Below, in pieces: positions 1 through 64,000 of a stretch of 64,000 nt of DNA (position 1 is the stretch's first letter; each line of letters opens with the position of its first letter). The position numbers and the translations under genes are program-made. The stretch is from an uncultured Alphaproteobacteria bacterium (GTDB lineage: Bacteria > Pseudomonadota > Alphaproteobacteria > Rs-D84), in NCBI GenBank assembly GCA_934232895.1, contig CAKQGH010000002.1, positions 15,287 to 79,286 on the forward strand, read 5' to 3'. Below the pieces are notes generated by a model. It was given only the letters and a program-made list of their open reading frames with translations. It searched no databases and had not been told where the DNA came from.

Positions 1-26
1 GATTCAGTGCTCTGATTTTCACCATT

Positions 27-752
27 TTACAGAATCCGTGATTTTTTTAACAGGTTTATAATTTCGTTTTGTGTACGCAACATGCATGCCGACATGTATC
101 GTGTGTATGTTTTGTGGTCGCCGTTAGCATTGGCGGTGATGGCCTCGCGATATTTTGCCTTGTCCGTTGAATGATTGAATACGATTGGGCGGTATCCATT
201 TTGAATCAGTACCCAATTCATTATCAATCTGGCCGTGCGTTTGTTAAAGTCATCAAATGGTTGCAACGCAATCAAATCATAATGTATATTGAACGCGCGT
301 GACAAGGTGCATTCGTTGCTGTTGTTTAATTTGAATAAAATTTGATTTAATTGAAATGGTATTTCTGGGGCGTCTGGCGCATGCATGCGCTGGCCATTTA
401 CCGTGATTTCCAGTACTTTTCCGGTTTGCCTGTACCCCCCCCCATGGACGAATGTATCCGCGCACAGGATGCTGTGAATACGGCATATTTCCAATGCATC
501 AATGGTGGTGTTTGGGTTGCTGATTATATAGTCGTACGCCAGCCCCAAATTTTTCATACAATTGTAATCCAAATACGGTTCTTGGTCGCGGGCAGGTACA
601 TAAAACAATGTGCGTGGTTCGGTGTATGACAATTCATGGCGCAGCCAATTTACATTGTTCAGACGTTTGTGCGTGTCGGCCCCCGACAACATACAAGATA
701 TTGTCTGGCGATTTTGTTCAATATGCGTCTTTAATTTTGGCGTCTTTGTCAT
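27..752 (-). CDS. Fic/Doc-family protein with a non-canonical active-site motif (QPFDDFNKRTAR instead of HPFx[DE]GNGR / HxFx[DN][AG]NKR)
   Basis: 241 aa ORF. Fic-like core 'ICRIHSIL...GGGYRQTGKV' followed by 'LQPFDDFNKRTARLIMNWVLIQNGYRPIV'. Confidence 0.55.
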   Translation of the reverse strand: MTKTPKLKTHIEQNRQTISCMLSGADTHKRLNNVNWLRHELSYTEPRTLFYVPARDQEPYLDYNCMKNLGLAYDYIISNPNTTIDALEICRIHSILCADTFVHGGGYRQTGKVLEITVNGQRMHAPDAPEIPFQLNQILFKLNNSNECTLSRAFNIHYDLIALQPFDDFNKRTARLIMNWVLIQNGYRPIVFNHSTDKAKYREAITANANGDHKTYTRYMSACMLRTQNEIINLLKKSRIL

Positions 753-931
753 TTATTCTCGTCCCTGTGTTTGTATAAACATAATACATAAAATAAATTT
801 GTCAAGTATTTTGGGGCGTGTTGTATGGTGCAAAATATATTGGTTGAACCAAAAAATCGTGTTGCGGGGGACGGCTTTTTGTTCTATGGTTTGTGGTATA
901 AAAAATCGTGTAATTATACAAAGGAAAAGGA

Positions 932-2377
932 ATGTTAAAAAAACTGTTGATTTTGGTTGTGCTGGCATCACCAATGGCGGCCACGGCGGCGAACAAGCCA
1001 AAGAAAGAAGAACCCGTTGTACATCTGACCGATGAACAAATTTATGAACAGTTGAAAAAACTGGCACTGGTGTTTGAAACGGCGCGTTCGTCTTTTGTAG
1101 AAGAAGCCGACGAAAAGAAAATGTTAGAGGCGGCAATGAACGGGATGTTATCGGCATTGGACCCACATTCGTCGTATCTGTCGGCCGATGATTTCAAAGA
1201 ATTTAACGATAAATCGTATGGCGAATTTGGTGGGCTGGGCATTCAAATTACCAGTGACCGCGGCGCGGTGCGTGTAATTTCGCCAATTGACGATACGCCG
1301 GCCGCACGTGCCGGGATAAAGGCGGGCGATTACATTACCCATATTGATGGCGAACAGGTTTTTGATTTAACATTAAACCAGGCGGTTAAAAAAATGAAAG
1401 GCCGCCCGGGGACCAAGGTTAAATTGACCGTTGTGTCCGATGGCGCCGAACCACGCAACATCACACTGAAACGCGCAATTATCAAGGTTAAATCGGTAAA
1501 ATTCGAAGAAAAAACAATTGCCGATGCTGACGATGCGTCATCTGAAAAAATAGGATATATTCGTATATCTGATTTTGGTGCAACCACGGCCAAGGAATTA
1601 AAGAACGCAATTGAAAAATTGGAAAAGAAAAATGTAATTGGATATGTGTTGGATGTTCGCAACAATCCCGGTGGGTATCTGACCGCCGCGATAGAGGTTG
1701 CCGACGCGTTCCTGGACAGTGGTGAAATCGTGTCCACACGCGGCAAGGCGAAAACGGACATTGAACGCAGTTTCGCGCATCCTGGCGATATGACAAATGG
1801 CAAACCGGTTGTTGTGCTGATAAACCATGGGTCGGCGTCGGCATCGGAAATTGTCGCGGGCGCATTACAGGATAACGGTCGTGGTCTGGTTATGGGATCG
1901 CAAAGTTTTGGCAAGGGCAGTGTGCAACAGCAAAAGCCCCTGGGCGATGGCACTGCAATTCATATTACAATCGCGCGCTATTACACCCCCAGTGGTCGTT
2001 CGATTCAGAACGAGGGCATCACCCCCGATGTCGAGGTTCTGCAAAGCAAAATCGAAACAATAGAACGCAAAGAAAGCCTGTATTCCGAGGCATCATTCAA
2101 AAATGCACTGAAAAACGAAAGTGCCAAGAAAAAAGCCGATAAGAAATCAGACGATGACGATGCGCCGGAATTGACCGATGCGGAAAAAGATGCATTGGAT
2201 TATCAATTGCAACGCGGTATGGATATGGTGCGCGCAATGTCTAAATTGCAATCGCGCACGCCGGCGTGCGGTATCACCCCGGAACAAGAGGCCGAAGTTG
2301 CTGTCGTTATGGCAGATGACGCCCCAGCGGCCAAACCCGAAAAATCCAAGAAATCAGATTCAAAGAAAAAGAAATAA
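932..2377 (+). CDS. ctpA: carboxyl-terminal processing protease (S41 peptidase) with a Lys-rich C-terminal tail
   Basis: Signal peptide, PDZ region, S41 core 'GSASASEIVAGALQDNGRGLVMGSQSFGKGSVQ'. RBS aaaggaaaagg upstream of ATG. Confidence 0.85.
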   Translation: MLKKLLILVVLASPMAATAANKPKKEEPVVHLTDEQIYEQLKKLALVFETARSSFVEEADEKKMLEAAMNGMLSALDPHSSYLSADDFKEFNDKSYGEFGGLGIQITSDRGAVRVISPIDDTPAARAGIKAGDYITHIDGEQVFDLTLNQAVKKMKGRPGTKVKLTVVSDGAEPRNITLKRAIIKVKSVKFEEKTIADADDASSEKIGYIRISDFGATTAKELKNAIEKLEKKNVIGYVLDVRNNPGGYLTAAIEVADAFLDSGEIVSTRGKAKTDIERSFAHPGDMTNGKPVVVLINHGSASASEIVAGALQDNGRGLVMGSQSFGKGSVQQQKPLGDGTAIHITIARYYTPSGRSIQNEGITPDVEVLQSKIETIERKESLYSEASFKNALKNESAKKKADKKSDDDDAPELTDAEKDALDYQLQRGMDMVRAMSKLQSRTPACGITPEQEAEVAVVMADDAPAAKPEKSKKSDSKKKK

Positions 2378-2402
2378 TACACAGTACAAGGGACATGGAA
2401 TT

Positions 2403-5400
2403 ATGGCAAATTTAATTGTTGATGGAAACTGGGCAGCGGCGGATGTCGCATACAGATGTGTTGATTTCGCGGCGATTTATCCCATTACCCCCAGCAGCAC
2501 CATGGGCGAATTGGCGGATGAATGGTCGTTCCAGCATAAGAAAAATATCTGGGGCGCAATTCCGCAAATAATTGAAATGCAATCCGAAGGCGGCGCGGCC
2601 GGTGCAATGCACGGTGCGCTGCAAATGGGGGCATTGGCCACAACATTTACCGCATCCCAGGGTTTGTTGCTGATGATTCCGAATATGTACAAAATTGCCG
2701 GTGAACAAACGCCGTTTGTTATGCATGTGGCGGCACGTGCGTTGGCCACGCATGCGTTGTCAATCTTTGGTGATCACAGCGATGTTATGTCCGTACGCAG
2801 CACGGGTTTTGCATTATTGGCCAGTCATAATGTACAACAGGCGTCTGATATGGCGGCGATTGCGCATGCGGCAACATTGCGGTCGCGCGTGCCGTTCTTG
2901 CATTTCTTTGATGGGTTCCGCACCAGCCACGAAGAATCGCGTCTGGACAGAATCAGCGACGATGTTTTGCGTGAAATGTTGCCGGATGATTTGGTGTTGA
3001 AAAATCATGCGCGCGGAATGTCACCGGAGCACCCAACAATTCGCGGTACCGCACAAAACCCCGATGTATATTTCCAGGGACGCGAGGCCGCTAACCCACT
3101 GTACGTCGCAACCCCCGGTATAGTCCAGGAATGTATGGATAAATTTGCCAAACTGACGGGGCGGCAATATCACCTGGTCGACTATGTCGGTGACCCGGCG
3201 GCCGAAAATGTTATTGTTGCCATGGGCAGTGCATGCGAAACAATCGAAGAAACATTGGAATTTTTGCCCCGTGGTTTGGGCCTGATAAAAATCCATTTGT
3301 ACCGTCCATTCCCGGTTGATGCATTTCGTGCGGCGTTGCCAAAAACGGTTCGGCGCATTGCGGTTTTGGACCGAACCAAGGAACCAGGTGCCATTGGTGA
3401 ACCGTTGTACCAAGATGTTAAAACCGTTGTTGGTGATACGGCGGCGGTGTTCGGTGGCCGATATGGTTTGGGGTCCAAGGAATTCAAACCCCGCGATGTC
3501 AAGGCCGTGTATGAAAACCTGATGCGTGATACATTGCATCACAATTTCACCGTTGGCATTGACGATGATTTGTCGGGGCTGTCGCTGAAAACGGACCCGG
3601 CGTTCGCGGTCCAGGCGGAAAATTTCAAGACCGCAATTTTGTACGGTATTGGTTCGGACGGAACGGTTGGCGCGGTTAAAAACATTGTAAAAATTGTTGG
3701 TGAAAATTCTGATTTATACCCGCAATCGTATGCGGTATATGATTCAAAAAAATCTGGGGGACTGACCGCGTCGCACATTCGTTTTTCGGATGCCCCGATT
3801 AAAAGCCAATATTTGATAGAGGTTGCCGATTTCATCAGCGTATCGAATTTTATGATAGCCCAGCGTTTTGATGTATTCCGTGGCCTGCGTGCCGGCGGAA
3901 CGGTTATGATAAATACATCTATGGCACCCGATGTGGCATTTGCGAATCTGCCGCGGGAAACCCAGGAACATTTGATTCGTATGCGTGCGAATGTATATTT
4001 CTTGGATGCAAATGGCGCCGCCGCCGAATTGGGTTTGGGAAACCGCATCAACACATTTATTATGCTGAATTTCTTTAACCTGACCCAAATTATTGATCCG
4101 GCGGTTGCGGCAGAGGCAGCCAAGGTTGCAATTGAAAAAACATACAAGAAAAAAGGTATGGATGTTGTCCAGGCGAATTGGACCGCGGTTGATCGGGCGG
4201 CTGAATATTTACACCGGTACACATTGCCGTCGTCTGTATCGAATTTTGCACCTGATTTTGTGCCATCTATGACGGCGGATGCGCCGGCGAAAATTGCGGG
4301 CACATTGGGTGAAATGGCCGCCCAACGCGGCGATGCAATACCTGTGTCGCGTTTCCGTGTTGATGGTGAATTTGGTGGCGGTCAATACCCGGTTGGTACA
4401 TCAAAATATGAAAAACGTTCCATTTCCGAACGCGTTGCAACATGCGATTTGGAAAAATGTGTCCAGTGTGGGCGGTGTTCTATGCTGTGCCCACATGCGG
4501 CCATTCGTATTCGCGCATTGACCGCGGACCAGGTGGACGCCGCGCGCGCGTCTGGCGTTACGGTTGTGCCGATGAAAACACCAGAACTGGGCCCCAATAT
4601 GTATTACACATTGGCCATATCCCCGGCCGATTGCACGGGGTGTGGCGTGTGTGTGAAAAATTGTCCGGTGGCGGCATTGGCAATGAAAAACGCGCGTGAT
4701 GCGGCGGCGGAAAATCAACGCGCATTTGATGCGGTTGTGAAATTGCCGGACACACCACGCGAAAAACTGAACCTGAATATTCCAAAGCACGTTGAATTAT
4801 TGCCGCATTATTTTGAATTCCCGGGCGCATGCGCGGGGTGTGGCGAAACACCATACATTAAATTGATGTCGCATTTATTTGGCGACCGTATGGTGGTGGC
4901 GAACGCAACGGGGTGCTCGTCAATCTATGGGGCGAATTTGCCGACAACGCCATGGACGCGCGACGCGAATGGTCGCGGGCCGGCGTGGTCTAATTCGCTG
5001 TTCGAAGACAACGCGGAATATGGGTTGGGTATGCGTTTGGCATTGAACCAGCAACGCGACACCTTGCGTGGAATGCTGTTTGAATTAAATGTTCCAAATG
5101 TTGATGCATTGTTTGCCGAAACAGATGTCGCGGCCCAGCGGAAGAATGTTGAAATGTTGCGCGCGCGCCTGGCAAACGATAAAAATCCGCGTGCCCGTAT
5201 GGCGGAACCGTTGTTGGATGCGTTGGTTGATAAATCTGTATGGATTGTCGGCGGTGATGGTTGGGCATACGATATTGGTTATGGGGGGCTGGACCACATT
5301 TTGCACAGTGGTGAAAATGTAAACATATTGGTTCTGGATACCGAGGGATATTCCAACACCGGTGGCCAGCAATCAAAATCAACACCTTTCGGCGCCAGTA

Positions 5401-5915
5401 TGAAATTTGCCATTGGTGGCAAAGAGCACGCGAAGAAAGACCTGGGAATGATTGCAATGATGTCGGGCGCGTATGTCGCGCAGATTGCGTTGGGGGCCAA
5501 CCCGGCCCAGGCCATACGCGCTTTTCGCGAGGCCGAAAGTTTCCCGGGCCCATCAATTATATTGGCGTATGCGCCGTGTATCGCACATGGTTTTGCATTA
5601 CAAAATGGCGTGCAACACCAAACACAATTGGTGCAGACGGGCGCGTGGCCACTGTATCGGTTTAACCCAACATTAATCGAGCAGGGGCAAAACCCACTGT
5701 CGTTGGATTCCAGTATTGACAATCCAACCCCGTTGGAAGATTTCTTGAAAACCGAAAGTCGTTTTGGTGCGGCGCGTGCGGCGAACCCGAATTTTGACCG
5801 TCTGGTCGAATTTGCCAAGGAAAACAACCGCTATAAAAGCGAGCTGAAAAAATACATTGCGCATTTTGCGCTGATGAATGCCAAAAACGGTGTCAAAGAA
5901 AATGGCGAGGGATAA
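2403..5915 (+). CDS. nifJ: pyruvate:ferredoxin (flavodoxin) oxidoreductase, single-chain PFOR
   Basis: ~1170 aa. Two 4Fe-4S CxxCxxCxxxCP motifs ('CVQCGRCSMLCP', 'CTGCGVCVKNCP') and TPP-binding 'GGDGWAYDIGYGG'. Start set at internal ATG 2403 (MANLIVDGNW); the upstream extension of the ORF track overlaps ctpA and is rejected. Confidence 0.9.
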   Translation: MANLIVDGNWAAADVAYRCVDFAAIYPITPSSTMGELADEWSFQHKKNIWGAIPQIIEMQSEGGAAGAMHGALQMGALATTFTASQGLLLMIPNMYKIAGEQTPFVMHVAARALATHALSIFGDHSDVMSVRSTGFALLASHNVQQASDMAAIAHAATLRSRVPFLHFFDGFRTSHEESRLDRISDDVLREMLPDDLVLKNHARGMSPEHPTIRGTAQNPDVYFQGREAANPLYVATPGIVQECMDKFAKLTGRQYHLVDYVGDPAAENVIVAMGSACETIEETLEFLPRGLGLIKIHLYRPFPVDAFRAALPKTVRRIAVLDRTKEPGAIGEPLYQDVKTVVGDTAAVFGGRYGLGSKEFKPRDVKAVYENLMRDTLHHNFTVGIDDDLSGLSLKTDPAFAVQAENFKTAILYGIGSDGTVGAVKNIVKIVGENSDLYPQSYAVYDSKKSGGLTASHIRFSDAPIKSQYLIEVADFISVSNFMIAQRFDVFRGLRAGGTVMINTSMAPDVAFANLPRETQEHLIRMRANVYFLDANGAAAELGLGNRINTFIMLNFFNLTQIIDPAVAAEAAKVAIEKTYKKKGMDVVQANWTAVDRAAEYLHRYTLPSSVSNFAPDFVPSMTADAPAKIAGTLGEMAAQRGDAIPVSRFRVDGEFGGGQYPVGTSKYEKRSISERVATCDLEKCVQCGRCSMLCPHAAIRIRALTADQVDAARASGVTVVPMKTPELGPNMYYTLAISPADCTGCGVCVKNCPVAALAMKNARDAAAENQRAFDAVVKLPDTPREKLNLNIPKHVELLPHYFEFPGACAGCGETPYIKLMSHLFGDRMVVANATGCSSIYGANLPTTPWTRDANGRGPAWSNSLFEDNAEYGLGMRLALNQQRDTLRGMLFELNVPNVDALFAETDVAAQRKNVEMLRARLANDKNPRARMAEPLLDALVDKSVWIVGGDGWAYDIGYGGLDHILHSGENVNILVLDTEGYSNTGGQQSKSTPFGASMKFAIGGKEHAKKDLGMIAMMSGAYVAQIALGANPAQAIRAFREAESFPGPSIILAYAPCIAHGFALQNGVQHQTQLVQTGAWPLYRFNPTLIEQGQNPLSLDSSIDNPTPLEDFLKTESRFGAARAANPNFDRLVEFAKENNRYKSELKKYIAHFALMNAKNGVKENGEG

Positions 5916-5919
5916 AACC

Positions 5920-6354
5920 ATGAAAAAAATTATACTAACCATATTGTCCTGTGCGGCGTTGGCCGCGTGCACATTCCAGACGAAACATCGCGGATATGTT
6001 TTCCCCGATGATTTGGATGCGCGAATTGCAAATGTGAAAACAACCAAACAATTACAGGATGAAATTGGCGCGCCGTTGACCAAGACTATCCATGGGGACA
6101 CCGTGTGGATTTATTACGGGGCCGATGAAAACTATCGTGGGCCGTTGCCAAAAACATACGATAATAAAACGGTGTTGTTGGCGTGGGTGAACGGAAATCG
6201 GGTGACAAAAACGCAAATATTGCGCGATGACGATTTGCCAAATGTATTTGTTGCCGATGGCGAAACGGAAATTCCGGCGGCGATTGAATTGAACGCAATC
6301 CAAGAATTGTTTAACAATATTGGGCGGTTTACGCCGGCCGGATTGGGACAATAA
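5920..6354 (+). CDS. bamE: outer membrane protein assembly factor BamE-like lipoprotein (SmpA/OmlA domain)
   Basis: Lipobox 'LAAC' after signal peptide. SmpA_OmlA-like core with 'VWIYYG' motif. Confidence 0.55.
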   Translation: MKKIILTILSCAALAACTFQTKHRGYVFPDDLDARIANVKTTKQLQDEIGAPLTKTIHGDTVWIYYGADENYRGPLPKTYDNKTVLLAWVNGNRVTKTQILRDDDLPNVFVADGETEIPAAIELNAIQELFNNIGRFTPAGLGQ

Positions 6355-6411
6355 AAAGCATTTGGATTTTTTGCATAAATTGTGTACAATATAGACCAAG
6401 AGAGAAACAAT

Positions 6412-6951
6412 ATGAAAAAACTGATAAGTTCTTTGGTTATTTGTATGTGTGCGTTTGGTGCGGCGAATGCGGCCGAATTTACATCGTGTGGCGCGGGCTA
6501 TGTGTTGGCGCCCCATGCCCAGATTGATGGTATAAACGCGGCCGAATGTCAAAAATTGTGGTGCCGTGATTTGGAAACGGGCAAAACGATGGGCAATGGA
6601 AATACCGCGAATACCGGGTATGTTGATACACCAATTCCGAATCAGATATGCGATGCATCGGGCGCATGTATTGATTGTTTCGGCGCACGCAAATGGTGCG
6701 CGGGCGAACCGTCGGGCGAATGGAACGCAGAATATGGCGCGTATACGCGTGGTGGTGCCGATAATGCAACATTCCAATCGTATCAAAAGGGCACTTGTTT
6801 CGCATGGCGCTTGGAAAAGCCTGATTGTCCGAATGGCCAGTCCGCCATATTGCAAAACGACGAATGGGTATGCGTCACCGCCGCCGACACCACCACGGGC
6901 AGTCGCGCGTCTGGCGTGCGCCGCACCAGTGGAATGCGTCGTTTGAACTAG
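6412..6951 (+). CDS. secreted cysteine-rich protein (small member of the Cys-rich family)
   Basis: Signal peptide MKKLISSLVICMCAFGAANA; 13 Cys; RBS gagag upstream. Confidence 0.5.
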   Translation: MKKLISSLVICMCAFGAANAAEFTSCGAGYVLAPHAQIDGINAAECQKLWCRDLETGKTMGNGNTANTGYVDTPIPNQICDASGACIDCFGARKWCAGEPSGEWNAEYGAYTRGGADNATFQSYQKGTCFAWRLEKPDCPNGQSAILQNDEWVCVTAADTTTGSRASGVRRTSGMRRLN

Positions 6952-6968
6952 GATAAAATATCGCCCCC

Positions 6969-6998
6969 GGGTTCCGGGGGATTTTTTTTAGTCAACTA
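6969..6998 (+). terminator. rho-independent terminator (cccccgggttccggggg + T-tract)
   Basis: GC hairpin followed by tttttttt after the stop of the 6412 gene. Confidence 0.5.
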
Positions 6999-7069
6999 TT
7001 TGTTTTTTATGTTTTTTGTGCTATAATATGTGTGTTGAGAGAATGGCAACCGCAAAGGGTAAAGTAATT

Positions 7070-7636
7070 ATGCCAAGCAAAAAATTAGATTTTAAGACCG
7101 GACAATATGTTGTTTATCCAACCCAGGGCGTTGGTAAACTGGTCCGCACCGAAGAGCAAACAATCGGTGACCAGAAAATAAAGATGCTGGTAATTGATTT
7201 TGAGCGAAACCACATGACATTGCGTGTGCCGGTTGAACGTGCCGAGATTTCTGGGCTGCGCCCACTGACCACCGCCAAAAAAATGGACGAGGCAATCGCA
7301 TCGGCCAAGGGCAAGGCCGGCGCAAAGCGTATGATTTGGGCGCGTCGTGCGGCACAGTACGAGGAAAACATAAATTCCGGCGACCCCATGAAATTGGCCG
7401 AGGTTGTACGCGACCTGCAACGGCGCAGTGCGGCGGACACAATGACATTTTCGGCGCGTCAATTGTATCTGCGCGCGTTGGAACGTATGGCCCAGGAATT
7501 TGCCGTTCTGCATAAAATCGATTTGGATGCCGCGTCCGATAAAATAGAAGACATCTTGGGCATTCCCAAGGAAATAGACCTGAACGCCGCCGGTGTTGAT
7601 GACGACGACGAAATGGATGACGAAGATTCCGAATAA
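7070..7636 (+). CDS. CarD/CdnL-family transcriptional regulator (RNAP-interacting)
   Basis: N-terminal 'FKTGQYVVYPTQGVGKLVR' CarD_TRCF domain; acidic C-terminal tail. Alternative start ATG 7043. Confidence 0.75.
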   Translation: MPSKKLDFKTGQYVVYPTQGVGKLVRTEEQTIGDQKIKMLVIDFERNHMTLRVPVERAEISGLRPLTTAKKMDEAIASAKGKAGAKRMIWARRAAQYEENINSGDPMKLAEVVRDLQRRSAADTMTFSARQLYLRALERMAQEFAVLHKIDLDAASDKIEDILGIPKEIDLNAAGVDDDDEMDDEDSE

Positions 7637-7662
7637 AAACCGCCCCACGGGGCGGTTTTTAA
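7637..7662 (+). terminator. rho-independent terminator
   Basis: aaaaccgccccacggggcggttttt immediately after the stop. Confidence 0.7.
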
Positions 7663-8095
7663 TTAGAGAGCAAAGAGCAATGAGCAGAGAGCAATGAAAT
7701 CCTCTTCACTGGGCGAAGGGGTGTCCGCGCAAGCGGACGGGGTAGTGGTAAATATGTCCCCGCAGGGCAATGGTGACCCTCCTGCGCGGGGATGACAATT
7801 CTTTTTATGTGCTGTGTTCTGTATCTTCGTCGCTGACTAAGTTCTCCTCCTGTGGAGGAGTACCGCGTAGCGGGGTGGTCTTGAGAGTGCGCAAAGTTGT
7901 ACAAAGTTTCAAAAAACGACTACCCCGCCGGGCATATGCCCGGCACCCCTTCTGGCCATAAGGGGATTTAATTGCGTATCCCTGTTGTGGTCTAAATTCC
8001 CCTTCGCTGGCGAAGGGGTGGACGCGTAGCGGACGGGGTAGTGGTAAACAAGTCCCCGCAGGGACAAATAAAAAAACTCCATAAAAATCCCCGCA
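7663..8095. repeat. cluster of RPE-like short palindromic repeat units
   Basis: Units recurring elsewhere in the window: 'ccccttcgctggcgaaggggtg' (x2), 'gacggggtagtggtaaa' (x2), 'gtccccgcaggga' (x2), 'ctcctcctgtggaggag...gggtggtcttgagagtgc', and AGAGCAR heptamers after the stop. Confidence 0.8.
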
Positions 8096-8130
8096 ATGCC
8101 GCGGTGGGTGTGGCGCGGCGTAAAAAAAGA

Positions 8131-8247
8131 AGTGCCGAAAAAAACGGTGGGTTTTTTACGGCACTTTTATACGGAAATTATACCCAGAAATCCGCCAGTT
8201 GGTCAAGTGGTATTTATTGCGCAAAAAACCACCGTTTTTTTCGGCAA
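8131..8247 (+). promoter_or_regulatory. conserved attenuator-like 5' leader of Cys-rich protein gene (copy A)
   Basis: 'agtgccgaaaaaaacggtgg...cggcacttttat' hairpin+U-tract, then distal 'aaaccaccgtttttttcggcaa' that can alternatively pair with the 5' arm. Near-identical copy at 57997-58117 in the same position relative to another family member. Confidence 0.6.
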
Positions 8248-8275
8248 AGAACATAGCACCCACAGGGGGAATGAA

Positions 8276-9505
8276 ATGAATATGCTGCGTAAAATTTTTC
8301 TGGTTATGATTTGTGCATTGGTTATATACCCAGTCCACGCGGAGTTCTATGCCGGATACCGTAATGAATGTTGGGTTGATGACAAAGGCAGCGATGAATA
8401 CTGGTTTTGTGGATATCAGGCGGAATCGTGTCGAAGCAATGGGGCAACAAAGAAAAATAAAAAAAATTGGATATACGATGGCAAGGGTTTTGTACATGCT
8501 GGTCGAACATTTTGGTGTTGTGGTGGAACCGGCGAAAAGGAAGGCAAATTTGTCGAAGGACTAACATGGATAAAAAGTAGCGCGACGAAAACAAAGTCTG
8601 TTGGTGGTGGCACATGTGAATACACAGAAAGGACAACTGTGTGCGACACAACCGAGGCCGATGATTGCACGGTGCCAACCAAGTGTCCCAGCGGTAAAAT
8701 ACTGCGTAATAAAGAATGCGCGACATTATGTTCCAGTGGCCAGGGATTTCAAAGTGCAACATCCAACACATGCATAGCGTGCAGTGGCACTGACCGTGGT
8801 GTGGACACTAACAAAATATGCGTTGTATGTACCGGTGGGCAAAAATGGAATGGCACGCGGTGCGAGGCCCCCAAAGAGGAAACATGCACATCCGGCCAGG
8901 GCAAAGACAGCAACGGTAAATGCGTTGCGTGTTCTGGCGAAGACAAGGGGGTTGATGACAAGGGCAGTTGTGTTGTCTGTGCTCCTGGGCGGATTTGGGA
9001 CAGTGGTACCAAGGCTTGCAAGGACAAGCCCCAGGAAACCCCAAAGGAAGAACCGAAACAAGAAGAACCTGCACCTGAAGAAGCGGAATCATCTGATGAA
9101 TCAGAACCCGAGACGCCAAAATGCCAAAGTTCTGAATATTTATCACCCAAAAGTGGCAAGTGTGTCAGCAAATCGGCATCAAAACAATACTCGCGCGATA
9201 TGTTTGATTCGTGCTATGCGTGCCCAACCGATACGCGGTTCAAACGTTGTCTAGATTTCTTTCGCAACCCGCCAACCACACTAAAAGAATCGGACAAGAA
9301 GGTTTTGGTTTCATGTAATATTGACCCATCGGAATATGATTCTGATGCGGCCGGCAAAAGCAAGTTCCGGTTGATTGATAAGTTGGGTAAATTGGGTGGC
9401 AAGGGCAAAACCGGCAGCGTCCCAACCAAGGGCAATCCGGGAAATTTGTTGCAAGAATCAGCATACCGAGACAATGTTGCCACTGCTGGGGACTATGAAT
9501 TCTAG
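8276..9505 (+). CDS. secreted cysteine-rich repeat protein (CXXC / furin-like repeats). It is a paralog of the 20212-21411 gene
   Basis: RBS aggggga then ATG. Signal peptide MNMLRKIFLVMICALVIYPVHA. Shared blocks with the paralog: 'YWFCGYQAESC', 'FWCCGGTGEKEGKFVEGLTWIK', 'GGGTCEY', 'CTVPTKCPSGK', 'CVSKSASKQYSRDMFDSCYACPTDTRFKRCL'. Confidence 0.65.
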   Translation: MNMLRKIFLVMICALVIYPVHAEFYAGYRNECWVDDKGSDEYWFCGYQAESCRSNGATKKNKKNWIYDGKGFVHAGRTFWCCGGTGEKEGKFVEGLTWIKSSATKTKSVGGGTCEYTERTTVCDTTEADDCTVPTKCPSGKILRNKECATLCSSGQGFQSATSNTCIACSGTDRGVDTNKICVVCTGGQKWNGTRCEAPKEETCTSGQGKDSNGKCVACSGEDKGVDDKGSCVVCAPGRIWDSGTKACKDKPQETPKEEPKQEEPAPEEAESSDESEPETPKCQSSEYLSPKSGKCVSKSASKQYSRDMFDSCYACPTDTRFKRCLDFFRNPPTTLKESDKKVLVSCNIDPSEYDSDAAGKSKFRLIDKLGKLGGKGKTGSVPTKGNPGNLLQESAYRDNVATAGDYEF

Positions 9506-9519
9506 TACCAGATTTAGGT

Positions 9520-9795
9520 TATAGAGTTTTAAGAATGTGGTTCGCGTGTTGGCCTCTCTACGCAATCGCCCACGAAATAAAAAATTTCGTGGGTGGTTCC
9601 CGGAGGGGAATTTGTTTTTCACGTCGCGGGATGAATTCCCCTTCGCTGGCGAAAGGGTGTCCGCATACGCGGACGGGGTAGTGGTAAAACGACACCCCGG
9701 CACTCCGTGTCACCCCTCTGGCCAGAGGGGAACAAAGCAAGTGCGCCGAATGGCGCACACATTATTTGAACTTTGCACTTTGGTATTTGAACTTT
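9520..9795. repeat. RPE-like palindromic repeat cluster
   Basis: 'cccacgaaataaaaaatttcgtggg', 'ccccttcgctggcgaaagggtg', 'gacggggtagtggtaaaacgacaccccggcactccgtgtcacccctctggccagaggggaac'. Confidence 0.75.
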
Positions 9796-9826
9796 GAAAA
9801 AACGCCCCGGATGGGGCGTTTTTTTA
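9795..9826. terminator. bidirectional rho-independent terminator shared by the convergent Cys-rich gene and groEL
   Basis: aaaaaacgccccggatggggcgttttttt. Confidence 0.7.
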
Positions 9827-11443
9827 CATCATGCCTGGCATGCCGCCACCCATCGCAGGGGCCGCCGGTTTTTCTTCGGGTATTTCGGACATTACGCATC
9901 CCGTGGTCAGGATTGCGCCCGCGGTTGATGCCGCCGCCTGGATTGCGGTTTTCACAACCTTGGCCGGGTCAATAATGCCCGCCGCCATCATATCAACATA
10001 TTCGCCGGTCTGGGCATTGTATCCGAAATTATAGTCGGTCGATTCCGAAACCTTGCCCACGACGATTTCGCCCGATACGCCCGCGTTTTCGGCAATCTGG
10101 GCACATGGGGCAACGATTGCACGGCGAACGATATCAATACCGACATTCTGGTCAGTGTTCGCGCCATGAACATTTGCCAATGCCGCCGCCGCACGAACCA
10201 GCGCAATGCCGCCACCGGCCACGATACCATCGGCAACCGCCGCACGTGTCGCCGCCAACGCATCGTCAACACGGTCTTTCTTTTCTTTAACTTCGACCTC
10301 GGTCATGCCGCCAACCTTGATAACAGCGACGCCACCGACCAATTTCGCCAGACGTTCTGACAATTTTTCACGATCGTATTCCGATGTCGTTGTGGACAAC
10401 AATTTGCGAATTTCGTCCGCACGCGCGTCAATGGCCGATTTGTCACCCGCGCCCTGGGCAATCAGGGTTGAATCCTTGCTGACGACGACCTTTTTCGCAC
10501 TGCCCAAAACCGCCGGGGTAATGTTTTCAAATGTCATACCCATATCGTCCGAAATAACGGTTGCACCGGTCACCGCCGCGATATCTTTCAGCATTTCCTT
10601 GCGGCGATCGCCAAAGCCCGGGGCCTTGACCGCGCAAACTTTCAAACCACCGCGCAGACGGTTCAGCACCAATGTCGCCAACGCTTCGGATTCAACATCT
10701 TCGGCAATAATCAACAGTGGGCGTCCCGATTGTGCAATTGGTTCCAGAATTGGCAGCAATGCCTGTAATCCCGTGATTTTCTTTTCAGAAACCAGGATTT
10801 GCGCGCCGTCCAATTCCGCCAACATTTTTTCGCTGTTGGTGACGAAATATGGCGACATGAATCCCTGGTCAAATTGCATCCCCTCGACCACGTCGATTTC
10901 TGTTTCCAGACCTTTGGCCTCTTCAACGGTGATTACGCCTTCGCGACCAACCTTTTCCATTGCACCGGCGATTTTTTCGCCAATATCACGGTCGGAATTC
11001 GCAGAAATTGTCGCAACCTGGGCGATTTCCGCGCTGTCTTTGACCGGGCGGGCATGTGCGTCAATATCGGCAACAACCGCCGACACCGCCATATCAATGC
11101 CGCGCTTTACATCCATTGGGTTCATACCCGCGGCGATAACACGGCGACCCTCGCGTATAATCTTTTGCGCCAGGACGGTTGCGGTTGTTGTGCCGTCACC
11201 CGCGTCATCACCGGCCTTTTTCGCCACTTCTTGGACCATGCGGGCACCAATGTTTTCCGCCGGGTCTTTCAGTGATACGGCCTTGGCCACGGTTACGCCG
11301 TCCTTGGTTGCGACCGGCGTGCCATACGATTTTTCAATGATTACCGTGCGACCCTTGGGCCCCATGGTGATTTTAACGGCATCGGCCAATTTATCAACGC
11401 CCGCCGCCAGTTTATCTGTATCGAAAACAATATTTTTTGCCAT
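9824..11443 (-). CDS. groL: chaperonin GroEL (60 kDa)
   Basis: 539 aa. '[10 protein letters not shown]', '[12 protein letters not shown]', C-terminal GGM repeat 'GGGMPGMM'. N-terminus somewhat divergent. Confidence 0.95.
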
Positions 11444-11458
11444 AATTTTGTCCTTTGA

Positions 11459-11746
11459 TTATTCCAGAATTCCCAAAATGTCGGATTCTTTGATTAAAAC
11501 ATAATCGGTGCCGTCAATTTTAACCTCGTTCGCGGACGACGCCCATTTCGCAAACAGGACGGTATCGCCAACTTTGACACTCATCGGCACGCGCGCACCG
11601 TGTTCATACGCACCATCGCCCACCGCAACCACGCGACCGCGTGATGGTTTTTCCTTGGCATTATCGGGGATAATAATTCCGCCGGCGGTCTTGGATTCTT
11701 CGTTCAGACGCGTCAGCAAAACATAATTGTGTAAAGGTTTCATCAT
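11459..11746 (-). CDS. groS: co-chaperonin GroES
   Basis: 95 aa '[34 protein letters not shown]...'. RBS aggag. 15 nt upstream of groEL. Confidence 0.9.
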
Positions 11747-11856
11747 TGTTAAATTCTCCTTGTGTACCCTATATATAATACGCCGATGCGCGATTTCAAG
11801 GCTTGATTTTGCGTTTTGTGTATAATATCCTGGGGGTGACAATTCAGGGGGAAAAT

Positions 11857-12204
11857 ATGTATAATTCTGATAATGTATTTGCAAAAATCATCGCCGGACA
11901 AATTCCGTGCAAACAGGTATACAGCGACGAATACGCACTGGCATTTTTTGATGTGAACCCGCGCGCAAAAACGCATGTTTTGGTCATTCCGCGTGGCGAA
12001 TATACCGACATTTACGATTTTACCGCAAATGCCCCGGCAGAATTACAGCGTGGATTCTGGGCGGCGGTACGCAAGACCGTTGATACATTGGGATTAAATG
12101 GAAATTTTCGTGTTGTCGCCAATACTGGCGCGGGTGCCGGCCAATCGGTGTTCCATTTTCATTTGCATATTATGAGTGATGAACGATTCAAAACAGACTT
12201 TTAA
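11857..12204 (+). CDS. HIT-family (histidine triad) protein
   Basis: 'HFHLHIM' HxHxHxx motif. RBS caggggg. Confidence 0.75.
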
Positions 12205-12409
12205 TATTCGCGTTATTCCGCGGGCGCGACAAAACAGTATTGAAACCGCGCCCGACGGCACAATTCGCGTGCATACAACTGCCGCACCCGCCGACGGTGC
12301 GGCAAATGCGGCCGTAATAAAAATGCTGGCCCGGCATTTTGATGTGCCGAAAACCAGCATTAAAATCATCCGGGGGGAAACCACCCGGGACAAGGTTATT
12401 CAGATTTAA
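12176..12409 (+). CDS. DUF167/YggU-family small protein
   Basis: 'IRVHTTAAPADGAANAAVIKMLARHFDVPKTSIKIIRGETTRDKVIQI'. Overlaps the HIT gene by 29 nt. Confidence 0.55.
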   Translation: MMNDSKQTFNIRVIPRARQNSIETAPDGTIRVHTTAAPADGAANAAVIKMLARHFDVPKTSIKIIRGETTRDKVIQI

Positions 12410-12957
12410 TATTCTTTAATCTCGCGTTCCAAATCCGCCGGCGTCGCCGCAATGCGAATATCGTAATCCTTGACATCTTCGATAAATCCACAGTTTTGCA
12501 TGTGGACAAACAGGCGCGCAAACGGTGCCCAGAAATCATCAGTGTTCAAAAAGAACAGCGGCTTTTTCGTTTCGCCAATTTGCTGCATCGTCATAATATC
12601 GGTCAATTCGTTCAGGGTGCCAATGCCGCCCGGCAAAATTATAAACGCGTCGGACAGTTCATACATACGCTGTTTGCGTTCGTTGACGCCGTCGACAACC
12701 TGGACATGAACGCCGGTGTGCACCGGTTCCTGTTTTGCAACAACATTATGGGTGGAAACACCAATAACCTCGCCCCCGGCGTCCAGTGCGCCATTGGCAA
12801 CCGTACCCATCAGACCCACATCGCCACCACCAAACACCATACGAATATGATTACGCGCCAACATTTCGCCAACCAACGCCGCATCGCGCGCAAACGCGGT
12901 TTCGGTACCGAATTCGTGCCCACAATAAACCGCAATAGAATTCAAATGATTTGCCAT
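12406..12957 (-). CDS. LOG-family protein (cytokinin riboside 5'-monophosphate phosphoribohydrolase-like, TIGR00730)
   Basis: 'VFGGGDVGLMGTVANGA' and 'ILPGGIGTLNELTD' motifs. Confidence 0.75.
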   Translation of the reverse strand: MANHLNSIAVYCGHEFGTETAFARDAALVGEMLARNHIRMVFGGGDVGLMGTVANGALDAGGEVIGVSTHNVVAKQEPVHTGVHVQVVDGVNERKQRMYELSDAFIILPGGIGTLNELTDIMTMQQIGETKKPLFFLNTDDFWAPFARLFVHMQNCGFIEDVKDYDIRIAATPADLEREIKEY

Positions 12958-13006
12958 TTCTTTTTTCCCTTTATTTTTGCGAATTATAGCATAAAATATC
13001 CCGGTA

Positions 13007-13984
13007 ATGAATCAGAAATTTATTAAATTTATGAATGAATTCGCCGGGCAAAAACTGGCCGTTGCGGTCAGTGGCGGTGTTGATTCGGTGTGCTTGCTGT
13101 GTTGGTTGGATGAAATCGGTGCGCACCCAATTGCGTTGCATGTGAACCATGGTTTGCGCCCCGCCGCCGGGACCGAGGCCGCGTATGTTCGTGACCTGTG
13201 TGCGGCGCGTGGGATTGAGTGCCATATATTAAATTGGACGGGCGAAAAGCCCGCCACGGGGATAGAGGCCGCTGCCCGCACCGCCCGATACAAATTGATG
13301 ACCGATTTTTGTCGTGAAAACGGGGTCGATGCATTATTGGTTGCACACCAGGTCGACGACCAAATCGAAACATTTTTAATGAATCTGGGGCGGGGCAGTG
13401 GACTGACCGGGCTGGCCGCAATGCGTCCCGTGACCATGCGTGATGGCGTTAAAATTGTGCGGCCACTGTTGGGTGTGTGGCGGCGCGAATTGCGTGAATA
13501 TTGCGATAGGAATAGAATCAAATATTTTTCTGATGAAATGAACGACGATGAACGTTATACTCGCGTCCGCATTCGTAAAAACCGGTATTTGATGGCGGAC
13601 AAACTGGGCATTTCGGACGAGCGTATTTTGTTGGCAATACAAAACTTGGGGCGGGTGCGCGATGCAATTGAAACCAATGTTGCGGACATGGTGGCACGCG
13701 TCACACAGAACAATCGTGCGGTGTTTCCAGATTCTTTTCTGTTTGACCAAGACGACGACATTAGGCTAAAATTTATCGGGACATTGATTCAGAAAATCGG
13801 GGGGGATAATTATCAGCCGCGCTTGAATTCGCTGGAACGTGCACTAGATAATCTGGGACATGATTGCCAATTTACATTGGGACATTGCACAATTCGGCGG
13901 TTAAATAACAACATTCTGGTTGTGCCCGAGGGATCAAAAACAAGTTTTAGGACAAGACATGGAAAAACAACAAAATCAAAATAA
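13007..13984 (+). CDS. tilS: tRNA(Ile)-lysidine synthetase
   Basis: PP-loop 'AVAVSGGVDSVCLL'. Conserved tilS-ftsH adjacency. Confidence 0.8.
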   Translation: MNQKFIKFMNEFAGQKLAVAVSGGVDSVCLLCWLDEIGAHPIALHVNHGLRPAAGTEAAYVRDLCAARGIECHILNWTGEKPATGIEAAARTARYKLMTDFCRENGVDALLVAHQVDDQIETFLMNLGRGSGLTGLAAMRPVTMRDGVKIVRPLLGVWRRELREYCDRNRIKYFSDEMNDDERYTRVRIRKNRYLMADKLGISDERILLAIQNLGRVRDAIETNVADMVARVTQNNRAVFPDSFLFDQDDDIRLKFIGTLIQKIGGDNYQPRLNSLERALDNLGHDCQFTLGHCTIRRLNNNILVVPEGSKTSFRTRHGKTTKSK

Positions 13985-15851
13985 CAGAAAAACGCGTCGC
14001 GACAGTGCGTTCATATATGTGGTGGTATTTGGACTGCTGTTGATTTTCACTGGCGCCCAACGTTTTTGGACGGGTGGCGTTGCGAAACAGACCCCAAATA
14101 TGATAACCGATGCGGTGCCCGCGGCATCGCGGCCGGTGGAACTGTCGTTTTCCGATGTTTTGCGTCGCGAGAGCGATATTAAAACCATGAAAATTCGCGG
14201 GGCGGATGCAACCGGCACATTGCGTGACGGCACAAAATATCGTGCGACGATTACATACGACCCGGAATTGTTGGCCAAATTGGCTCAAAATGGCACAACC
14301 ATATCAATTGATTCATCCAAGGGCGCGATGGAATACCTGGGGATGTGGTTCCCAATTATATTGGGCCTGTTCTTTATGTGGTGGATTTTCCGTGGTATGC
14401 GCGGCGGTGCGGGCGGAATAACGCGCGGTCTGGCACAACAAAATCCGACAAAAATCACAACTGGTAAACCCAAAACAACATTTGCCGATGTCGCCGGCAT
14501 CGATTCTGAAAAGCAAGAATTGATGGAGGTTGTAGATTTCCTGAAAAACAAGGAAAAATTCATTGCCGTTGGTGCACGTGTGCCACGCGGGGTTTTATTG
14601 TCTGGGGAACCCGGAACCGGTAAAACATTGTTGGCGCGTGCCATCGCGGGCGAGGCTAATGTTCCGTTTTTTGCCGCATCGGGCAGTGATTTTTCTGGTA
14701 TTATCGTCGGTCTGGGCGTGGCCAAGATTAAAGAGATTTTTGAAATGGCGCGTCGCAATGCCCCGTGCATTTTGTTCATTGATGAAATCGATGCCATTGG
14801 TCAACGGCGCAGCACTGGTTCATATAATGACCAGGATCGCGAGCAAACATTGAATCAATTGCTGATTGAAATGGATGGTTTTGCAAACGATACGGGCATC
14901 ATTGTAATTGGTGCGACCAATCGTCCAGATATGCTGGATGCGGCGCTGTTGCGTCCGGGCCGCTTTGACCGCCAGGTGTACATTGAATTGCCTGACTTGG
15001 CGGGGCGTCGTGCGATTTTGGATTTATATGCAAAAAAAATAAAGGTCGGTGCCGATGTTGATTTGCAAAATGTTGCCCGTGGCACGACCGGTTTTTCTGG
15101 TGCCGATTTGGAAAACCTGTTAAATGAATCAGCCCTGCACGCGGTGCGTAATGGTCGCACAGAAATCGCGCCCAGTGACATTGACGAGGCTCGCGATAAA
15201 ATCTTGATGGGCCCGCGCAAGGCACGCAAAATGCGCCCACAGGATATAAAATTGACCGCCTATCACGAGGCCGGCCATGCGTTCGTCAGTCAAATGTACG
15301 CCGACATTACCGACCCAATTCACAAGGCAACAATCATCCCGCGTGGTCGTGCGCTGGGTATGGTTCAACATTTGCCGGTTGATGACAAAGTTTCCATGAC
15401 CATTGCCGAGGTGCGCGCCAACCTGTCCATTGCGTTGGCCGGGCGCAGTGCCGAAGAGGTGTTTTTCGGTGCGGATAAAATCACCACTGGCGCGGAGAGT
15501 GATATTGCCATGGCAACGCGTCTGGCGCGCTATTCAATTACGACGGCGGGGCTGTCGCCGCGTGTCGGGTTGGCGGCCATAAACCAGATTACGAATTTTG
15601 GTAATCGCACGGCGTTGGAAAACGCGTCTGAAAAGACCGCCGAACTGGTCGATGCCGAGGTTAAATCGTGGTTGGATACCGCACACGCAGATGCGAAAAA
15701 ATTGCTGACCAAAAACAAGAAAACCGTCGAGAAATTGGCCAACGAATTGCTGGCGCGCGAAACATTGACGGGCGACGAAATCCGCGAAATTATTTATGGT
15801 AAACCAAAAAAATCAACCACCAAACCCCGCATGAAAAAGAATGCAAAATAA
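13959..15851 (+). CDS. ftsH: ATP-dependent zinc metalloprotease FtsH
   Basis: Two TM segments, Walker A 'GEPGTGKT', SRH 'GATNRPD', 'HEAGHA' zinc motif. Start at ATG 13959 (MEKQQNQ). Confidence 0.9.
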   Translation: MEKQQNQNNRKTRRDSAFIYVVVFGLLLIFTGAQRFWTGGVAKQTPNMITDAVPAASRPVELSFSDVLRRESDIKTMKIRGADATGTLRDGTKYRATITYDPELLAKLAQNGTTISIDSSKGAMEYLGMWFPIILGLFFMWWIFRGMRGGAGGITRGLAQQNPTKITTGKPKTTFADVAGIDSEKQELMEVVDFLKNKEKFIAVGARVPRGVLLSGEPGTGKTLLARAIAGEANVPFFAASGSDFSGIIVGLGVAKIKEIFEMARRNAPCILFIDEIDAIGQRRSTGSYNDQDREQTLNQLLIEMDGFANDTGIIVIGATNRPDMLDAALLRPGRFDRQVYIELPDLAGRRAILDLYAKKIKVGADVDLQNVARGTTGFSGADLENLLNESALHAVRNGRTEIAPSDIDEARDKILMGPRKARKMRPQDIKLTAYHEAGHAFVSQMYADITDPIHKATIIPRGRALGMVQHLPVDDKVSMTIAEVRANLSIALAGRSAEEVFFGADKITTGAESDIAMATRLARYSITTAGLSPRVGLAAINQITNFGNRTALENASEKTAELVDAEVKSWLDTAHADAKKLLTKNKKTVEKLANELLARETLTGDEIREIIYGKPKKSTTKPRMKKNAK

Positions 15852-16542
15852 CAACGAAGTGCGTTTTGAAATTATCCACATGCCGCCCGAAAATACTAAT
15901 TCGGTGCTGGTCACGCGTGGCACGGACGCCATTGTTTTTGACCCGTGGGGGCGTGCGGCCGATTGGATAAAATTGTTGGATGGGCGCGGTCTGCATTTGC
16001 GCGCCATGTATGCAACGCATGGGCACAGTGACCACATTTCGGCGGCGCCGGATTTGGCGGCGCACTATGACACCCCATGGTATATGAATCACCGTGATTT
16101 GGAATTGATTACATGGGGCAACGCATTGCTGGATTTTTTCGAAATGCCACACATCAATGCGGATTTTCGTCGCCCAGATGATTTGACGCCGGGTATGCGT
16201 GAAATTTTGCCGGGCATAAAAATGGATGTAATTGCATCGCCCGGACATTCGGCGGGTGGCATGATGTTTTTGTTTCCCGAATACGGAATTTTATTGTCGG
16301 GCGATACCATATTTCGCGATGGGGTCGGACGAACCGACCTGCCCACGGGCAATGCCGACGATTTACGGGTGTCTGTTGCCGCACTGCACAATATGAATTT
16401 GCCGAACGAAACATACATAGTTCACGGTCACGGCATCGATTCAACCATTGAAAGCTTGGCGCGGACCAATCCGTATTTTGGTGGCTGCCATCATTGTCAC
16501 GATTGCGATGGTGGTTGCGATTGCCATTGCGGCTGTAAATAA
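15841..16542 (+). CDS. MBL-fold metallo-hydrolase with Cys/His-rich C-terminal tail
   Basis: 'THGHSDH' metallo-beta-lactamase motif. Tail 'GGCHHCHDCDGGCDCHCGCK'. Confidence 0.7.
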   Translation: MQNNNEVRFEIIHMPPENTNSVLVTRGTDAIVFDPWGRAADWIKLLDGRGLHLRAMYATHGHSDHISAAPDLAAHYDTPWYMNHRDLELITWGNALLDFFEMPHINADFRRPDDLTPGMREILPGIKMDVIASPGHSAGGMMFLFPEYGILLSGDTIFRDGVGRTDLPTGNADDLRVSVAALHNMNLPNETYIVHGHGIDSTIESLARTNPYFGGCHHCHDCDGGCDCHCGCK

Positions 16543-16547
16543 TCTAA

Positions 16548-17327
16548 TCAGTTTTTTTGAAATACCAACACGCGTTCAATTCCGCCCAGGTCGTGCACGC
16601 CCCGCACAAATTCCCAACCGGCATGCGTAAATATTTCGCGCACCGCGTCCGTTTGACCCGCGCCAATTTCCAGATATATTTTCCCGCCACGCGTAATCCA
16701 TTCACGCGCGTTTTCGGCAATCGCATCGTATGCCGCCAATCCACCGCGCGCCGCGTATAATGCCATTTTGGGGTCATGCATTGCGCCCGCATCAACACGC
16801 GCATCGCCCACCGCAATGTATGGCGGGTTTGACACGATTATATCAAATTCCCCGGGACGCAATGCGCGCGGATTATCAAATCGGGCGTGCAATATTTGTA
16901 CGCGCGCGCCCAATTCCAAATTGCGTATGTTGCGGCGCGCCACATGCACCGCGCCACGCGACCGGTCAATGCCAACGCCCGTTGCGCCGGGTATATTCTT
17001 GGCAATTGCACCAATGATGCACCCCGTGCCGGTCCCCAGGTCTAAAATTCGTGGGGCGCCATTATCCGCACCGCAATCGGCAATAACCGCCGCAACCAGT
17101 GTTTCGGTATCTGGGCGTGGGTCCAGTGTGTGTTTGTTCGTATAAAAACGCAGTCCATAAAACCATTTTTGCCCAATAATTTTTGCCACCGGCACCCCGC
17201 GCCGCAATTGACGTGAAATTTTCCAAACGCGAAATCGTGATAATTTTTTCGTATTTTCAGTAATAACGCGCGCCGCGCGCACGCCACCGGCATTTTGCAA
17301 AATTGTGAACGCTTGATTTATTTCCAT
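16548..17327 (-). CDS. prmC: release factor glutamine N5-methyltransferase PrmC (HemK)
   Basis: 'DLGTGTGCI' SAM motif and 'NPPY'. Confidence 0.8.
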   Translation of the reverse strand: MEINQAFTILQNAGGVRAARVITENTKKLSRFRVWKISRQLRRGVPVAKIIGQKWFYGLRFYTNKHTLDPRPDTETLVAAVIADCGADNGAPRILDLGTGTGCIIGAIAKNIPGATGVGIDRSRGAVHVARRNIRNLELGARVQILHARFDNPRALRPGEFDIIVSNPPYIAVGDARVDAGAMHDPKMALYAARGGLAAYDAIAENAREWITRGGKIYLEIGAGQTDAVREIFTHAGWEFVRGVHDLGGIERVLVFQKN

Positions 17328-17348
17328 AAGTCCATTATAATCGGGAGC

Positions 17349-18611
17349 ATGAAAAAAGCAAAAGATATTATAAAATCCATCCCAGTGGAAAAATTAGTTT
17401 GTGCCATGGCGGCGGTATTGGCCGTTGTTGCAATTATTGTTGTTGTGTCGTCGCACAGCGGCGGCCACCATGCAATGCATGACTCGCATGACGATTGTCG
17501 TGCGGTGGTGAATGTTGCACCGGGCGATACATTGTCCAAATTGTTGTTGGAACGGGGGCTGTCGCATAACGATGTTGATGCGATTGCGCGTATTTTGAAA
17601 TCTGAGGCGTCCATTACAACATTGCGTGCCGATAACGATAAAATCGAATTCGTTCGCGCAAATGACGATGCGCCGGTATCGAAAATTATTATCATTCCAT
17701 CCCCCTGGCGCCAGGTTGAATTGACCACGGGTGCGGGCGGCGGTTGGTCTTGCCGCACGGTGGATATTCAACGCGACACGCGCGCGGTGTATAAATCGGG
17801 CGAAATTATGGATGGCGACAGTTTTTACCTGGCGGGAATGCGCGCGGGTATTCCGGCGGGCATTTTGGCCGATGTTTACGATTTGTTAGCATTTGAAATG
17901 GATTTTGAGCGCGATGTTCGTGCCGGCCAGAAATTTTCCGTTTTATACGAAGAAAACTTTTCCGATGGTCAAAAAATAGATAACGGCCATGTGTTGGCGG
18001 TGGAATTCCAGGCATTGCGTGGCGATGTAAAAATGTACCGTTTTCGCAAATCTGATGGCACAATTGGGTACTATGACGCCGACGGCAATGGCGCAATTAA
18101 ATCATTAAAGCGCACACCAATAAACAACGCCAAAATAACCAGCAGTTTTTCTGGTCGCCGTAAACACCCCGTGTTGGGATTTACCCGTGCGCACAAAGGT
18201 GTTGATTTCCGTGCATCAACCGGCACACCAATTCCGGCCGCGGGTGCGGGGCGCGTGGTTGCGCGTGGATATAACCGCGGGCATGGAAACTATGTGAAAT
18301 TGCGTCACAACGGTTCGTATGAAACATTGTATGCGCACATGTCCAAATTTGCCAAGGGCGTAAATGTTGGTACCACCGTACGCCAGGGCCAAACAATTGG
18401 CTATGTTGGTTCAACCGGGTTATCAACGGGGCCGCATTTGCATTACGAAATTATTAAAAACGGCGTGCATGTAAACCCAATGACGGTGAAATTGCCGGCA
18501 ATCAGCAACCTGGACGCGGCGAATAAAAAGAAATTCATCGAGTATCGCAAGACATTGGAATCGGGCATTGAACGCCTGCGCGATAATCCAAAATTGTTTA
18601 TCCAGCTGTAA
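17349..18611 (+). CDS. M23-family metallopeptidase (membrane-anchored)
   Basis: N-terminal TM segment. 'HKGVDF...' and 'GSTGLSTGPHLHYEI' M23 motifs. Confidence 0.7.
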   Translation: MKKAKDIIKSIPVEKLVCAMAAVLAVVAIIVVVSSHSGGHHAMHDSHDDCRAVVNVAPGDTLSKLLLERGLSHNDVDAIARILKSEASITTLRADNDKIEFVRANDDAPVSKIIIIPSPWRQVELTTGAGGGWSCRTVDIQRDTRAVYKSGEIMDGDSFYLAGMRAGIPAGILADVYDLLAFEMDFERDVRAGQKFSVLYEENFSDGQKIDNGHVLAVEFQALRGDVKMYRFRKSDGTIGYYDADGNGAIKSLKRTPINNAKITSSFSGRRKHPVLGFTRAHKGVDFRASTGTPIPAAGAGRVVARGYNRGHGNYVKLRHNGSYETLYAHMSKFAKGVNVGTTVRQGQTIGYVGSTGLSTGPHLHYEIIKNGVHVNPMTVKLPAISNLDAANKKKFIEYRKTLESGIERLRDNPKLFIQL

Positions 18612-19592
18612 TAGTGTAAAAAAGAGCAATGAGCAGAGAGCAGAGAGCAATGAAGCGCGCCATTCGGCGTCTTATATTCTTGTCATTCCTGCGTAGGCAG
18701 GAATAGGGCCTTGGAAATTACTCTCACTTGGTGTTGTACAATATTTGGTAAAAAAGTGAATATCAATATCACTGTACACCGCAACATTCTGGGTTTGGCT
18801 CGTTGACACTCGCACTGTATAGTCCCTATTCCTGCCTGCGCAGGAATGACAATCTTTGGGTTCTGTCATTGCGAGCGGAGCGTGGCAATCCAGTAAACGA
18901 CACCCCGTCGCGTTGCGCCACCCCGGCTTTCCAGAGGGGAACAAAGCTCATCATCGTCGCGGAGCAAAATCCCCTTCGCTAAGCGAAGGGGTGACCACGA
19001 AGTGGGCGGGGTAGTGGTAAATACACCCCCGCGGGGCAATGGTGACCCTCCTGCGCCGGCATGACGTTTTTTTGTGCTGTGTCCCTGTATCCCCATCGCG
19101 GAGCAAGTTCCCCACCGGTGGAGGGGTGGCCGCCAGGCCGGGGTGGTCTTGAGAGTGCAATGTGGAATAAATGTAAGACAAAAGACCACCACTCCGCTGC
19201 GCGGTACTCCTCCACAGGAGGAGAACTTGGTATGCTCCCGTTGCGGACTTCTCCGCTGGCAGAACCCCGGGTCGGGGTGATAATTCTTTTTTTGGGGGGG
19301 CGCATCCCTAGCGTGGACTCTCACTTGCCGTCATACCGGCGCAGGCCGGTATCTATTGCCCCGCAGGGACAAAAAGACCACCCCGGCACTCCGTGCCACC
19401 CCTCCACCGGAGGGGAACTTAGTATGTACCGAGAATAAACAAAATTCCCCGTCGCTTGGCCCCCCACGCAAAAAAAAATTTCAATTTCGTGGGACCAGTG
19501 TCGTGGTGGCACGAAGTGCCGGGGTAGTGGTGATTGCGTGTTGCCGGCATCCAAAATAATTCCTGGTGCGGGCGGGGCGGGTGTGATATGGT
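18612..19592. repeat. ~1 kb intergenic hotspot made almost entirely of RPE-like palindromic units plus a MITE copy
   Basis: AGAGCAR heptamers, MITE (18682-18850), 'gtcattgcgagcggagcgtggcaatcca', 'tccccttcgctaagcgaaggggtg', 'ggggtagtggtaaa', 'gttccccaccggtggaggggtg', 'gtcataccggcgcaggccggtat', 'caccccggcactccgtgccacccctccaccggaggggaac', 'cccacgcaaaaaaaaatttcaatttcgtggg'. Confidence 0.85.
18682..18850. mobile_element. MITE-like element copy 1 (~169 bp, ~27 bp hairpin-forming terminal inverted repeats)
   Basis: TIRs 'gtcattcctgcgtaggcaggaataggg' / 'ccctattcctgcctgcgcaggaatgac'. The interior matches copies at 55576-55746 and 58808-58978. Confidence 0.8.
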
Positions 19593-19616
19593 GTGCACAA
19601 ACAACAGGGGTGGGAC

Positions 19617-20189
19617 ATGCGAAAGATTATTATTACATCATTGTTATTCACATTGCCATCGGCGGCAATGGCGGGCATTTACAGCACGGGCGGATGGACG
19701 CCATATTTAACATCTGATTTCGGTTTAACATACACCGATGCAAAATTGCATGGGTACGATATGGGTGGATTTACCGGTGTGCTGAACATTGGCGCGGGTG
19801 TGCGCAATGACCGCACGCGGTTGGCATTGATATATCAAAAACGCGACACAATCAGTGAACTGTTTTCGTCGGCAATAACACGTACCGATGCATCATTGGA
19901 TGAGCAAGCGTTGATGCTGCGCGCGTATTACGATGTTATATCTGCGCGTTTTATTTCGGTATATGTTGGCGCGGGTGCGGGCGTGAACCAATACGATTTC
20001 AAATTATCGTATGCGGATGCGCGACCCGATTACATCGAAAGTGGGTATGGTTTTATCGGCGGGGCATCGGCGGGAATTACAATTCATATTGCACACATTG
20101 GGTTTACAATTGGCGCAGATTATAATTACACCACGCGCCCGCGTTCCGAAACAATAACGCCACGGATTGGTCTGTCCATGGCGTTTTGA
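19617..20189 (+). CDS. outer-membrane beta-barrel protein (OmpW/Opa-like small porin family)
   Basis: Signal peptide MRKIIITSLLFTLPSAAMA; alternating amphipathic strands; C-terminal 'IGLSMAF' (terminal Phe). Confidence 0.55.
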   Translation: MRKIIITSLLFTLPSAAMAGIYSTGGWTPYLTSDFGLTYTDAKLHGYDMGGFTGVLNIGAGVRNDRTRLALIYQKRDTISELFSSAITRTDASLDEQALMLRAYYDVISARFISVYVGAGAGVNQYDFKLSYADARPDYIESGYGFIGGASAGITIHIAHIGFTIGADYNYTTRPRSETITPRIGLSMAF

Positions 20190-20211
20190 ATCAATAAAAT
20201 GTAAATTTATA

Positions 20212-21411
20212 TTACATCGCCTGCATTTTGCTGACGGAGAAATCCAATTTCTTCGTCTTGCCCGAAACAACATTCGTCGGCAATGCAATGTCTTTGAGAG
20301 CATCCTCAATCGATGTCGTGCCCGTGGCAACACTGGTTCCGGTTGTGGCCGTGGTTCCGGTGGTTTTGGTCACGGTCGATATGTCATCCGCCATCACCTG
20401 GTCTGCAACTACCACATCGGCAACCTGCATCTGTTGCTCGAGGGCTTTTTTCAACTCATCATTGTCTAGTTTTATTGCTGCGGTTTCTGACAATTTTTTA
20501 TTGATTATACTGTTCGGCAAATCCAATTTTGCAAACACGGGCAATTTCCCAACCAATTCTGATTTCATTGTTTGTGCGTCTGCCTCTGCGTATTGGGCTT
20601 TCGTGACATTGCACGCCTTTAATGTTCCCTCTTGCGTTGATGTCAGCTTGTTGGCATCGGGGGCTGCACGGTATATATTCAGACAGTTTTTGAACCGCAC
20701 ATCGGACGAACACCCATAGCATTCATGCATCATATCGCTTGAGTATTGAACATTTTTGGATTTGCTGACGCACTTATTGCTCAGTGGCGATTTGTATTCG
20801 GTGCTTTTGCATTCGTCACTGGCTGTGATTTTTTTCCCTGAGTCTGCAGTTTTTGTGGTTTCTGTCTTTGGTTTCTCGGGCTCTGTGGCTTGCTTTTTCG
20901 GTGTATCGTCTTTCTTCGTCTCTGTGGTTTTAGGCGTTTCCTGTTTCACGGCGGCGCATTTGCCACCACTAACAACCTGGCCACTGGGGCATGATGTTGG
21001 AACCGTACAGGGTTTGTCCGATTCAACGCTGCCGCAAACATTGGTTGTCTTTTGATATGTGCACGTACCGCCGCCAACATCTATGGTCACATCTTCACTT
21101 TTTTTAATCCATTTTGCGCCAGCAACGAATTTACCCTGGTCAGTTTTGTTTCCATCGCAACACCAGTATTTGGTACCGTCTATGTCAACATCATCCCCGT
21201 GGTAATACCACAGCGATGGTTTATGACTTGATATATGTTTCAAACCAGCACAAGATTCTTTCTGGTTCCCACAAAAGTAGTATTGAACAGTGCTCTGTTT
21301 GGCGCCGTTTATATACCGAAAACATTCGGTACTAAAACCTGTTTTCCACCCAGCCTCTGCGGTGTTGGCGGTCAAAGCACAAATCAATAAAGGCAGAAAA
21401 ATCTTTCTCAT
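20212..21411 (-). CDS. secreted cysteine-rich repeat protein, paralog of the 8276-9505 gene
   Basis: Signal peptide; 'YYFCGNQKESC', 'YWCCDGNKTDQGKFVAGAKWIKK', 'GGGTCTY', 'CTVPTSCPSGQ', 'CVSKSKNVQYSSDMMHECYGCSSDVRFKNCL'. Confidence 0.65.
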   Translation of the reverse strand: MRKIFLPLLICALTANTAEAGWKTGFSTECFRYINGAKQSTVQYYFCGNQKESCAGLKHISSHKPSLWYYHGDDVDIDGTKYWCCDGNKTDQGKFVAGAKWIKKSEDVTIDVGGGTCTYQKTTNVCGSVESDKPCTVPTSCPSGQVVSGGKCAAVKQETPKTTETKKDDTPKKQATEPEKPKTETTKTADSGKKITASDECKSTEYKSPLSNKCVSKSKNVQYSSDMMHECYGCSSDVRFKNCLNIYRAAPDANKLTSTQEGTLKACNVTKAQYAEADAQTMKSELVGKLPVFAKLDLPNSIINKKLSETAAIKLDNDELKKALEQQMQVADVVVADQVMADDISTVTKTTGTTATTGTSVATGTTSIEDALKDIALPTNVVSGKTKKLDFSVSKMQAM

Positions 21412-21508
21412 CTCGTATCACCCGTTGATATTTATTTCCCAGTAATTTTACTACATTTTGCATATTTTTACAATACAAAAATAAACGCGCGTGATTCATG
21501 GGAAATAT

Positions 21509-21859
21509 TTATTTGCGTTTTGTCGCGACCTTTTTCAATTTTGGTTTGGGTTGGGGCAGCGCGCGCGTCAATTCCCGCACCATATCAATGGCCAGTTCGG
21601 AATTTTCAATATCCATAATATAGTGTGGCCGTGCACCACCGTATGGAATACCCACGTCCGGTGTAATGCCATGTGCGGTGAATACGGCCAGGCTTTCCGG
21701 AATTTGTTTAACATAGACCGTGTCGTCGCAAATCAGCAAAACGGGTTTATCGCACGAGAACAACATATAGTCCCCGAACATTTTACGGTACCGAATGTCG
21801 GGCGTTGCATCGCGTACCACATCATAAACAAACTCTATAAATCCAACACTTGATGACAT
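21509..21859 (-). CDS. TfoX/Sxy N-terminal domain protein
   Basis: 'RKMFGDYMLFSCDKPVLLICDDTVYVK' TfoX_N-like. Confidence 0.5.
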   Translation of the reverse strand: MSSSVGFIEFVYDVVRDATPDIRYRKMFGDYMLFSCDKPVLLICDDTVYVKQIPESLAVFTAHGITPDVGIPYGGARPHYIMDIENSELAIDMVRELTRALPQPKPKLKKVATKRK

Positions 21860-22072
21860 ACGGATATTGTACCACAAACAAAAAACGCTGACAAGCGCCC
21901 AGAAGGATACACTCGCACGCCGGATTAAAATCCGCCGTGTCTGCGTGGCATTCGTGACGGCTCGCCCACGCTATCGCTTGGCTTGCCTACTCATTGTCGA
22001 ACCCTCTGGTCGGGTTCGAACCCTTGGGTGCACAACATAAATTAAACCGCCGACAAGCGGCGGTTGAATTTA

Positions 22073-22149
22073 TGGCGCGCCCAGAAGGATTCGAACCCTC
22101 AACCTTCTGATCCGTAGTCAGATGCTCTATCCAATTGAGCCATGGGCGC
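22073..22149 (-). tRNA. tRNA-Arg (anticodon ACG)
   Basis: Reverse complement gives GCGCCCATGGCTCAATTGGATAGAGCATCTGACTACGGATCAGAAGGTTGAGGGTTCGAATCCTTCTGGGCGCGCCA. Cloverleaf with anticodon loop CTACGGA. Confidence 0.85.
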
Positions 22150-22205
22150 AACGGTCTTATATTCTATACATTTTTATTCCGATTGCAAGAAAAAATAATA
22201 CTTTT

Positions 22206-22799
22206 TTATCGGCCCCCGCGTTCTTGCGTCGCCGCCGCGTGGTACAGGGCGTTAAAATGTTGGCGACATACGGATTTATAGTTGCTGTCCCCGACCGCAA
22301 TTTGCTCGCCCGCGCGTACAACATTGCCGACCGCGTCAAACCGCAAATGATGCGTCGCCAGGTGCATGCACCCCGGAATCTGGCATGTTGATTCCATACG
22401 GTGTAATTTGGCGCCAACCTCTATCAATCGCTGGGACGCCGGGAACAGGTGTTCGTTGCTGTCCACCATCAGGCCATAACACATTATAATAATCGGGCGA
22501 CTGTCCGCAATTTTGACCAGGTGGTCAATATCGGCGGGGGTAAAAAACTGAACCTCGTCCACCAGAACCATTTTAGTGTTTGCATTTGGCGCATAATCGA
22601 CCAGGCTTTCGCGCACAATTGCATCAACCGATATGCCAATGCGCGAATCAACGCGGTTTGCACTGAAACGGTTGTCGGTTTTGGGTTTTATAACCTCGGT
22701 CTGGTTGCCATTTTTGTTCTGGTTATATGCGTTGATAATCAGTTGCGCCGATTTGGAACATCCCATTGTTCCATAATGAAAATGCAGGTTTGCCATCAC
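22206..22799 (-). CDS. tdk: thymidine kinase
   Basis: 'HFHYGTMGCSKS' P-loop, 'VDEVQFF', C-terminal zinc ribbon Cys pairs. Confidence 0.85.
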   Translation of the reverse strand: MMANLHFHYGTMGCSKSAQLIINAYNQNKNGNQTEVIKPKTDNRFSANRVDSRIGISVDAIVRESLVDYAPNANTKMVLVDEVQFFTPADIDHLVKIADSRPIIIMCYGLMVDSNEHLFPASQRLIEVGAKLHRMESTCQIPGCMHLATHHLRFDAVGNVVRAGEQIAVGDSNYKSVCRQHFNALYHAAATQERGGR

Positions 22800-22808
22800 A
22801 TACTCCTT

Positions 22809-23738
22809 TTATGCCATTGATTCCAGTCTTTCAATACGTTTTTCCACCGGCGGGTGCGTTGCCAGTAAACTGGACGCAAATTCACGCAGGCCCCGTGGGT
22901 CGGCAATACACACGGCCGCCATAGACGCCGTTTTATCCAAACATTCAACGCGCGCATCGGTTGTAATTTTGCGCAATGCCGACGCCAATGCCAGCGGGTT
23001 GCGCGTAATCAAGGCGCCCGTCGCATCGGCGGCATATTCGCGATTGCGCGATACCGCCATTCGCAACAGTGGTGTAATAATCCAATTGAATACCATAAAC
23101 GCCAGCCACACCATAACCAGTACGGCCGCGCCGCCATTCTTGTTGTCATTGTCGCTGCGCGTGCCGCCATACATAATTGTGCGGCCAATCATATCGGCGG
23201 CAAACACCGTGACGCCAACGCCCGTAATCAGCAACATATCCAACCGAATGTCGCGGTTGCCAATGTGCGCCATTTCGTGGGCAATGACCCCCTCTAGTTC
23301 TGGGCGGGTCAGACGGGCCACTATGCCACGTGTCAATGCGACCGATGCGTCGCGGGGTGACCGCCCGGTGGCAAACGCGTTCATGGACGCGTCGTCAATA
23401 ATATATACGCGGGGCCGCGGCAGGCCGGCCGCAATTGCAACATTTTCAACCGCACGGAAAATTTCGCGATTCTGTTTATCGTTGTCGTGAATTTCGGTGG
23501 CGCGCGCCGCGTTCAGCATCATCGAATCGCCAAACGCCCATGATATTATCATCCACACGGCGCACGCGATAAATGTGGGTATTGCGACATTGGCGGTGGT
23601 GTGCACGGCGGTTTCAATTGGCGCGACGCACCACACAAACAAAAACACCAATGCGATAAAAATCATCGGAAAAGCCGCAACCAATATTGCGGTTTTTATG
23701 TTGTTGCTGCGAATATGGTCATACACGGTTTTGGTCAT
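22809..23738 (-). CDS. htpX: protease HtpX homolog (M48 zinc metalloprotease)
   Basis: TM segments and 'HEMAHIGNRD'. Confidence 0.85.
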   Translation of the reverse strand: MTKTVYDHIRSNNIKTAILVAAFPMIFIALVFLFVWCVAPIETAVHTTANVAIPTFIACAVWMIISWAFGDSMMLNAARATEIHDNDKQNREIFRAVENVAIAAGLPRPRVYIIDDASMNAFATGRSPRDASVALTRGIVARLTRPELEGVIAHEMAHIGNRDIRLDMLLITGVGVTVFAADMIGRTIMYGGTRSDNDNKNGGAAVLVMVWLAFMVFNWIITPLLRMAVSRNREYAADATGALITRNPLALASALRKITTDARVECLDKTASMAAVCIADPRGLREFASSLLATHPPVEKRIERLESMA

Positions 23739-24115
23739 AAATCCCCCCGTAATTTGTGAAATTTTACATCAAAACTGCCATTGTTTATCGGGGTGCATTC
23801 TGCAATGTATGGGGCCAGAACACTGGCGCGAACCCATTGCTGAAACTTGATTTTCAATATGCCGCTGGCGCCCGTAATGATTTTTGCGTGCCGCACGCCC
23901 GATGTGGCCATTGCCATAATTAAATCCCACGATTCTTGTTCGGTGCGGTTGTGTAAATCCAGTGTTGCATGTGTTGGAACCGGCGCCGCGGCGGGCGGTA
24001 TCAATTGCCCCAGACGCAGTTTTTCGCGTACACTGCGCCGCACCGCGCGGACATCGGGCACGAATGGCGCGCGTGCCATGGTTTCAATATCAATGTCACT
24101 CAGATGTTTAATCAT
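23735..24115 (-). CDS. Smr-domain protein
   Basis: 'LDLHNRTEQESWDLIMAMATSGVRHAKIITGASG' Smr motif. ATGA overlap with htpX. Start uncertain (ORF extends to 24160). Confidence 0.5.
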   Translation of the reverse strand: MIKHLSDIDIETMARAPFVPDVRAVRRSVREKLRLGQLIPPAAAPVPTHATLDLHNRTEQESWDLIMAMATSGVRHAKIITGASGILKIKFQQWVRASVLAPYIAECTPINNGSFDVKFHKLRGDL

Positions 24116-24138
24116 ATCGCGTATGGTACATACAATTC

Positions 24139-24168
24139 TTGACACGCGCAAGCAAAACAAGGTATAAT
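24139..24168 (+). promoter_or_regulatory. near-consensus sigma70-type promoter (TTGACA-18-TATAAT) upstream of the small Cys-rich gene
   Basis: ttgacacgcgcaagcaaaacaaggtataat located ~25 nt before ATG 24194. Confidence 0.45.
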
Positions 24169-24193
24169 CCCAGCAGTAATTTGGATATATTTT

Positions 24194-24568
24194 ATGACAA
24201 GAAAAACAGTATTATTTTTTTGTTGTTTTGCGGCACTGACCACCGCCCCGGCATGGGGGGATAATATTAATGTGATATATAAATGCCCCGACGGACAGTA
24301 TGCCAAGGGGGGGAGTGCCGCAACGTGCCAGACCGGGTATACTGGCAACACAAAAAGTCCCGCAGTGTATACAAGTAACGCCACATGCGCCGTATGCCCA
24401 AACACAAGTATGTTTTCAAATGCAATGTATAAAACGAGTGACAGACGGCCTGCTGCGGTCTCGGATTGCTATGCTATGAGCGACAATGGTAAGTTAGAAG
24501 GCGAGGACGAAATGGGCAGCTATAAGATAGAGGGTAATTGCTATTACACAGGACACAGATACAAATAA
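24194..24568 (+). CDS. small secreted cysteine-rich protein
   Basis: Signal peptide MTRKTVLFFCCFAALTTAPAWG; 8 Cys in the mature part. Confidence 0.45.
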   Translation: MTRKTVLFFCCFAALTTAPAWGDNINVIYKCPDGQYAKGGSAATCQTGYTGNTKSPAVYTSNATCAVCPNTSMFSNAMYKTSDRRPAAVSDCYAMSDNGKLEGEDEMGSYKIEGNCYYTGHRYK

Positions 24569-24579
24569 TTGACCAAAAG

Positions 24580-25017
24580 ATGTACAAGATATACAGATTT
24601 TTTATACGATTTGTGGTGTTTGCGTTAACAATGTATTTGTTGCCGTTGTCAGACTATGTGGCATCGTGGTTTGGCGACATTGCATCGGGCGCACACGCCG
24701 CTGGCATCAAATGCAAGGTTAGTGAGATGTGTGATGGGTTGGTGAACGCCTATAAGGATCCCATTAAAAAAGAAAACATCAAAGGTGACATCGACCCGGG
24801 AACAATTATTACGTGTGATTATGGTAATGACCAGTTCCAAGATACGATGTGTGCGTCCGAGGGGAAGGGTATGGCGGTGACCGCATTTTATCTTGGGAAG
24901 AGTGCAGCGAGCTGCACAGAAAATGCCAGGTGTATGGTTAATTTGTTTGGCACAAGATATGCTGACACACAAGCGGGCTGGAGCAATATGTCCTCCGATT
25001 TTACTATTTGTAATTAA
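24580..25017 (+). CDS. hypothetical membrane-anchored Cys-containing protein
   Basis: N-terminal hydrophobic segment MYKIYRFFIRFVVFALTMYLL. Confidence 0.35.
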   Translation: MYKIYRFFIRFVVFALTMYLLPLSDYVASWFGDIASGAHAAGIKCKVSEMCDGLVNAYKDPIKKENIKGDIDPGTIITCDYGNDQFQDTMCASEGKGMAVTAFYLGKSAASCTENARCMVNLFGTRYADTQAGWSNMSSDFTICN

Positions 25018-25028
25018 ATGCATTTGTT

Positions 25029-25790
25029 ATGTTACACGGACGCGCAAAGTTTGTTTATAATACACATTTGGAACCGCATTTGTTCGATGCAGAGGGCCAG
25101 ATGCGTCCATTGGTTGTTGATGCGTTGATATTGTTTGCAAATAATTATTTATCATTTTTGTCGCGGTTGGGAATCCCCGTGTCGGCGGACGATGTGCGTG
25201 ACATTTTGGCATACGGCAGCACCACAAACTATTACTATGATGACGCCAGCGATATTGATGTTGTAATATTTGTTGATTGGACCAAAATTTCTAAAAATTT
25301 ACCGGGCCTGGATATGAGCGCAATGGGGCGCGCATTGATGAGTGCATGGAAACGTGGGTATAACTTGCGCATTTTGGGGCGCCGTGTTGATATGCACATT
25401 GAAAACATAGACGCCCCCAGCGAAGGGCCCGATGTCATAAAACCGGGCAGTATATATTCGCTGATGCGGCGTTGTTGGATTCGACGGCCCGAAATGTTAT
25501 CAAACGATGCTGTTAAACAAATTCGACGCGATGCGATGGCGCGATATCGTAAAATTCGCCAAACGTATTATGAAATTCGCCTGAATAAAATGGGACCGAA
25601 ATACATAACATCATTCATAAAAACATTGCGTGAAGAGAAAAATAAAAGTGTACATGAAAATGCACTGTGCCCCATTACACCGACAATTATGGCATATCGT
25701 ATGGCGCGCAAGGTTGGCATTCTGGATGACCTGAATGCCCGAATTGCCCAGCAGAGTGTTAAAAACTTTGATTTGTCATTTTTGGAATAG
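25029..25790 (+). CDS. nucleotidyltransferase-fold (Pol-beta superfamily) protein, paralog 1 of a tandem pair
   Basis: 'YGSTTNYYYDDASDIDVVIFVD' matches hG[GS]x9-13DhDh. ~250 aa with a helical C-terminal half (KNTase/Lnu-like architecture). Confidence 0.5.
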   Translation: MLHGRAKFVYNTHLEPHLFDAEGQMRPLVVDALILFANNYLSFLSRLGIPVSADDVRDILAYGSTTNYYYDDASDIDVVIFVDWTKISKNLPGLDMSAMGRALMSAWKRGYNLRILGRRVDMHIENIDAPSEGPDVIKPGSIYSLMRRCWIRRPEMLSNDAVKQIRRDAMARYRKIRQTYYEIRLNKMGPKYITSFIKTLREEKNKSVHENALCPITPTIMAYRMARKVGILDDLNARIAQQSVKNFDLSFLE

Positions 25791-25800
25791 GGGGCGGAAT

Positions 25801-26565
25801 ATGTTTGGTATTACGCGCCGTCGGCCGGTGTTTATTTATCATAACCATTTGGATGAAACCGTTTGGAATCGCGATGCAACTATGCGCGCGGTTGTTAAAA
25901 ATGCCCTGAATACCATGGTTGGGTCATATATTTCATATATGCATCGTGCGGGGTTGCCGATAACGCACGATATGATTTCGGATATTTTAATTCATGGTTC
26001 GGTGGCCGATTATTATTGGGACAGTACCAGTGACATTGATATTTGCATCATAATGGACTGGGCGCCATTGCGTGAAAAATTTCCCGATGTCGATGTGTAT
26101 ACATTGATGAAATCGCTGTTGCTGTCGTGGTATCGCAGTTATCGCATTCGTATCGTCGGGCACGGCGTTGATGTCGAGGTTGCCGATTTGAACGCACCAG
26201 CGTATGGTGAAAACCTGTGGAAAATTGGCAGTCGTTATTCATTGATGCACGATGCGTGGATTGTTCGCCCAAATTTGCTGTCGCCGGATGCGGTGCGCGA
26301 TATTCGTCGCGCGGCATTGGAAAAATATCGCGAAATCGAACGCGAATATAAAAACATTTGTCGCAATAAAATGTCGGCGGGTTTTGTCGATGCGTTTTTG
26401 GCGCGACTGTGGGCCGAACGTGGTGCGGCATTACATGAAAATACCAATTCATGTGTGTGCCCGGGTGCAATGGCGTTTCGTATGGCGCGTCGCACGGGCA
26501 TATTGCGCGATTTGTCCGAACGCGCCGCACAAAATCGTTCCAGGAATTTTAATGTTAAATATTAA
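25801..26565 (+). CDS. nucleotidyltransferase-fold protein, paralog 2 of the tandem pair
   Basis: 'HGSVADYYWDSTSDIDICIIMD'; collinear with paralog 1 along its length; RBS aataggggg. Confidence 0.5.
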   Translation: MFGITRRRPVFIYHNHLDETVWNRDATMRAVVKNALNTMVGSYISYMHRAGLPITHDMISDILIHGSVADYYWDSTSDIDICIIMDWAPLREKFPDVDVYTLMKSLLLSWYRSYRIRIVGHGVDVEVADLNAPAYGENLWKIGSRYSLMHDAWIVRPNLLSPDAVRDIRRAALEKYREIEREYKNICRNKMSAGFVDAFLARLWAERGAALHENTNSCVCPGAMAFRMARRTGILRDLSERAAQNRSRNFNVKY

Positions 26566-26570
26566 ACATC

Positions 26571-26600
26571 AAAAAAAACGCCCCAACGGGGCGTTTTTAT
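26571..26600. terminator. bidirectional rho-independent terminator
   Basis: aaaaaaaacgccccaacggggcgtttttatt between convergent genes. Confidence 0.7.
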
Positions 26601-26617
26601 TTGTGTTTCGCGCGCCA

Positions 26618-27514
26618 TTAAATGCTGGCGGCGTTGACCCAACGACCGTTTTTCAACAGACCTGGGGCCATACCCTCGTTATTACGCAGGGAATCCAACA
26701 CATTGCGTGCACGCGCCGCATCCAGATTTATGATGCGAACCTTGTACATATCGCCTTCTTTGACAACCATGGCGTCGCCGTATGTGCGCATACGCGCGGC
26801 CAGATTCTCGGCGCTGTCTTCGGCATAGAATGCGGCGACCTGGACACTGTATTCACCCGCGGCAACAGGTGCCGGTTGTACAGTTTCAGTTGTCGTAATA
26901 ACGGTTGTTTCGGATGCGACCGGTGCCACCGATACGGCCGGCGTGTTTACACCAATTGTTGCGTTTTTAACCGCAATTGATTGGTCGGACAAAACCTGGA
27001 CCTGGACCTTGGACTGGCCGGTCATACCAATTTTTGCCGCGGCGGCCGGTGATAAATCCATAATACGGGTATTTACAAATGGACCACGATTATTCACACG
27101 AACAACAACCGATTGACCATTATCCAAATTGGTCACGCGTGCAATTGTCGGCAGGGGCAAAGTCTTGCTGGTGGCGACCATTTGGGTCATGTCAAAAACC
27201 TCGCCATTGCTGGTTTTTGCGCCGTTCAATTCGGTCGGAATAATGCCCGCAACACCGGTCTGGTTGTATGTTAAATCCTCGGCCGGGATGTATTGAACAT
27301 TTTCAACCTTGTACGCGCTGCCAATATAATATTTTGGTGCCGCCGCCATCAAGTATGCATCGTTCAGCGATTGTCCATCGGTTGTCGTTGCCAATGTTTC
27401 TTCGCCAAAGCCATCGGTGCCATATCCGGCCGGTTGGGTCGCCGTATTATTCAAATCCGCGCAACCCGCCAACAAAGCGGTTAAAACCGCCAATGAAACT
27501 ATTTTTTTTGTCAT
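26618..27514 (-). CDS. rlpA: septal ring lytic transglycosylase RlpA-like lipoprotein (DPBB + SPOR domains)
   Basis: Lipobox 'LAGC'. DPBB core 'IARVTNLDNGQSVVVRVNNRGPF'. C-terminal SPOR 'YSVQVAAFYAEDSAENLAARM'. Confidence 0.75.
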   Translation of the reverse strand: MTKKIVSLAVLTALLAGCADLNNTATQPAGYGTDGFGEETLATTTDGQSLNDAYLMAAAPKYYIGSAYKVENVQYIPAEDLTYNQTGVAGIIPTELNGAKTSNGEVFDMTQMVATSKTLPLPTIARVTNLDNGQSVVVRVNNRGPFVNTRIMDLSPAAAAKIGMTGQSKVQVQVLSDQSIAVKNATIGVNTPAVSVAPVASETTVITTTETVQPAPVAAGEYSVQVAAFYAEDSAENLAARMRTYGDAMVVKEGDMYKVRIINLDAARARNVLDSLRNNEGMAPGLLKNGRWVNAASI

Positions 27515-27576
27515 GATTGGGACTCCTTACATTCTTATAATTAAGATTTTATCATATAAAAGTCCCAGTTTCAACT

Positions 27577-29040
27577 TTATATTTTCCGGTCAATAATATA
27601 CGCAATCGGCAGGTATATTGCCCCATATACCGCAATGGCCACAAACATGGTCCAGATACTGGTAATTGGCACAAACCACAGCGCCACGCCCAATGCGCCG
27701 GCCAACAATGCAAATGCCGCAATTGCGCGAACCGTGCGGCCATCGTGATGCACCAGTGCACCCCGCCGGCACGCACGCCCCAACAGGTAATTTTTCAAAT
27801 ATCCACTGGCCACGACGCCAATTGGAATTGCCAAATATCCAACAAATGGGAACAATGCCAAATACAACACCGCTGCCACGCCCAGCGAAATCATACTGGT
27901 GCGAACAGGCGTTTTTACATCCTGGGATGCATACAGGGTTTTGCTGTAAATCTGGCTGGCCATCATCGCGGGCAGGGCGAAAACCTGAATCATAATTGCC
28001 AACGCCACCGCGTGGGTCGATGCCGCCGTCCATGCGCCATATTGAAACAGATATTTGATAATAGGCTCGGCCAATACGAACAGACCCGCCACGCATGGCA
28101 TAATCAGCATCATTGATTTGCGCAGGGACGAATTTTGCTGGATATAAACACTGCGCATATTTTTATCGGCCAATGCGTTTGATATAGACGACATCAAAAC
28201 CGTGCCCACCGCCAGGCCAATCATTGCAAACGGCAATTGTACAATTCGGTCGGAATAATACAGCCACGATACCGCCCCCGATTGAAAACTGGCAACCAAT
28301 GTACCGACGATGATGGTGATTTGATAAAAACCGTTGCCAACAATGCTGATGCCCAGGCGCCCGAACATACTTTTGATGCCGGGTGTCCATTTTGGACGCA
28401 CCAGGCGCAGACCAAAATGCCGCTGGCGTATGCGCGACCACAGAACAATAAACTGGATAATGCCCGATGCGACAACCGTGCCCGCCATCAAATACAAAAC
28501 GCCATCCGATATATTAAAATACGCCGCCGCCAACAATGCGGCAATCAACATTATGTTCAGCATAACCGGCATAAACGCCGCCAATAAAAATCGTGAACAA
28601 GCGTTTAATATCGCCGATAAAAACGCCGACCCGCATACAAAGATGACATACACGAACATTATGCGCGAAATCAGAACCGTCAATTCCATTTTCCCGGGTG
28701 TTGCGGCAAAGCCCGGTGCCAATACCCATACGACCAACGGCATAAATATTTCAAACACTATCGTTATGCCCAACAGCACGACCATCAGCCACGAAAACAC
28801 ATTTTTTGCAAAATTGTCGTCTTTCTTGCAATCGGTGTACATTGGAATGAATATGGCGGACAGTGCGCCTTCGCCCAACAGGTCGCGAAACAAATTCGGT
28901 AATTTGAATGCCGCCAGAAATATGTCGGACAGACGTCCCGCGCCCAACACGCGCGCAATCAACATATCACGCACAAATCCAAATATACGGCTGATACCGG
29001 TCATGGCGCCAACGCCGAATATTTTCCTGCCCAGATTCAT
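27577..29040 (-). CDS. murJ: lipid II flippase MurJ
   Basis: 487 aa polytopic protein. 'GFVRDMLIARVLGAG...FLAAFKLPNLFRDLLGEGALSAIFIP' MurJ N-terminus. Confidence 0.85.
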   Translation of the reverse strand: MNLGRKIFGVGAMTGISRIFGFVRDMLIARVLGAGRLSDIFLAAFKLPNLFRDLLGEGALSAIFIPMYTDCKKDDNFAKNVFSWLMVVLLGITIVFEIFMPLVVWVLAPGFAATPGKMELTVLISRIMFVYVIFVCGSAFLSAILNACSRFLLAAFMPVMLNIMLIAALLAAAYFNISDGVLYLMAGTVVASGIIQFIVLWSRIRQRHFGLRLVRPKWTPGIKSMFGRLGISIVGNGFYQITIIVGTLVASFQSGAVSWLYYSDRIVQLPFAMIGLAVGTVLMSSISNALADKNMRSVYIQQNSSLRKSMMLIMPCVAGLFVLAEPIIKYLFQYGAWTAASTHAVALAIMIQVFALPAMMASQIYSKTLYASQDVKTPVRTSMISLGVAAVLYLALFPFVGYLAIPIGVVASGYLKNYLLGRACRRGALVHHDGRTVRAIAAFALLAGALGVALWFVPITSIWTMFVAIAVYGAIYLPIAYIIDRKI

Positions 29041-29118
29041 GTTTCGCCCCTTGATAAAAAAATGCTTTTATTTTTCTGTGCTTATAACTATACTCAAACC
29101 AAACAAGAGAATTCAAGT

Positions 29119-29838
29119 ATGAAAAAAATATTTATGCTGTTTTGTGTGGCGGCGATATTGGCGTCGTGTGGCGGCAAATCGGAAATAGACCAGCAATTGC
29201 CGTTGGCGGAAATTTATGCCAATGCATACGCCGAATTTAACGATGAAAATTACGAGGCGGCGGCCGCTGAATTTCTGAAGGCCGAAACCCAGTACCCGTC
29301 CAGTCCGTGGGCGGCCGATGCGCTGGTTATGGCGGCATATTCACAGTACTTGGATGATGATTTTGCCGGGGCCATTTTGGCAATAGACCGTTTTATGCGG
29401 TTCCATCCGGGACACAGTGATGTGCCATATATGCTGTATCTGCGCGGGATGTGTTATTATCGCCAGGTCAGTGATGTTCGCCGCGAACCCGGAATGTCGG
29501 CGTATGCGTTGCAGCAATTCCAACAATTGGTTCAACGGTTCCCTAATTCGCCGTACGCCAAGAATGCCGAAAATAAAATTCTGATTTTGAAAAACTATCT
29601 GGCGGGCAAGGTTATGTACGCTGCGCGCAGTGATATGAAAAAGCAAAATTGGACCAGTGCCATTTCGCGTCTGCAATCGGTTGTGGCCGGTGCCCAAGAA
29701 ACCGTTATGACGCCCGAGGCGTTATTCCGTCTGACCGAATGCTATACGGCGATTGGTTTGCCGGACCAGACCGCGGGTTATGCGCAAATGTTGCGTATGA
29801 ATTTCCCAGACAATGAATGGACGAAAAAGTTAAAATAA
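29119..29838 (+). CDS. bamD: outer membrane protein assembly factor BamD-like TPR lipoprotein
   Basis: Lipobox 'LASCG'; TPR-like helices; position upstream of era. Confidence 0.6.
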   Translation: MKKIFMLFCVAAILASCGGKSEIDQQLPLAEIYANAYAEFNDENYEAAAAEFLKAETQYPSSPWAADALVMAAYSQYLDDDFAGAILAIDRFMRFHPGHSDVPYMLYLRGMCYYRQVSDVRREPGMSAYALQQFQQLVQRFPNSPYAKNAENKILILKNYLAGKVMYAARSDMKKQNWTSAISRLQSVVAGAQETVMTPEALFRLTECYTAIGLPDQTAGYAQMLRMNFPDNEWTKKLK

Positions 29839-29884
29839 CAATATTTTTATTCACTTTTGTTTTTGCTGTGGTATTCTGCACGGT

Positions 29885-30790
29885 ATGAATACGAAAAACG
29901 AAAAAACATATTCTGGGTTTGTTGCCATTGTGGGGCCAACAAACGCCGGAAAAAGCACATTACTCAATCAAATTATGGGGCGCAAGGTATCCATTGTTTC
30001 GCACAAGGTGCAAACCACGCGAACCAATCTGCGCGCGGTCAAAATGGTCGGTAATCGCCAGGTTATCCTGGTCGACACCCCGGGCGTTTTTGTGCCAAAA
30101 CGACGCCTGGACCGGGCGATGGTTGGTGCGGCAATGACCGCGATTTCTGACGCGGATGCGGTATTGCTGATTATGGATGCACAAAAGGGAATAACCCCGA
30201 CCATTCGTGGTCTGGTTCAAAAAATTTGCGACCATAAAAATCTGTTCGTTGCATTGAACAAGGTTGACGCGATAAGAAAGCAAGACCTGTTGCCGATTGT
30301 GGCCGAATTGTCGGAATTGGCACCGTGGCGCGAAATATTTATGATTTCGGCACTGAAAAACGACGGCGTGGATGGAATGCTGAAATCGCTGGCGGCGGTA
30401 ATGCCGGCATCGCCATATCTGTTTGACGCGGCCGACGCGGTGGATGTGCCGGATAATTTGTATCTGGCGGAATTGACCCGGGAAAAGATTTATAAATACA
30501 TTCACCAGGAATTGCCATATCACATAAACGTTCTGACCGAACGGGTTGATGTTGACCCGGACGGCGTCTTGGATATATACCAGAAAATCGCCGTGCAAAA
30601 TGATGCACATAAAAAGATTGTAATTGGTCGTGGTGGCGAACAATTGAAACAAATCGGCACCGCCGCCCGCCATGATATTCAAGACCAATGGGGCGTGAAC
30701 GCGCGGTTGCATTTGTTCGTGCGCGTGGAACCCGATTGGGAAGACAAGGCGGAAAATTACGCAGACCAGGGATTAGAGTTCAAGAAATAA
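29885..30790 (+). CDS. era: GTPase Era
   Basis: G1 'GPTNAGKST', G3 'DTPG', 'NKVD', C-terminal KH domain. Confidence 0.9.
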   Translation: MNTKNEKTYSGFVAIVGPTNAGKSTLLNQIMGRKVSIVSHKVQTTRTNLRAVKMVGNRQVILVDTPGVFVPKRRLDRAMVGAAMTAISDADAVLLIMDAQKGITPTIRGLVQKICDHKNLFVALNKVDAIRKQDLLPIVAELSELAPWREIFMISALKNDGVDGMLKSLAAVMPASPYLFDAADAVDVPDNLYLAELTREKIYKYIHQELPYHINVLTERVDVDPDGVLDIYQKIAVQNDAHKKIVIGRGGEQLKQIGTAARHDIQDQWGVNARLHLFVRVEPDWEDKAENYADQGLEFKK

Positions 30791-30791
30791 A

Positions 30792-32282
30792 ATGTTGCAC
30801 ACATCTGATTTTGATTTTGAATTGCCATCTGAATTGATTGCATCGCACCCGCTGGCGCGCCGTGACGCATCCCGTATGCTGGTGGTGAAAAGTTCCCCTC
30901 CGTTGGGGGGGTGTCGCGAATGCGACGGGGTGGTCAGAGATTCCGTAAATTACAGAACATTGCCATTTAACAGTAAATTAAAAGAAAAAGCACGCGCTTT
31001 GCGTCGCGCTGGCAGTTTGCCAGAAGTACTGTTATGGAAAGAAATCAAAAATCATCAATTGAACGGGTTGGATTTTGACAGACAGAAAGTCATAGGCGAT
31101 TATATAGTGGACTTTTTCTGTGCGTCCAGATTCGTCGTTCTGGAAATAGACGACAAAGCGACGCATGCTTTAAAAGCAGAATCCGATGCGGCGCGCGACG
31201 AGTATATGCGTGGCCTGAATCTCACTGTTATACGAATCCCGGCGGCGGATGTGTTGAAAGATGCACATGCGGTTTATCTGTGGCTCTCTAACCACCCCGC
31301 CTTGCAGGCGCCCCTCCAACGGAGGGGAACTTGTGTCGAATTATCTGACCGGCATATTCGGGATTTTTTGGATTATATTCGCCCGGGCGATGTTGTGGTG
31401 TTTAATAATTCGCGTGTTATTCCGGCGCGTTTTGATGCGACCGATGCCGCGGGGCATGCGTATGAAATCACACTGCACACCGCGGCGGGCGGCAAACTGT
31501 GGTGGGGCCTGTGCAAGAAATTCACCCGCATTGCGGTTGGCGACACATTGACCATGACCGATGGCACGCAAATCCGCGTGGTTGCAACCGACCCCGACAG
31601 TGGGTTAAAACTGGAATTTTTATGCGATGATGTGTTTGCGGTTCTGAATAAAATTGGCAAAATGCCATTGCCACCATATATGCATCGCGACCAGGAATAT
31701 TCCGACCGTGAACGGTATCAGACCGTGTATGCCGACCCAATTGGTTCAATGGCGGCGCCAACCGCGGGGCTGCATTTTACCCCAGAACTGATGGATGAAA
31801 TCACGCGTCGTGGTGCAACGATTGTAAAGGTCACACTGCACGTTGGTGCGGGCACATGGATGCCGGTCAAGACCGAGGATTTATCCCAACACAAAATGCA
31901 CAGCGAGTGGTGCCAGATTACCCCCGCCCAGGCGGATATTATAAACAATGCAAATCGCGTTATTGCGGTGGGTACGACATCAATGCGAACGTTGGAAAGT
32001 GCGGCAATGCGTAATCGTGAATTGCCGGAATCAGAGCGTGGCCACCGTGTTGTGCCGTTTTGTGATACGACCGATATATTTATTACACCGGGGTACACAT
32101 TTGGTGCGGTGGACGTGTTGCTGACGAATTTCCATTTGCCAAAATCTACATTATTTATGTTGGTTTCCGCGTTCGCTGGATTGGATGAAATGAAGGCCGC
32201 GTACGCGCATGCGGTCGCCGAAAAATACAGATTCTTTTCATACGGCGATTGTTGTTTGTTATTTAAAAAGGATGGGGAATAA
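30792..32282 (+). CDS. queA: S-adenosylmethionine:tRNA ribosyltransferase-isomerase QueA carrying a ~154 aa in-frame insertion
   Basis: QueA N-terminus 'DFDFELPSELIASHPLARRDASRMLVV', then the insertion, then 'IRPGDVVVFNNSRVIPARF...GTTSMRTLESAA...TNFHLPKSTL'. 496 aa versus ~345 typical. Confidence 0.85.
   Translation: MLHTSDFDFELPSELIASHPLARRDASRMLVVKSSPPLGGCRECDGVVRDSVNYRTLPFNSKLKEKARALRRAGSLPEVLLWKEIKNHQLNGLDFDRQKVIGDYIVDFFCASRFVVLEIDDKATHALKAESDAARDEYMRGLNLTVIRIPAADVLKDAHAVYLWLSNHPALQAPLQRRGTCVELSDRHIRDFLDYIRPGDVVVFNNSRVIPARFDATDAAGHAYEITLHTAAGGKLWWGLCKKFTRIAVGDTLTMTDGTQIRVVATDPDSGLKLEFLCDDVFAVLNKIGKMPLPPYMHRDQEYSDRERYQTVYADPIGSMAAPTAGLHFTPELMDEITRRGATIVKVTLHVGAGTWMPVKTEDLSQHKMHSEWCQITPAQADIINNANRVIAVGTTSMRTLESAAMRNRELPESERGHRVVPFCDTTDIFITPGYTFGAVDVLLTNFHLPKSTLFMLVSAFAGLDEMKAAYAHAVAEKYRFFSYGDCCLLFKKDGE
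30888..31349 (+). mobile_element. in-frame insertion inside queA: a DUF559 (Vsr/MutH-like endonuclease fold) domain followed by an RPE-like palindrome
   Basis: 'LPEVLLWKEIKNHQLNGLDFDRQKVIGDYIVDFFCASRFVVLEIDDKATH...RDEYMRGLNLTVIRIPAADV' DUF559 signature. RPE unit 'caccccgccttgcaggcgcccctccaacggaggggaac' at 31284-31330 translated in-frame. Confidence 0.7.
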
Positions 32283-33394
<1,112 letters not shown>

Positions 33395-33395
<1 letters not shown>

Positions 33396-33730
33396 TGAGT
33401 GAAGATATAAAAAATCAAAAACAAATTGCGGCACCAAAATTGGTGCTGAATGACCGCGATAAATTCTATCTGGCGGTGTCGGAACCACGCGTGGTTGGCA
33501 AAACCAGCATTGTGTACACATTGGTGTGTTTGGGTACCGGTGGTTCTTATTATGAAATGATTCCGCGCACCGAAATGGCGTCGTTTGATAATCCGGGCGA
33601 TGCGAATATGTTTTATAATGCGGTTTCTGAAATGGGGCGGTATCAACACAAACAGCCGAACTGGGAATCGTTTCGTCGTATAATTGATGCCGACAAATAT
33701 ATCAGCATATTTCAACAGAATACCAGATAA
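33395..33730 (+). CDS. hypothetical protein
   Basis: 111 aa ORF coupled to the tgt stop; no recognisable motif. Confidence 0.4.
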
Positions 33731-33789
33731 CACTTGCGCGGGCGCGCAACAAAATATTAAAATCGTACCATAATTAACAGGGGGATGAA

Positions 33790-34773
33790 ATGGCCAAGAA
33801 AGAAATAGAAGTTATTGATCGCGGTGGGGCAAAGACCGTTGCCAAAAAAACATCGTATATCACATGGGTTAAACGTGGGTTCGCGGTTGTGTCTGTGATG
33901 TGGGTTGCACTGGTTGTGTGGGCGCCACTGCATGTAAAGAACACATATTCTGGACCAATTAAAAAATCAATTGTTGTGTCGATGTTCTTTGACCTGCAAC
34001 GCAATATCGCGACCCAATATGAAAAATTATTGGACGGGATAAAAAAATCTATTGATTTGGAAAAGCCTGTATCGTTCGCCATTGACAGGGTCAAGGTTGC
34101 CGAAAACGCCGTGAACAAGGTTGGTGACGCCACCGCCAGCGCTAAAAAGGTCACGGGCGAGGCCGCCAAAACAACATCTGATGCGAAAAAAGTCACGGGG
34201 CTGATGGGCAAATTGGGCGTTAAAACAAGCGGCCTGGACAAGGCTATTGACAGCGTCGACAAAAACATAGACCAGGCAAATCGTGGTGTTGCGCGTGTTG
34301 ATGAAACGGCCGCATTGGTCAACAAACAACTGGATCGTGCGGAACGCGAATTGACCACCGTTTTGCAAACCCAAATTGACCAGATGATTGACGAGGCAAT
34401 CAAAACCCAACTGGATAAAAGCACGGGCGGTCTGGGCACGACATTTTTGAAAAATTACGGTATTGAACATGTGTACCCATGGCGTCCGTCGTCGTGGCCG
34501 GTGGCAACCAAGATTTATGACGATTTGTCTAAATCCAGCCTCAGCACCATTCAAATTATCACTGGCACGGTCGATAAGTATTTCGGCTATGTCGCATGGG
34601 GATTGGTTATTGCCGCGTGGGCGATTGGCGCACTGGTGTGGTTGATGCTGTTCAAGAAAGTCAAGGCAATGATTTCGCCGTTTATCGTGTGCCCACGCTG
34701 TGGCAACACATTTGCCGATAAACGCACCGCGTACGGTATTTTGAAGGCCTTGCAACCATGGAAATGGCTGTAA
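33790..34773 (+). CDS. hypothetical membrane protein with central coiled-coil and C-terminal CxxC zinc-ribbon-like motif
   Basis: RBS agggggatgaaATG; TM helices near both ends; 'CPRCGNTF'. Confidence 0.45.
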   Translation: MAKKEIEVIDRGGAKTVAKKTSYITWVKRGFAVVSVMWVALVVWAPLHVKNTYSGPIKKSIVVSMFFDLQRNIATQYEKLLDGIKKSIDLEKPVSFAIDRVKVAENAVNKVGDATASAKKVTGEAAKTTSDAKKVTGLMGKLGVKTSGLDKAIDSVDKNIDQANRGVARVDETAALVNKQLDRAERELTTVLQTQIDQMIDEAIKTQLDKSTGGLGTTFLKNYGIEHVYPWRPSSWPVATKIYDDLSKSSLSTIQIITGTVDKYFGYVAWGLVIAAWAIGALVWLMLFKKVKAMISPFIVCPRCGNTFADKRTAYGILKALQPWKWL

Positions 34774-35018
34774 TGCGCGGGCGGGGCGGCGCGTATTATC
34801 TGGTGTGTGTTGCGCTGGCGGATGCGGCATTTGCCGATGTGGCGCGGTTGCAATGCTATTACCATGATTTGTTGCGATATGACGACGCACGCCGCTGTGA
34901 TTTGGCATTTTACAATCGGCGTCGTATGGGGGCGCGTATGTTTACATCGCGCCGTCGCGGCATTCTGTATAAACATATCCCCCAGAAAAAGCGGTAATTT
35001 TAACAAACAGGAGAAAAT

Positions 35019-35294
35019 ATGGCGGACAAAACAATTAAAATAGACCAGGGAATGACAGAAACCCCGGTGCCCGTGCAGCCATCTGGGTGCGGGTGGTTTT
35101 TGTTGACGGCATCGGCGGCCACAATTGCATTTATGACGATGGGAATTGCGGGCGCAGCGTTCCAATCAAACGATTTGAAAAGCCAAGAATTGGACATTCG
35201 TCGCCAAGAATTGGACTTGCAACAGCGTCAACATGCGTTGGATTCCGTGCGGTTCGAGTATATTCGTCAAAATATGCATGAACATAAAAAATAA
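35019..35294 (+). CDS. small membrane protein (hypothetical)
   Basis: RBS aacaggagaaaat; one TM segment; Q/E-rich coiled tail. Confidence 0.4.
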   Translation: MADKTIKIDQGMTETPVPVQPSGCGWFLLTASAATIAFMTMGIAGAAFQSNDLKSQELDIRRQELDLQQRQHALDSVRFEYIRQNMHEHKK

Positions 35295-35338
35295 TACTTG
35301 CATTCTGATAAATACTGTGTCAGAATATGCCACGCAGT

Positions 35339-35415
35339 GCGAGCGTAGCTCAGTTGGCTAGAGCGCAACCTTGCCAAGGTTGAGGTCGAGGGTTCGAGCC
35401 CCTTTGCTCGCACCA
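35339..35415 (+). tRNA. tRNA-Gly (anticodon GCC)
   Basis: GCGAGCGTAGCTCAGTTGGCTAGAGCGCAACCTTGCCAAGGTTGAGGTCGAGGGTTCGAGCCCCTTTGCTCGCACCA; anticodon loop TTGCCAA. Confidence 0.9.
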
Positions 35416-35426
35416 GAGTTTTATGA

Positions 35427-35451
35427 AACCACCCGAATGGGTGGTTTTTTG
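35427..35451 (+). terminator. rho-independent terminator after tRNA-Gly
   Basis: aaccacccgaatgggtggtttttt. Confidence 0.7.
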
Positions 35452-35855
35452 TGTAATAAATTTTTTCCTGTACATTTTATTGTGGCGCCCGTATAATTAC
35501 CATCGGATTTCAACGGTGATTGAAGTTCGGGACTTAGAAACTCCCAGACAACTGCTCGGTGCGAAAGCATCGTGAACACATTATGTTGGTGCATTTCGCA
35601 CCGAATTATCCCGACACATTTGGTCGGGAAGCCGCTGGCTATACCACAGGGGCAACCCAAAGGCCAATGGGGTCATCAAGCAGTTTATGACGTTTCTAAC
35701 TTCCCGACCGCTCAATAAAATTGGCGGTTTTTCTTTTACCCGCGATGTCTGACCTTATTCCCAAAAATGGGCGGGTGCGTGCGTTATATATCGAAGGCGC
35801 ATGGGGCCGTTTACCGGTTGTTTGAACCCCGCCCCCAGAATAACAGGAGGCCCCC

Positions 35856-36755
35856 GTGCCACGTGTTTCGGTATTGATGCCTGCATATAATTCGGCAAAG
35901 TATATTGCAGAGGCTATTGAAAGTATTCTGAACCAGACATTTACGGATTTTGAATTTATCATTATAAACGATGGGTCAACCGATGATACACCCAAAATTG
36001 TGCGCAAATACGCCGCGCGTGATCCACGCATAAAATTTATTGATAACAGGCGGAACCAGGGTTTAATCGCCGTCCTGAACCAGGGGTTGGATTTATGCAC
36101 CGGTGAATATATCGCCCGCATGGACAGTGACGATATATCCCGCCCAGAACGTTTCAAATTACAGGTTGATTACATGGACTCGCACCCAAATGTCAGCGTT
36201 GTTGGTGGAAAAATAAAGGTGTTTGGTTCCCTGACATGTATCCCAGAATATTCGCCAACCATCAAATTGTTCGACTTGCTGATATACGGCAGCCGCGTTT
36301 CGCATCCAACTGCAATGATACGCACATCGGTTTTGCGGAATAATAAAATATATTATGATCCCAAATATCCCCATGCCGAGGATTATGGATTTTGGGTTTC
36401 TATCGCGCGCGCGTCCGAAATCCATAATTTGCAAACGGTGTTACTGGACTATCGCTGGCATGATACAAATGTGTCGGTTTTACATCATAAAACCCAGACG
36501 GAAAGTGCGGAACGCGTTCGTCACGATTTGTTGGAAACGGTTTTAACAAATGACAAAGATGTAAAAAAATTACTGAATCTGACACGCGAATTGCACCAAC
36601 ATTTTTGGCTGTTTGGATTTTTACCCATTATTCGTCGCAAACAATATTCAATTACCAAGACGAAGTATTATCTGTTTGAAAAAATCCCGTTATTACGTAT
36701 TCAGGACGGAAAAATATACCTGTTTGAATTTATAAAAATAGGAAGCCTGCGATGA
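35856..36755 (+). CDS. family 2 glycosyltransferase
   Basis: GTG start with RBS acaggagg. 'VSVLMPAYNSAKYIAEAIESILNQTFTDFEFIIINDGSTD' GT-A fold, 'ARMDSDD'. Confidence 0.8.
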   Translation: MPRVSVLMPAYNSAKYIAEAIESILNQTFTDFEFIIINDGSTDDTPKIVRKYAARDPRIKFIDNRRNQGLIAVLNQGLDLCTGEYIARMDSDDISRPERFKLQVDYMDSHPNVSVVGGKIKVFGSLTCIPEYSPTIKLFDLLIYGSRVSHPTAMIRTSVLRNNKIYYDPKYPHAEDYGFWVSIARASEIHNLQTVLLDYRWHDTNVSVLHHKTQTESAERVRHDLLETVLTNDKDVKKLLNLTRELHQHFWLFGFLPIIRRKQYSITKTKYYLFEKIPLLRIQDGKIYLFEFIKIGSLR

Positions 36756-38683
36756 ACCCGATAAATATTGCATTTTGTATCAATGATGGGTACACACCCC
36801 AACTGGCGGTGGTTTTAACCTCAATCATGAAAAACACCACGCGCAATGTCGTGGCGTATGTTTTTTCATCTGATATGTCGGATGCGTCCAAACAGAAATT
36901 AAATAAACTGAAATTATTTTTCAAAAAACTGACCATAAATTTTGTTGCCGTATCTGATGCGAAATTACGGGCGTTGCCCCGCACAATTGATTACATATCG
37001 GTTGAAACATATTACCGGTATTTAATCCCAGAATTGTTGCCAGAATTGGACAAGATTTTATATCTGGACGCCGACATCGTCGTTCGTGGCGATATTGCGC
37101 CACTGTATGACTTTGATATATCGGGTTATTATATCGCCGGCGCAAATGATTTATGGGTGTGTGACACAAAGTACAAGGAAAAAATCAGATTTGCCCAAAA
37201 TGAATTGTATGTAAATGCCGGCGTTTTGCTGATGAATTTGAAAAAAATGCGTGCCGACAAAATGGCCCAGACATTGATTCAAGAAACCACCAAATTGGCT
37301 GGCAAAATTCAGTATCAGGATCAAGATGTCTTGAACATCGTATGCCGAGGTCATGTCGCAGAATTTGACAGCATTTATAACTATACATCGCACAACATAT
37401 ACGATGAACGTGCGAAATTAAATTCGGCGGTAATCATTCACTATACGGGTTCCAAAAAGCCGTGGCTGAAAGATAAACGCCACCCGATGAAGAAATTTTG
37501 GATGAAATACGCAAAGGAGTATAAAAAAATGGCACATAAAAAATTACGTGTTGCATTACTGATTGATGAATTTTTTGGCGGGGCAGGTACTGCTTTCGGC
37601 GGATATGGGGCATTGGCGCGTAAGTATATTGCGAAATATATACCATGTGACGATATTAAAATGGATGTTTTATTGGGCGGTCGTGGGCATCGGTTCACAT
37701 CACGTAAATACCATGTTGATAACGTCAATTTGTATAATTTACCGCGCAAACATTGGGCGTCGCGTTTATTCTTGCGTCGCAAAAACTATGATGTGTATTT
37801 GTCCATTGAATTGACCGATGATTGGGTTTTGCGTCATGAAACAAATAAAAACAAGAAACTGATTTTGTGGATTCAAGACCCCCGGCCAAAATCAGCGTGG
37901 GAGAACACAATTGACACAATGCAATCAATCAAGGACCCTTGTTTTTATACAGAACATATATATAAAACTGTAAATGCGTGGAATGCGGCTGGTCGAGTAA
38001 AATTTATATCACAGGGATATTGTTTGAATCCATTAGCATTTGAATTGTATAGTTTGCCGGCTAATACACCTGTACAGTATTTGCCTAATCCAATTGAAAT
38101 GGATATGCAATTCAAATTTGATATAAACAAGAAAAAGAAACAAATTATTTTCCTTGGACGGCTAGAGGCACAAAAACGGTGTTGGATGTTTTGCGAAATA
38201 GCAAGGCGCATGCCAGAGTATGAATTTTATGTATTAGGCCAATTTTTCCGATACAAGGAAGACAATATTCGGATGATGGAACCATATATGCATAACGATA
38301 TTTCGAATTTGCATTTTGTTGGGCATGTTGATGGCGAAACCAAAGCAAAACTGATACGAGAATCGCGTATGTTGGTCAGTACTGCAATATGGGAGGGTAT
38401 ACCAATTTCATGGCTAGAAGTATTGTCGTACGGTACGGTGATAGTGTCAGATTTGGAACGTGAGAATTTAGTAAAACAGTTCGGTAAAATGGTTGGTGAA
38501 ATCCCGGGCGACGGATTTGACGGAGTGGATAAGTTTATACCTGCCATACGTGAATTGATGGAAAACGATGCTTTGTACATCAAGAAGGCGGCAGGAGCAA
38601 TAAAATACGTTCGTAAAATTCACAACATTCCAAAATTTATCAACGACATGCGAAATGTCATATACCAAGAGGCAGGAAAATGA
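36752..38683 (+). CDS. bifunctional glycosyltransferase (N-terminal GT8 LPS-glycosyltransferase-like domain fused to C-terminal GT4/GT1-type domain)
   Basis: GT8: 'NIAFCINDGYTPQLAVV...YLDADIVVRGDIAPL...HYTGSKKPW'. GT4: 'GRLEAQKR...EGIPISWLEVLSYGTVIVSD'. ATGA overlap with the upstream GT2. Confidence 0.7.
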   Translation: MNPINIAFCINDGYTPQLAVVLTSIMKNTTRNVVAYVFSSDMSDASKQKLNKLKLFFKKLTINFVAVSDAKLRALPRTIDYISVETYYRYLIPELLPELDKILYLDADIVVRGDIAPLYDFDISGYYIAGANDLWVCDTKYKEKIRFAQNELYVNAGVLLMNLKKMRADKMAQTLIQETTKLAGKIQYQDQDVLNIVCRGHVAEFDSIYNYTSHNIYDERAKLNSAVIIHYTGSKKPWLKDKRHPMKKFWMKYAKEYKKMAHKKLRVALLIDEFFGGAGTAFGGYGALARKYIAKYIPCDDIKMDVLLGGRGHRFTSRKYHVDNVNLYNLPRKHWASRLFLRRKNYDVYLSIELTDDWVLRHETNKNKKLILWIQDPRPKSAWENTIDTMQSIKDPCFYTEHIYKTVNAWNAAGRVKFISQGYCLNPLAFELYSLPANTPVQYLPNPIEMDMQFKFDINKKKKQIIFLGRLEAQKRCWMFCEIARRMPEYEFYVLGQFFRYKEDNIRMMEPYMHNDISNLHFVGHVDGETKAKLIRESRMLVSTAIWEGIPISWLEVLSYGTVIVSDLERENLVKQFGKMVGEIPGDGFDGVDKFIPAIRELMENDALYIKKAAGAIKYVRKIHNIPKFINDMRNVIYQEAGK

Positions 38684-40179
38684 TTTTAATGTATCATAAA
38701 ATTGATAAAGAAGCGAAAACAAGATTTTATGTATCTGTTGACGATTTTAAACGTCAAATGCAGGAATTGTCAGATAAAAAGGTTGTTACGCTTGATAAAT
38801 ACGATAAAAATAACCCTGAACATATAGTAATCACATTTGATGGTGTTTATGAAAATGTATATAAATATGCATTTCCTGTATTAAAAAAATATGGTTATCC
38901 TTTTCATCTTTTTATAACATCTGATTTTATCGGCAAAGACAATGCGTTTGATACAGCAGAACCTTTGACGACATTTGCTACATTTGATCAGTTAAAGGAA
39001 ATGGCTGCCAATGGTGCAATTCTAGAATGGCATACTAAAACGCATCGGCAATTCACAGAACAAATGACAGATGATGAAATAATATCAGAGCTGACCATTC
39101 CGGCGGATGTTAAATCTTTACAACCAAATGGATTTAAATATTTTGCGTTCCCTTTCGGATTGCTATCAAAAGATAAATTACACTTAGTTAAAACGCGTTT
39201 TGCTGGTGCACTCTCCGTTTGGCAGGGAAATAATCATGATGACTATAAACTGAATAGATTGGAAGTTCACACTGGACATACATTTGATAAAAATAGTGTG
39301 TTTTTTAGAAATCCATTGGATAGAGGCCTGATAAGCGTTGTTGTTCCAACATATAACGTAGAGGCACATGTTGAGGATTTTTTCAAAAGCATTTTATCTC
39401 AAACATACAAGAATCTTGAAATTATAATGGTTATGGATGCGCCGACAGATAATACATTGGAGATTGTGCGTTCATATGCCAAAGAGGACAAAAGAATTAA
39501 AATAATAGAAAATGAACAAAATATGGGGGTTGCCAAGACACTGTGCCGTGGATATATGGCGGCTACGGGTGATTTTTGTGCAACTATGTCGCCTGATGAT
39601 ACAATAGACATGTTCTATTTTGAAAACCTGATTGAGAAATACAAGCAAACTAACAGTGATGTTGTTTGTGCAAGGATGTTGGCGTCCCAAGACAATTATA
39701 TGTTTTCAGATGGAACAGATTTTACCTTTTATCCGTTTGCCGCAAAAATCGGTGCATTGTTCTATTTTTATCCTGCAATGGTAAGGCGAAAGATAATTGT
39801 TGAAAATAATATCTGGAACGAAACAATGGTTGAAAGACATTGGGAAGATATAATTATTAGATGCAAGTATGCTTATTATGCCAATCGAGTATCAGTTGCC
39901 ACAAAGGCAATAAGATATTATACCATCAGAAAAACGTCATTGTCACATGCGCCGACGCCACAACAGTTGGAATATCAACAAATTGCGGAACGTCGTTCAA
40001 CTGATTTTTTGCATTGCTGTGGAATAGACGATGTACGTATCAATATAGTTGGCGGGTTCCGTGTTATCGGTGGTTGGAATATCAAAGCGTTTTTTATGGA
40101 AAATCGTGTTGATAACCATAACGAGACAAAGAAAAAACATCATTCTTTTTGGTGGCACTTGGTGCGTATGAAATTCTAG
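38680..40179 (+). CDS. bifunctional polysaccharide deacetylase (NodB-like) fused to a family 2 glycosyltransferase
   Basis: 'MYHKI...ITFDGVYENVYKYAFPVLKKYGYP' NodB-like. 'LISVVVPTYNVEAHVEDFFKSILSQTYKNLEIIMVMDAPTD' GT2. ATGA overlap. Confidence 0.7.
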   Translation: MILMYHKIDKEAKTRFYVSVDDFKRQMQELSDKKVVTLDKYDKNNPEHIVITFDGVYENVYKYAFPVLKKYGYPFHLFITSDFIGKDNAFDTAEPLTTFATFDQLKEMAANGAILEWHTKTHRQFTEQMTDDEIISELTIPADVKSLQPNGFKYFAFPFGLLSKDKLHLVKTRFAGALSVWQGNNHDDYKLNRLEVHTGHTFDKNSVFFRNPLDRGLISVVVPTYNVEAHVEDFFKSILSQTYKNLEIIMVMDAPTDNTLEIVRSYAKEDKRIKIIENEQNMGVAKTLCRGYMAATGDFCATMSPDDTIDMFYFENLIEKYKQTNSDVVCARMLASQDNYMFSDGTDFTFYPFAAKIGALFYFYPAMVRRKIIVENNIWNETMVERHWEDIIIRCKYAYYANRVSVATKAIRYYTIRKTSLSHAPTPQQLEYQQIAERRSTDFLHCCGIDDVRINIVGGFRVIGGWNIKAFFMENRVDNHNETKKKHHSFWWHLVRMKF

Positions 40180-40211
40180 CATTGTCCCCTGGGGTATCCA
40201 GGGGATTTTTA

Positions 40212-40667
40212 TTATTTTATGCATGGCACAATCTTGCCGATGATTGTGCTGTTGCCACCGTATTGCAATTGATATTTATATCCACATGGAACCGGAATTG
40301 AAAACGACATATATCGTGTGGTATTCAGGTCGTCATCTTGGAACATATAGGTCATGACAATTTGGTCGTTGGCGTCCAGTATTTTTATACTGGCGGTTGC
40401 GTTCCATATTAATTTTATGTATCCCTGTAAAAACAGGTTTTCATTGGCGGTATATGTGCCGATGCCTGTAATGGCCGATGATCTTGCATAATCGGGCATT
40501 AAATTAAACACCGCATCGGCGCGTGCCAGCATTGTGCCGCCGGCGGTCACGCCATCGTGCACGCGAATGGTCTTGTTGGTGGTGTCAACGGTAATCTCGC
40601 CATCGGCCCCGGTAAAGTTTGCGTGCTCGTCGGCGGTCCCACGCCGAAACTGAATTTGTCTTGCCAT
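40212..40667 (-). CDS. small protein with phage tail-fibre-type N-terminal domain (MxxxIQxRRGT...)
   Basis: 'MARQIQFRRGTADEHANFTGADGEITVDTTNKTIRVHDGVTAGG' resembles the conserved N-terminus of phage tail fibre / Mtd-like proteins. Confidence 0.45.
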   Translation of the reverse strand: MARQIQFRRGTADEHANFTGADGEITVDTTNKTIRVHDGVTAGGTMLARADAVFNLMPDYARSSAITGIGTYTANENLFLQGYIKLIWNATASIKILDANDQIVMTYMFQDDDLNTTRYMSFSIPVPCGYKYQLQYGGNSTIIGKIVPCIK

Positions 40668-40908
40668 GTATTGGTCTCCTTGTGATTATATGGCAAGATG
40701 TTTGAAGGACCCGCCAAATGTTATTTTCTGTATGTGTGTTTTGGAAAACCGCATAACCGGCAAGATAAGTGCAACGAAATAAAAAAAAACGACCAAAATG
40801 GTCGCGGTCCTTATCTGGTTGCTTGGTGTGCATTATACCACAAATGCCCCCAAAAATCAATTGAAATTTGTTTTGAATTTATTCGTGGCATGGCGTATGA
40901 TTGACGCA

Positions 40909-42264
40909 ATGAAATGTTTTATATCTGCTTTTTTGTTGGGGGCGTTTATGCCGGCCGTCGCCGCCGCGGTGGACGCGGCCCCGGCCGCCGGCACAACTGA
41001 AATTACCATGACCACGACCCAGGCCATGCAACTGGCGGGAAAATTGGTACAATCGGGCGATATTGAACACGCAACCCAAATTTTAACTATGACGCCCAAC
41101 ACCGGAAACGGCGAACTGGAAACCGAGCGGTGGTTTTTGCTGGCGCAAATTGCATCGCGGCGGGGCGATATTGATGAGGCAATTCGCATTTATCAAAAAA
41201 TACTGGATGCACGCCCCAATGCGGCCCGCGTGCGGTTTGAATTGGCATTGTGCTATATGCACCAGGGCCGGTGGTCGCGTGCGGATTATCATCTGCGCCT
41301 GGCCATGGCGGGGGACGATTTGTCCGACGATGTAAAACGGATGATGAATTACTATCGCTATGTCGTGCGCCAGAACAAAAATTGGAACGTGTATTTTAAT
41401 TTTGGTGCCGCCCCCGACAATAACATAAACAACGCGACCGGCGGTGCAGAGTGTGTTATGACCATCTGGGGGGCGTTCTGTCGCGATTTGCCCGCGCCGG
41501 AATCGGCGGTTGGCACCAATTTCCAGCTGGGTGGTGATTACGAATTCAAATTATCAGACCGGTGGCGCTGGAAATCAGATGCGGGCATATACACAAATAT
41601 TTATAACAAACACCAATACGACGATTTGTATTTGTCCGCCGGGACCGGCCCGCGGTATGTATGGTCGCGTGGCGATGTGTGGTTGGCGGGAACGGTTGCG
41701 CGGCGCTGGTACGATTGGCGCCGGTATAATTGGTCGGCTGGGGCCAAGCTGAATGCTAATTATGATTTCACGCGCAAAATGTCGGGCGGGTTGACATTGT
41801 CGGCAATGAATAATCGCTATGATGAATATGGCGATTTCCTGGATGGAAAAACATACGGCGCGTCCGCCCGCATAGTGTATTCGTTTAACGCGGGGGTGTA
41901 TACGGTGCTGCGTGGTGGTTTTTCGCGTGAATTGGCGGCCAGCCCGACATATTCGTATCGCCAACCGAGCCTGTCCGTGGGCATAGGTGCGGAATTGCCA
42001 TGGGGATTTGGCATTTATGCCGAGCCCAGCATTTATTGGACACGATATGACGGCGCGCGTTGGGCGGTCCGTGACGGCCAAATCAGCGAGATTACCGAAC
42101 GCGATTTCACGCATCGGTATGCGGTGTCGGTGTCAAATAATAAACTGGATGTACTGGGGTTTGTGCCGACCATCACGGTCAGTTATACCCGTCGCGATTC
42201 CAATATGTGGCAGCGCGAGTTTAGCAAAACCGCCATTGAATTCACCATGATGCAACGGTTCTAA
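40909..42264 (+). CDS. outer-membrane protein with N-terminal TPR region and C-terminal beta-barrel (DUF560/Slam-like architecture)
   Basis: Signal peptide MKCFISAFLLGAFMPAVAAAV; TPR-like helices 'ALCYMHQGRWSRADYHLRLA'; ~300 aa of alternating beta-strands ending in Phe. Confidence 0.4.
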   Translation: MKCFISAFLLGAFMPAVAAAVDAAPAAGTTEITMTTTQAMQLAGKLVQSGDIEHATQILTMTPNTGNGELETERWFLLAQIASRRGDIDEAIRIYQKILDARPNAARVRFELALCYMHQGRWSRADYHLRLAMAGDDLSDDVKRMMNYYRYVVRQNKNWNVYFNFGAAPDNNINNATGGAECVMTIWGAFCRDLPAPESAVGTNFQLGGDYEFKLSDRWRWKSDAGIYTNIYNKHQYDDLYLSAGTGPRYVWSRGDVWLAGTVARRWYDWRRYNWSAGAKLNANYDFTRKMSGGLTLSAMNNRYDEYGDFLDGKTYGASARIVYSFNAGVYTVLRGGFSRELAASPTYSYRQPSLSVGIGAELPWGFGIYAEPSIYWTRYDGARWAVRDGQISEITERDFTHRYAVSVSNNKLDVLGFVPTITVSYTRRDSNMWQREFSKTAIEFTMMQRF

Positions 42265-42451
42265 ACAGAGAGCAGAGTGTAGAGAGCAGAGAGCAATGAA
42301 AAGTGAGCAAGTGACAGAGCGATAAAGTGATACAGTTTTTTCTACGAACATAATTCATTTTCTGCGGAATATTATTTTTAAGTCGTCATACCGACGAAGG
42401 TCGGTATCCATTGCCCCGCAGGGACTGATAATACCACTACCCCGTCCGCCC
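42265..42451. repeat. left ~185 bp inverted repeat (IR-L) of the invertase/adhesin cassette
   Basis: Reverse complement matches 45338-45523 at ~90% identity, including the unique stretch 'aagtgagcaagtgacagagcgataaagtgatacag...ttctgcggaatattatttttaagtcgtcataccgacgaagg...ctgataataccactaccccgtccgccc'. Confidence 0.8.
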
Positions 42452-42596
42452 AGGGCGTCCACCCCTTCGCCAGCGAAGGGGAATTTGATAGAGTCACCCT
42501 CTTGTCATTGCGAGCGCAGCGTGGCAATCCATAAAACGACACCCCGGCACTGCGTGCCACCCCTCTCGCCAGAGGGGAACTTTCATTGCTCTCTAT
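42452..42596. repeat. RPE-like unit cluster inside the cassette
   Basis: 'caccccttcgccagcgaagggg', 'gtcattgcgagcgcagcgtggcaatcca', 'caccccggcactgcgtgccacccctctcgccagaggggaac'. Confidence 0.75.
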
Positions 42597-42626
42597 GAAA
42601 AAACCGCCCGGTGGGGCGGTTTCGAA
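42597..42626 (-). terminator. rho-independent terminator of the adhesin gene
   Basis: On the minus strand: cgaaaccgccccaccgggcggtttttt. Confidence 0.65.
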
Positions 42627-42648
42627 AGGATAAAAAACAAACTGTCAA

Positions 42649-44352
42649 TTAAAACAATTTGAATTTATAGTTCGTGCCGGCACGGAACGCAACATCTGCG
42701 TCAGAGATACCAGCGCCAACATTGACAGACCAGTTATTGGTCAGACCCATCGCGGCACCAAATGCCACCGCGGATTGGCTGTTATAGTTGCCAAAACCGG
42801 CGCCAACGGACACTTCGCCGCGTTCAACACCAGATACGGCGACCGACGACAATGCGACCGAGCTGGCAATACCCGCAGACAGGTTTTTGTCCAGTTTATC
42901 GATTCTTTGGTCGGTGTATGCATTTGCAGCCGCCAGCGAGAATGCCGCGCGTTCATCCGCGTATGCTTTCGCGCTGTTCAATGTCATCGCATCTTGGGCA
43001 ACCGCATATTCTTTTGCGGTGTTCAGTGTTGCTTCGTCAGCCAAGGCAAACGCTTCACGAACGGCGGTATCTTTTTCATCTGTGTATGTTTTTGCAGATG
43101 CCAAAGTTGCCTGGTCCCCAGCGGTCATATCAGAACGAATTTGATCATCAGCTGCGGCAAATTCACTGCGAACTGCGTCGTCCCCAGCGGTCATATCAGA
43201 ACGAATTTGATCATCAGCTGCGGCAAATTCACTGCGAACTGCGTCGTCCCCGGCGGTCATATCAGAACGAATTTGATCATCAGCTGCGGCAAATTCACTG
43301 CGAACTGCATCGTCCCCGGCGGTCAAAGCATCATTGATTACGCCACCGTCGGCAACCGATGCGGAAATAGCGTCGTTTGCACGATTGTCAATTGTATCGG
43401 TAATCGGCGCATCAAAGATTTCGCGCGCGGCCGCCTGGCGTTCATTGTCCGCGGTCCATGCATTGGACGTGGTTTCCTGGTTCGCCAATGCGGCGTTCCA
43501 TTGTTCGCCCGCGTTTGCAATTGTTGCATAACGTTCGTTCAGTTCGTTGACCGTATTTGTGTCGTTTTCAAACACTGTATTGGCGGCATTGAATAATGGT
43601 GCTTCTGCGGCATATTCCGCACCTGTTTCGGTCTTGGCGGCATCAACACTTGCCGTGTCGGTTGTGAACGCCGTCTGCATTTCGTTGAATGCGTTTTCCA
43701 ATGCCGAACCCGGTTCTGGATCAACCAGTCCGCCACGGTCGTCGACCAATCTGCTGCCATCCGCATTCAGACGAAATTCACGACCTTCTGCATCTGTGTA
43801 TTTATAGCGTGTGCCATCAAATGTCGGGGCGTCACCGTTTTTCACGGTGATGGTTGCATCGTCTCCAGATACGTATGTGCTGTTCAGTGTAACATCCTGG
43901 GAAAAATCAGGTACAGATTCGCCCAATGTCACATCTTCGCCCGCGCTGTTTTTGTATTTGTAATTTGCGCGATCCATTGTTGCGCCTGCAACAATGTCCT
44001 GGGTCGTGGTGATGTCACCAGTTGCGCCGGATGTGCCGATATAATCGGACTGTTGCGGCAGGCTGTCCGTATTTTCTGGGTCGTATGCCTGCCAGTTGCC
44101 AGCGGTGTCTTTGTATTTAAAGTCGTCCGCGTTTGGTCCATCGGCATAGTTTTTGGTAACCGTACTGCCATTATAATCAGTATATGTGTAATTATAATTT
44201 GCAGAATCCAGGTCTGTGCCAGCATTCTGTTCTGTGCCGTTTGCGGTCGTATATTTACCAGCAAATGTCACATCAGTAGTTGCCGCGTGTGCGCCGGCGA
44301 ACGCCAAAATGCCCGCCAGTGAAAACGCAGTCAAAACCAAAGGTTTTTTCAT
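42649..44352 (-). CDS. trimeric autotransporter adhesin (type Vc; YadA-like C-terminal membrane anchor)
   Basis: Signal peptide MKKPLVLTAFSLAGILAFAGAHA; stalk with neck-like 'TLxSAKxYTD' repeats and three identical 22-aa repeats. C-terminus 'IDKLDKNLSAGIASSVALSSVAV...GEVSVGAGFGNYNSQSAVAFGAAMGLTNNWSVNVGAGISDADVAFRAGTNYKF' matches the YadA_anchor pattern. RBS aagagga. Confidence 0.8.
   Translation of the reverse strand: MKKPLVLTAFSLAGILAFAGAHAATTDVTFAGKYTTANGTEQNAGTDLDSANYNYTYTDYNGSTVTKNYADGPNADDFKYKDTAGNWQAYDPENTDSLPQQSDYIGTSGATGDITTTQDIVAGATMDRANYKYKNSAGEDVTLGESVPDFSQDVTLNSTYVSGDDATITVKNGDAPTFDGTRYKYTDAEGREFRLNADGSRLVDDRGGLVDPEPGSALENAFNEMQTAFTTDTASVDAAKTETGAEYAAEAPLFNAANTVFENDTNTVNELNERYATIANAGEQWNAALANQETTSNAWTADNERQAAAREIFDAPITDTIDNRANDAISASVADGGVINDALTAGDDAVRSEFAAADDQIRSDMTAGDDAVRSEFAAADDQIRSDMTAGDDAVRSEFAAADDQIRSDMTAGDQATLASAKTYTDEKDTAVREAFALADEATLNTAKEYAVAQDAMTLNSAKAYADERAAFSLAAANAYTDQRIDKLDKNLSAGIASSVALSSVAVSGVERGEVSVGAGFGNYNSQSAVAFGAAMGLTNNWSVNVGAGISDADVAFRAGTNYKFKLF
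43123..43320. repeat. 3 x 66 bp perfect tandem direct repeat inside the adhesin stalk coding region
   Basis: Unit 'ggtcatatcagaacgaatttgatcatcagctgcggcaaattcactgcgaactgcgtcgtcccc[a/g]gc' x3, encoding AGDDAVRSEFAAADDQIRSDMT. Confidence 0.9.
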
Positions 44353-44386
44353 GTTTTTTCCTCTTATTTAAATTAATTTAAACCGT

Positions 44387-44408
44387 GATGCGTGGTGCAC
44401 CACGCATC
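44387..44408. promoter_or_regulatory. perfect 22 bp palindrome (10-2-10) 35 bp upstream of the adhesin start codon
   Basis: gatgcgtggtGCaccacgcatc. Confidence 0.5.
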
Positions 44409-44412
44409 TACT

Positions 44413-44438
44413 CTTACACAAACGAACGTTTGTGTAAG
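44413..44438. promoter_or_regulatory. perfect 26 bp palindrome with 12-2-12 geometry (hix/gix-like candidate recombinase or operator site)
   Basis: cttacacaaacgAAcgtttgtgtaag. Confidence 0.5.
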
Positions 44439-44471
44439 TGCCAGTGGTCAGTATTCTTACGGCAACGGCCA

Positions 44472-44503
44472 AATGTCTGGAATCCGTTATAATCCAGACA
44501 TTT
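44472..44503 (+). promoter_or_regulatory. 10 bp inverted repeat enclosing a consensus TATAAT -10 box (candidate operator-overlapped promoter of the recombinase gene)
   Basis: aatgtctggaatccgTTATAATccagacatt. Confidence 0.4.
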
Positions 44504-44588
44504 TTTGTTGTGGAATAATATGATTTGAATATAGAAAAAAACAGTTGATTTAATCGTTCGTTTAAAATGACAGAAATAGGAGGAAAAA

Positions 44589-45242
44589 ATATCATTCATA
44601 GGATATATTCGTGTCAGTTCAAATAAACAAACTGTGGCACATCAACGTTTTGAAATTAGCCAGTTTGCTGCTGCACACAAAATCACAATAGACCGGTGGG
44701 TCCAAGAAACGGTATCGTCGCGCCAACCGTTGGATAAACGACAGTTGGGCGAATTATTGCATGAATTGAAACATGAAGATGTTTTGATTTCGTGTGAAAT
44801 ATCGCGCCTGGGGCGTTCGTTGCTGGAGGTAATGCGAATCTTGGAAACATGTATGAACAGTGGCGCCCAAGTTTGGACAATCAAAGAAAATTACCGATTG
44901 GGCGATGATATACAAAGCAAAGTTATGGCGTTTGCGTTCGGACTGGCCGCAGAAATTGAGCGAAATTTAATATCGCAACGCACTCGGGCGTCGTTGAACA
45001 ATATTCGCGCCGCAGGCAAAAAGTTGGGGCGCCCATTTTCGGCACAATCAAAAAAACTGAAACTGACGCGCAATGCACATAAAATAAAGCAATTACTGGA
45101 TGCGGGGGTATCACGATATAAAATTGCCCAAGTTATGCATGTCCAGCCTATAACGGTGAATCGTTTTACCAAGCGCATGGGGTGGGATAAATTTATTAGA
45201 GAGCAGGGTGCATCCGTCTCCGCTGACGCTCCGCCGCGATAA
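44589..45242 (+). CDS. serine recombinase of the DNA invertase/resolvase family (Hin/Gin/Pin-like)
   Basis: In-frame N-terminus 'IGYIRVSSNKQ' (catalytic Ser motif) lies upstream of the track's GTG start (44634). It is preceded by AGGAGG at 44577-44582 but has no ATG/GTG/TTG; a possible ATA start is at 44589. 'ISRLGRS', 'EIERNLISQRTRASL', 'GRP', C-terminal HTH. Confidence 0.8.
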   Translation: MSFIGYIRVSSNKQTVAHQRFEISQFAAAHKITIDRWVQETVSSRQPLDKRQLGELLHELKHEDVLISCEISRLGRSLLEVMRILETCMNSGAQVWTIKENYRLGDDIQSKVMAFAFGLAAEIERNLISQRTRASLNNIRAAGKKLGRPFSAQSKKLKLTRNAHKIKQLLDAGVSRYKIAQVMHVQPITVNRFTKRMGWDKFIREQGASVSADAPPR

Positions 45243-45262
45243 AGAGAGCAGAGAGCAATGAC

Positions 45263-45290
45263 GCGCGCCGGTGGCGCGCCTGTTTTTTAT
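45263..45290 (+). terminator. rho-independent terminator after the recombinase gene
   Basis: gcgcgccggtggcgcgcctgtttttt. Confidence 0.7.
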
Positions 45291-45337
45291 CGTCGCGGAC
45301 CAAGTTCCCCTCCGGTGGAGGGGTGGTGCGAAGCACC

Positions 45338-45523
45338 GGGCGGACGGGGTAGTGGTATTATCAGCCCCTGCGGGGCAATGGTGGCCCTCCTTCGTCGGTA
45401 TGACGACTTAAAAATAATATTCCGCAGAAAATGAAATATGTTCGTAGAAAAAAACTGTATCACTTTATCACTCTGTCACTTACTCACTTTCATTGCTCTT
45501 TGCTCTCTGATCTTTGCTCTCTG
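45338..45523. repeat. right ~185 bp inverted repeat (IR-R) of the invertase/adhesin cassette
   Basis: Reverse complement of 42265-42451. Confidence 0.8.
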
Positions 45524-45527
45524 AATA

Positions 45528-45556
45528 AGAAACGCGCCGGTGGCGCGTTTCTTATT
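45528..45556. terminator. bidirectional terminator (aagaaacgcgccggtggcgcgtttctt) at the 3' end of the tolC-like gene
   Basis: Perfect hairpin flanked by A/T runs on both sides. Confidence 0.65.
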
Positions 45557-46841
45557 CCTGTTGTGTTGTTGTCAGCCCCAGATTTTCCGGTGTCAACAGG
45601 CCCGTGGCCGACATAACTGCAAAGAATGCCGATATGCGCCCAAATTTTGCGTTGGCCAATGATACATTGGTGTTCAACAATTCTTGTTCCGCATTCAGCA
45701 CATCCAACACCGTACGGCGCCCGCGTTTTTGTTCGTCACGCGTTCCGTTCAATGCCATTTTGGCGGCCGCAACGCCAGATTCGGCGGCGCTGATTGCCGC
45801 CGCCTGGGCGTCGTACATATTCCATGCCTGGTGCAATTTTTCAGATATAACGCGGCGAGCGTTTACGATTTGCGCCTGAATTCCATCAACGGTATATCGC
45901 ACCTTGTCCACATTGGCAAAGGCGTTGCCCTTGTCATACAGTGGCATTTTCAAATACACACCAATGCGGCTGTCGCGGGCGCGGTCAATGTATGGAATAT
46001 CATCCACCTGCATTACGGCACCGCGTACATCAACCGATGGCAACATAGAATGACGTGCGACAACAATTTGTTCACGCGCGGCGCGTTCGTGTGATTCCAG
46101 CGCGCGCAGGGCGGGGTGATTTTTCAGTGCATATTCATTTGCCGCATCAACCGATTCTGGGAATAATTTTTCCATGCGTTCCAAATCAATTTCTGTAAAT
46201 TCGGTGGGCGCATCACCCGCAATACGGCGGAATGTTTCAACGGCGTTGTCGTATTTTGCCTGGGCATCGGCCAATGCATATCGTGCCATTTCCACACGCG
46301 CAGATGCCTGGGCGGTGTCGGTTTTGGTTAAACGGCCAACACGCGCATTATCGGCGCAATAGTTATAATATTCTTGTAATACGCGCTGATTATTTTGGTT
46401 CAGTTTCAAAACCTCGGCCGCGCGCAGAACATCGACATAGGCATTTATTGCGTTCAAAAATACATCAGATTCGGTTGCATACAATGATGCGGTTTCGGCA
46501 TCGCGTGCGGCGCGCGCACCCTTGTATTGGGCAATGGTTGAAAAGCCCTGGAATATATTTTGTTGAAATTCAACACCAATGCCGGTTGGGTTATAATCAA
46601 ATGTGTAATCGCCAATTTTGGTACGCGCCGCGCCCGCATTTGCCGACAGTCCCAAATACGGTTTGAACCCCGCACTGGACGCCGATACATTGGCATCGGC
46701 GGCGTTCACATTTGCTCGTCCACTGTTTATTATTGGGTTGGTTTCGTATATGGTTTGCAGTTCCGAATACATATCGGCATTTGCCGATGTTGCAATCGTT
46801 GCCAACATCATACCAGCCAAAAAATAATTGTTTTTCATCAA
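45552..46841 (-). CDS. TolC-family outer membrane efflux protein
   Basis: Signal peptide; two-repeat OEP structure; 429 aa. Confidence 0.75.
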   Translation of the reverse strand: MMKNNYFLAGMMLATIATSANADMYSELQTIYETNPIINSGRANVNAADANVSASSAGFKPYLGLSANAGAARTKIGDYTFDYNPTGIGVEFQQNIFQGFSTIAQYKGARAARDAETASLYATESDVFLNAINAYVDVLRAAEVLKLNQNNQRVLQEYYNYCADNARVGRLTKTDTAQASARVEMARYALADAQAKYDNAVETFRRIAGDAPTEFTEIDLERMEKLFPESVDAANEYALKNHPALRALESHERAAREQIVVARHSMLPSVDVRGAVMQVDDIPYIDRARDSRIGVYLKMPLYDKGNAFANVDKVRYTVDGIQAQIVNARRVISEKLHQAWNMYDAQAAAISAAESGVAAAKMALNGTRDEQKRGRRTVLDVLNAEQELLNTNVSLANAKFGRISAFFAVMSATGLLTPENLGLTTTQQE

Positions 46842-46858
46842 AGTATCCTTTCCATTTT

Positions 46859-47956
46859 TTACAGTGTTGTTTTGAATTTTTTAATTGCAAATACCCATAT
46901 TATTGCCCCCACACCCAGCATATACATACATTGGCGCGCGAAATATGCCATATTAGAGCCCTTTAATATAATATTTCGAACCATATATGCATAGTGCGAC
47001 AATGGGTTCACAGAACTGACATATTGCAGAACGGCTGGCATATTTTCGGTTGGAATAATTGCGCCCGACAACATCAGCGACATAAACGCCACAATCACCA
47101 CACCCAGTAACGCCTGTTGCTGTGTATGTGTGTAATTAGACAGCAATACCGCAATTCCAGATGCCGGCACGCAAAACACCAAGAACCCCAACACGAACAT
47201 TAAACCAGAACCCACAAACGGTATTTTGAACACAACCAACCCAATCAGCAATATTGACATCATAATCAAAAAAGACACGGCGATATATGGGAACACTTTG
47301 CCAAAAATAATATCATATTTTGATATTGGGGCGGATACCAGTGTTTCAATTGTTCCGGTTTCTTTTTCTTTGGTAATAGAAATAGTTATCAGAATCAGCA
47401 ATGCCAAAAACACCAAGACCGCAATCAGTGACGGCACCATAAACCATTTTGTATTCAATTCCGGGTTAAACAAAACGCGCATACTGAATGTGATGGGTGA
47501 TGCGGGTAATTGATAATTCATTTCACGCACGGTCGACAACACGACCCCGGCCAGATATCCCTCGATACTTTGTGCCTTTAAAATATTCATTGAATCAATC
47601 AGAATTTGAATTTCGCCATCCCCGCGCATCAATGCCCGCGTCAATCCACCCGATGGCGCCACAATCGCAACATCGGCATCGCCCGATTGCACCACCGACA
47701 CGGCGTCGCGCGTGGTATCATTTGCGCGCACAAACCAACCCGAGCCAATGGCGTGATTGTAAACCTTTTCCATAACGACATCGCCGGGTGCCATATCAAC
47801 CGCCAGACGCAGATTTTTTGCCTCGAGTGTGATTGCGCCGCTGTAAATAATCAATTGAACCGCCGGCATAACCATAACCGCAACCAACAACACCGGGTCA
47901 CGCAACAGTGCAATAATTTCTTTCTTGAAAAATCCCCACAGGTGGCGTCTGTTCAT
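46859..47956 (-). CDS. ABC-2 type transporter permease (YbhR/YbhS-like)
   Basis: Large N-terminal periplasmic loop plus 6 TM ABC-2 domain. Start taken at the ATG overlapping the upstream stop (ATGA). Confidence 0.7.
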   Translation of the reverse strand: MNRRHLWGFFKKEIIALLRDPVLLVAVMVMPAVQLIIYSGAITLEAKNLRLAVDMAPGDVVMEKVYNHAIGSGWFVRANDTTRDAVSVVQSGDADVAIVAPSGGLTRALMRGDGEIQILIDSMNILKAQSIEGYLAGVVLSTVREMNYQLPASPITFSMRVLFNPELNTKWFMVPSLIAVLVFLALLILITISITKEKETGTIETLVSAPISKYDIIFGKVFPYIAVSFLIMMSILLIGLVVFKIPFVGSGLMFVLGFLVFCVPASGIAVLLSNYTHTQQQALLGVVIVAFMSLMLSGAIIPTENMPAVLQYVSSVNPLSHYAYMVRNIILKGSNMAYFARQCMYMLGVGAIIWVFAIKKFKTTL

Positions 47957-49077
47957 TCCAGTGTCCTTTTGAATCGGGTCAAACACGCAACCAGTAATGC
48001 CGCCGCAATTATCGACATTGCCGTAAATTGGTGCCACAATTGGGCGATGGAACTGCCCTTTAAAAATTGGTCGCGGGCAATTTCAATATAGAATCGTGCC
48101 GGGAATATATCGGATACGGCCTGGTATATTTTCCCCATATATTCAACCGGAAATACAAAACCCGATAACACAACCGCCGGCAATAATCCAACAATCAACG
48201 CGAATTGAATGGCAACCTCTTGTTTATGTGTGGAAACCGATATGAACAGTCCCATGGCCAGATATCCCAAAATAAATATTATTGTCGCCAGTGTCAGGGT
48301 TAAATAACTGCCCACAAATGGAACGCCGAACACGGCGCGTGCAACTATGAATACCAAAATAAAGCCGATGAACGACAAAATGGCGTATGGCAAAACCTTG
48401 CCTACAATAATTTCCAGTGTGGTTGCCGGTGTTGATAACAACATTTCCATTGAACCTTTTTCCCATTCGCGGCATATCGTCAGTGTGGTCAGCATAATTG
48501 CCACCAATGCAATAATTACCGCCGACAAACCCGGCACCGAAAACCATCGCGAATTTAATTCTGGGTTAAATAAATACCGCGATTTGAATGTCAATGGCGA
48601 TGCCGACATAAATTGTGGAATGTCCAGAATCTTTTTATATGCGTTTGTATTTATCGTGTTCATATAATTTGTCACGGCGATAATCGACGAATTGTCGGCC
48701 CCGTCGACCATAACCTGGACATTGCCGGTGCGGCCGGCAAAAATTTCGCGTTCAAAATCCGGTGGTACAACCAAAACCGCCCGCGCGCGTTCTGACAGAA
48801 TTTCATCAAATCCATTTTCCGGATTATCGATTGGGAAAGTCTTGAAATAATCAGAACTGCCGAATGTGTCAATCAATTCACGTGAACTTTCCGTGCGGTC
48901 GGCATCATAATATGCGGTTTTAATTGACCGAATGTTGAATTCAATTGAATTGCCCAAAATCAGAACTATGGCCAATGGCAACAGCAACGCGATAATCAAT
49001 GTGAACGGGTCACGCAAAATGTGTTTACATTCTTTGGAAAAAATGGCCGCGGCGCGTTCGCGTGAAAATATTTTCAT
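47953..49077 (-). CDS. ABC-2 type transporter permease (paralog)
   Basis: Same architecture; ATGA overlap with the ATPase gene. Confidence 0.7.
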   Translation of the reverse strand: MKIFSRERAAAIFSKECKHILRDPFTLIIALLLPLAIVLILGNSIEFNIRSIKTAYYDADRTESSRELIDTFGSSDYFKTFPIDNPENGFDEILSERARAVLVVPPDFEREIFAGRTGNVQVMVDGADNSSIIAVTNYMNTINTNAYKKILDIPQFMSASPLTFKSRYLFNPELNSRWFSVPGLSAVIIALVAIMLTTLTICREWEKGSMEMLLSTPATTLEIIVGKVLPYAILSFIGFILVFIVARAVFGVPFVGSYLTLTLATIIFILGYLAMGLFISVSTHKQEVAIQFALIVGLLPAVVLSGFVFPVEYMGKIYQAVSDIFPARFYIEIARDQFLKGSSIAQLWHQFTAMSIIAAALLVACLTRFKRTLE

Positions 49078-49985
49078 CGGTTTTGACCCTCTACCAATCT
49101 GATAAAGACATCTTCCAGTGATGGGGAAATCTTTTTAATATCGAAATATTTTTTATACTTTTGCACCTGGACGGCGGCATCAACACCGTCGCGAAAACGA
49201 ATATGCCAATGGCGTCCGTATGGTTCGCAAATGTCCAATATTTTTTCGGGTGGAAATACTGGATTGTCAACGCGCGGTGTAAAGTTATACAAGGTGTCAC
49301 CGAATGTTTGCTTTTTCAGATTTTGTGGCGAATCAATCGCAATCAATTCGCCCGCGCGCATCAACGCAATGCGATTGCAATTTTCTGCCTCGTCCATATA
49401 ATGGGTGGTGACAAAAATCGTTTTTCCGTCTGCCGCCAGTTTTTTTATCAGCGACCAAAAACGCATACGCGACACCGGTGCAACACCCGCCGTTGGTTCA
49501 TCCAGAAATATAATTTTGGGGTCATGCAACAACGCAACGCACAGTGCAATTTCCTGTTTAATTCCCCCGGGCAGGTCGCGCACAACCATCGATAATTTTT
49601 CATCAAAACCGATAAATTTTAATAACTCGCGCCGGCGACGCAGGTACACACCGCGTGGAATATCACGCAACGCCGCGGCAAAATCGAAATTTTCCTTGAT
49701 AGACAGACCATCATACAATGTAAACCGTTGGGACATATATCCAACGCGCTGTTTTATTATGTTTGCGGTGTCGCTGGTAAATGTGTGGCCATCAATAACG
49801 ACGCGACCGCTGGATGCCGGCAACAGACCGCACAACACGCGTATGGTTGTTGTTTTCCCTGCACCGTTGGCACCCAAAAATCCAAATATTTCGCCCGGTG
49901 CAACATGAAACGATACATCACGCACCGCACAGAAATCGCCAAAGCGCACATACAAATTTGACACATCAACAATGCATTTCGTCAT
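49074..49985 (-). CDS. ABC transporter ATP-binding protein
   Basis: Walker A 'GANGAGKTT', signature 'LPGGIKQ', Walker B 'IFLDEPT'. Confidence 0.8.
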   Translation of the reverse strand: MTKCIVDVSNLYVRFGDFCAVRDVSFHVAPGEIFGFLGANGAGKTTTIRVLCGLLPASSGRVVIDGHTFTSDTANIIKQRVGYMSQRFTLYDGLSIKENFDFAAALRDIPRGVYLRRRRELLKFIGFDEKLSMVVRDLPGGIKQEIALCVALLHDPKIIFLDEPTAGVAPVSRMRFWSLIKKLAADGKTIFVTTHYMDEAENCNRIALMRAGELIAIDSPQNLKKQTFGDTLYNFTPRVDNPVFPPEKILDICEPYGRHWHIRFRDGVDAAVQVQKYKKYFDIKKISPSLEDVFIRLVEGQNR

Positions 49986-50713
49986 TTTGCGCCCCCGCGT
50001 TTCAAGAAATATTCATCAAAGTTTGCCGCGTGCGATGTACGCAACAATTCGCGTGGTTCGCCCGCGCCCAAAACATGCCCGCGTTCCATCAATACAACCG
50101 CGCCGCAACGTTCGGCCTCGTCCATATATGCGGTGGTCATAATAACCAAAATTCCCTGTTGTTGGGCACTGTGCAATAAATCCCAGAATTCGCGTCGACT
50201 GATTGGGTCAACACCATTTGTCGGTTCGTCCAGCAACATTACGCGCGGGCTGCGCAACAATGCACAAATCAGCCCCAATTTTTTATACATTCCGCCCGAC
50301 AAATTTCCCGCCGGTCGGTCCAAAAACTTTTCCAATCGCGCCATCCGCAATAATTCGGATTTTTTGCGTTTGTATTCGGCATCTGGAATTCCGTACAGCC
50401 GCCGGAAAAAATCCAAATGCTCTTCAACCGACAAATCGGCATATAAACTTTGACTTTGGGGCATATATGCAATCAGTGCGCGCGCATCTTCGAAATCAAT
50501 GGGCGCGCCATTTGATGTATATGTTATTGTGCCAGAATTTTGCTTCATCAGATGCAACATCAAACGGAACAGGGTGGTTTTTCCCGCGCCCGCCGGCCCA
50601 ATTACGCCGTACAATGTTCCCGCATTAAATTGCATAGAAACATCATCCAGTGCGACAATACTGCCGAACCGTTTTGATATGTGCGAAATATCTATGTCGA
50701 TGCTTTTATTCAT
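49982..50713 (-). CDS. ABC transporter ATP-binding protein
   Basis: Walker A 'GPAGAGKTT', signature 'LSGGMYKK', Walker B 'MLLDEPT'. Confidence 0.8.
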   Translation of the reverse strand: MNKSIDIDISHISKRFGSIVALDDVSMQFNAGTLYGVIGPAGAGKTTLFRLMLHLMKQNSGTITYTSNGAPIDFEDARALIAYMPQSQSLYADLSVEEHLDFFRRLYGIPDAEYKRKKSELLRMARLEKFLDRPAGNLSGGMYKKLGLICALLRSPRVMLLDEPTNGVDPISRREFWDLLHSAQQQGILVIMTTAYMDEAERCGAVVLMERGHVLGAGEPRELLRTSHAANFDEYFLKRGGAK

Positions 50714-51455
50714 TTAACAATGTGCTTTCGATTGTCATACCAGATTTCAGTGTTAAATCAGAATTGTCGAACTTTACCTTGACACCATATACCAACCGGG
50801 TGCGCTCGGCACGGGTTTGAACATTTTTAGGGGTAAATTCGGCCTGTTCATTTATTTTGATAATGCGGCCAGAAAATGTTTTTCCGGGGGCCTCGGGCAA
50901 TATGCCGGTGACGGTATCGCCAACATTTATTTTGTGCAACATATCGTATGGAACATAGAAATATGCCCAAATGTCATACGGATTGGCCAATGATACCAGT
51001 GTTGTGCCCGGGGCAACAACTTCGCCAACCTCGCGGAATTTGGTGATGACCATACCATCAATCGGGGATACAACATTGCACCATGATAATTTCAGGTCGT
51101 TATCCTGTTTATTGCGGGCAATAACATCATATTCGGCCTGGGACATGTGCCCCTTGGCAATCAGTGCATCGGCGCGTTCATAATCATTATCCAATTGTTT
51201 TGCCAAAATTTTATACGCATCGCATGACATAGACATCAATGGTTGGTCGCGGGTAATTGTGTCGCCCTCGGCCACATAGAATTCAGAAATATCCGATGCC
51301 ACACGCGACGAAATTATAACCTTGGTCGTTTCCAGTGTTCCGGCATACGAAAAAGGCCGATGACCAATAATATATTTTGCCGTACCAAATGCCACGACCA
51401 GTATTGCAGCCACAATTATCGCCATACGCAGAACTTTTCGCTGTTGTGTTTTCAT
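50706..51455 (-). CDS. HlyD-family membrane fusion (periplasmic adaptor) protein
   Basis: N-terminal TM anchor; biotinyl-lipoyl-like and beta-barrel segments; first gene of the efflux operon. Confidence 0.7.
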   Translation of the reverse strand: MKTQQRKVLRMAIIVAAILVVAFGTAKYIIGHRPFSYAGTLETTKVIISSRVASDISEFYVAEGDTITRDQPLMSMSCDAYKILAKQLDNDYERADALIAKGHMSQAEYDVIARNKQDNDLKLSWCNVVSPIDGMVITKFREVGEVVAPGTTLVSLANPYDIWAYFYVPYDMLHKINVGDTVTGILPEAPGKTFSGRIIKINEQAEFTPKNVQTRAERTRLVYGVKVKFDNSDLTLKSGMTIESTLLNE

Positions 51456-51827
51456 TGTATTTATCCCCCCCTGGATTATTCCATTATCGCAAATTTACCA
51501 TGGTGTGCCCCCAAGTATAAATTCCGATTTATTTTGCGTTGAAATTATCATTTACAAAAAGTTATTACAAGAAAATTATTATGATTTATAATAATTTTTT
51601 TCTTGCAATGTATCAGGCGGGCGCAAATGGGCAATTTGTACTTTACTTTTACGAAAAAATTGTCATAATAATGACGCTTGGTAAAAAGCAAATCCGGTCA
51701 AACAAAAATATGAAAGTAATGAATTTGAAAAAATTTTTATAAAGACGCGTGCGACCATCAAATTTAACGACGGACGCACCATTTTGCGTCCGTTTTTTAT
51801 AAAAAAGCATGAAAAGGAAAACAAGAA

Positions 51828-53294
51828 ATGGCAGATAACACGAATATGTCGACCAATGAATTACAGGCGCGCCTGCAAAAGGCGGAAAACATCCGTGCCC
51901 GCGATGGTGTTGTATGGAAAGACAAATTTGATCGCACACACACAATTTCAGATGCACGCGAATTGGCGGATGGCACACCGGTTAAATTGGCGGGGCGCGT
52001 GACGGCACTGCGTTGGTTGGGTAAATTGATGTTTGGCCGCATTTATGATATTGCCGGTGAAATTCAGTTTTCTATGTCCCGCGAAGAATTGGGCGAAGAA
52101 CAATATAAATTTATGAAGGCGAACGTTGACCTGGGTGATTTTATCGGAATTGATGGCGAATTGTATCACACAACCGCGGGTGAATTGACCGTGCGCGTTG
52201 CAAAATATACCATTTTATCCAAGGCATTGCGTCCGTTGCCGGAAAAATTCCATGGTCTGACTGATACCGAAACCCGTTATCGCCAGCGCTATTTGGATAT
52301 TATTTCCAACCCAGAAACCCGTAAAACATTGCTGGGCCGGTTCAAGATGACGCAATATTGGCGTGAATTTATGAACAATAACGGATTTTTGGAAATTGAA
52401 ACCCCGGTTATGCAAAATGTTGCATCTGGTGCGGCGGCGCGTCCGTTCTTGACGCATCACAACGCGTTGGATGCGGATTTTCAGTTGCGTATTTCCCCGG
52501 AATTGTTCTTGAAATTGGCAAATTGTGCCGGGTTTGACCGTGTGTACGAGGTTGCCAAGGATTTCCGTAACGAGGGTATGGATGCCATGCACCTGCAAGA
52601 ATTCACAATGGTGGAATGGTATGCGGCGTATTGGGATTGGAAACGCAATTTGAAATTCACATGGGATTTGATTCAGAATCTGATTCAGCGTTGCCGTGGC
52701 ACATTGCAAATTTCGTACCAGGGCACTGAACTGGATTTCAGCAAATATGAAATGGTAGATTACACCGCGAAAATGAACGAATTGTTTGGTTGCAACATTT
52801 TGGATTTTGATGATGTTGATGCATTGCGCAAACAGTTGGTTGACCAGGGTATGTTCCCGGCGGGCGAACTGGATGACCTGAAATCCGTACCGACATTGGT
52901 TGATTATGTATATAAACGCAAGATTCGCGACAGCATTGTCCAGCCTACATTCCTATACAATTATCCGACATACATGGTACCATTGGCGCGTCACAGCGAT
53001 GCGGACGACCGTTGTCTGGATATGTTCCAATTGTTGGTATGTGGCGCCGAATTATGCAAGGGTTATTCCGAATTGGTCAACCCGATACAGCAATTGGCGG
53101 CATTTGAACAACAGGCGAAAAACATTGCCGGTGGTGACGAAGAGGCATTTAACCCCGACAACGATTATGTTCGCGCGATGGAACACGGATTCCCGCCGAT
53201 TTCGGGCGTTGGCGTTGGTGTTGACCGTTTGGCCAGCATCATATTCGACCAGCCAACCCTGCGCGATGTTATTCTGTTCCCGATTATGAAATAA
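51828..53294 (+). CDS. lysS: lysine--tRNA ligase (class II)
   Basis: Class II motifs; 'FLEIETPVMQ', 'GGDEEAFNPDNDYVRAMEHGFPPISGVGVGVDRL'. Confidence 0.9.
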   Translation: MADNTNMSTNELQARLQKAENIRARDGVVWKDKFDRTHTISDARELADGTPVKLAGRVTALRWLGKLMFGRIYDIAGEIQFSMSREELGEEQYKFMKANVDLGDFIGIDGELYHTTAGELTVRVAKYTILSKALRPLPEKFHGLTDTETRYRQRYLDIISNPETRKTLLGRFKMTQYWREFMNNNGFLEIETPVMQNVASGAAARPFLTHHNALDADFQLRISPELFLKLANCAGFDRVYEVAKDFRNEGMDAMHLQEFTMVEWYAAYWDWKRNLKFTWDLIQNLIQRCRGTLQISYQGTELDFSKYEMVDYTAKMNELFGCNILDFDDVDALRKQLVDQGMFPAGELDDLKSVPTLVDYVYKRKIRDSIVQPTFLYNYPTYMVPLARHSDADDRCLDMFQLLVCGAELCKGYSELVNPIQQLAAFEQQAKNIAGGDEEAFNPDNDYVRAMEHGFPPISGVGVGVDRLASIIFDQPTLRDVILFPIMK

Positions 53295-53316
53295 TACAGC
53301 CCAAGGAAAATAAATT

Positions 53317-54714
53317 ATGTCTGAACCCGACTCCGATATATTTAACATTGTTGCCGCCCGCGACCGCAAAAATTTGGCAACTATCGAGGCCGCACGCGCA
53401 TCTGGTCGTATAAATGATGCCGCCGCCCAATATTTATCGGTATTGTATTCAGACAGTATGAAATGGTGTCGCGAGGTTTTCTATTTCCTGGGCAAATGTT
53501 TTGGTGCGCCCAAGGCACCCGTTATGCAATACGACTATGCCACCGACAGTGCGATTGATGCGCCAATGAAAATTCACGACATCAACCCATTGTCGCCGTA
53601 CATTGTGCATCATCGTTTGGATGCCGACCCAATGCGTAATCAGTTTTTTACCAGTGGGGCGGGGCACAAAATTGACCTGGCGGTGTCGTCAATTGTGACG
53701 GTCATTGTCGGTGCCCAGAAAAACATTGATCGTGCGCTGGATAAAATCACGGGGAAATATTATGCATCGTATGTGAACGAGGTTGCATCCACCGTATATC
53801 GCGTTATTGCCAGCCACGAACGCGAGGCATCGGCCCGCGCCATTGCGGATAAAATTCGCGACAAATTGAACGAGAAATATATTTCCACCCCATCGGAAAC
53901 GGTGCTGTCCATTATCGGGTCGGGGCACGAACAAATTGCGGTGGAATTGGTACGTGCGCTGGATAAAATTCGCCCGCCGCGCCATCGTTTACAGGATGTA
54001 TGGCGTGTGAAATGCCTGTTCGATTTGATTCCCCAGGCGCGAACATTCATTGAACGCGTGCGCGAAATGATGCCGGAACGCGTCTTGTCGGTGCGTGATA
54101 ATTTCTATGATATGGAAAACCCGCGTAATTATCGCGATGCCAAATTGATAATCGACATTGGCACCGGCGGTATGGTTGTGCCCATGGAAATTATATGCCA
54201 GGTTCGTACATTCTTTGAATACGAACGCAAAACGCACGCGCACTATGAAATCTCGCGCAAAAGTGGCGGCGCAAAAAGTAAAAGCATTGAACGCCGCTTG
54301 GCCGATTTTATGGAAGACGGGGCAAAAGAATACAATCTGTTGATATGCCAGTGTTTGGCCGAATTGTTCGACCGCGTTGGATGGAACATTTTGTACGGCC
54401 AGGGTGACGCATCGCTTTTGTTCGAAGGTTTCCCGAAAAAATGCACACTGTATTACCCGCCGCATGTTGTTGAACGCATAATTTCAAAATTGCAAGACGC
54501 CATTGAGAACGAGGTTTTTCACATTACCGATTCCCCGGCCAAATTGACCCCGGTCCAGGAATATGACATTTTCCGTTTTATGGCGACATTTGTTTTGGTT
54601 GCGGCAATGCCGTATGCATATCGTGATTGGTCGGTTCCGTCGGATACATTGGCGGGTCGTCTGTTTAACTTTGTTATGACCGAGGTCCAGCGTTATTATA
54701 AAAAATCCGAGTAA
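53317..54714 (+). CDS. hypothetical cytosolic protein (465 aa) with no recognisable domain
   Basis: Strong RBS aaggaaaa; no signal peptide. Confidence 0.4.
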   Translation: MSEPDSDIFNIVAARDRKNLATIEAARASGRINDAAAQYLSVLYSDSMKWCREVFYFLGKCFGAPKAPVMQYDYATDSAIDAPMKIHDINPLSPYIVHHRLDADPMRNQFFTSGAGHKIDLAVSSIVTVIVGAQKNIDRALDKITGKYYASYVNEVASTVYRVIASHEREASARAIADKIRDKLNEKYISTPSETVLSIIGSGHEQIAVELVRALDKIRPPRHRLQDVWRVKCLFDLIPQARTFIERVREMMPERVLSVRDNFYDMENPRNYRDAKLIIDIGTGGMVVPMEIICQVRTFFEYERKTHAHYEISRKSGGAKSKSIERRLADFMEDGAKEYNLLICQCLAELFDRVGWNILYGQGDASLLFEGFPKKCTLYYPPHVVERIISKLQDAIENEVFHITDSPAKLTPVQEYDIFRFMATFVLVAAMPYAYRDWSVPSDTLAGRLFNFVMTEVQRYYKKSE

Positions 54715-54738
54715 TTTTGCGGGTGCGAACAAATAAAA

Positions 54739-54770
54739 ATGCGGGCATTTTGCCCGCATTTATTTTTTTA
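54739..54770 (+). terminator. rho-independent terminator
   Basis: aaaaatgcgggcattttgcccgcatttattttttt. Confidence 0.7.
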
Positions 54771-54910
54771 CCGGGCGCAATTATATCATAAATCGCGATA
54801 AAATCCTAGGAAAGTTATTTCCTTGCAAAAAAATCTCATTTCAGTCAAAATTATACCAGGTTCTTGAAAGGGTTGCAGAACCATAACAAGCATAACAAAG
54901 GACAACGATT

Positions 54911-55255
54911 ATGCGTCAAGGTAAAGTAAAATGGTATAACGGTAAAAAATGCTTTGGTTTCATCACACCAGATGCGCCAAATGCGGATGGTAATACGGAT
55001 GATGTATTTGTTCATTCCAGTGCACTGAAAGCAGCAGGTATCAGATTCCTGAACGAAAACGACATTGTCGAATTTGACGAAGAAGTTCGCAACGGCAAAT
55101 TGTCGGTGACCGAATTGAAATTGATTCAACGTGACGAAGAATCCGCCCGCCGGTTCCACGAACGCCGTGCGGAACACCGTCGTGCAATCGAAGACAGAAA
55201 GCAGCGCGAGGAAAAATCAACGCGTCGCGGATTTGCATTCTGGAAAAAATCATAA
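54911..55255 (+). CDS. cold-shock domain protein with a basic C-terminal extension
   Basis: 'GKVKWYNGKKCFGFITPD' CSD RNP motifs. Confidence 0.8.
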   Translation: MRQGKVKWYNGKKCFGFITPDAPNADGNTDDVFVHSSALKAAGIRFLNENDIVEFDEEVRNGKLSVTELKLIQRDEESARRFHERRAEHRRAIEDRKQREEKSTRRGFAFWKKS

Positions 55256-55290
55256 AAAACGGGGCCCCGCCCCGTTTTTTTATTCCCCAC
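55255..55290 (+). terminator. rho-independent terminator
   Basis: aaaaaacggggccccgccccgtttttttatt. Confidence 0.7.
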
Positions 55291-55858
55291 CAGGAACCAC
55301 CCACAAAATCTGACGATTTCGCGGGGCCCGGGTCGGGGTGGCACGGAGTGCCGGGGGAGGGTTATTGTTAAAGAGCAATGATTGTGCTCGCATTTGCTCG
55401 CAACACCATATACCTGGATTCCGGGGTCAAGCCCCGGAATGACAAGGTCTGGGTACTTCTTTCCTTTTACGGATATTATTAAAATTTTGGTTGTGGACTT
55501 TCACGTATGTGTCATCCCGGTGCTTGACACCGGGATCCAGGTGAATATATGTGCGCGGAACGCGCCTATCTTATTGTCATTCCTGCGTAGGCAGGAATAG
55601 GGACTATACAGTGCGAGTGTCAACGAGCCAAACACAGAATATTGCGGAATACGGTAATATTGGTATACGCCACCTTTTACCAAATATTGTACAACAATGA
55701 ACGAGAGCAATTTTCAAGACCCTATTCCTGCCTACGCAGGAATGACAATAGCAAGCGCGCCGAATGGCGCGCAACATTGCGCTCTGCTCTCCTGGTCGCG
55801 GCGGAGCGTCAGCGGAGACGGATGCTCTTTGCTCTCCCGCCCCTGTGGGGCGGGCGGA
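55291..55858. repeat. repeat-rich intergenic region (RPE-like units and a MITE copy)
   Basis: AGAGCAR-like motif; 'tcattccggggcttgaccccggaatcc'-like hairpins; MITE at 55576-55746; 'gctctgctctc' repeats. Confidence 0.7.
55576..55746. mobile_element. MITE-like element copy 2 (interior in the opposite orientation to copy 3)
   Basis: TIRs 'gtcattcctgcgtaggcaggaataggg'/'ccctattcctgcctacgcaggaatgac'. Confidence 0.8.
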
Positions 55859-57976
55859 TTAGTCGCCGGCATAGAATATTGGTACGCCGGTTGGTAAATT
55901 AAAGCATCCGTGTTTGTCGCAAAACAATGTGCCGTCCTTGCCTCCCTTCATATAACATTGTTTTATATCAGTTGAACCAGCATCGCTGGTCGAGCCCGCC
56001 GGACACGCGCCGCAAGATTTACCATCACCCTTCTTGTAATAACCAGCATCGCACCCCAGGGTATAGGTACATTTTGCCTTGGTGGTGGCATCATAATTAA
56101 CCCTGGATGCACCGGCCGTAAACTTACCATTATCGGTCGTTGGTTTCTTGTCGCTGTCGTTGCACAGGGCATAGCACGATGTTTCATCACCTGTTCCACC
56201 ATCCGATTTGTTCCAATAATCCGTTTTGCTATCACTGTCCGTTAACTCGCTGCACGATTTGCACTTTTGGGCCTCAACGCTCATATCCAACCGGGCATAA
56301 CGATAATACTGTGCTTTACACGATAATTCTACCTGGCATAAACTGCCAATCTTTCTGGTGACAGTTGTGGCCGCACCAGATTGCAATCGCCACGTACCAT
56401 TGTTGCCAGATTTTGCATTCAAATCCGCAACGCGCTCCGAACATTTAGCATAACAATTGTCGGCGCTCTCGCGTGGTAAATTAGAATGCTTATAATAATT
56501 CGTCACAGGGTTGGAACAAACGCCCCCATTCTGTAAACAAACCTCTACATTGGAACATTCGTGCGCCACAGGGTCATTGTCCGCACTATACTGTCCATCC
56601 TTAACCGGCTTGCATGTGCCATCCTGGGCGGCATATCCCAAGATACAACGCGTGACATTTATCTCGGCATCGTTCCATTTTGTGTTGCCATTGTTCTTGT
56701 CACCAGACGCGTATGTTTTGGTTATGGTTGCTGTTCCAATTTCATTGCCTGTACCATTATAAAGCGTCACGCCAGTTGACACACACTTGCACCCAGTATT
56801 TGCATTCCAGTCCTCTTTGTCCGCGTTCCATGTAATATTGGTGCCACTGATTGTGTTCGTACTGCCCCCTGTGCAGTCCAACAGGTCCGCATTGCATTTT
56901 CCAGTATCCGATATACATGTACCATATTTACGGCCGGTACAGTGGTCATTATCTGTCTTTACTGGTGTTTGCAGGTGGTATCCCGCCGAGCATTCGTATA
57001 CGCGCAATGAGGATGAAGGATATGTTCCACTGGTTTCATTCAAAATCGTGTATCCCTTGGTCGCGTTCGTCCCCTCTGGGAACCCAGTTGTCTGTTCTTG
57101 GGTATAACGAAAACAACCTGTTTTACCCTCGGTAGCATCTATGGAAGAAGTGCGACACTCGTCAAAAGACAGTGCCGAGTTGACACAACGATAAAAGGTT
57201 GTCGACGGGCCACCAGTGGGACTTCTCAAAGTATATGAGCATACGTGTTTTCCACTTGGGCATGAATGCGGCGTGACCAGTTTATACCCCTCGCACTTGT
57301 TCGTTGAATTCTGACATGTTTTCGGAATGCATTCCTTGGGATAGGTTACGGTAGATTCCTCGTATGTCGCAACACCAACCAATTTGGCACTGTCAGAACC
57401 ACATGTTGCAACACAACTATTACTATCAAACGTACCGCCCTGTCCACTGGTCCAATAATTGGTATATGTTTTTCCATCTATGGTTATTTGTAAACTCGAA
57501 CATGCCGGGCAAGTATATCCTGAGCCATTGTATACCATGTAATGATTGCTATCACAGCGCAAACTGTACGAACATTTACTTTTCGTTGTGGCGTTATAGT
57601 ATACTTTCTCCTCACTGCTCACCTTACAATACCCGCCGTCTACTTTGCCATAGTACGGGCAATCGGTTGTATTTTTCTTGGCATTACAATCCGCATAACA
57701 CACACTGGCTATTTTTGGCGTGTCGTCGCCATCCGACTTATTCCAATAGCCTTTATTGTTTTTATCATCCACCAGCGTATCACACGATAGGCAAGTTCCA
57801 CCAGTTCCATAGCTATTTGCATCACAGCCGATACATGTCCCCAACGTTGACCACCCACACCCCATGCCCTTACAAATATAGTCTTTTTCAATATCCTCAC
57901 ATCTTTGTTCTGCAACCGCCAACTTTATGTGACCAACAAATATTGCGAATATCGCTAGCAATAATATCTTTTTCAT
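55859..57976 (-). CDS. large secreted cysteine-rich repeat protein (705 aa; CXXC-rich; duplicated 'YWNKSDG' module)
   Basis: Signal peptide MKKILLLAIFAIFVGHIKLAVA; >70 Cys; internal duplication of the 'C..C..L.D....K..YWNKSDG' module. Confidence 0.6.
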   Translation of the reverse strand: MKKILLLAIFAIFVGHIKLAVAEQRCEDIEKDYICKGMGCGWSTLGTCIGCDANSYGTGGTCLSCDTLVDDKNNKGYWNKSDGDDTPKIASVCYADCNAKKNTTDCPYYGKVDGGYCKVSSEEKVYYNATTKSKCSYSLRCDSNHYMVYNGSGYTCPACSSLQITIDGKTYTNYWTSGQGGTFDSNSCVATCGSDSAKLVGVATYEESTVTYPKECIPKTCQNSTNKCEGYKLVTPHSCPSGKHVCSYTLRSPTGGPSTTFYRCVNSALSFDECRTSSIDATEGKTGCFRYTQEQTTGFPEGTNATKGYTILNETSGTYPSSSLRVYECSAGYHLQTPVKTDNDHCTGRKYGTCISDTGKCNADLLDCTGGSTNTISGTNITWNADKEDWNANTGCKCVSTGVTLYNGTGNEIGTATITKTYASGDKNNGNTKWNDAEINVTRCILGYAAQDGTCKPVKDGQYSADNDPVAHECSNVEVCLQNGGVCSNPVTNYYKHSNLPRESADNCYAKCSERVADLNAKSGNNGTWRLQSGAATTVTRKIGSLCQVELSCKAQYYRYARLDMSVEAQKCKSCSELTDSDSKTDYWNKSDGGTGDETSCYALCNDSDKKPTTDNGKFTAGASRVNYDATTKAKCTYTLGCDAGYYKKGDGKSCGACPAGSTSDAGSTDIKQCYMKGGKDGTLFCDKHGCFNLPTGVPIFYAGD

Positions 57977-57996
57977 CCCTGGGGCTCCCTGCTATA

Positions 57997-58117
57997 TTGC
58001 CGAAAAAAACGGTGGTTTATTTTCGACACAAAATAAAATTGACATCAGGCGGGAAACTGGGCAAAATTTTGGCATAAAAGTGCCGAATCGAAACCACCGT
58101 TTTTTTCGGCACTTTTT
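57997..58117 (-). promoter_or_regulatory. conserved attenuator-like 5' leader (copy B) upstream of the 705-aa Cys-rich gene
   Basis: The reverse complement aligns with 8131-8247: identical 20-nt 5' arm, 12-nt 'cggcacttttat', 22-nt 3' arm, and the same spacing to the RBS/ATG. Confidence 0.6.
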
Positions 58118-58274
58118 TATTCACATTTTCGCCCGGATTTCTGCGCCACTGCGCCGTTTTTTTAGGCAATTTTGTTTTCGCCTCAAACCCGCAGAAATCC
58201 GGGGGCCAAAATATTGACAAAATCATTGTGTTGTATTACAATTTAGTGTGTAAAACCAACCAAGGGGTACAATT

Positions 58275-58718
58275 ATGAATTTTAATAAAACCGTTAAATA
58301 TAACCTGAAACGCGTGTTGCCTATTTTGGGGATTGCGGGCGCAACATTGTTGCCGGCATGCCGTGGGGGGCAAAACGAACCAGAGCAAAAAACAGAGCCG
58401 GTTGTACAAAAACACGATACGACATTGTGGTTTTATTTTGAAAACTATGATGCAATTACCCCAGAAAAAGTAAACGAAAAATTATCCGATCCAGCTGTTG
58501 CAAATGTTTATCTAACGGTAGAAGGCACGGGATTTACACGTGGCGGTCCAGTATATATGGCGGCATTGCGGAATAAAAAATTAGAACCTGCTATCAATGT
58601 TGACTCTACCCGCGTTTTTGGGCGGGGCGATTTTATACTTTATCCAGGCCAGATACACCCCGAAGACAGTCTTTGGTTGGTATCCAAGGGTTGGACTATA
58701 AAACATAAACAACGGTAA
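58275..58718 (+). CDS. hypothetical lipoprotein
   Basis: Lipobox 'LLPAC'; RBS aagggg. Confidence 0.45.
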   Translation: MNFNKTVKYNLKRVLPILGIAGATLLPACRGGQNEPEQKTEPVVQKHDTTLWFYFENYDAITPEKVNEKLSDPAVANVYLTVEGTGFTRGGPVYMAALRNKKLEPAINVDSTRVFGRGDFILYPGQIHPEDSLWLVSKGWTIKHKQR

Positions 58719-58720
58719 TA

Positions 58721-58745
58721 AAAACGCCCCACGGGGCGTTTTTAT
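58721..58745 (+). terminator. rho-independent terminator
   Basis: aaaaacgccccacggggcgttttt. Confidence 0.7.
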
Positions 58746-58807
58746 TAGAGCATAGATAACAGAGCATAGAGAATAGATAGTGCGCCATCCGGCGCACTTG
58801 CCATGTT

Positions 58808-58978
58808 GTCATTCCTGCGTAGGCAGGAATAGGGGCTTGAAAATTGCTCTCGTTCGTTGTTGTACAATATTCAATAAAAATAGGTTGATACCAATATTAC
58901 CGTATTCCGCAATAGTCTGTGTTTGGCTCGTTGTCACTCGCATTGTATGGTCCCTATTCCTGCCTACGCAGGAATGAC
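58808..58978. mobile_element. MITE-like element copy 3
   Basis: Same TIRs; the interior is the reverse complement of the copy 2 interior. Confidence 0.8.
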
Positions 58979-59160
58979 AATTTTTTGGGAATTAGTGTTT
59001 CCTGTCATTACGAGCAGAACGTGGCAATCCAGAAAACGACACCCCGGCACTTCGTGCCACCCCGGCTTCCCGGCGGAAAACCTGGATTGTGCTTGTCGCG
59101 GTAAAATTTTTATTGTATTTTCTGGTGTGCGCACTACAATGGCAATGAATAATAACCCAG
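58979..59160. repeat. RPE-like unit cluster
   Basis: 'cctgtcattacgagcagaacgtggcaatccagaaaacgacaccccggcacttcgtgccaccccggcttcccggcgg'. Confidence 0.7.
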
Positions 59161-59170
59161 GGGGGCAAAT

Positions 59171-59713
59171 ATGTGGACAGCAATTGCGGTTGCATCGGTT
59201 TTAATTCTGTATTTCATTGCGGTATATAATGGTTTGGTCGCACGCAAAAACCAGGTGCGCGAGGCGTTTGCCACAATCGACACACAATTAAAACGCCGGT
59301 ATGATTTAATTCCAAACCTGGTGGAAACCGTGCGTGGGGCGGCGGCGCATGAACGCAAAACACTGGATGCCGTGGTGGCGGCACGCGCGTCGGCAATGAG
59401 TGCCACGGGTGATGCACGTGCGGCGGCTGAAAATCAATTGTCGGCCACATTGAAAAGCATTTTTGCGTTGTCTGAAAATTATCCGACACTGCGCGCGAAT
59501 GAAAATTTCTTGGAATTACAGCGCGAAATTACCGATACCGAAACGAAAATTCAGGCTGCGCGCCAATTCTATAATACTGTGGTTATGGGGTTGAACACAC
59601 AAATCGACCAATTCCCATCAAATATGGTCGCTCGCGCGTTTGGAATAACGCACGAAAAACTGTGTGAAATAGATGACGCACAACAACGCAACGCCCCGAC
59701 GGTAAAGTTCTGA
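59171..59713 (+). CDS. lemA: LemA-family protein
   Basis: N-terminal TM segment plus 'LVARKNQVREAFATIDTQLKRRYDLIPNLVE...NYPTLRANENF' LemA motifs. Confidence 0.8.
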   Translation: MWTAIAVASVLILYFIAVYNGLVARKNQVREAFATIDTQLKRRYDLIPNLVETVRGAAAHERKTLDAVVAARASAMSATGDARAAAENQLSATLKSIFALSENYPTLRANENFLELQREITDTETKIQAARQFYNTVVMGLNTQIDQFPSNMVARAFGITHEKLCEIDDAQQRNAPTVKF

Positions 59714-59728
59714 GGAATTATATCCACA

Positions 59729-60580
59729 ATGCAAGATTTCACACTGCACACACATACAATTGGGTTTGACGGCAAAAGTACATCGGCCGAAATGGTGGCG
59801 CGTGCACGTGAAATGGGATTTCGGGCGATTGGGGTGTCTAATCATTTCATTGTGCACCCGGACATTAAAAATACCAAAATGTATGAATATTCGGTGCGCG
59901 GTGGGTACAATGGTATGTATTCATCATCATTTGCCGAGGCCATTGATAAATTTGCCGCACACTATGCCGAATTGGACGCATTGGCAAAAAATTCAGATAT
60001 AAAAATTTATCGCGGGATGGAGGCTGATTTTTTCACATACCCCGAATGGCACGATGGTTTTCTGCGGGCGGTGGAAATATTGCGGCCCGATTATATAATT
60101 GGTTCGGCACATTTTGTGGCGGCGGGTGGCACACTGTGCAACACGCATGATGTGGCGAATGCCGCGCCGTGGTTGCGCGATGAAATGGTTGCCGAATATT
60201 GGCGCGGGGTCACGCGTGCGGCGGCGTCTGGCCTGTTTACATGGATGGCGCATTTGGATTTAATGAAAAAGGTCGGGCTGGGCATTGACGATAAATGGAT
60301 TCCATTTGAAACGGCGGCGTTGGATGCAATTGCGGCATCGCGTACCGCGATTGAAATAAATACCAGTTTTTATGAACGGGGCGATGCACCGTATCCGTCG
60401 GCACGCATTGTAAAAATGGCCGTCGAACGCAATATTCCCATCGTGTTCAGCGATGACGCGCACGAGGTTGCAAAAATAGGGCGCTTTTGGTCGCGCGGGG
60501 ATGCATTTGCGCGCGATTGTGGTGTGAAAAATTTCCTGACATTGCAGAAAATACTTGATTTTCGTGACAAAACACTATAA
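59729..60580 (+). CDS. PHP-domain phosphoesterase (histidinol-phosphatase HisJ family-like)
   Basis: 'LHTHT' N-terminal metal motif; PHP fold length. Confidence 0.65.
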   Translation: MQDFTLHTHTIGFDGKSTSAEMVARAREMGFRAIGVSNHFIVHPDIKNTKMYEYSVRGGYNGMYSSSFAEAIDKFAAHYAELDALAKNSDIKIYRGMEADFFTYPEWHDGFLRAVEILRPDYIIGSAHFVAAGGTLCNTHDVANAAPWLRDEMVAEYWRGVTRAAASGLFTWMAHLDLMKKVGLGIDDKWIPFETAALDAIAASRTAIEINTSFYERGDAPYPSARIVKMAVERNIPIVFSDDAHEVAKIGRFWSRGDAFARDCGVKNFLTLQKILDFRDKTL

Positions 60581-60696
60581 ACTGGGCGCGCTGGGTAATC
60601 AGAACTGATTACGGCGGCGGTGCTTTTTGGTCCCGCACGCGATAAGGAATCTGTGACAAACCTGGCACCTAAAAACCAAAAACAAAGGATAAAATT

Positions 60697-61329
60697 ATGG
60701 CAAGAGCAGGCGCGAAACGCAGCACTCGTAAATTGAAAATCGCCCGCAGTTTGGGCGTGAACCTGTGGGGCCAGGCAAAATCCCCATTTAACAAACGCAA
60801 ATACAAACCGGGCCAGCATGGACCAACATCGCGTGGTGGCAATTCGTCTGATTACGCAAAACAGATGCGCGCAAAACAGACACTGAAGGGCTATTATGGC
60901 AACATCGGCGAAAAGAAATTCCGTGCATATTACCTGGAAGCCGACAATATGAAGGGCGACACCCCAGAAAACTTGATTGGTTTGCTGGAACGCCGTTTGG
61001 ACGCGGTTGTATATCGTGCAAAATTGGCACCAACCGTTTTCTCGTCCCGTCAATTGATCAGCCACGGTCACATCTATGTCAATGGCAAACGCGTTAAAAT
61101 CGCATCGTACCAGGTAAAACCAGGCGATGTCATCACCGTCAGCGAAAAAGCAAAACAGATGCCGTTGGTTGTTTTGGCACTGGAATCGGCGGAACGCAAC
61201 TGGCCGGACTATGTCAATGTCGACAGCGCGAATTTCGCTGCGACATTTGTCCGTGTACCATCGTTCCAAGATGTTCCGTACCCGGTTCAGATGTTCCCAG
61301 AACTGGTCGTCGAATTCTATTCTCGTTAA
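60697..61329 (+). CDS. rpsD: 30S ribosomal protein S4
   Basis: 'KPGQHG', S4 RNA-binding domain '[35 protein letters not shown]'. Confidence 0.9.
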
Positions 61330-61355
61330 TGGTAATAGGAATCGAAACAGATACG

Positions 61356-61385
61356 AAAAACGCGCCGTTTGGCGCGTTTTTAATT
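61356..61385 (+). terminator. rho-independent terminator
   Basis: aaaaacgcgccgtttggcgcgtttttaatttt. Confidence 0.7.
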
Positions 61386-61442
61386 TTGATTTTTTCGCAT
61401 AAATAATGTATCATTAATCACAATGAAATTATAAAGAGTATT

Positions 61443-62495
61443 ATGATGTCCAAAGATATTATTTTGACAGGAATTCGCCCAACGGGGCCGCTGCACATTG
61501 GCCACATGGTTGGTGCATTGATGCCGAATATTGCAATTCAAAATGCCGGCGGGTATGAAAAAATGTATGCCATGATTGCCGATGCCCAGGGCTTGACCGA
61601 CAACTTTGATGACCCGGCGCGTGTTCGCGAAAATGTTATGGAAATCACGCTGGATATGTTGGCGGCGGGTTATGACCCGACAAAAACGACCATGTTTATT
61701 CAGTCCGAGGTTTCAGAATTGACCGAACTGACATTTTATTACATGAACCTGGTGACGGTCGCGCGTCTGCAACGCAACCCGACGGTGAAAAACGAAATTG
61801 CACAAAAAGAAAAATTTAATGGTGGCGTTCCGGTTGGGTTCTTTACATATCCAATTTCCCAGGCGGCGGACATCACGGCGTTTGGCGCAAATATTGTGCC
61901 AGTGGGCGATGACCAATTGCCTATGTTAGAACAGGCGTCGGAAATCGTGCACAAATTTAACAGCATTTATGGTGATACTTTAACTATGCCGCGCGCGGTT
62001 GTTCCGCAATCTAAATCGGCGGCGCGCCTGCCGGGGACGGACGGTAATGCGAAAATGAGCAAATCGTTAAACAACGGCATTTACCTGAAAGATTCCGCAG
62101 ATGAAATCGCGGCCAAGGTCAAAACCATGTTCACCGATCCAAAACATATTCGTGTCACCGATCCCGGCAACACAACCGATAATCCGGTGTTCATATATTT
62201 GTCGGTATTTGCAAAACCGGAACACTTTGCCGCGTTTTTGCCAGAATATGCGAACTATGATGAATTGGCGGCGCATTATGAACGGGGCGGCCTGGGCGAT
62301 GTAAAGGTTAAAAAATTCCTGAACAGTGTGATGCAGGAAACATTGGGCCCAATTCGTGAACGCCGTGAACAATTGGCGCGTGACCCGGCATCGGTAATGG
62401 AAATTTTGCGCCGGGGCACAATTGACGCACGCACGGCGGCGGCCGAGACCGTCAAACGTGTCAAGGCGGCAATGAAATTAAACTATTTTGACTAG
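61443..62495 (+). CDS. trpS: tryptophan--tRNA ligase
   Basis: HIGH 'PTGPLHIGHMVGA', KMSKS 'KMSKS'. Confidence 0.9.
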   Translation: MMSKDIILTGIRPTGPLHIGHMVGALMPNIAIQNAGGYEKMYAMIADAQGLTDNFDDPARVRENVMEITLDMLAAGYDPTKTTMFIQSEVSELTELTFYYMNLVTVARLQRNPTVKNEIAQKEKFNGGVPVGFFTYPISQAADITAFGANIVPVGDDQLPMLEQASEIVHKFNSIYGDTLTMPRAVVPQSKSAARLPGTDGNAKMSKSLNNGIYLKDSADEIAAKVKTMFTDPKHIRVTDPGNTTDNPVFIYLSVFAKPEHFAAFLPEYANYDELAAHYERGGLGDVKVKKFLNSVMQETLGPIRERREQLARDPASVMEILRRGTIDARTAAAETVKRVKAAMKLNYFD

Positions 62496-62523
62496 GGATA
62501 AATAACAAAGGAAAGGAGAGAAA

Positions 62524-63264
62524 ATGAGAAAATCGTTAGTATGGACGGGCAGTGTAATCGGCGTTGGTGCCGTGTTGGCACTGGTCACCGGTTGGTTGGA
62601 ACAGCCGCGTGATATTCGCACCATTTCGGTGTCGGGCGAATGTTTAACCACTGCGCCAAAGGATCGGACCGCAATCACATTGCGCGTGACGACTTTGGAC
62701 AAATCGGCCGCTGTATCGATGAAACAGGCCACCGCAAAAATTACCGAAATCACAGAATACCTGAAAACGCAAGATGTAAAAATGCAGACCACAGATTTCA
62801 ATTCGTATGAAAAAACCGAATGGAATCGCGAATTGCAGAAATCGGAAAAACTGGGCATCGAAACATCCATCGCAGTCGAGGTTTCGACCGACAACATCGA
62901 CACAATTGAAAAAATATTGACCCAATTTGCGGGGCAACCGAATGTTTATTCGGAAAATCTGCGTATGTATACCAGCACAGAAACATTAAAACCAATTATG
63001 GAAAAATGTTTGGGCACGGCGGTTGAAAACGCGCGCGTTCGTGCGGACGCATTGGCATCGGGCGACAAACGCCACGCTGGCAAAATGTTGGCGGTATCGT
63101 ATGACACATCAACACGCAGTTCGTACCAGCCGTTGGCGTCTAATTTCCTGCGCGCCAGTGCAAAAATGGAATCGGCGGATGCCGGCGCATACGTTGGTGG
63201 CGGTCTGGTCGCCAAGGATACCGAGGTTTCGGTCACCGTATCTGCAACATTTGAAATCAGATAA
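62524..63264 (+). CDS. SIMPL-domain (DUF541) periplasmic protein
   Basis: Signal/TM anchor; SIMPL-like length and pattern; strong RBS aaaggaaaggagag. Confidence 0.7.
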   Translation: MRKSLVWTGSVIGVGAVLALVTGWLEQPRDIRTISVSGECLTTAPKDRTAITLRVTTLDKSAAVSMKQATAKITEITEYLKTQDVKMQTTDFNSYEKTEWNRELQKSEKLGIETSIAVEVSTDNIDTIEKILTQFAGQPNVYSENLRMYTSTETLKPIMEKCLGTAVENARVRADALASGDKRHAGKMLAVSYDTSTRSSYQPLASNFLRASAKMESADAGAYVGGGLVAKDTEVSVTVSATFEIR

Positions 63265-63303
63265 ATATGAAAGTGTGTCCGCAAATGCGGACACAAATCA
63301 ATC

Positions 63304-64000
63304 ATGAACGAAATAGTTGCCGAATTTATTGAATATTTAACGAATACGAAAAACTATTCGTCACATACCGCCACAGCATACAAAACGGACATTTACGATT
63401 TTATAAAATTCTGGGATAACTATGCCGGCGGTGTGGCGGGCATTTCCGATATGGCGCGCGCCGACACATTGTGTTTTCGCGCGTGGTTGGCGGACAGGGC
63501 GCGGCGCAACCTGGCACATAAATCGACGGCGCGGGCACTGTCGTCGTTGCGCGGTTTCTATAAATATTTGGCAAAACATCATGGCATAAAAAACAACGCA
63601 ATAGGTTTGATTTCTTCGCCCAAGGTTCCACGTAAATTGTCCAAGGCGATTGACGTCGCCGATGTTGAACACATGCATGACGCCATTCGAAATATTGATG
63701 AAAATGACCCATGGATAGCCGCGCGTGATTGGGCACTGGTGGTGTTGATATTTGGGTGTGGCCTGCGTATATCCGAGGCATTATCCCTGACCAACGCCGA
63801 TGTGCGCACGCATCCGGATGTTTTACGCATAATGGGCAAGGGCGCCAAGGAACGCATAGTCCCCGTTTTGCCCGCGGTGTGGGATGCAATCGACAAATAT
63901 ACATCGGTGCGTCCGTTTGGTGGCGCGCCGGACGACCCGCTGTTTCGCAGTGTGCGCGGTTTGCCCATGTCGCCGCGTATGGCGGAAAAGGTTATCGAAC
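63304..64000 (+). CDS. tyrosine site-specific recombinase, XerC/XerD family (3' end beyond the window)
   Basis: N-terminal SAM-like 'FIEYLTNTKNYSSHTATAYKTDIYDF', 'RDWALVVLIFGCGLRISEALSL', 'RIMGKGAKERIVPV'. Confidence 0.75.
   Translation, partial: MNEIVAEFIEYLTNTKNYSSHTATAYKTDIYDFIKFWDNYAGGVAGISDMARADTLCFRAWLADRARRNLAHKSTARALSSLRGFYKYLAKHHGIKNNAIGLISSPKVPRKLSKAIDVADVEHMHDAIRNIDENDPWIAARDWALVVLIFGCGLRISEALSLTNADVRTHPDVLRIMGKGAKERIVPVLPAVWDAIDKYTSVRPFGGAPDDPLFRSVRGLPMSPRMAEKVIE

Follow-up and report, generated by a model that had tools for sequence, protein, structure and literature searches.

A predicted 130-bp serine-recombinase inverton between an adhesin gene and an Mpi-like recombinase gene in an uncultured gut alphaproteobacterium

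Introduction

Small serine recombinases encoded next to the DNA segment that they invert are known from Hin/hix, Gin/gix, Cin/cix and Pin/pix of Salmonella and the phages Mu, P1 and e14. The geometry of hix is 12-2-12, giving sites of 26 bp, and the Hin/Gin subfamily depends on a Fis-bound recombinational enhancer as well as on negative supercoiling. The locus described here resembles these systems in having a small serine recombinase gene adjoining the segment and predicted 26-bp sites of the 12-2-12 type with an AA/TT core in inverted orientation. It differs from them in several ways: the recombinase is only a distant relative (the closest solved structure is that of the Gin invertase, with E 9e-9), the segment comprises 130 bp instead of about 1-4 kb, and two half-site classes (TTACACAAASG and TTGATTTAAWCG) are in use.

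In Bacteroides, the invertase Mpi reportedly “globally modulates”, that is, it is said to act in trans on many loci. Mpi-controlled promoters of B. fragilis are flanked by repeats of the type ARACGTTCGTN, and five capsule invertons of B. intestinalis by the inverted repeat GTTCGTTTAA (PMC8375218); the Mpi repeat consensus is used here second-hand, as quoted in that article. The present locus is similar to the Mpi invertons of the B. fragilis capsular polysaccharide and B. intestinalis CPS loci with regard to the best HMM match of its recombinase (NF009949), the shared repeat core AAACG-TT-CGTTT (compare ARACGTTCGTN and GTTCGTTTAA) and a short segment upstream of surface-structure genes, which measures 130 bp here and 183-186 bp in B. 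intestinalis. In contrast to Bacteroides Mpi, the recombinase gene lies in cis and abuts its own inverton, the host is an uncultured gut alphaproteobacterium and not a member of the Bacteroidota, the predicted target is an outer-membrane adhesin rather than a polysaccharide operon, any promoter on the segment must be of the proteobacterial sigma-70 type, and the recombinase stays 9 bits under the family cut-off.

Short invertible elements with a recombinase gene on one side and an adhesin or autotransporter gene on the other have also been described in uropathogenic E. coli, namely fimS with FimB and FimE and ipuS with UpaE (PMC6083910). Their ON/OFF phase-variation logic is likewise predicted here from sequence, whereas fimS and ipuS are served by tyrosine recombinases with other site structure and chemistry, and not by a serine recombinase.

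Here, we present an analysis of the intergenic region between a divergent adhesin and recombinase gene pair within a 64-kb stretch of DNA, referred to as the window. With high confidence, the region is interpreted as a serine-recombinase inverton with two crossover sites, A and B, between which a segment of 130 bp, presumably carrying one or more promoters, would be flipped. Such a switch is a known type of bacterial on/off DNA inversion and not a new principle; its example in uncultured gut Alphaproteobacteria is new, and a literature search found no paper describing this switch.

Results

The adhesin/recombinase locus

The features of the locus, in window coordinates, are as follows.

42266-42459 and 45330-45523: long inverted repeats of about 124-190 bp, 86-95% complementary, bracketing the adhesin and recombinase genes
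42649-44352, minus strand: trimeric-autotransporter (YadA-anchor) adhesin gene (Pfam YadA_anchor, E 2.9e-11)
44367-44382: AT-only palindrome, the fourth dyad, TTTAAATT/AATTTAAA = TTTAAATTAATTTAAA
44387-44408, minus strand: P1, GATGCGTGGTG/CACCACGCATC, uninterrupted 22-bp palindrome (11+0+11)
44413-44438: P2, predicted left crossover site (site A), CTTACACAAACG-AA-CGTTTGTGTAAG, perfect 12-2-12 dyad with core AA at 44425-44426; PWM score 27.2 bits, the highest in the window
44427-44556, no strand: predicted invertible segment of 130 bp between the two core dinucleotides
44465-44493, plus strand: candidate sigma-70 promoter ACGGCC-17-TATAAT, within the segment and now facing the recombinase gene
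44471-44503: P3, AAATGTCTGGA-N11-TCCAGACATTT, perfect 11-N11-11 dyad
44545-44570: predicted right crossover site (site B), TTGATTTAATCG-TT-CGTTTAAAATGA, core TT at 44557-44558; PWM score 24.3 bits, the second in the window
44589-45242, plus strand: small serine recombinase gene (Mpi-like), 217 codons (Pfam Resolvase, E 2e-30, residues 4-145)

In addition to the resolvase domain, the recombinase shows a weak match to HTH_38 (residues 165-192), which with E 6e-4 falls below the cut-off. Among the NCBIfam models, it strongly matches only NF009949, “master DNA invertase Mpi family”, with 263.3 bits against a cut-off of 272, and the next family reaches 33 bits. NCBI gives the Mpi family name to homologues with 70-76% identity. 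We treat the protein as lying in or beside this family, that is, as Mpi-like with borderline membership. The columns of R8 and S10, which we take to be the catalytic residues of serine recombinases, are invariant in the recombinase alignment.

The adhesin gene is probably the gene placed under control of the switch, and many clades have a gene of this type to the left of the switch. Surface proteins are nearly always what the gene on the side of site A encodes across clades, including YadA-type and other trimeric autotransporters, classical autotransporters and lipoproteins, which fits a portable phase-variation cassette. Among the matches listed, the nearest genome records belong to MAGs of uncultured gut “Rickettsiales” or Alphaproteobacteria (UMGS1303, UMGS1304, a Hadza MAG and UBA1185).

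A cluster of dyads in 236 bp

The interval that separates the adhesin start (44352, minus strand) from position 44589 extends from 44353 to 44588. Perfect inverted repeats with arms of at least 9 and spacers of at most 14 occur only 26 times across the 64 kb, the majority being terminators. Shuffling the 236 bp 20,000 times never gave three dyads with arms of at least 10, and only 86 shuffles contained at least one. The clustering of dyads in this interval is not due to chance. An Rfam search of positions 42000-46000 gave no meaningful match.

An earlier note on this DNA had delimited the 236-bp interval correctly and had named three perfect dyads in it, all of which are present. Some details were different from those given there: P1, reported as 10-2-10, is a palindrome with uninterrupted 11+0+11 geometry, and P3, reported as aatgtctgga-N12, is a perfect dyad whose arms comprise 11 bp and whose spacer comprises 11 nt, not 12. 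The TATAAT that had been equated with the spacer of P3 exists at 44488-44493, where it covers the end of the spacer and the first base of the right arm. The inventory of three was incomplete, as the AT-only palindrome at 44367-44382 and the partner site at 44545-44570 had been overlooked, and the codon at 44589, taken as the recombinase start, is ATA and not ATG, GTG or TTG. According to the evidence given below, P1, P2 and P3 are three different things: a leader hairpin, a putative crossover site and a promoter-overlapping dyad.

Sites A and B

Site B is a weaker dyad than P2 and is located 132 bp to its right, 32 nt ahead of the recombinase start. The two sites have only their core-proximal bases in common (AAWCG-WW-CGTTT). 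Since the cores are complementary (AA versus TT on the plus strand), the sites stand in inverted orientation.

In the syntenic gut-metagenome loci L001-L012, TTACACAAACG-AA-CGTTTGTGTAA is kept base-for-base while the flanking bases diverge, and the exact conservation of P2 holds across relatives with 81-86% identical recombinases. In L019-L022, which have 74% recombinase identity, another genomic context and an adjoining YadA-type adhesin gene, the place of P2 is occupied by ATTACACAAAGG-AA-CCTTTGTGTAAT, with arms altered symmetrically. The same layout was found in about 60 loci from many clades, with complementary cores (AA/TT or TA/TA) spaced by 102-153 bp (mostly 126-142), a segment of 100-151 bp (mostly 124-140) between the cores, and a site B conserved 32-67 nt ahead of the recombinase start.

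A position weight matrix (PWM) was built from 140 half-sites, the consensus next to the core being T-N-A-Y-W-Y-A-A-(A/T)-(C/G)-G, followed by the core WW. Sites A and B are the only places in the 64-kb window that score above the shuffled best of 16.1 bits. The minus strand of site A, AAACGTTCGTT, matches the Mpi repeat ARACGTTCGTN exactly; site B, as AATCGTTCGTT, has one mismatch to it and includes GTTCGTTTAA exactly (44556-44565).

An exact and 2-mismatch search of the window for three half-sites gave no extra copies above chance and no second exact CTTACACAAACG. This null result does not refute crossover, because the partner site B shares only core-proximal bases with site A. The search for a second half-site copy, which the earlier note had recommended as a check, was therefore misleading when run in the window, and the partner, for which a place elsewhere, possibly at silent adhesin cassettes, had been suggested, turned up as site B within the same intergenic region. 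As a query against metagenome contigs, TTACACAAACGWWCSWTT proved too degenerate, with about 280 chance matches expected by our own estimate in 596 Gb; real sites among the matches listed are those of L051, L081, L094, L114 and L121.

Inversion in natural variants

Recombination at the cores of A and B would flip the 130 bp between them, so that a flipped window would carry the junctions cTTACACAAACG-TT-CGTTTAAAATGA and TTACACAAACG-AA-CGATTAAATCAACTG. Both flipped-junction sequences were predicted before an inverted relative was found.

A scan of metagenome contigs with the recombinase alignment returned 80 loci. The junctions of L147 (86% recombinase identity) are gTTACACAAACG-AA-CGTTTaaatcaa and cTTACACAAACG-TT-CCTTTaaaatga, exactly as predicted. 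The 129 bp between its cores are the reverse complement of those of L146 (127/129 identical), and the flanks of the two loci are collinear (90/96 and 40/41). In reverse complement the L147 segment is 98% identical to that of L144, compared to 61% for the best direct match (L217). The flipped junction is also present in five more loci, namely L153, whose segment is 84% identical to that of L154 when reverse-complemented and 58% when compared directly, and L159, L173, L178 and L180. As the latter four reach only 68-72% identity to their best match in reverse complement, versus 58-60% directly, they rest mainly on the junction sequences. One related contig is binned as Bacteroides fragilis and is probably mis-binned.

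The window-like orientation accounts for about 90% of the assemblies (about 9:1). In a single case, contig L008, the sequence starts exactly at site B, at the first base common to both orientations, which hints at mixed orientation in one sample, as a branch in the assembly graph would give. The additional 86%-identity relatives L224-226 and the short contigs L142 and L143 contained no more flipped copies or breaks at the cores.

Comparison of these assemblies shows that relatives have undergone inversion at the two site cores, and both orientations occur in nature. P2 is accordingly labelled here as the putative left crossover site of a 130-bp segment worked by the adjacent Mpi-like recombinase. 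The earlier proposal of a hix-like 12-2-12 crossover site at P2 agrees with breakpoints that fall, in natural variants, exactly at the 2-bp core. All three dyads had been listed as crossover or regulatory candidates; this held for P2 as a crossover site, but not for P1, a leader hairpin, or P3, a lineage-specific dyad.

The adhesin leader

In the sense of the adhesin mRNA, a hairpin is located at the place of P1 in every adhesin-linked clade, typically GTGAC-loop-GTCAC. Single-sequence folds gave it in 18 relatives, with varying stems and loops. At DNA level, the corresponding bases form no palindrome in the relatives with 86% identity, and the extension of the stem to a 22-bp palindrome is found only in the window and partly in L051. 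The hairpin of L001, CGUGGCGCA-ucc-UGCGUCACG, includes a G.U pair and thus works only in adhesin-sense RNA. In the window, the adhesin-sense leader folds with -17.8 kcal/mol (z = -4.8).

The leader is arranged in the order P1 hairpin, AT palindrome and ribosome-binding site. The AT palindrome is conserved in sequence across clades (TTTTTAATTAATTAAAAA in relatives, TTTAAATTAATTTAAA in the window) and was the only element recovered by RNAalifold from the adhesin leaders, since the variable loops of the hairpin at the P1 position misalign. P1 is best read as a predicted leader hairpin of the adhesin transcript. It corresponds to this conserved hairpin and is not a crossover site.

P3 and promoters on the segment

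The candidate promoter keeps its position in the genus-level clade, with ACGGCA-17-TATAAT in L051, TCGGCA-17-TAGAAA in L010 and TTGGCA-17-TAGAAT in L001. The L001 version scores 12.9 bits, second-best of all invertons and just under L157 (12.9), and the -35 hexamer of the window (ACGGCC) is poor. The spacer sequence varies among these loci, yet they stay promoter-like, which speaks for a real promoter at this position in the genus-level clade. In other clades, the sequence found there could not be aligned as a promoter, and simple sigma-70 scans, a standard one and one with our own PWM over 56 distinct invertons, revealed no promoter position or strand that is consistent across clades. TTGATT in the inner half of site B together with TAAAAT in its outer half was considered as a recombinase promoter and discarded, the spacer being only 12 bp.

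P3 lies inside the segment, over the spacer and the -10 hexamer of the candidate promoter. It is a perfect dyad only in the window, L051 and L142, an imperfect dyad in the sister clades, and in more distant clades cTTGATTTTTCTGATTTTTT is found at the aligned position. P3 is a lineage-specific dyad over the candidate promoter and not a crossover site. The predicted transcriptional start falls within its right arm, so P3, if active at all, would be an operator at DNA level and not a terminator. Its role as an intrinsic terminator was dismissed as well because the -10 candidate is in the loop, so that transcripts would lack the left arm, and because no upstream transcript is expected that would need stopping.

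Promoters on the segment would be read out through one of the two sites, reaching the adhesin leader via site A or the recombinase gene via site B. Only about 60 bp, containing the hairpin, the AT palindrome and the ribosome-binding site, separate site A from the adhesin ATG. A standard promoter followed by a leader of normal length would hardly fit there, so adhesin transcription should enter from the segment via site A. If the segment carries one or more promoters, a flip would therefore phase-vary the adhesin. In the orientation of the window, the best candidate promoter faces the recombinase gene, and after inversion it would face the adhesin gene. The present state of the window may tentatively be called adhesin OFF or low, a call that we regard as evenly balanced because the promoter scans are inconsistent across clades and the skew of about 9:1 is unexplained without selection: if the window-like orientation expresses the recombinase and the flipped one does not, flipped copies should accumulate unless they are selected against, yet the skew is opposite.

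The ATA start codon of the recombinase gene

The recombinase frame contains no ATG, GTG or TTG ahead of the IGYIRVSS motif. ATA occupies the exact position of the ATG in relatives with 81-86% identity, and an AGGAGG sequence (44578-44583) is located five bases before it. The ATA recurs in L051 (94.5% DNA identity) and L142 (97% protein identity), which are independent samples of the same lineage, and it is for this reason regarded as a real trait of the lineage. In all other relatives examined, the recombinase start is ATG. AUA can initiate at a low level, which suits a recombinase required in trace amounts. The ATA start probably cuts recombinase synthesis strongly, and switching in the lineage of the window would then be very slow or locked.

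Discussion

The interpretation as an inverton has to be weighed against readings that place recombination elsewhere or do without it. Perfect dyads in a divergent promoter region have the classic look of operators, P3 overlaps a -10-like TATAAT, and the window contains no second exact half-site, so that P2, and perhaps P1 and P3, could be bound by a transcription factor or an autorepressing recombinase that controls the divergent genes with no recombination involved. This is very unlikely, since in natural variants the stretch from P2 to site B is inverted and the breakpoints coincide with the 2-bp cores, which contradicts an exclusive operator role of P2, and since P1 and P3 are not kept as DNA dyads beyond the closest relatives. 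As an additional function, the recombinase may act as a repressor of transcription when it sits on A or B. Still less credible is an inversion of the whole 3-kb module of adhesin and recombinase genes at the long inverted repeats, the other place of action named in the earlier note. The length and complementarity of these repeats and their position around both genes speak for such a model. However, they are composed of mosaic intergenic elements, of which the window has further copies at five places (7650-8060, 9620-9720, 18610-19440, 55570-55840 and 58800-59060), the PWM scan found no recombinase-site match in them, and syntenic relatives keep gene order and orientation constant, with no case of the whole module inverted among them. 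In L010, moreover, an OEP gene follows 23 bp after the recombinase gene, too close for a right-hand repeat to fit in between. The long repeats are best classified as dispersed intergenic repeats that are not part of the switch.

Two other readings accept the inverton and modify its reach. Site A might also recombine with sites elsewhere, in the manner of a master invertase or shufflon, moving the switch to other surface-protein genes or nesting segments. Loci with identical recombinases (P0009) differ in their left flanks, the point of joining being exactly the site A core (ATAACATAAACC-AA in L014 versus TCGATTTAAAGG-AA in L013, L015, L017 and L018), L013 carries a segment of about 1.1 kb that is bounded by inverted repeats of about 60 bp and ends at site A, near-identical switches in the 68% clade adjoin different surface-protein genes, and, by the title of Coyne 2003, Bacteroides Mpi acts in trans on many loci. 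Against this, only A and B exceed chance within the 64-kb window, and the core of the far site in L013 is TC and thus mismatched; we consider this extension improbable. A locked or decaying switch in the lineage of the window deserves more weight and is quite possible, though we lean somewhat against it. The ATA codon would then abolish or nearly abolish recombinase synthesis, and P1 and P3 would have been perfected by drift or unrelated causes. In favor of this are the replacement of ATG by ATA in three independent samples (window, L051 and L142) when all other relatives have ATG, and the common orientation of the window and L051, the two members in which orientation can be read, as the contig of L142 begins within the segment. 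On the other hand, the recombinase frame shows no other defect: the columns of R8 and S10 are invariant, a strong AGGAGG stands five bases ahead of the ATA, and sites A and B are still near-consensus. The inverton with crossover at A and B remains our preferred reading.

With this reading, the cluster of palindromes becomes a defined switch with exact predicted cut sites, and Mpi-type invertons, known from Bacteroides capsule loci, would also exist in uncultured gut Alphaproteobacteria, with the recombinase gene in cis and with genes for outer-membrane adhesins and autotransporters as neighbors. The half-site consensus derived from about 60 loci could serve for the annotation of such switches in metagenomic data and for telling whether adhesins are ON or OFF in gut samples.

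A more speculative view, which we hold to be rather unlikely, sees in the switch a portable, self-contained cassette that has spread among uncultured gut Alphaproteobacteria and docks beside interchangeable surface-protein genes, and whose orientation asymmetry may bias the reaction and build a hybrid promoter. If this were true, the crossover core AAACG-TT-CGTTT shared with Bacteroides Mpi invertons would imply exchange across phyla in the gut, and a hybrid promoter could form across the junction (A-tract plus TTGATT, 17 bp and a fixed -10-like hexamer). One orientation consists of two “homo-palindromes” (A/A and B/B) and the other of two hybrid sites, a difference that might favor one direction of the reaction and account for the skew of about 9:1 in the assemblies.

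Contig start and possible exchange at the crossover sites

The 48.6-kb metagenome contig L008 (ERZ28615889 scaffold_853) has as its position 1 the exact start of AAACGTTCCTTT, and this base is the first one at site B, the recombinase-side crossover site of the 130-bp inverton, that is common to both inverton orientations. In a population of mixed orientation, the assembly graph is expected to break at this very point.

At the adhesin-side crossover site, site A, the loci L013 and L014 carry different left halves joined at the site A core but encode the identical recombinase protein, P0009, whose gene is followed by a Dam methylase gene. In L013, a non-coding segment of ~1.1 kb (~3700-4810) with ~60-bp inverted repeats at its bounds ends at site A and has the core TC at its far site; it may be another invertible segment, one that is nested or has decayed. 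The human-gut clade L189-L223 (recombinase identity 65-71%) contains near-identical cassettes of inverton and recombinase with differing surface-protein neighbours, namely autotransporters of 750-850 aa, several lipoproteins, and small proteins. Judged from this clade, gene replacement seems to have a hot spot at the position next to site A.

Conserved elements within the inverton and the adhesin leader

The alignment of invertons revealed conserved boxes within the segment (window 44450-44459), among them TATTC(C/T)TA ~25 bp from site A. Other clades contain a doubled TGATTTTT motif, which is similar to the inner half of site B. Site B is preceded by a long A-tract within the inverton, which could bend the DNA and thereby aid synapsis across only 130 bp. 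Outside the inverton, the adhesin leader harbors a palindrome composed of A and T only:

44367-44382, AT-only palindrome TTTAAATTAATTTAAA, immediately upstream of the adhesin ribosome-binding site

Its sequence is kept in distant clades as TTTTTAATTAATTAAAAA. A similar sequence, CTTTAATTGCAATTAAAG, adjoins a classical autotransporter gene in locus L195.

The adhesin gene itself includes three tandem 66-bp (22-aa) repeats at 43108-43330. Adhesin lengths of 511 to 567 aa in relatives suggest that the repeat number varies among them.

Recombinase start codon and closest relative

The start position of the recombinase gene (44589-44591) reads ATA in three independent samples of the window lineage (the window, L051 and L142), whereas all other relatives have ATG there. 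No in-frame ATG, GTG or TTG was found upstream of the recombinase catalytic motif in this lineage. The closest relative, L051 (CAVGNU010000004.1), shows 94.5% identity across switch and recombinase and was deposited under a bin named Bacteroides fragilis, probably through mis-binning. Its adhesin-recombinase module adjoins a homologue of window 35.3-35.6 kb; the block of glycosyltransferase and Slam genes is missing there. In the window, a further ORF has the glycosyltransferase genes on one side and the Slam gene on the other:

40212-40667 (-), 151-aa ORF, match to the domain Mtd_N (N-terminal domain of the major tropism determinant) at E 1e-15

Dispersed intergenic repeats

Intergenic repeats of mosaic structure are dispersed over the window:

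42266-42600, 45240-45560, 7650-8060, 9620-9720, 18610-19440, 55570-55840 and 58800-59060, mosaic intergenic repeats

Among their components are runs of AGAGAGCAGAGAGCAATGA, hairpins of the form CCCCTTCGC..GCGAAGGGG and the unit GTCATACCGNCGNAGGNCGGTAT, and the repeats resemble the intergenic mosaic elements of the Neisseria type. The long inverted repeats around the module (42266-42459 and 45330-45523) are created by these dispersed elements.
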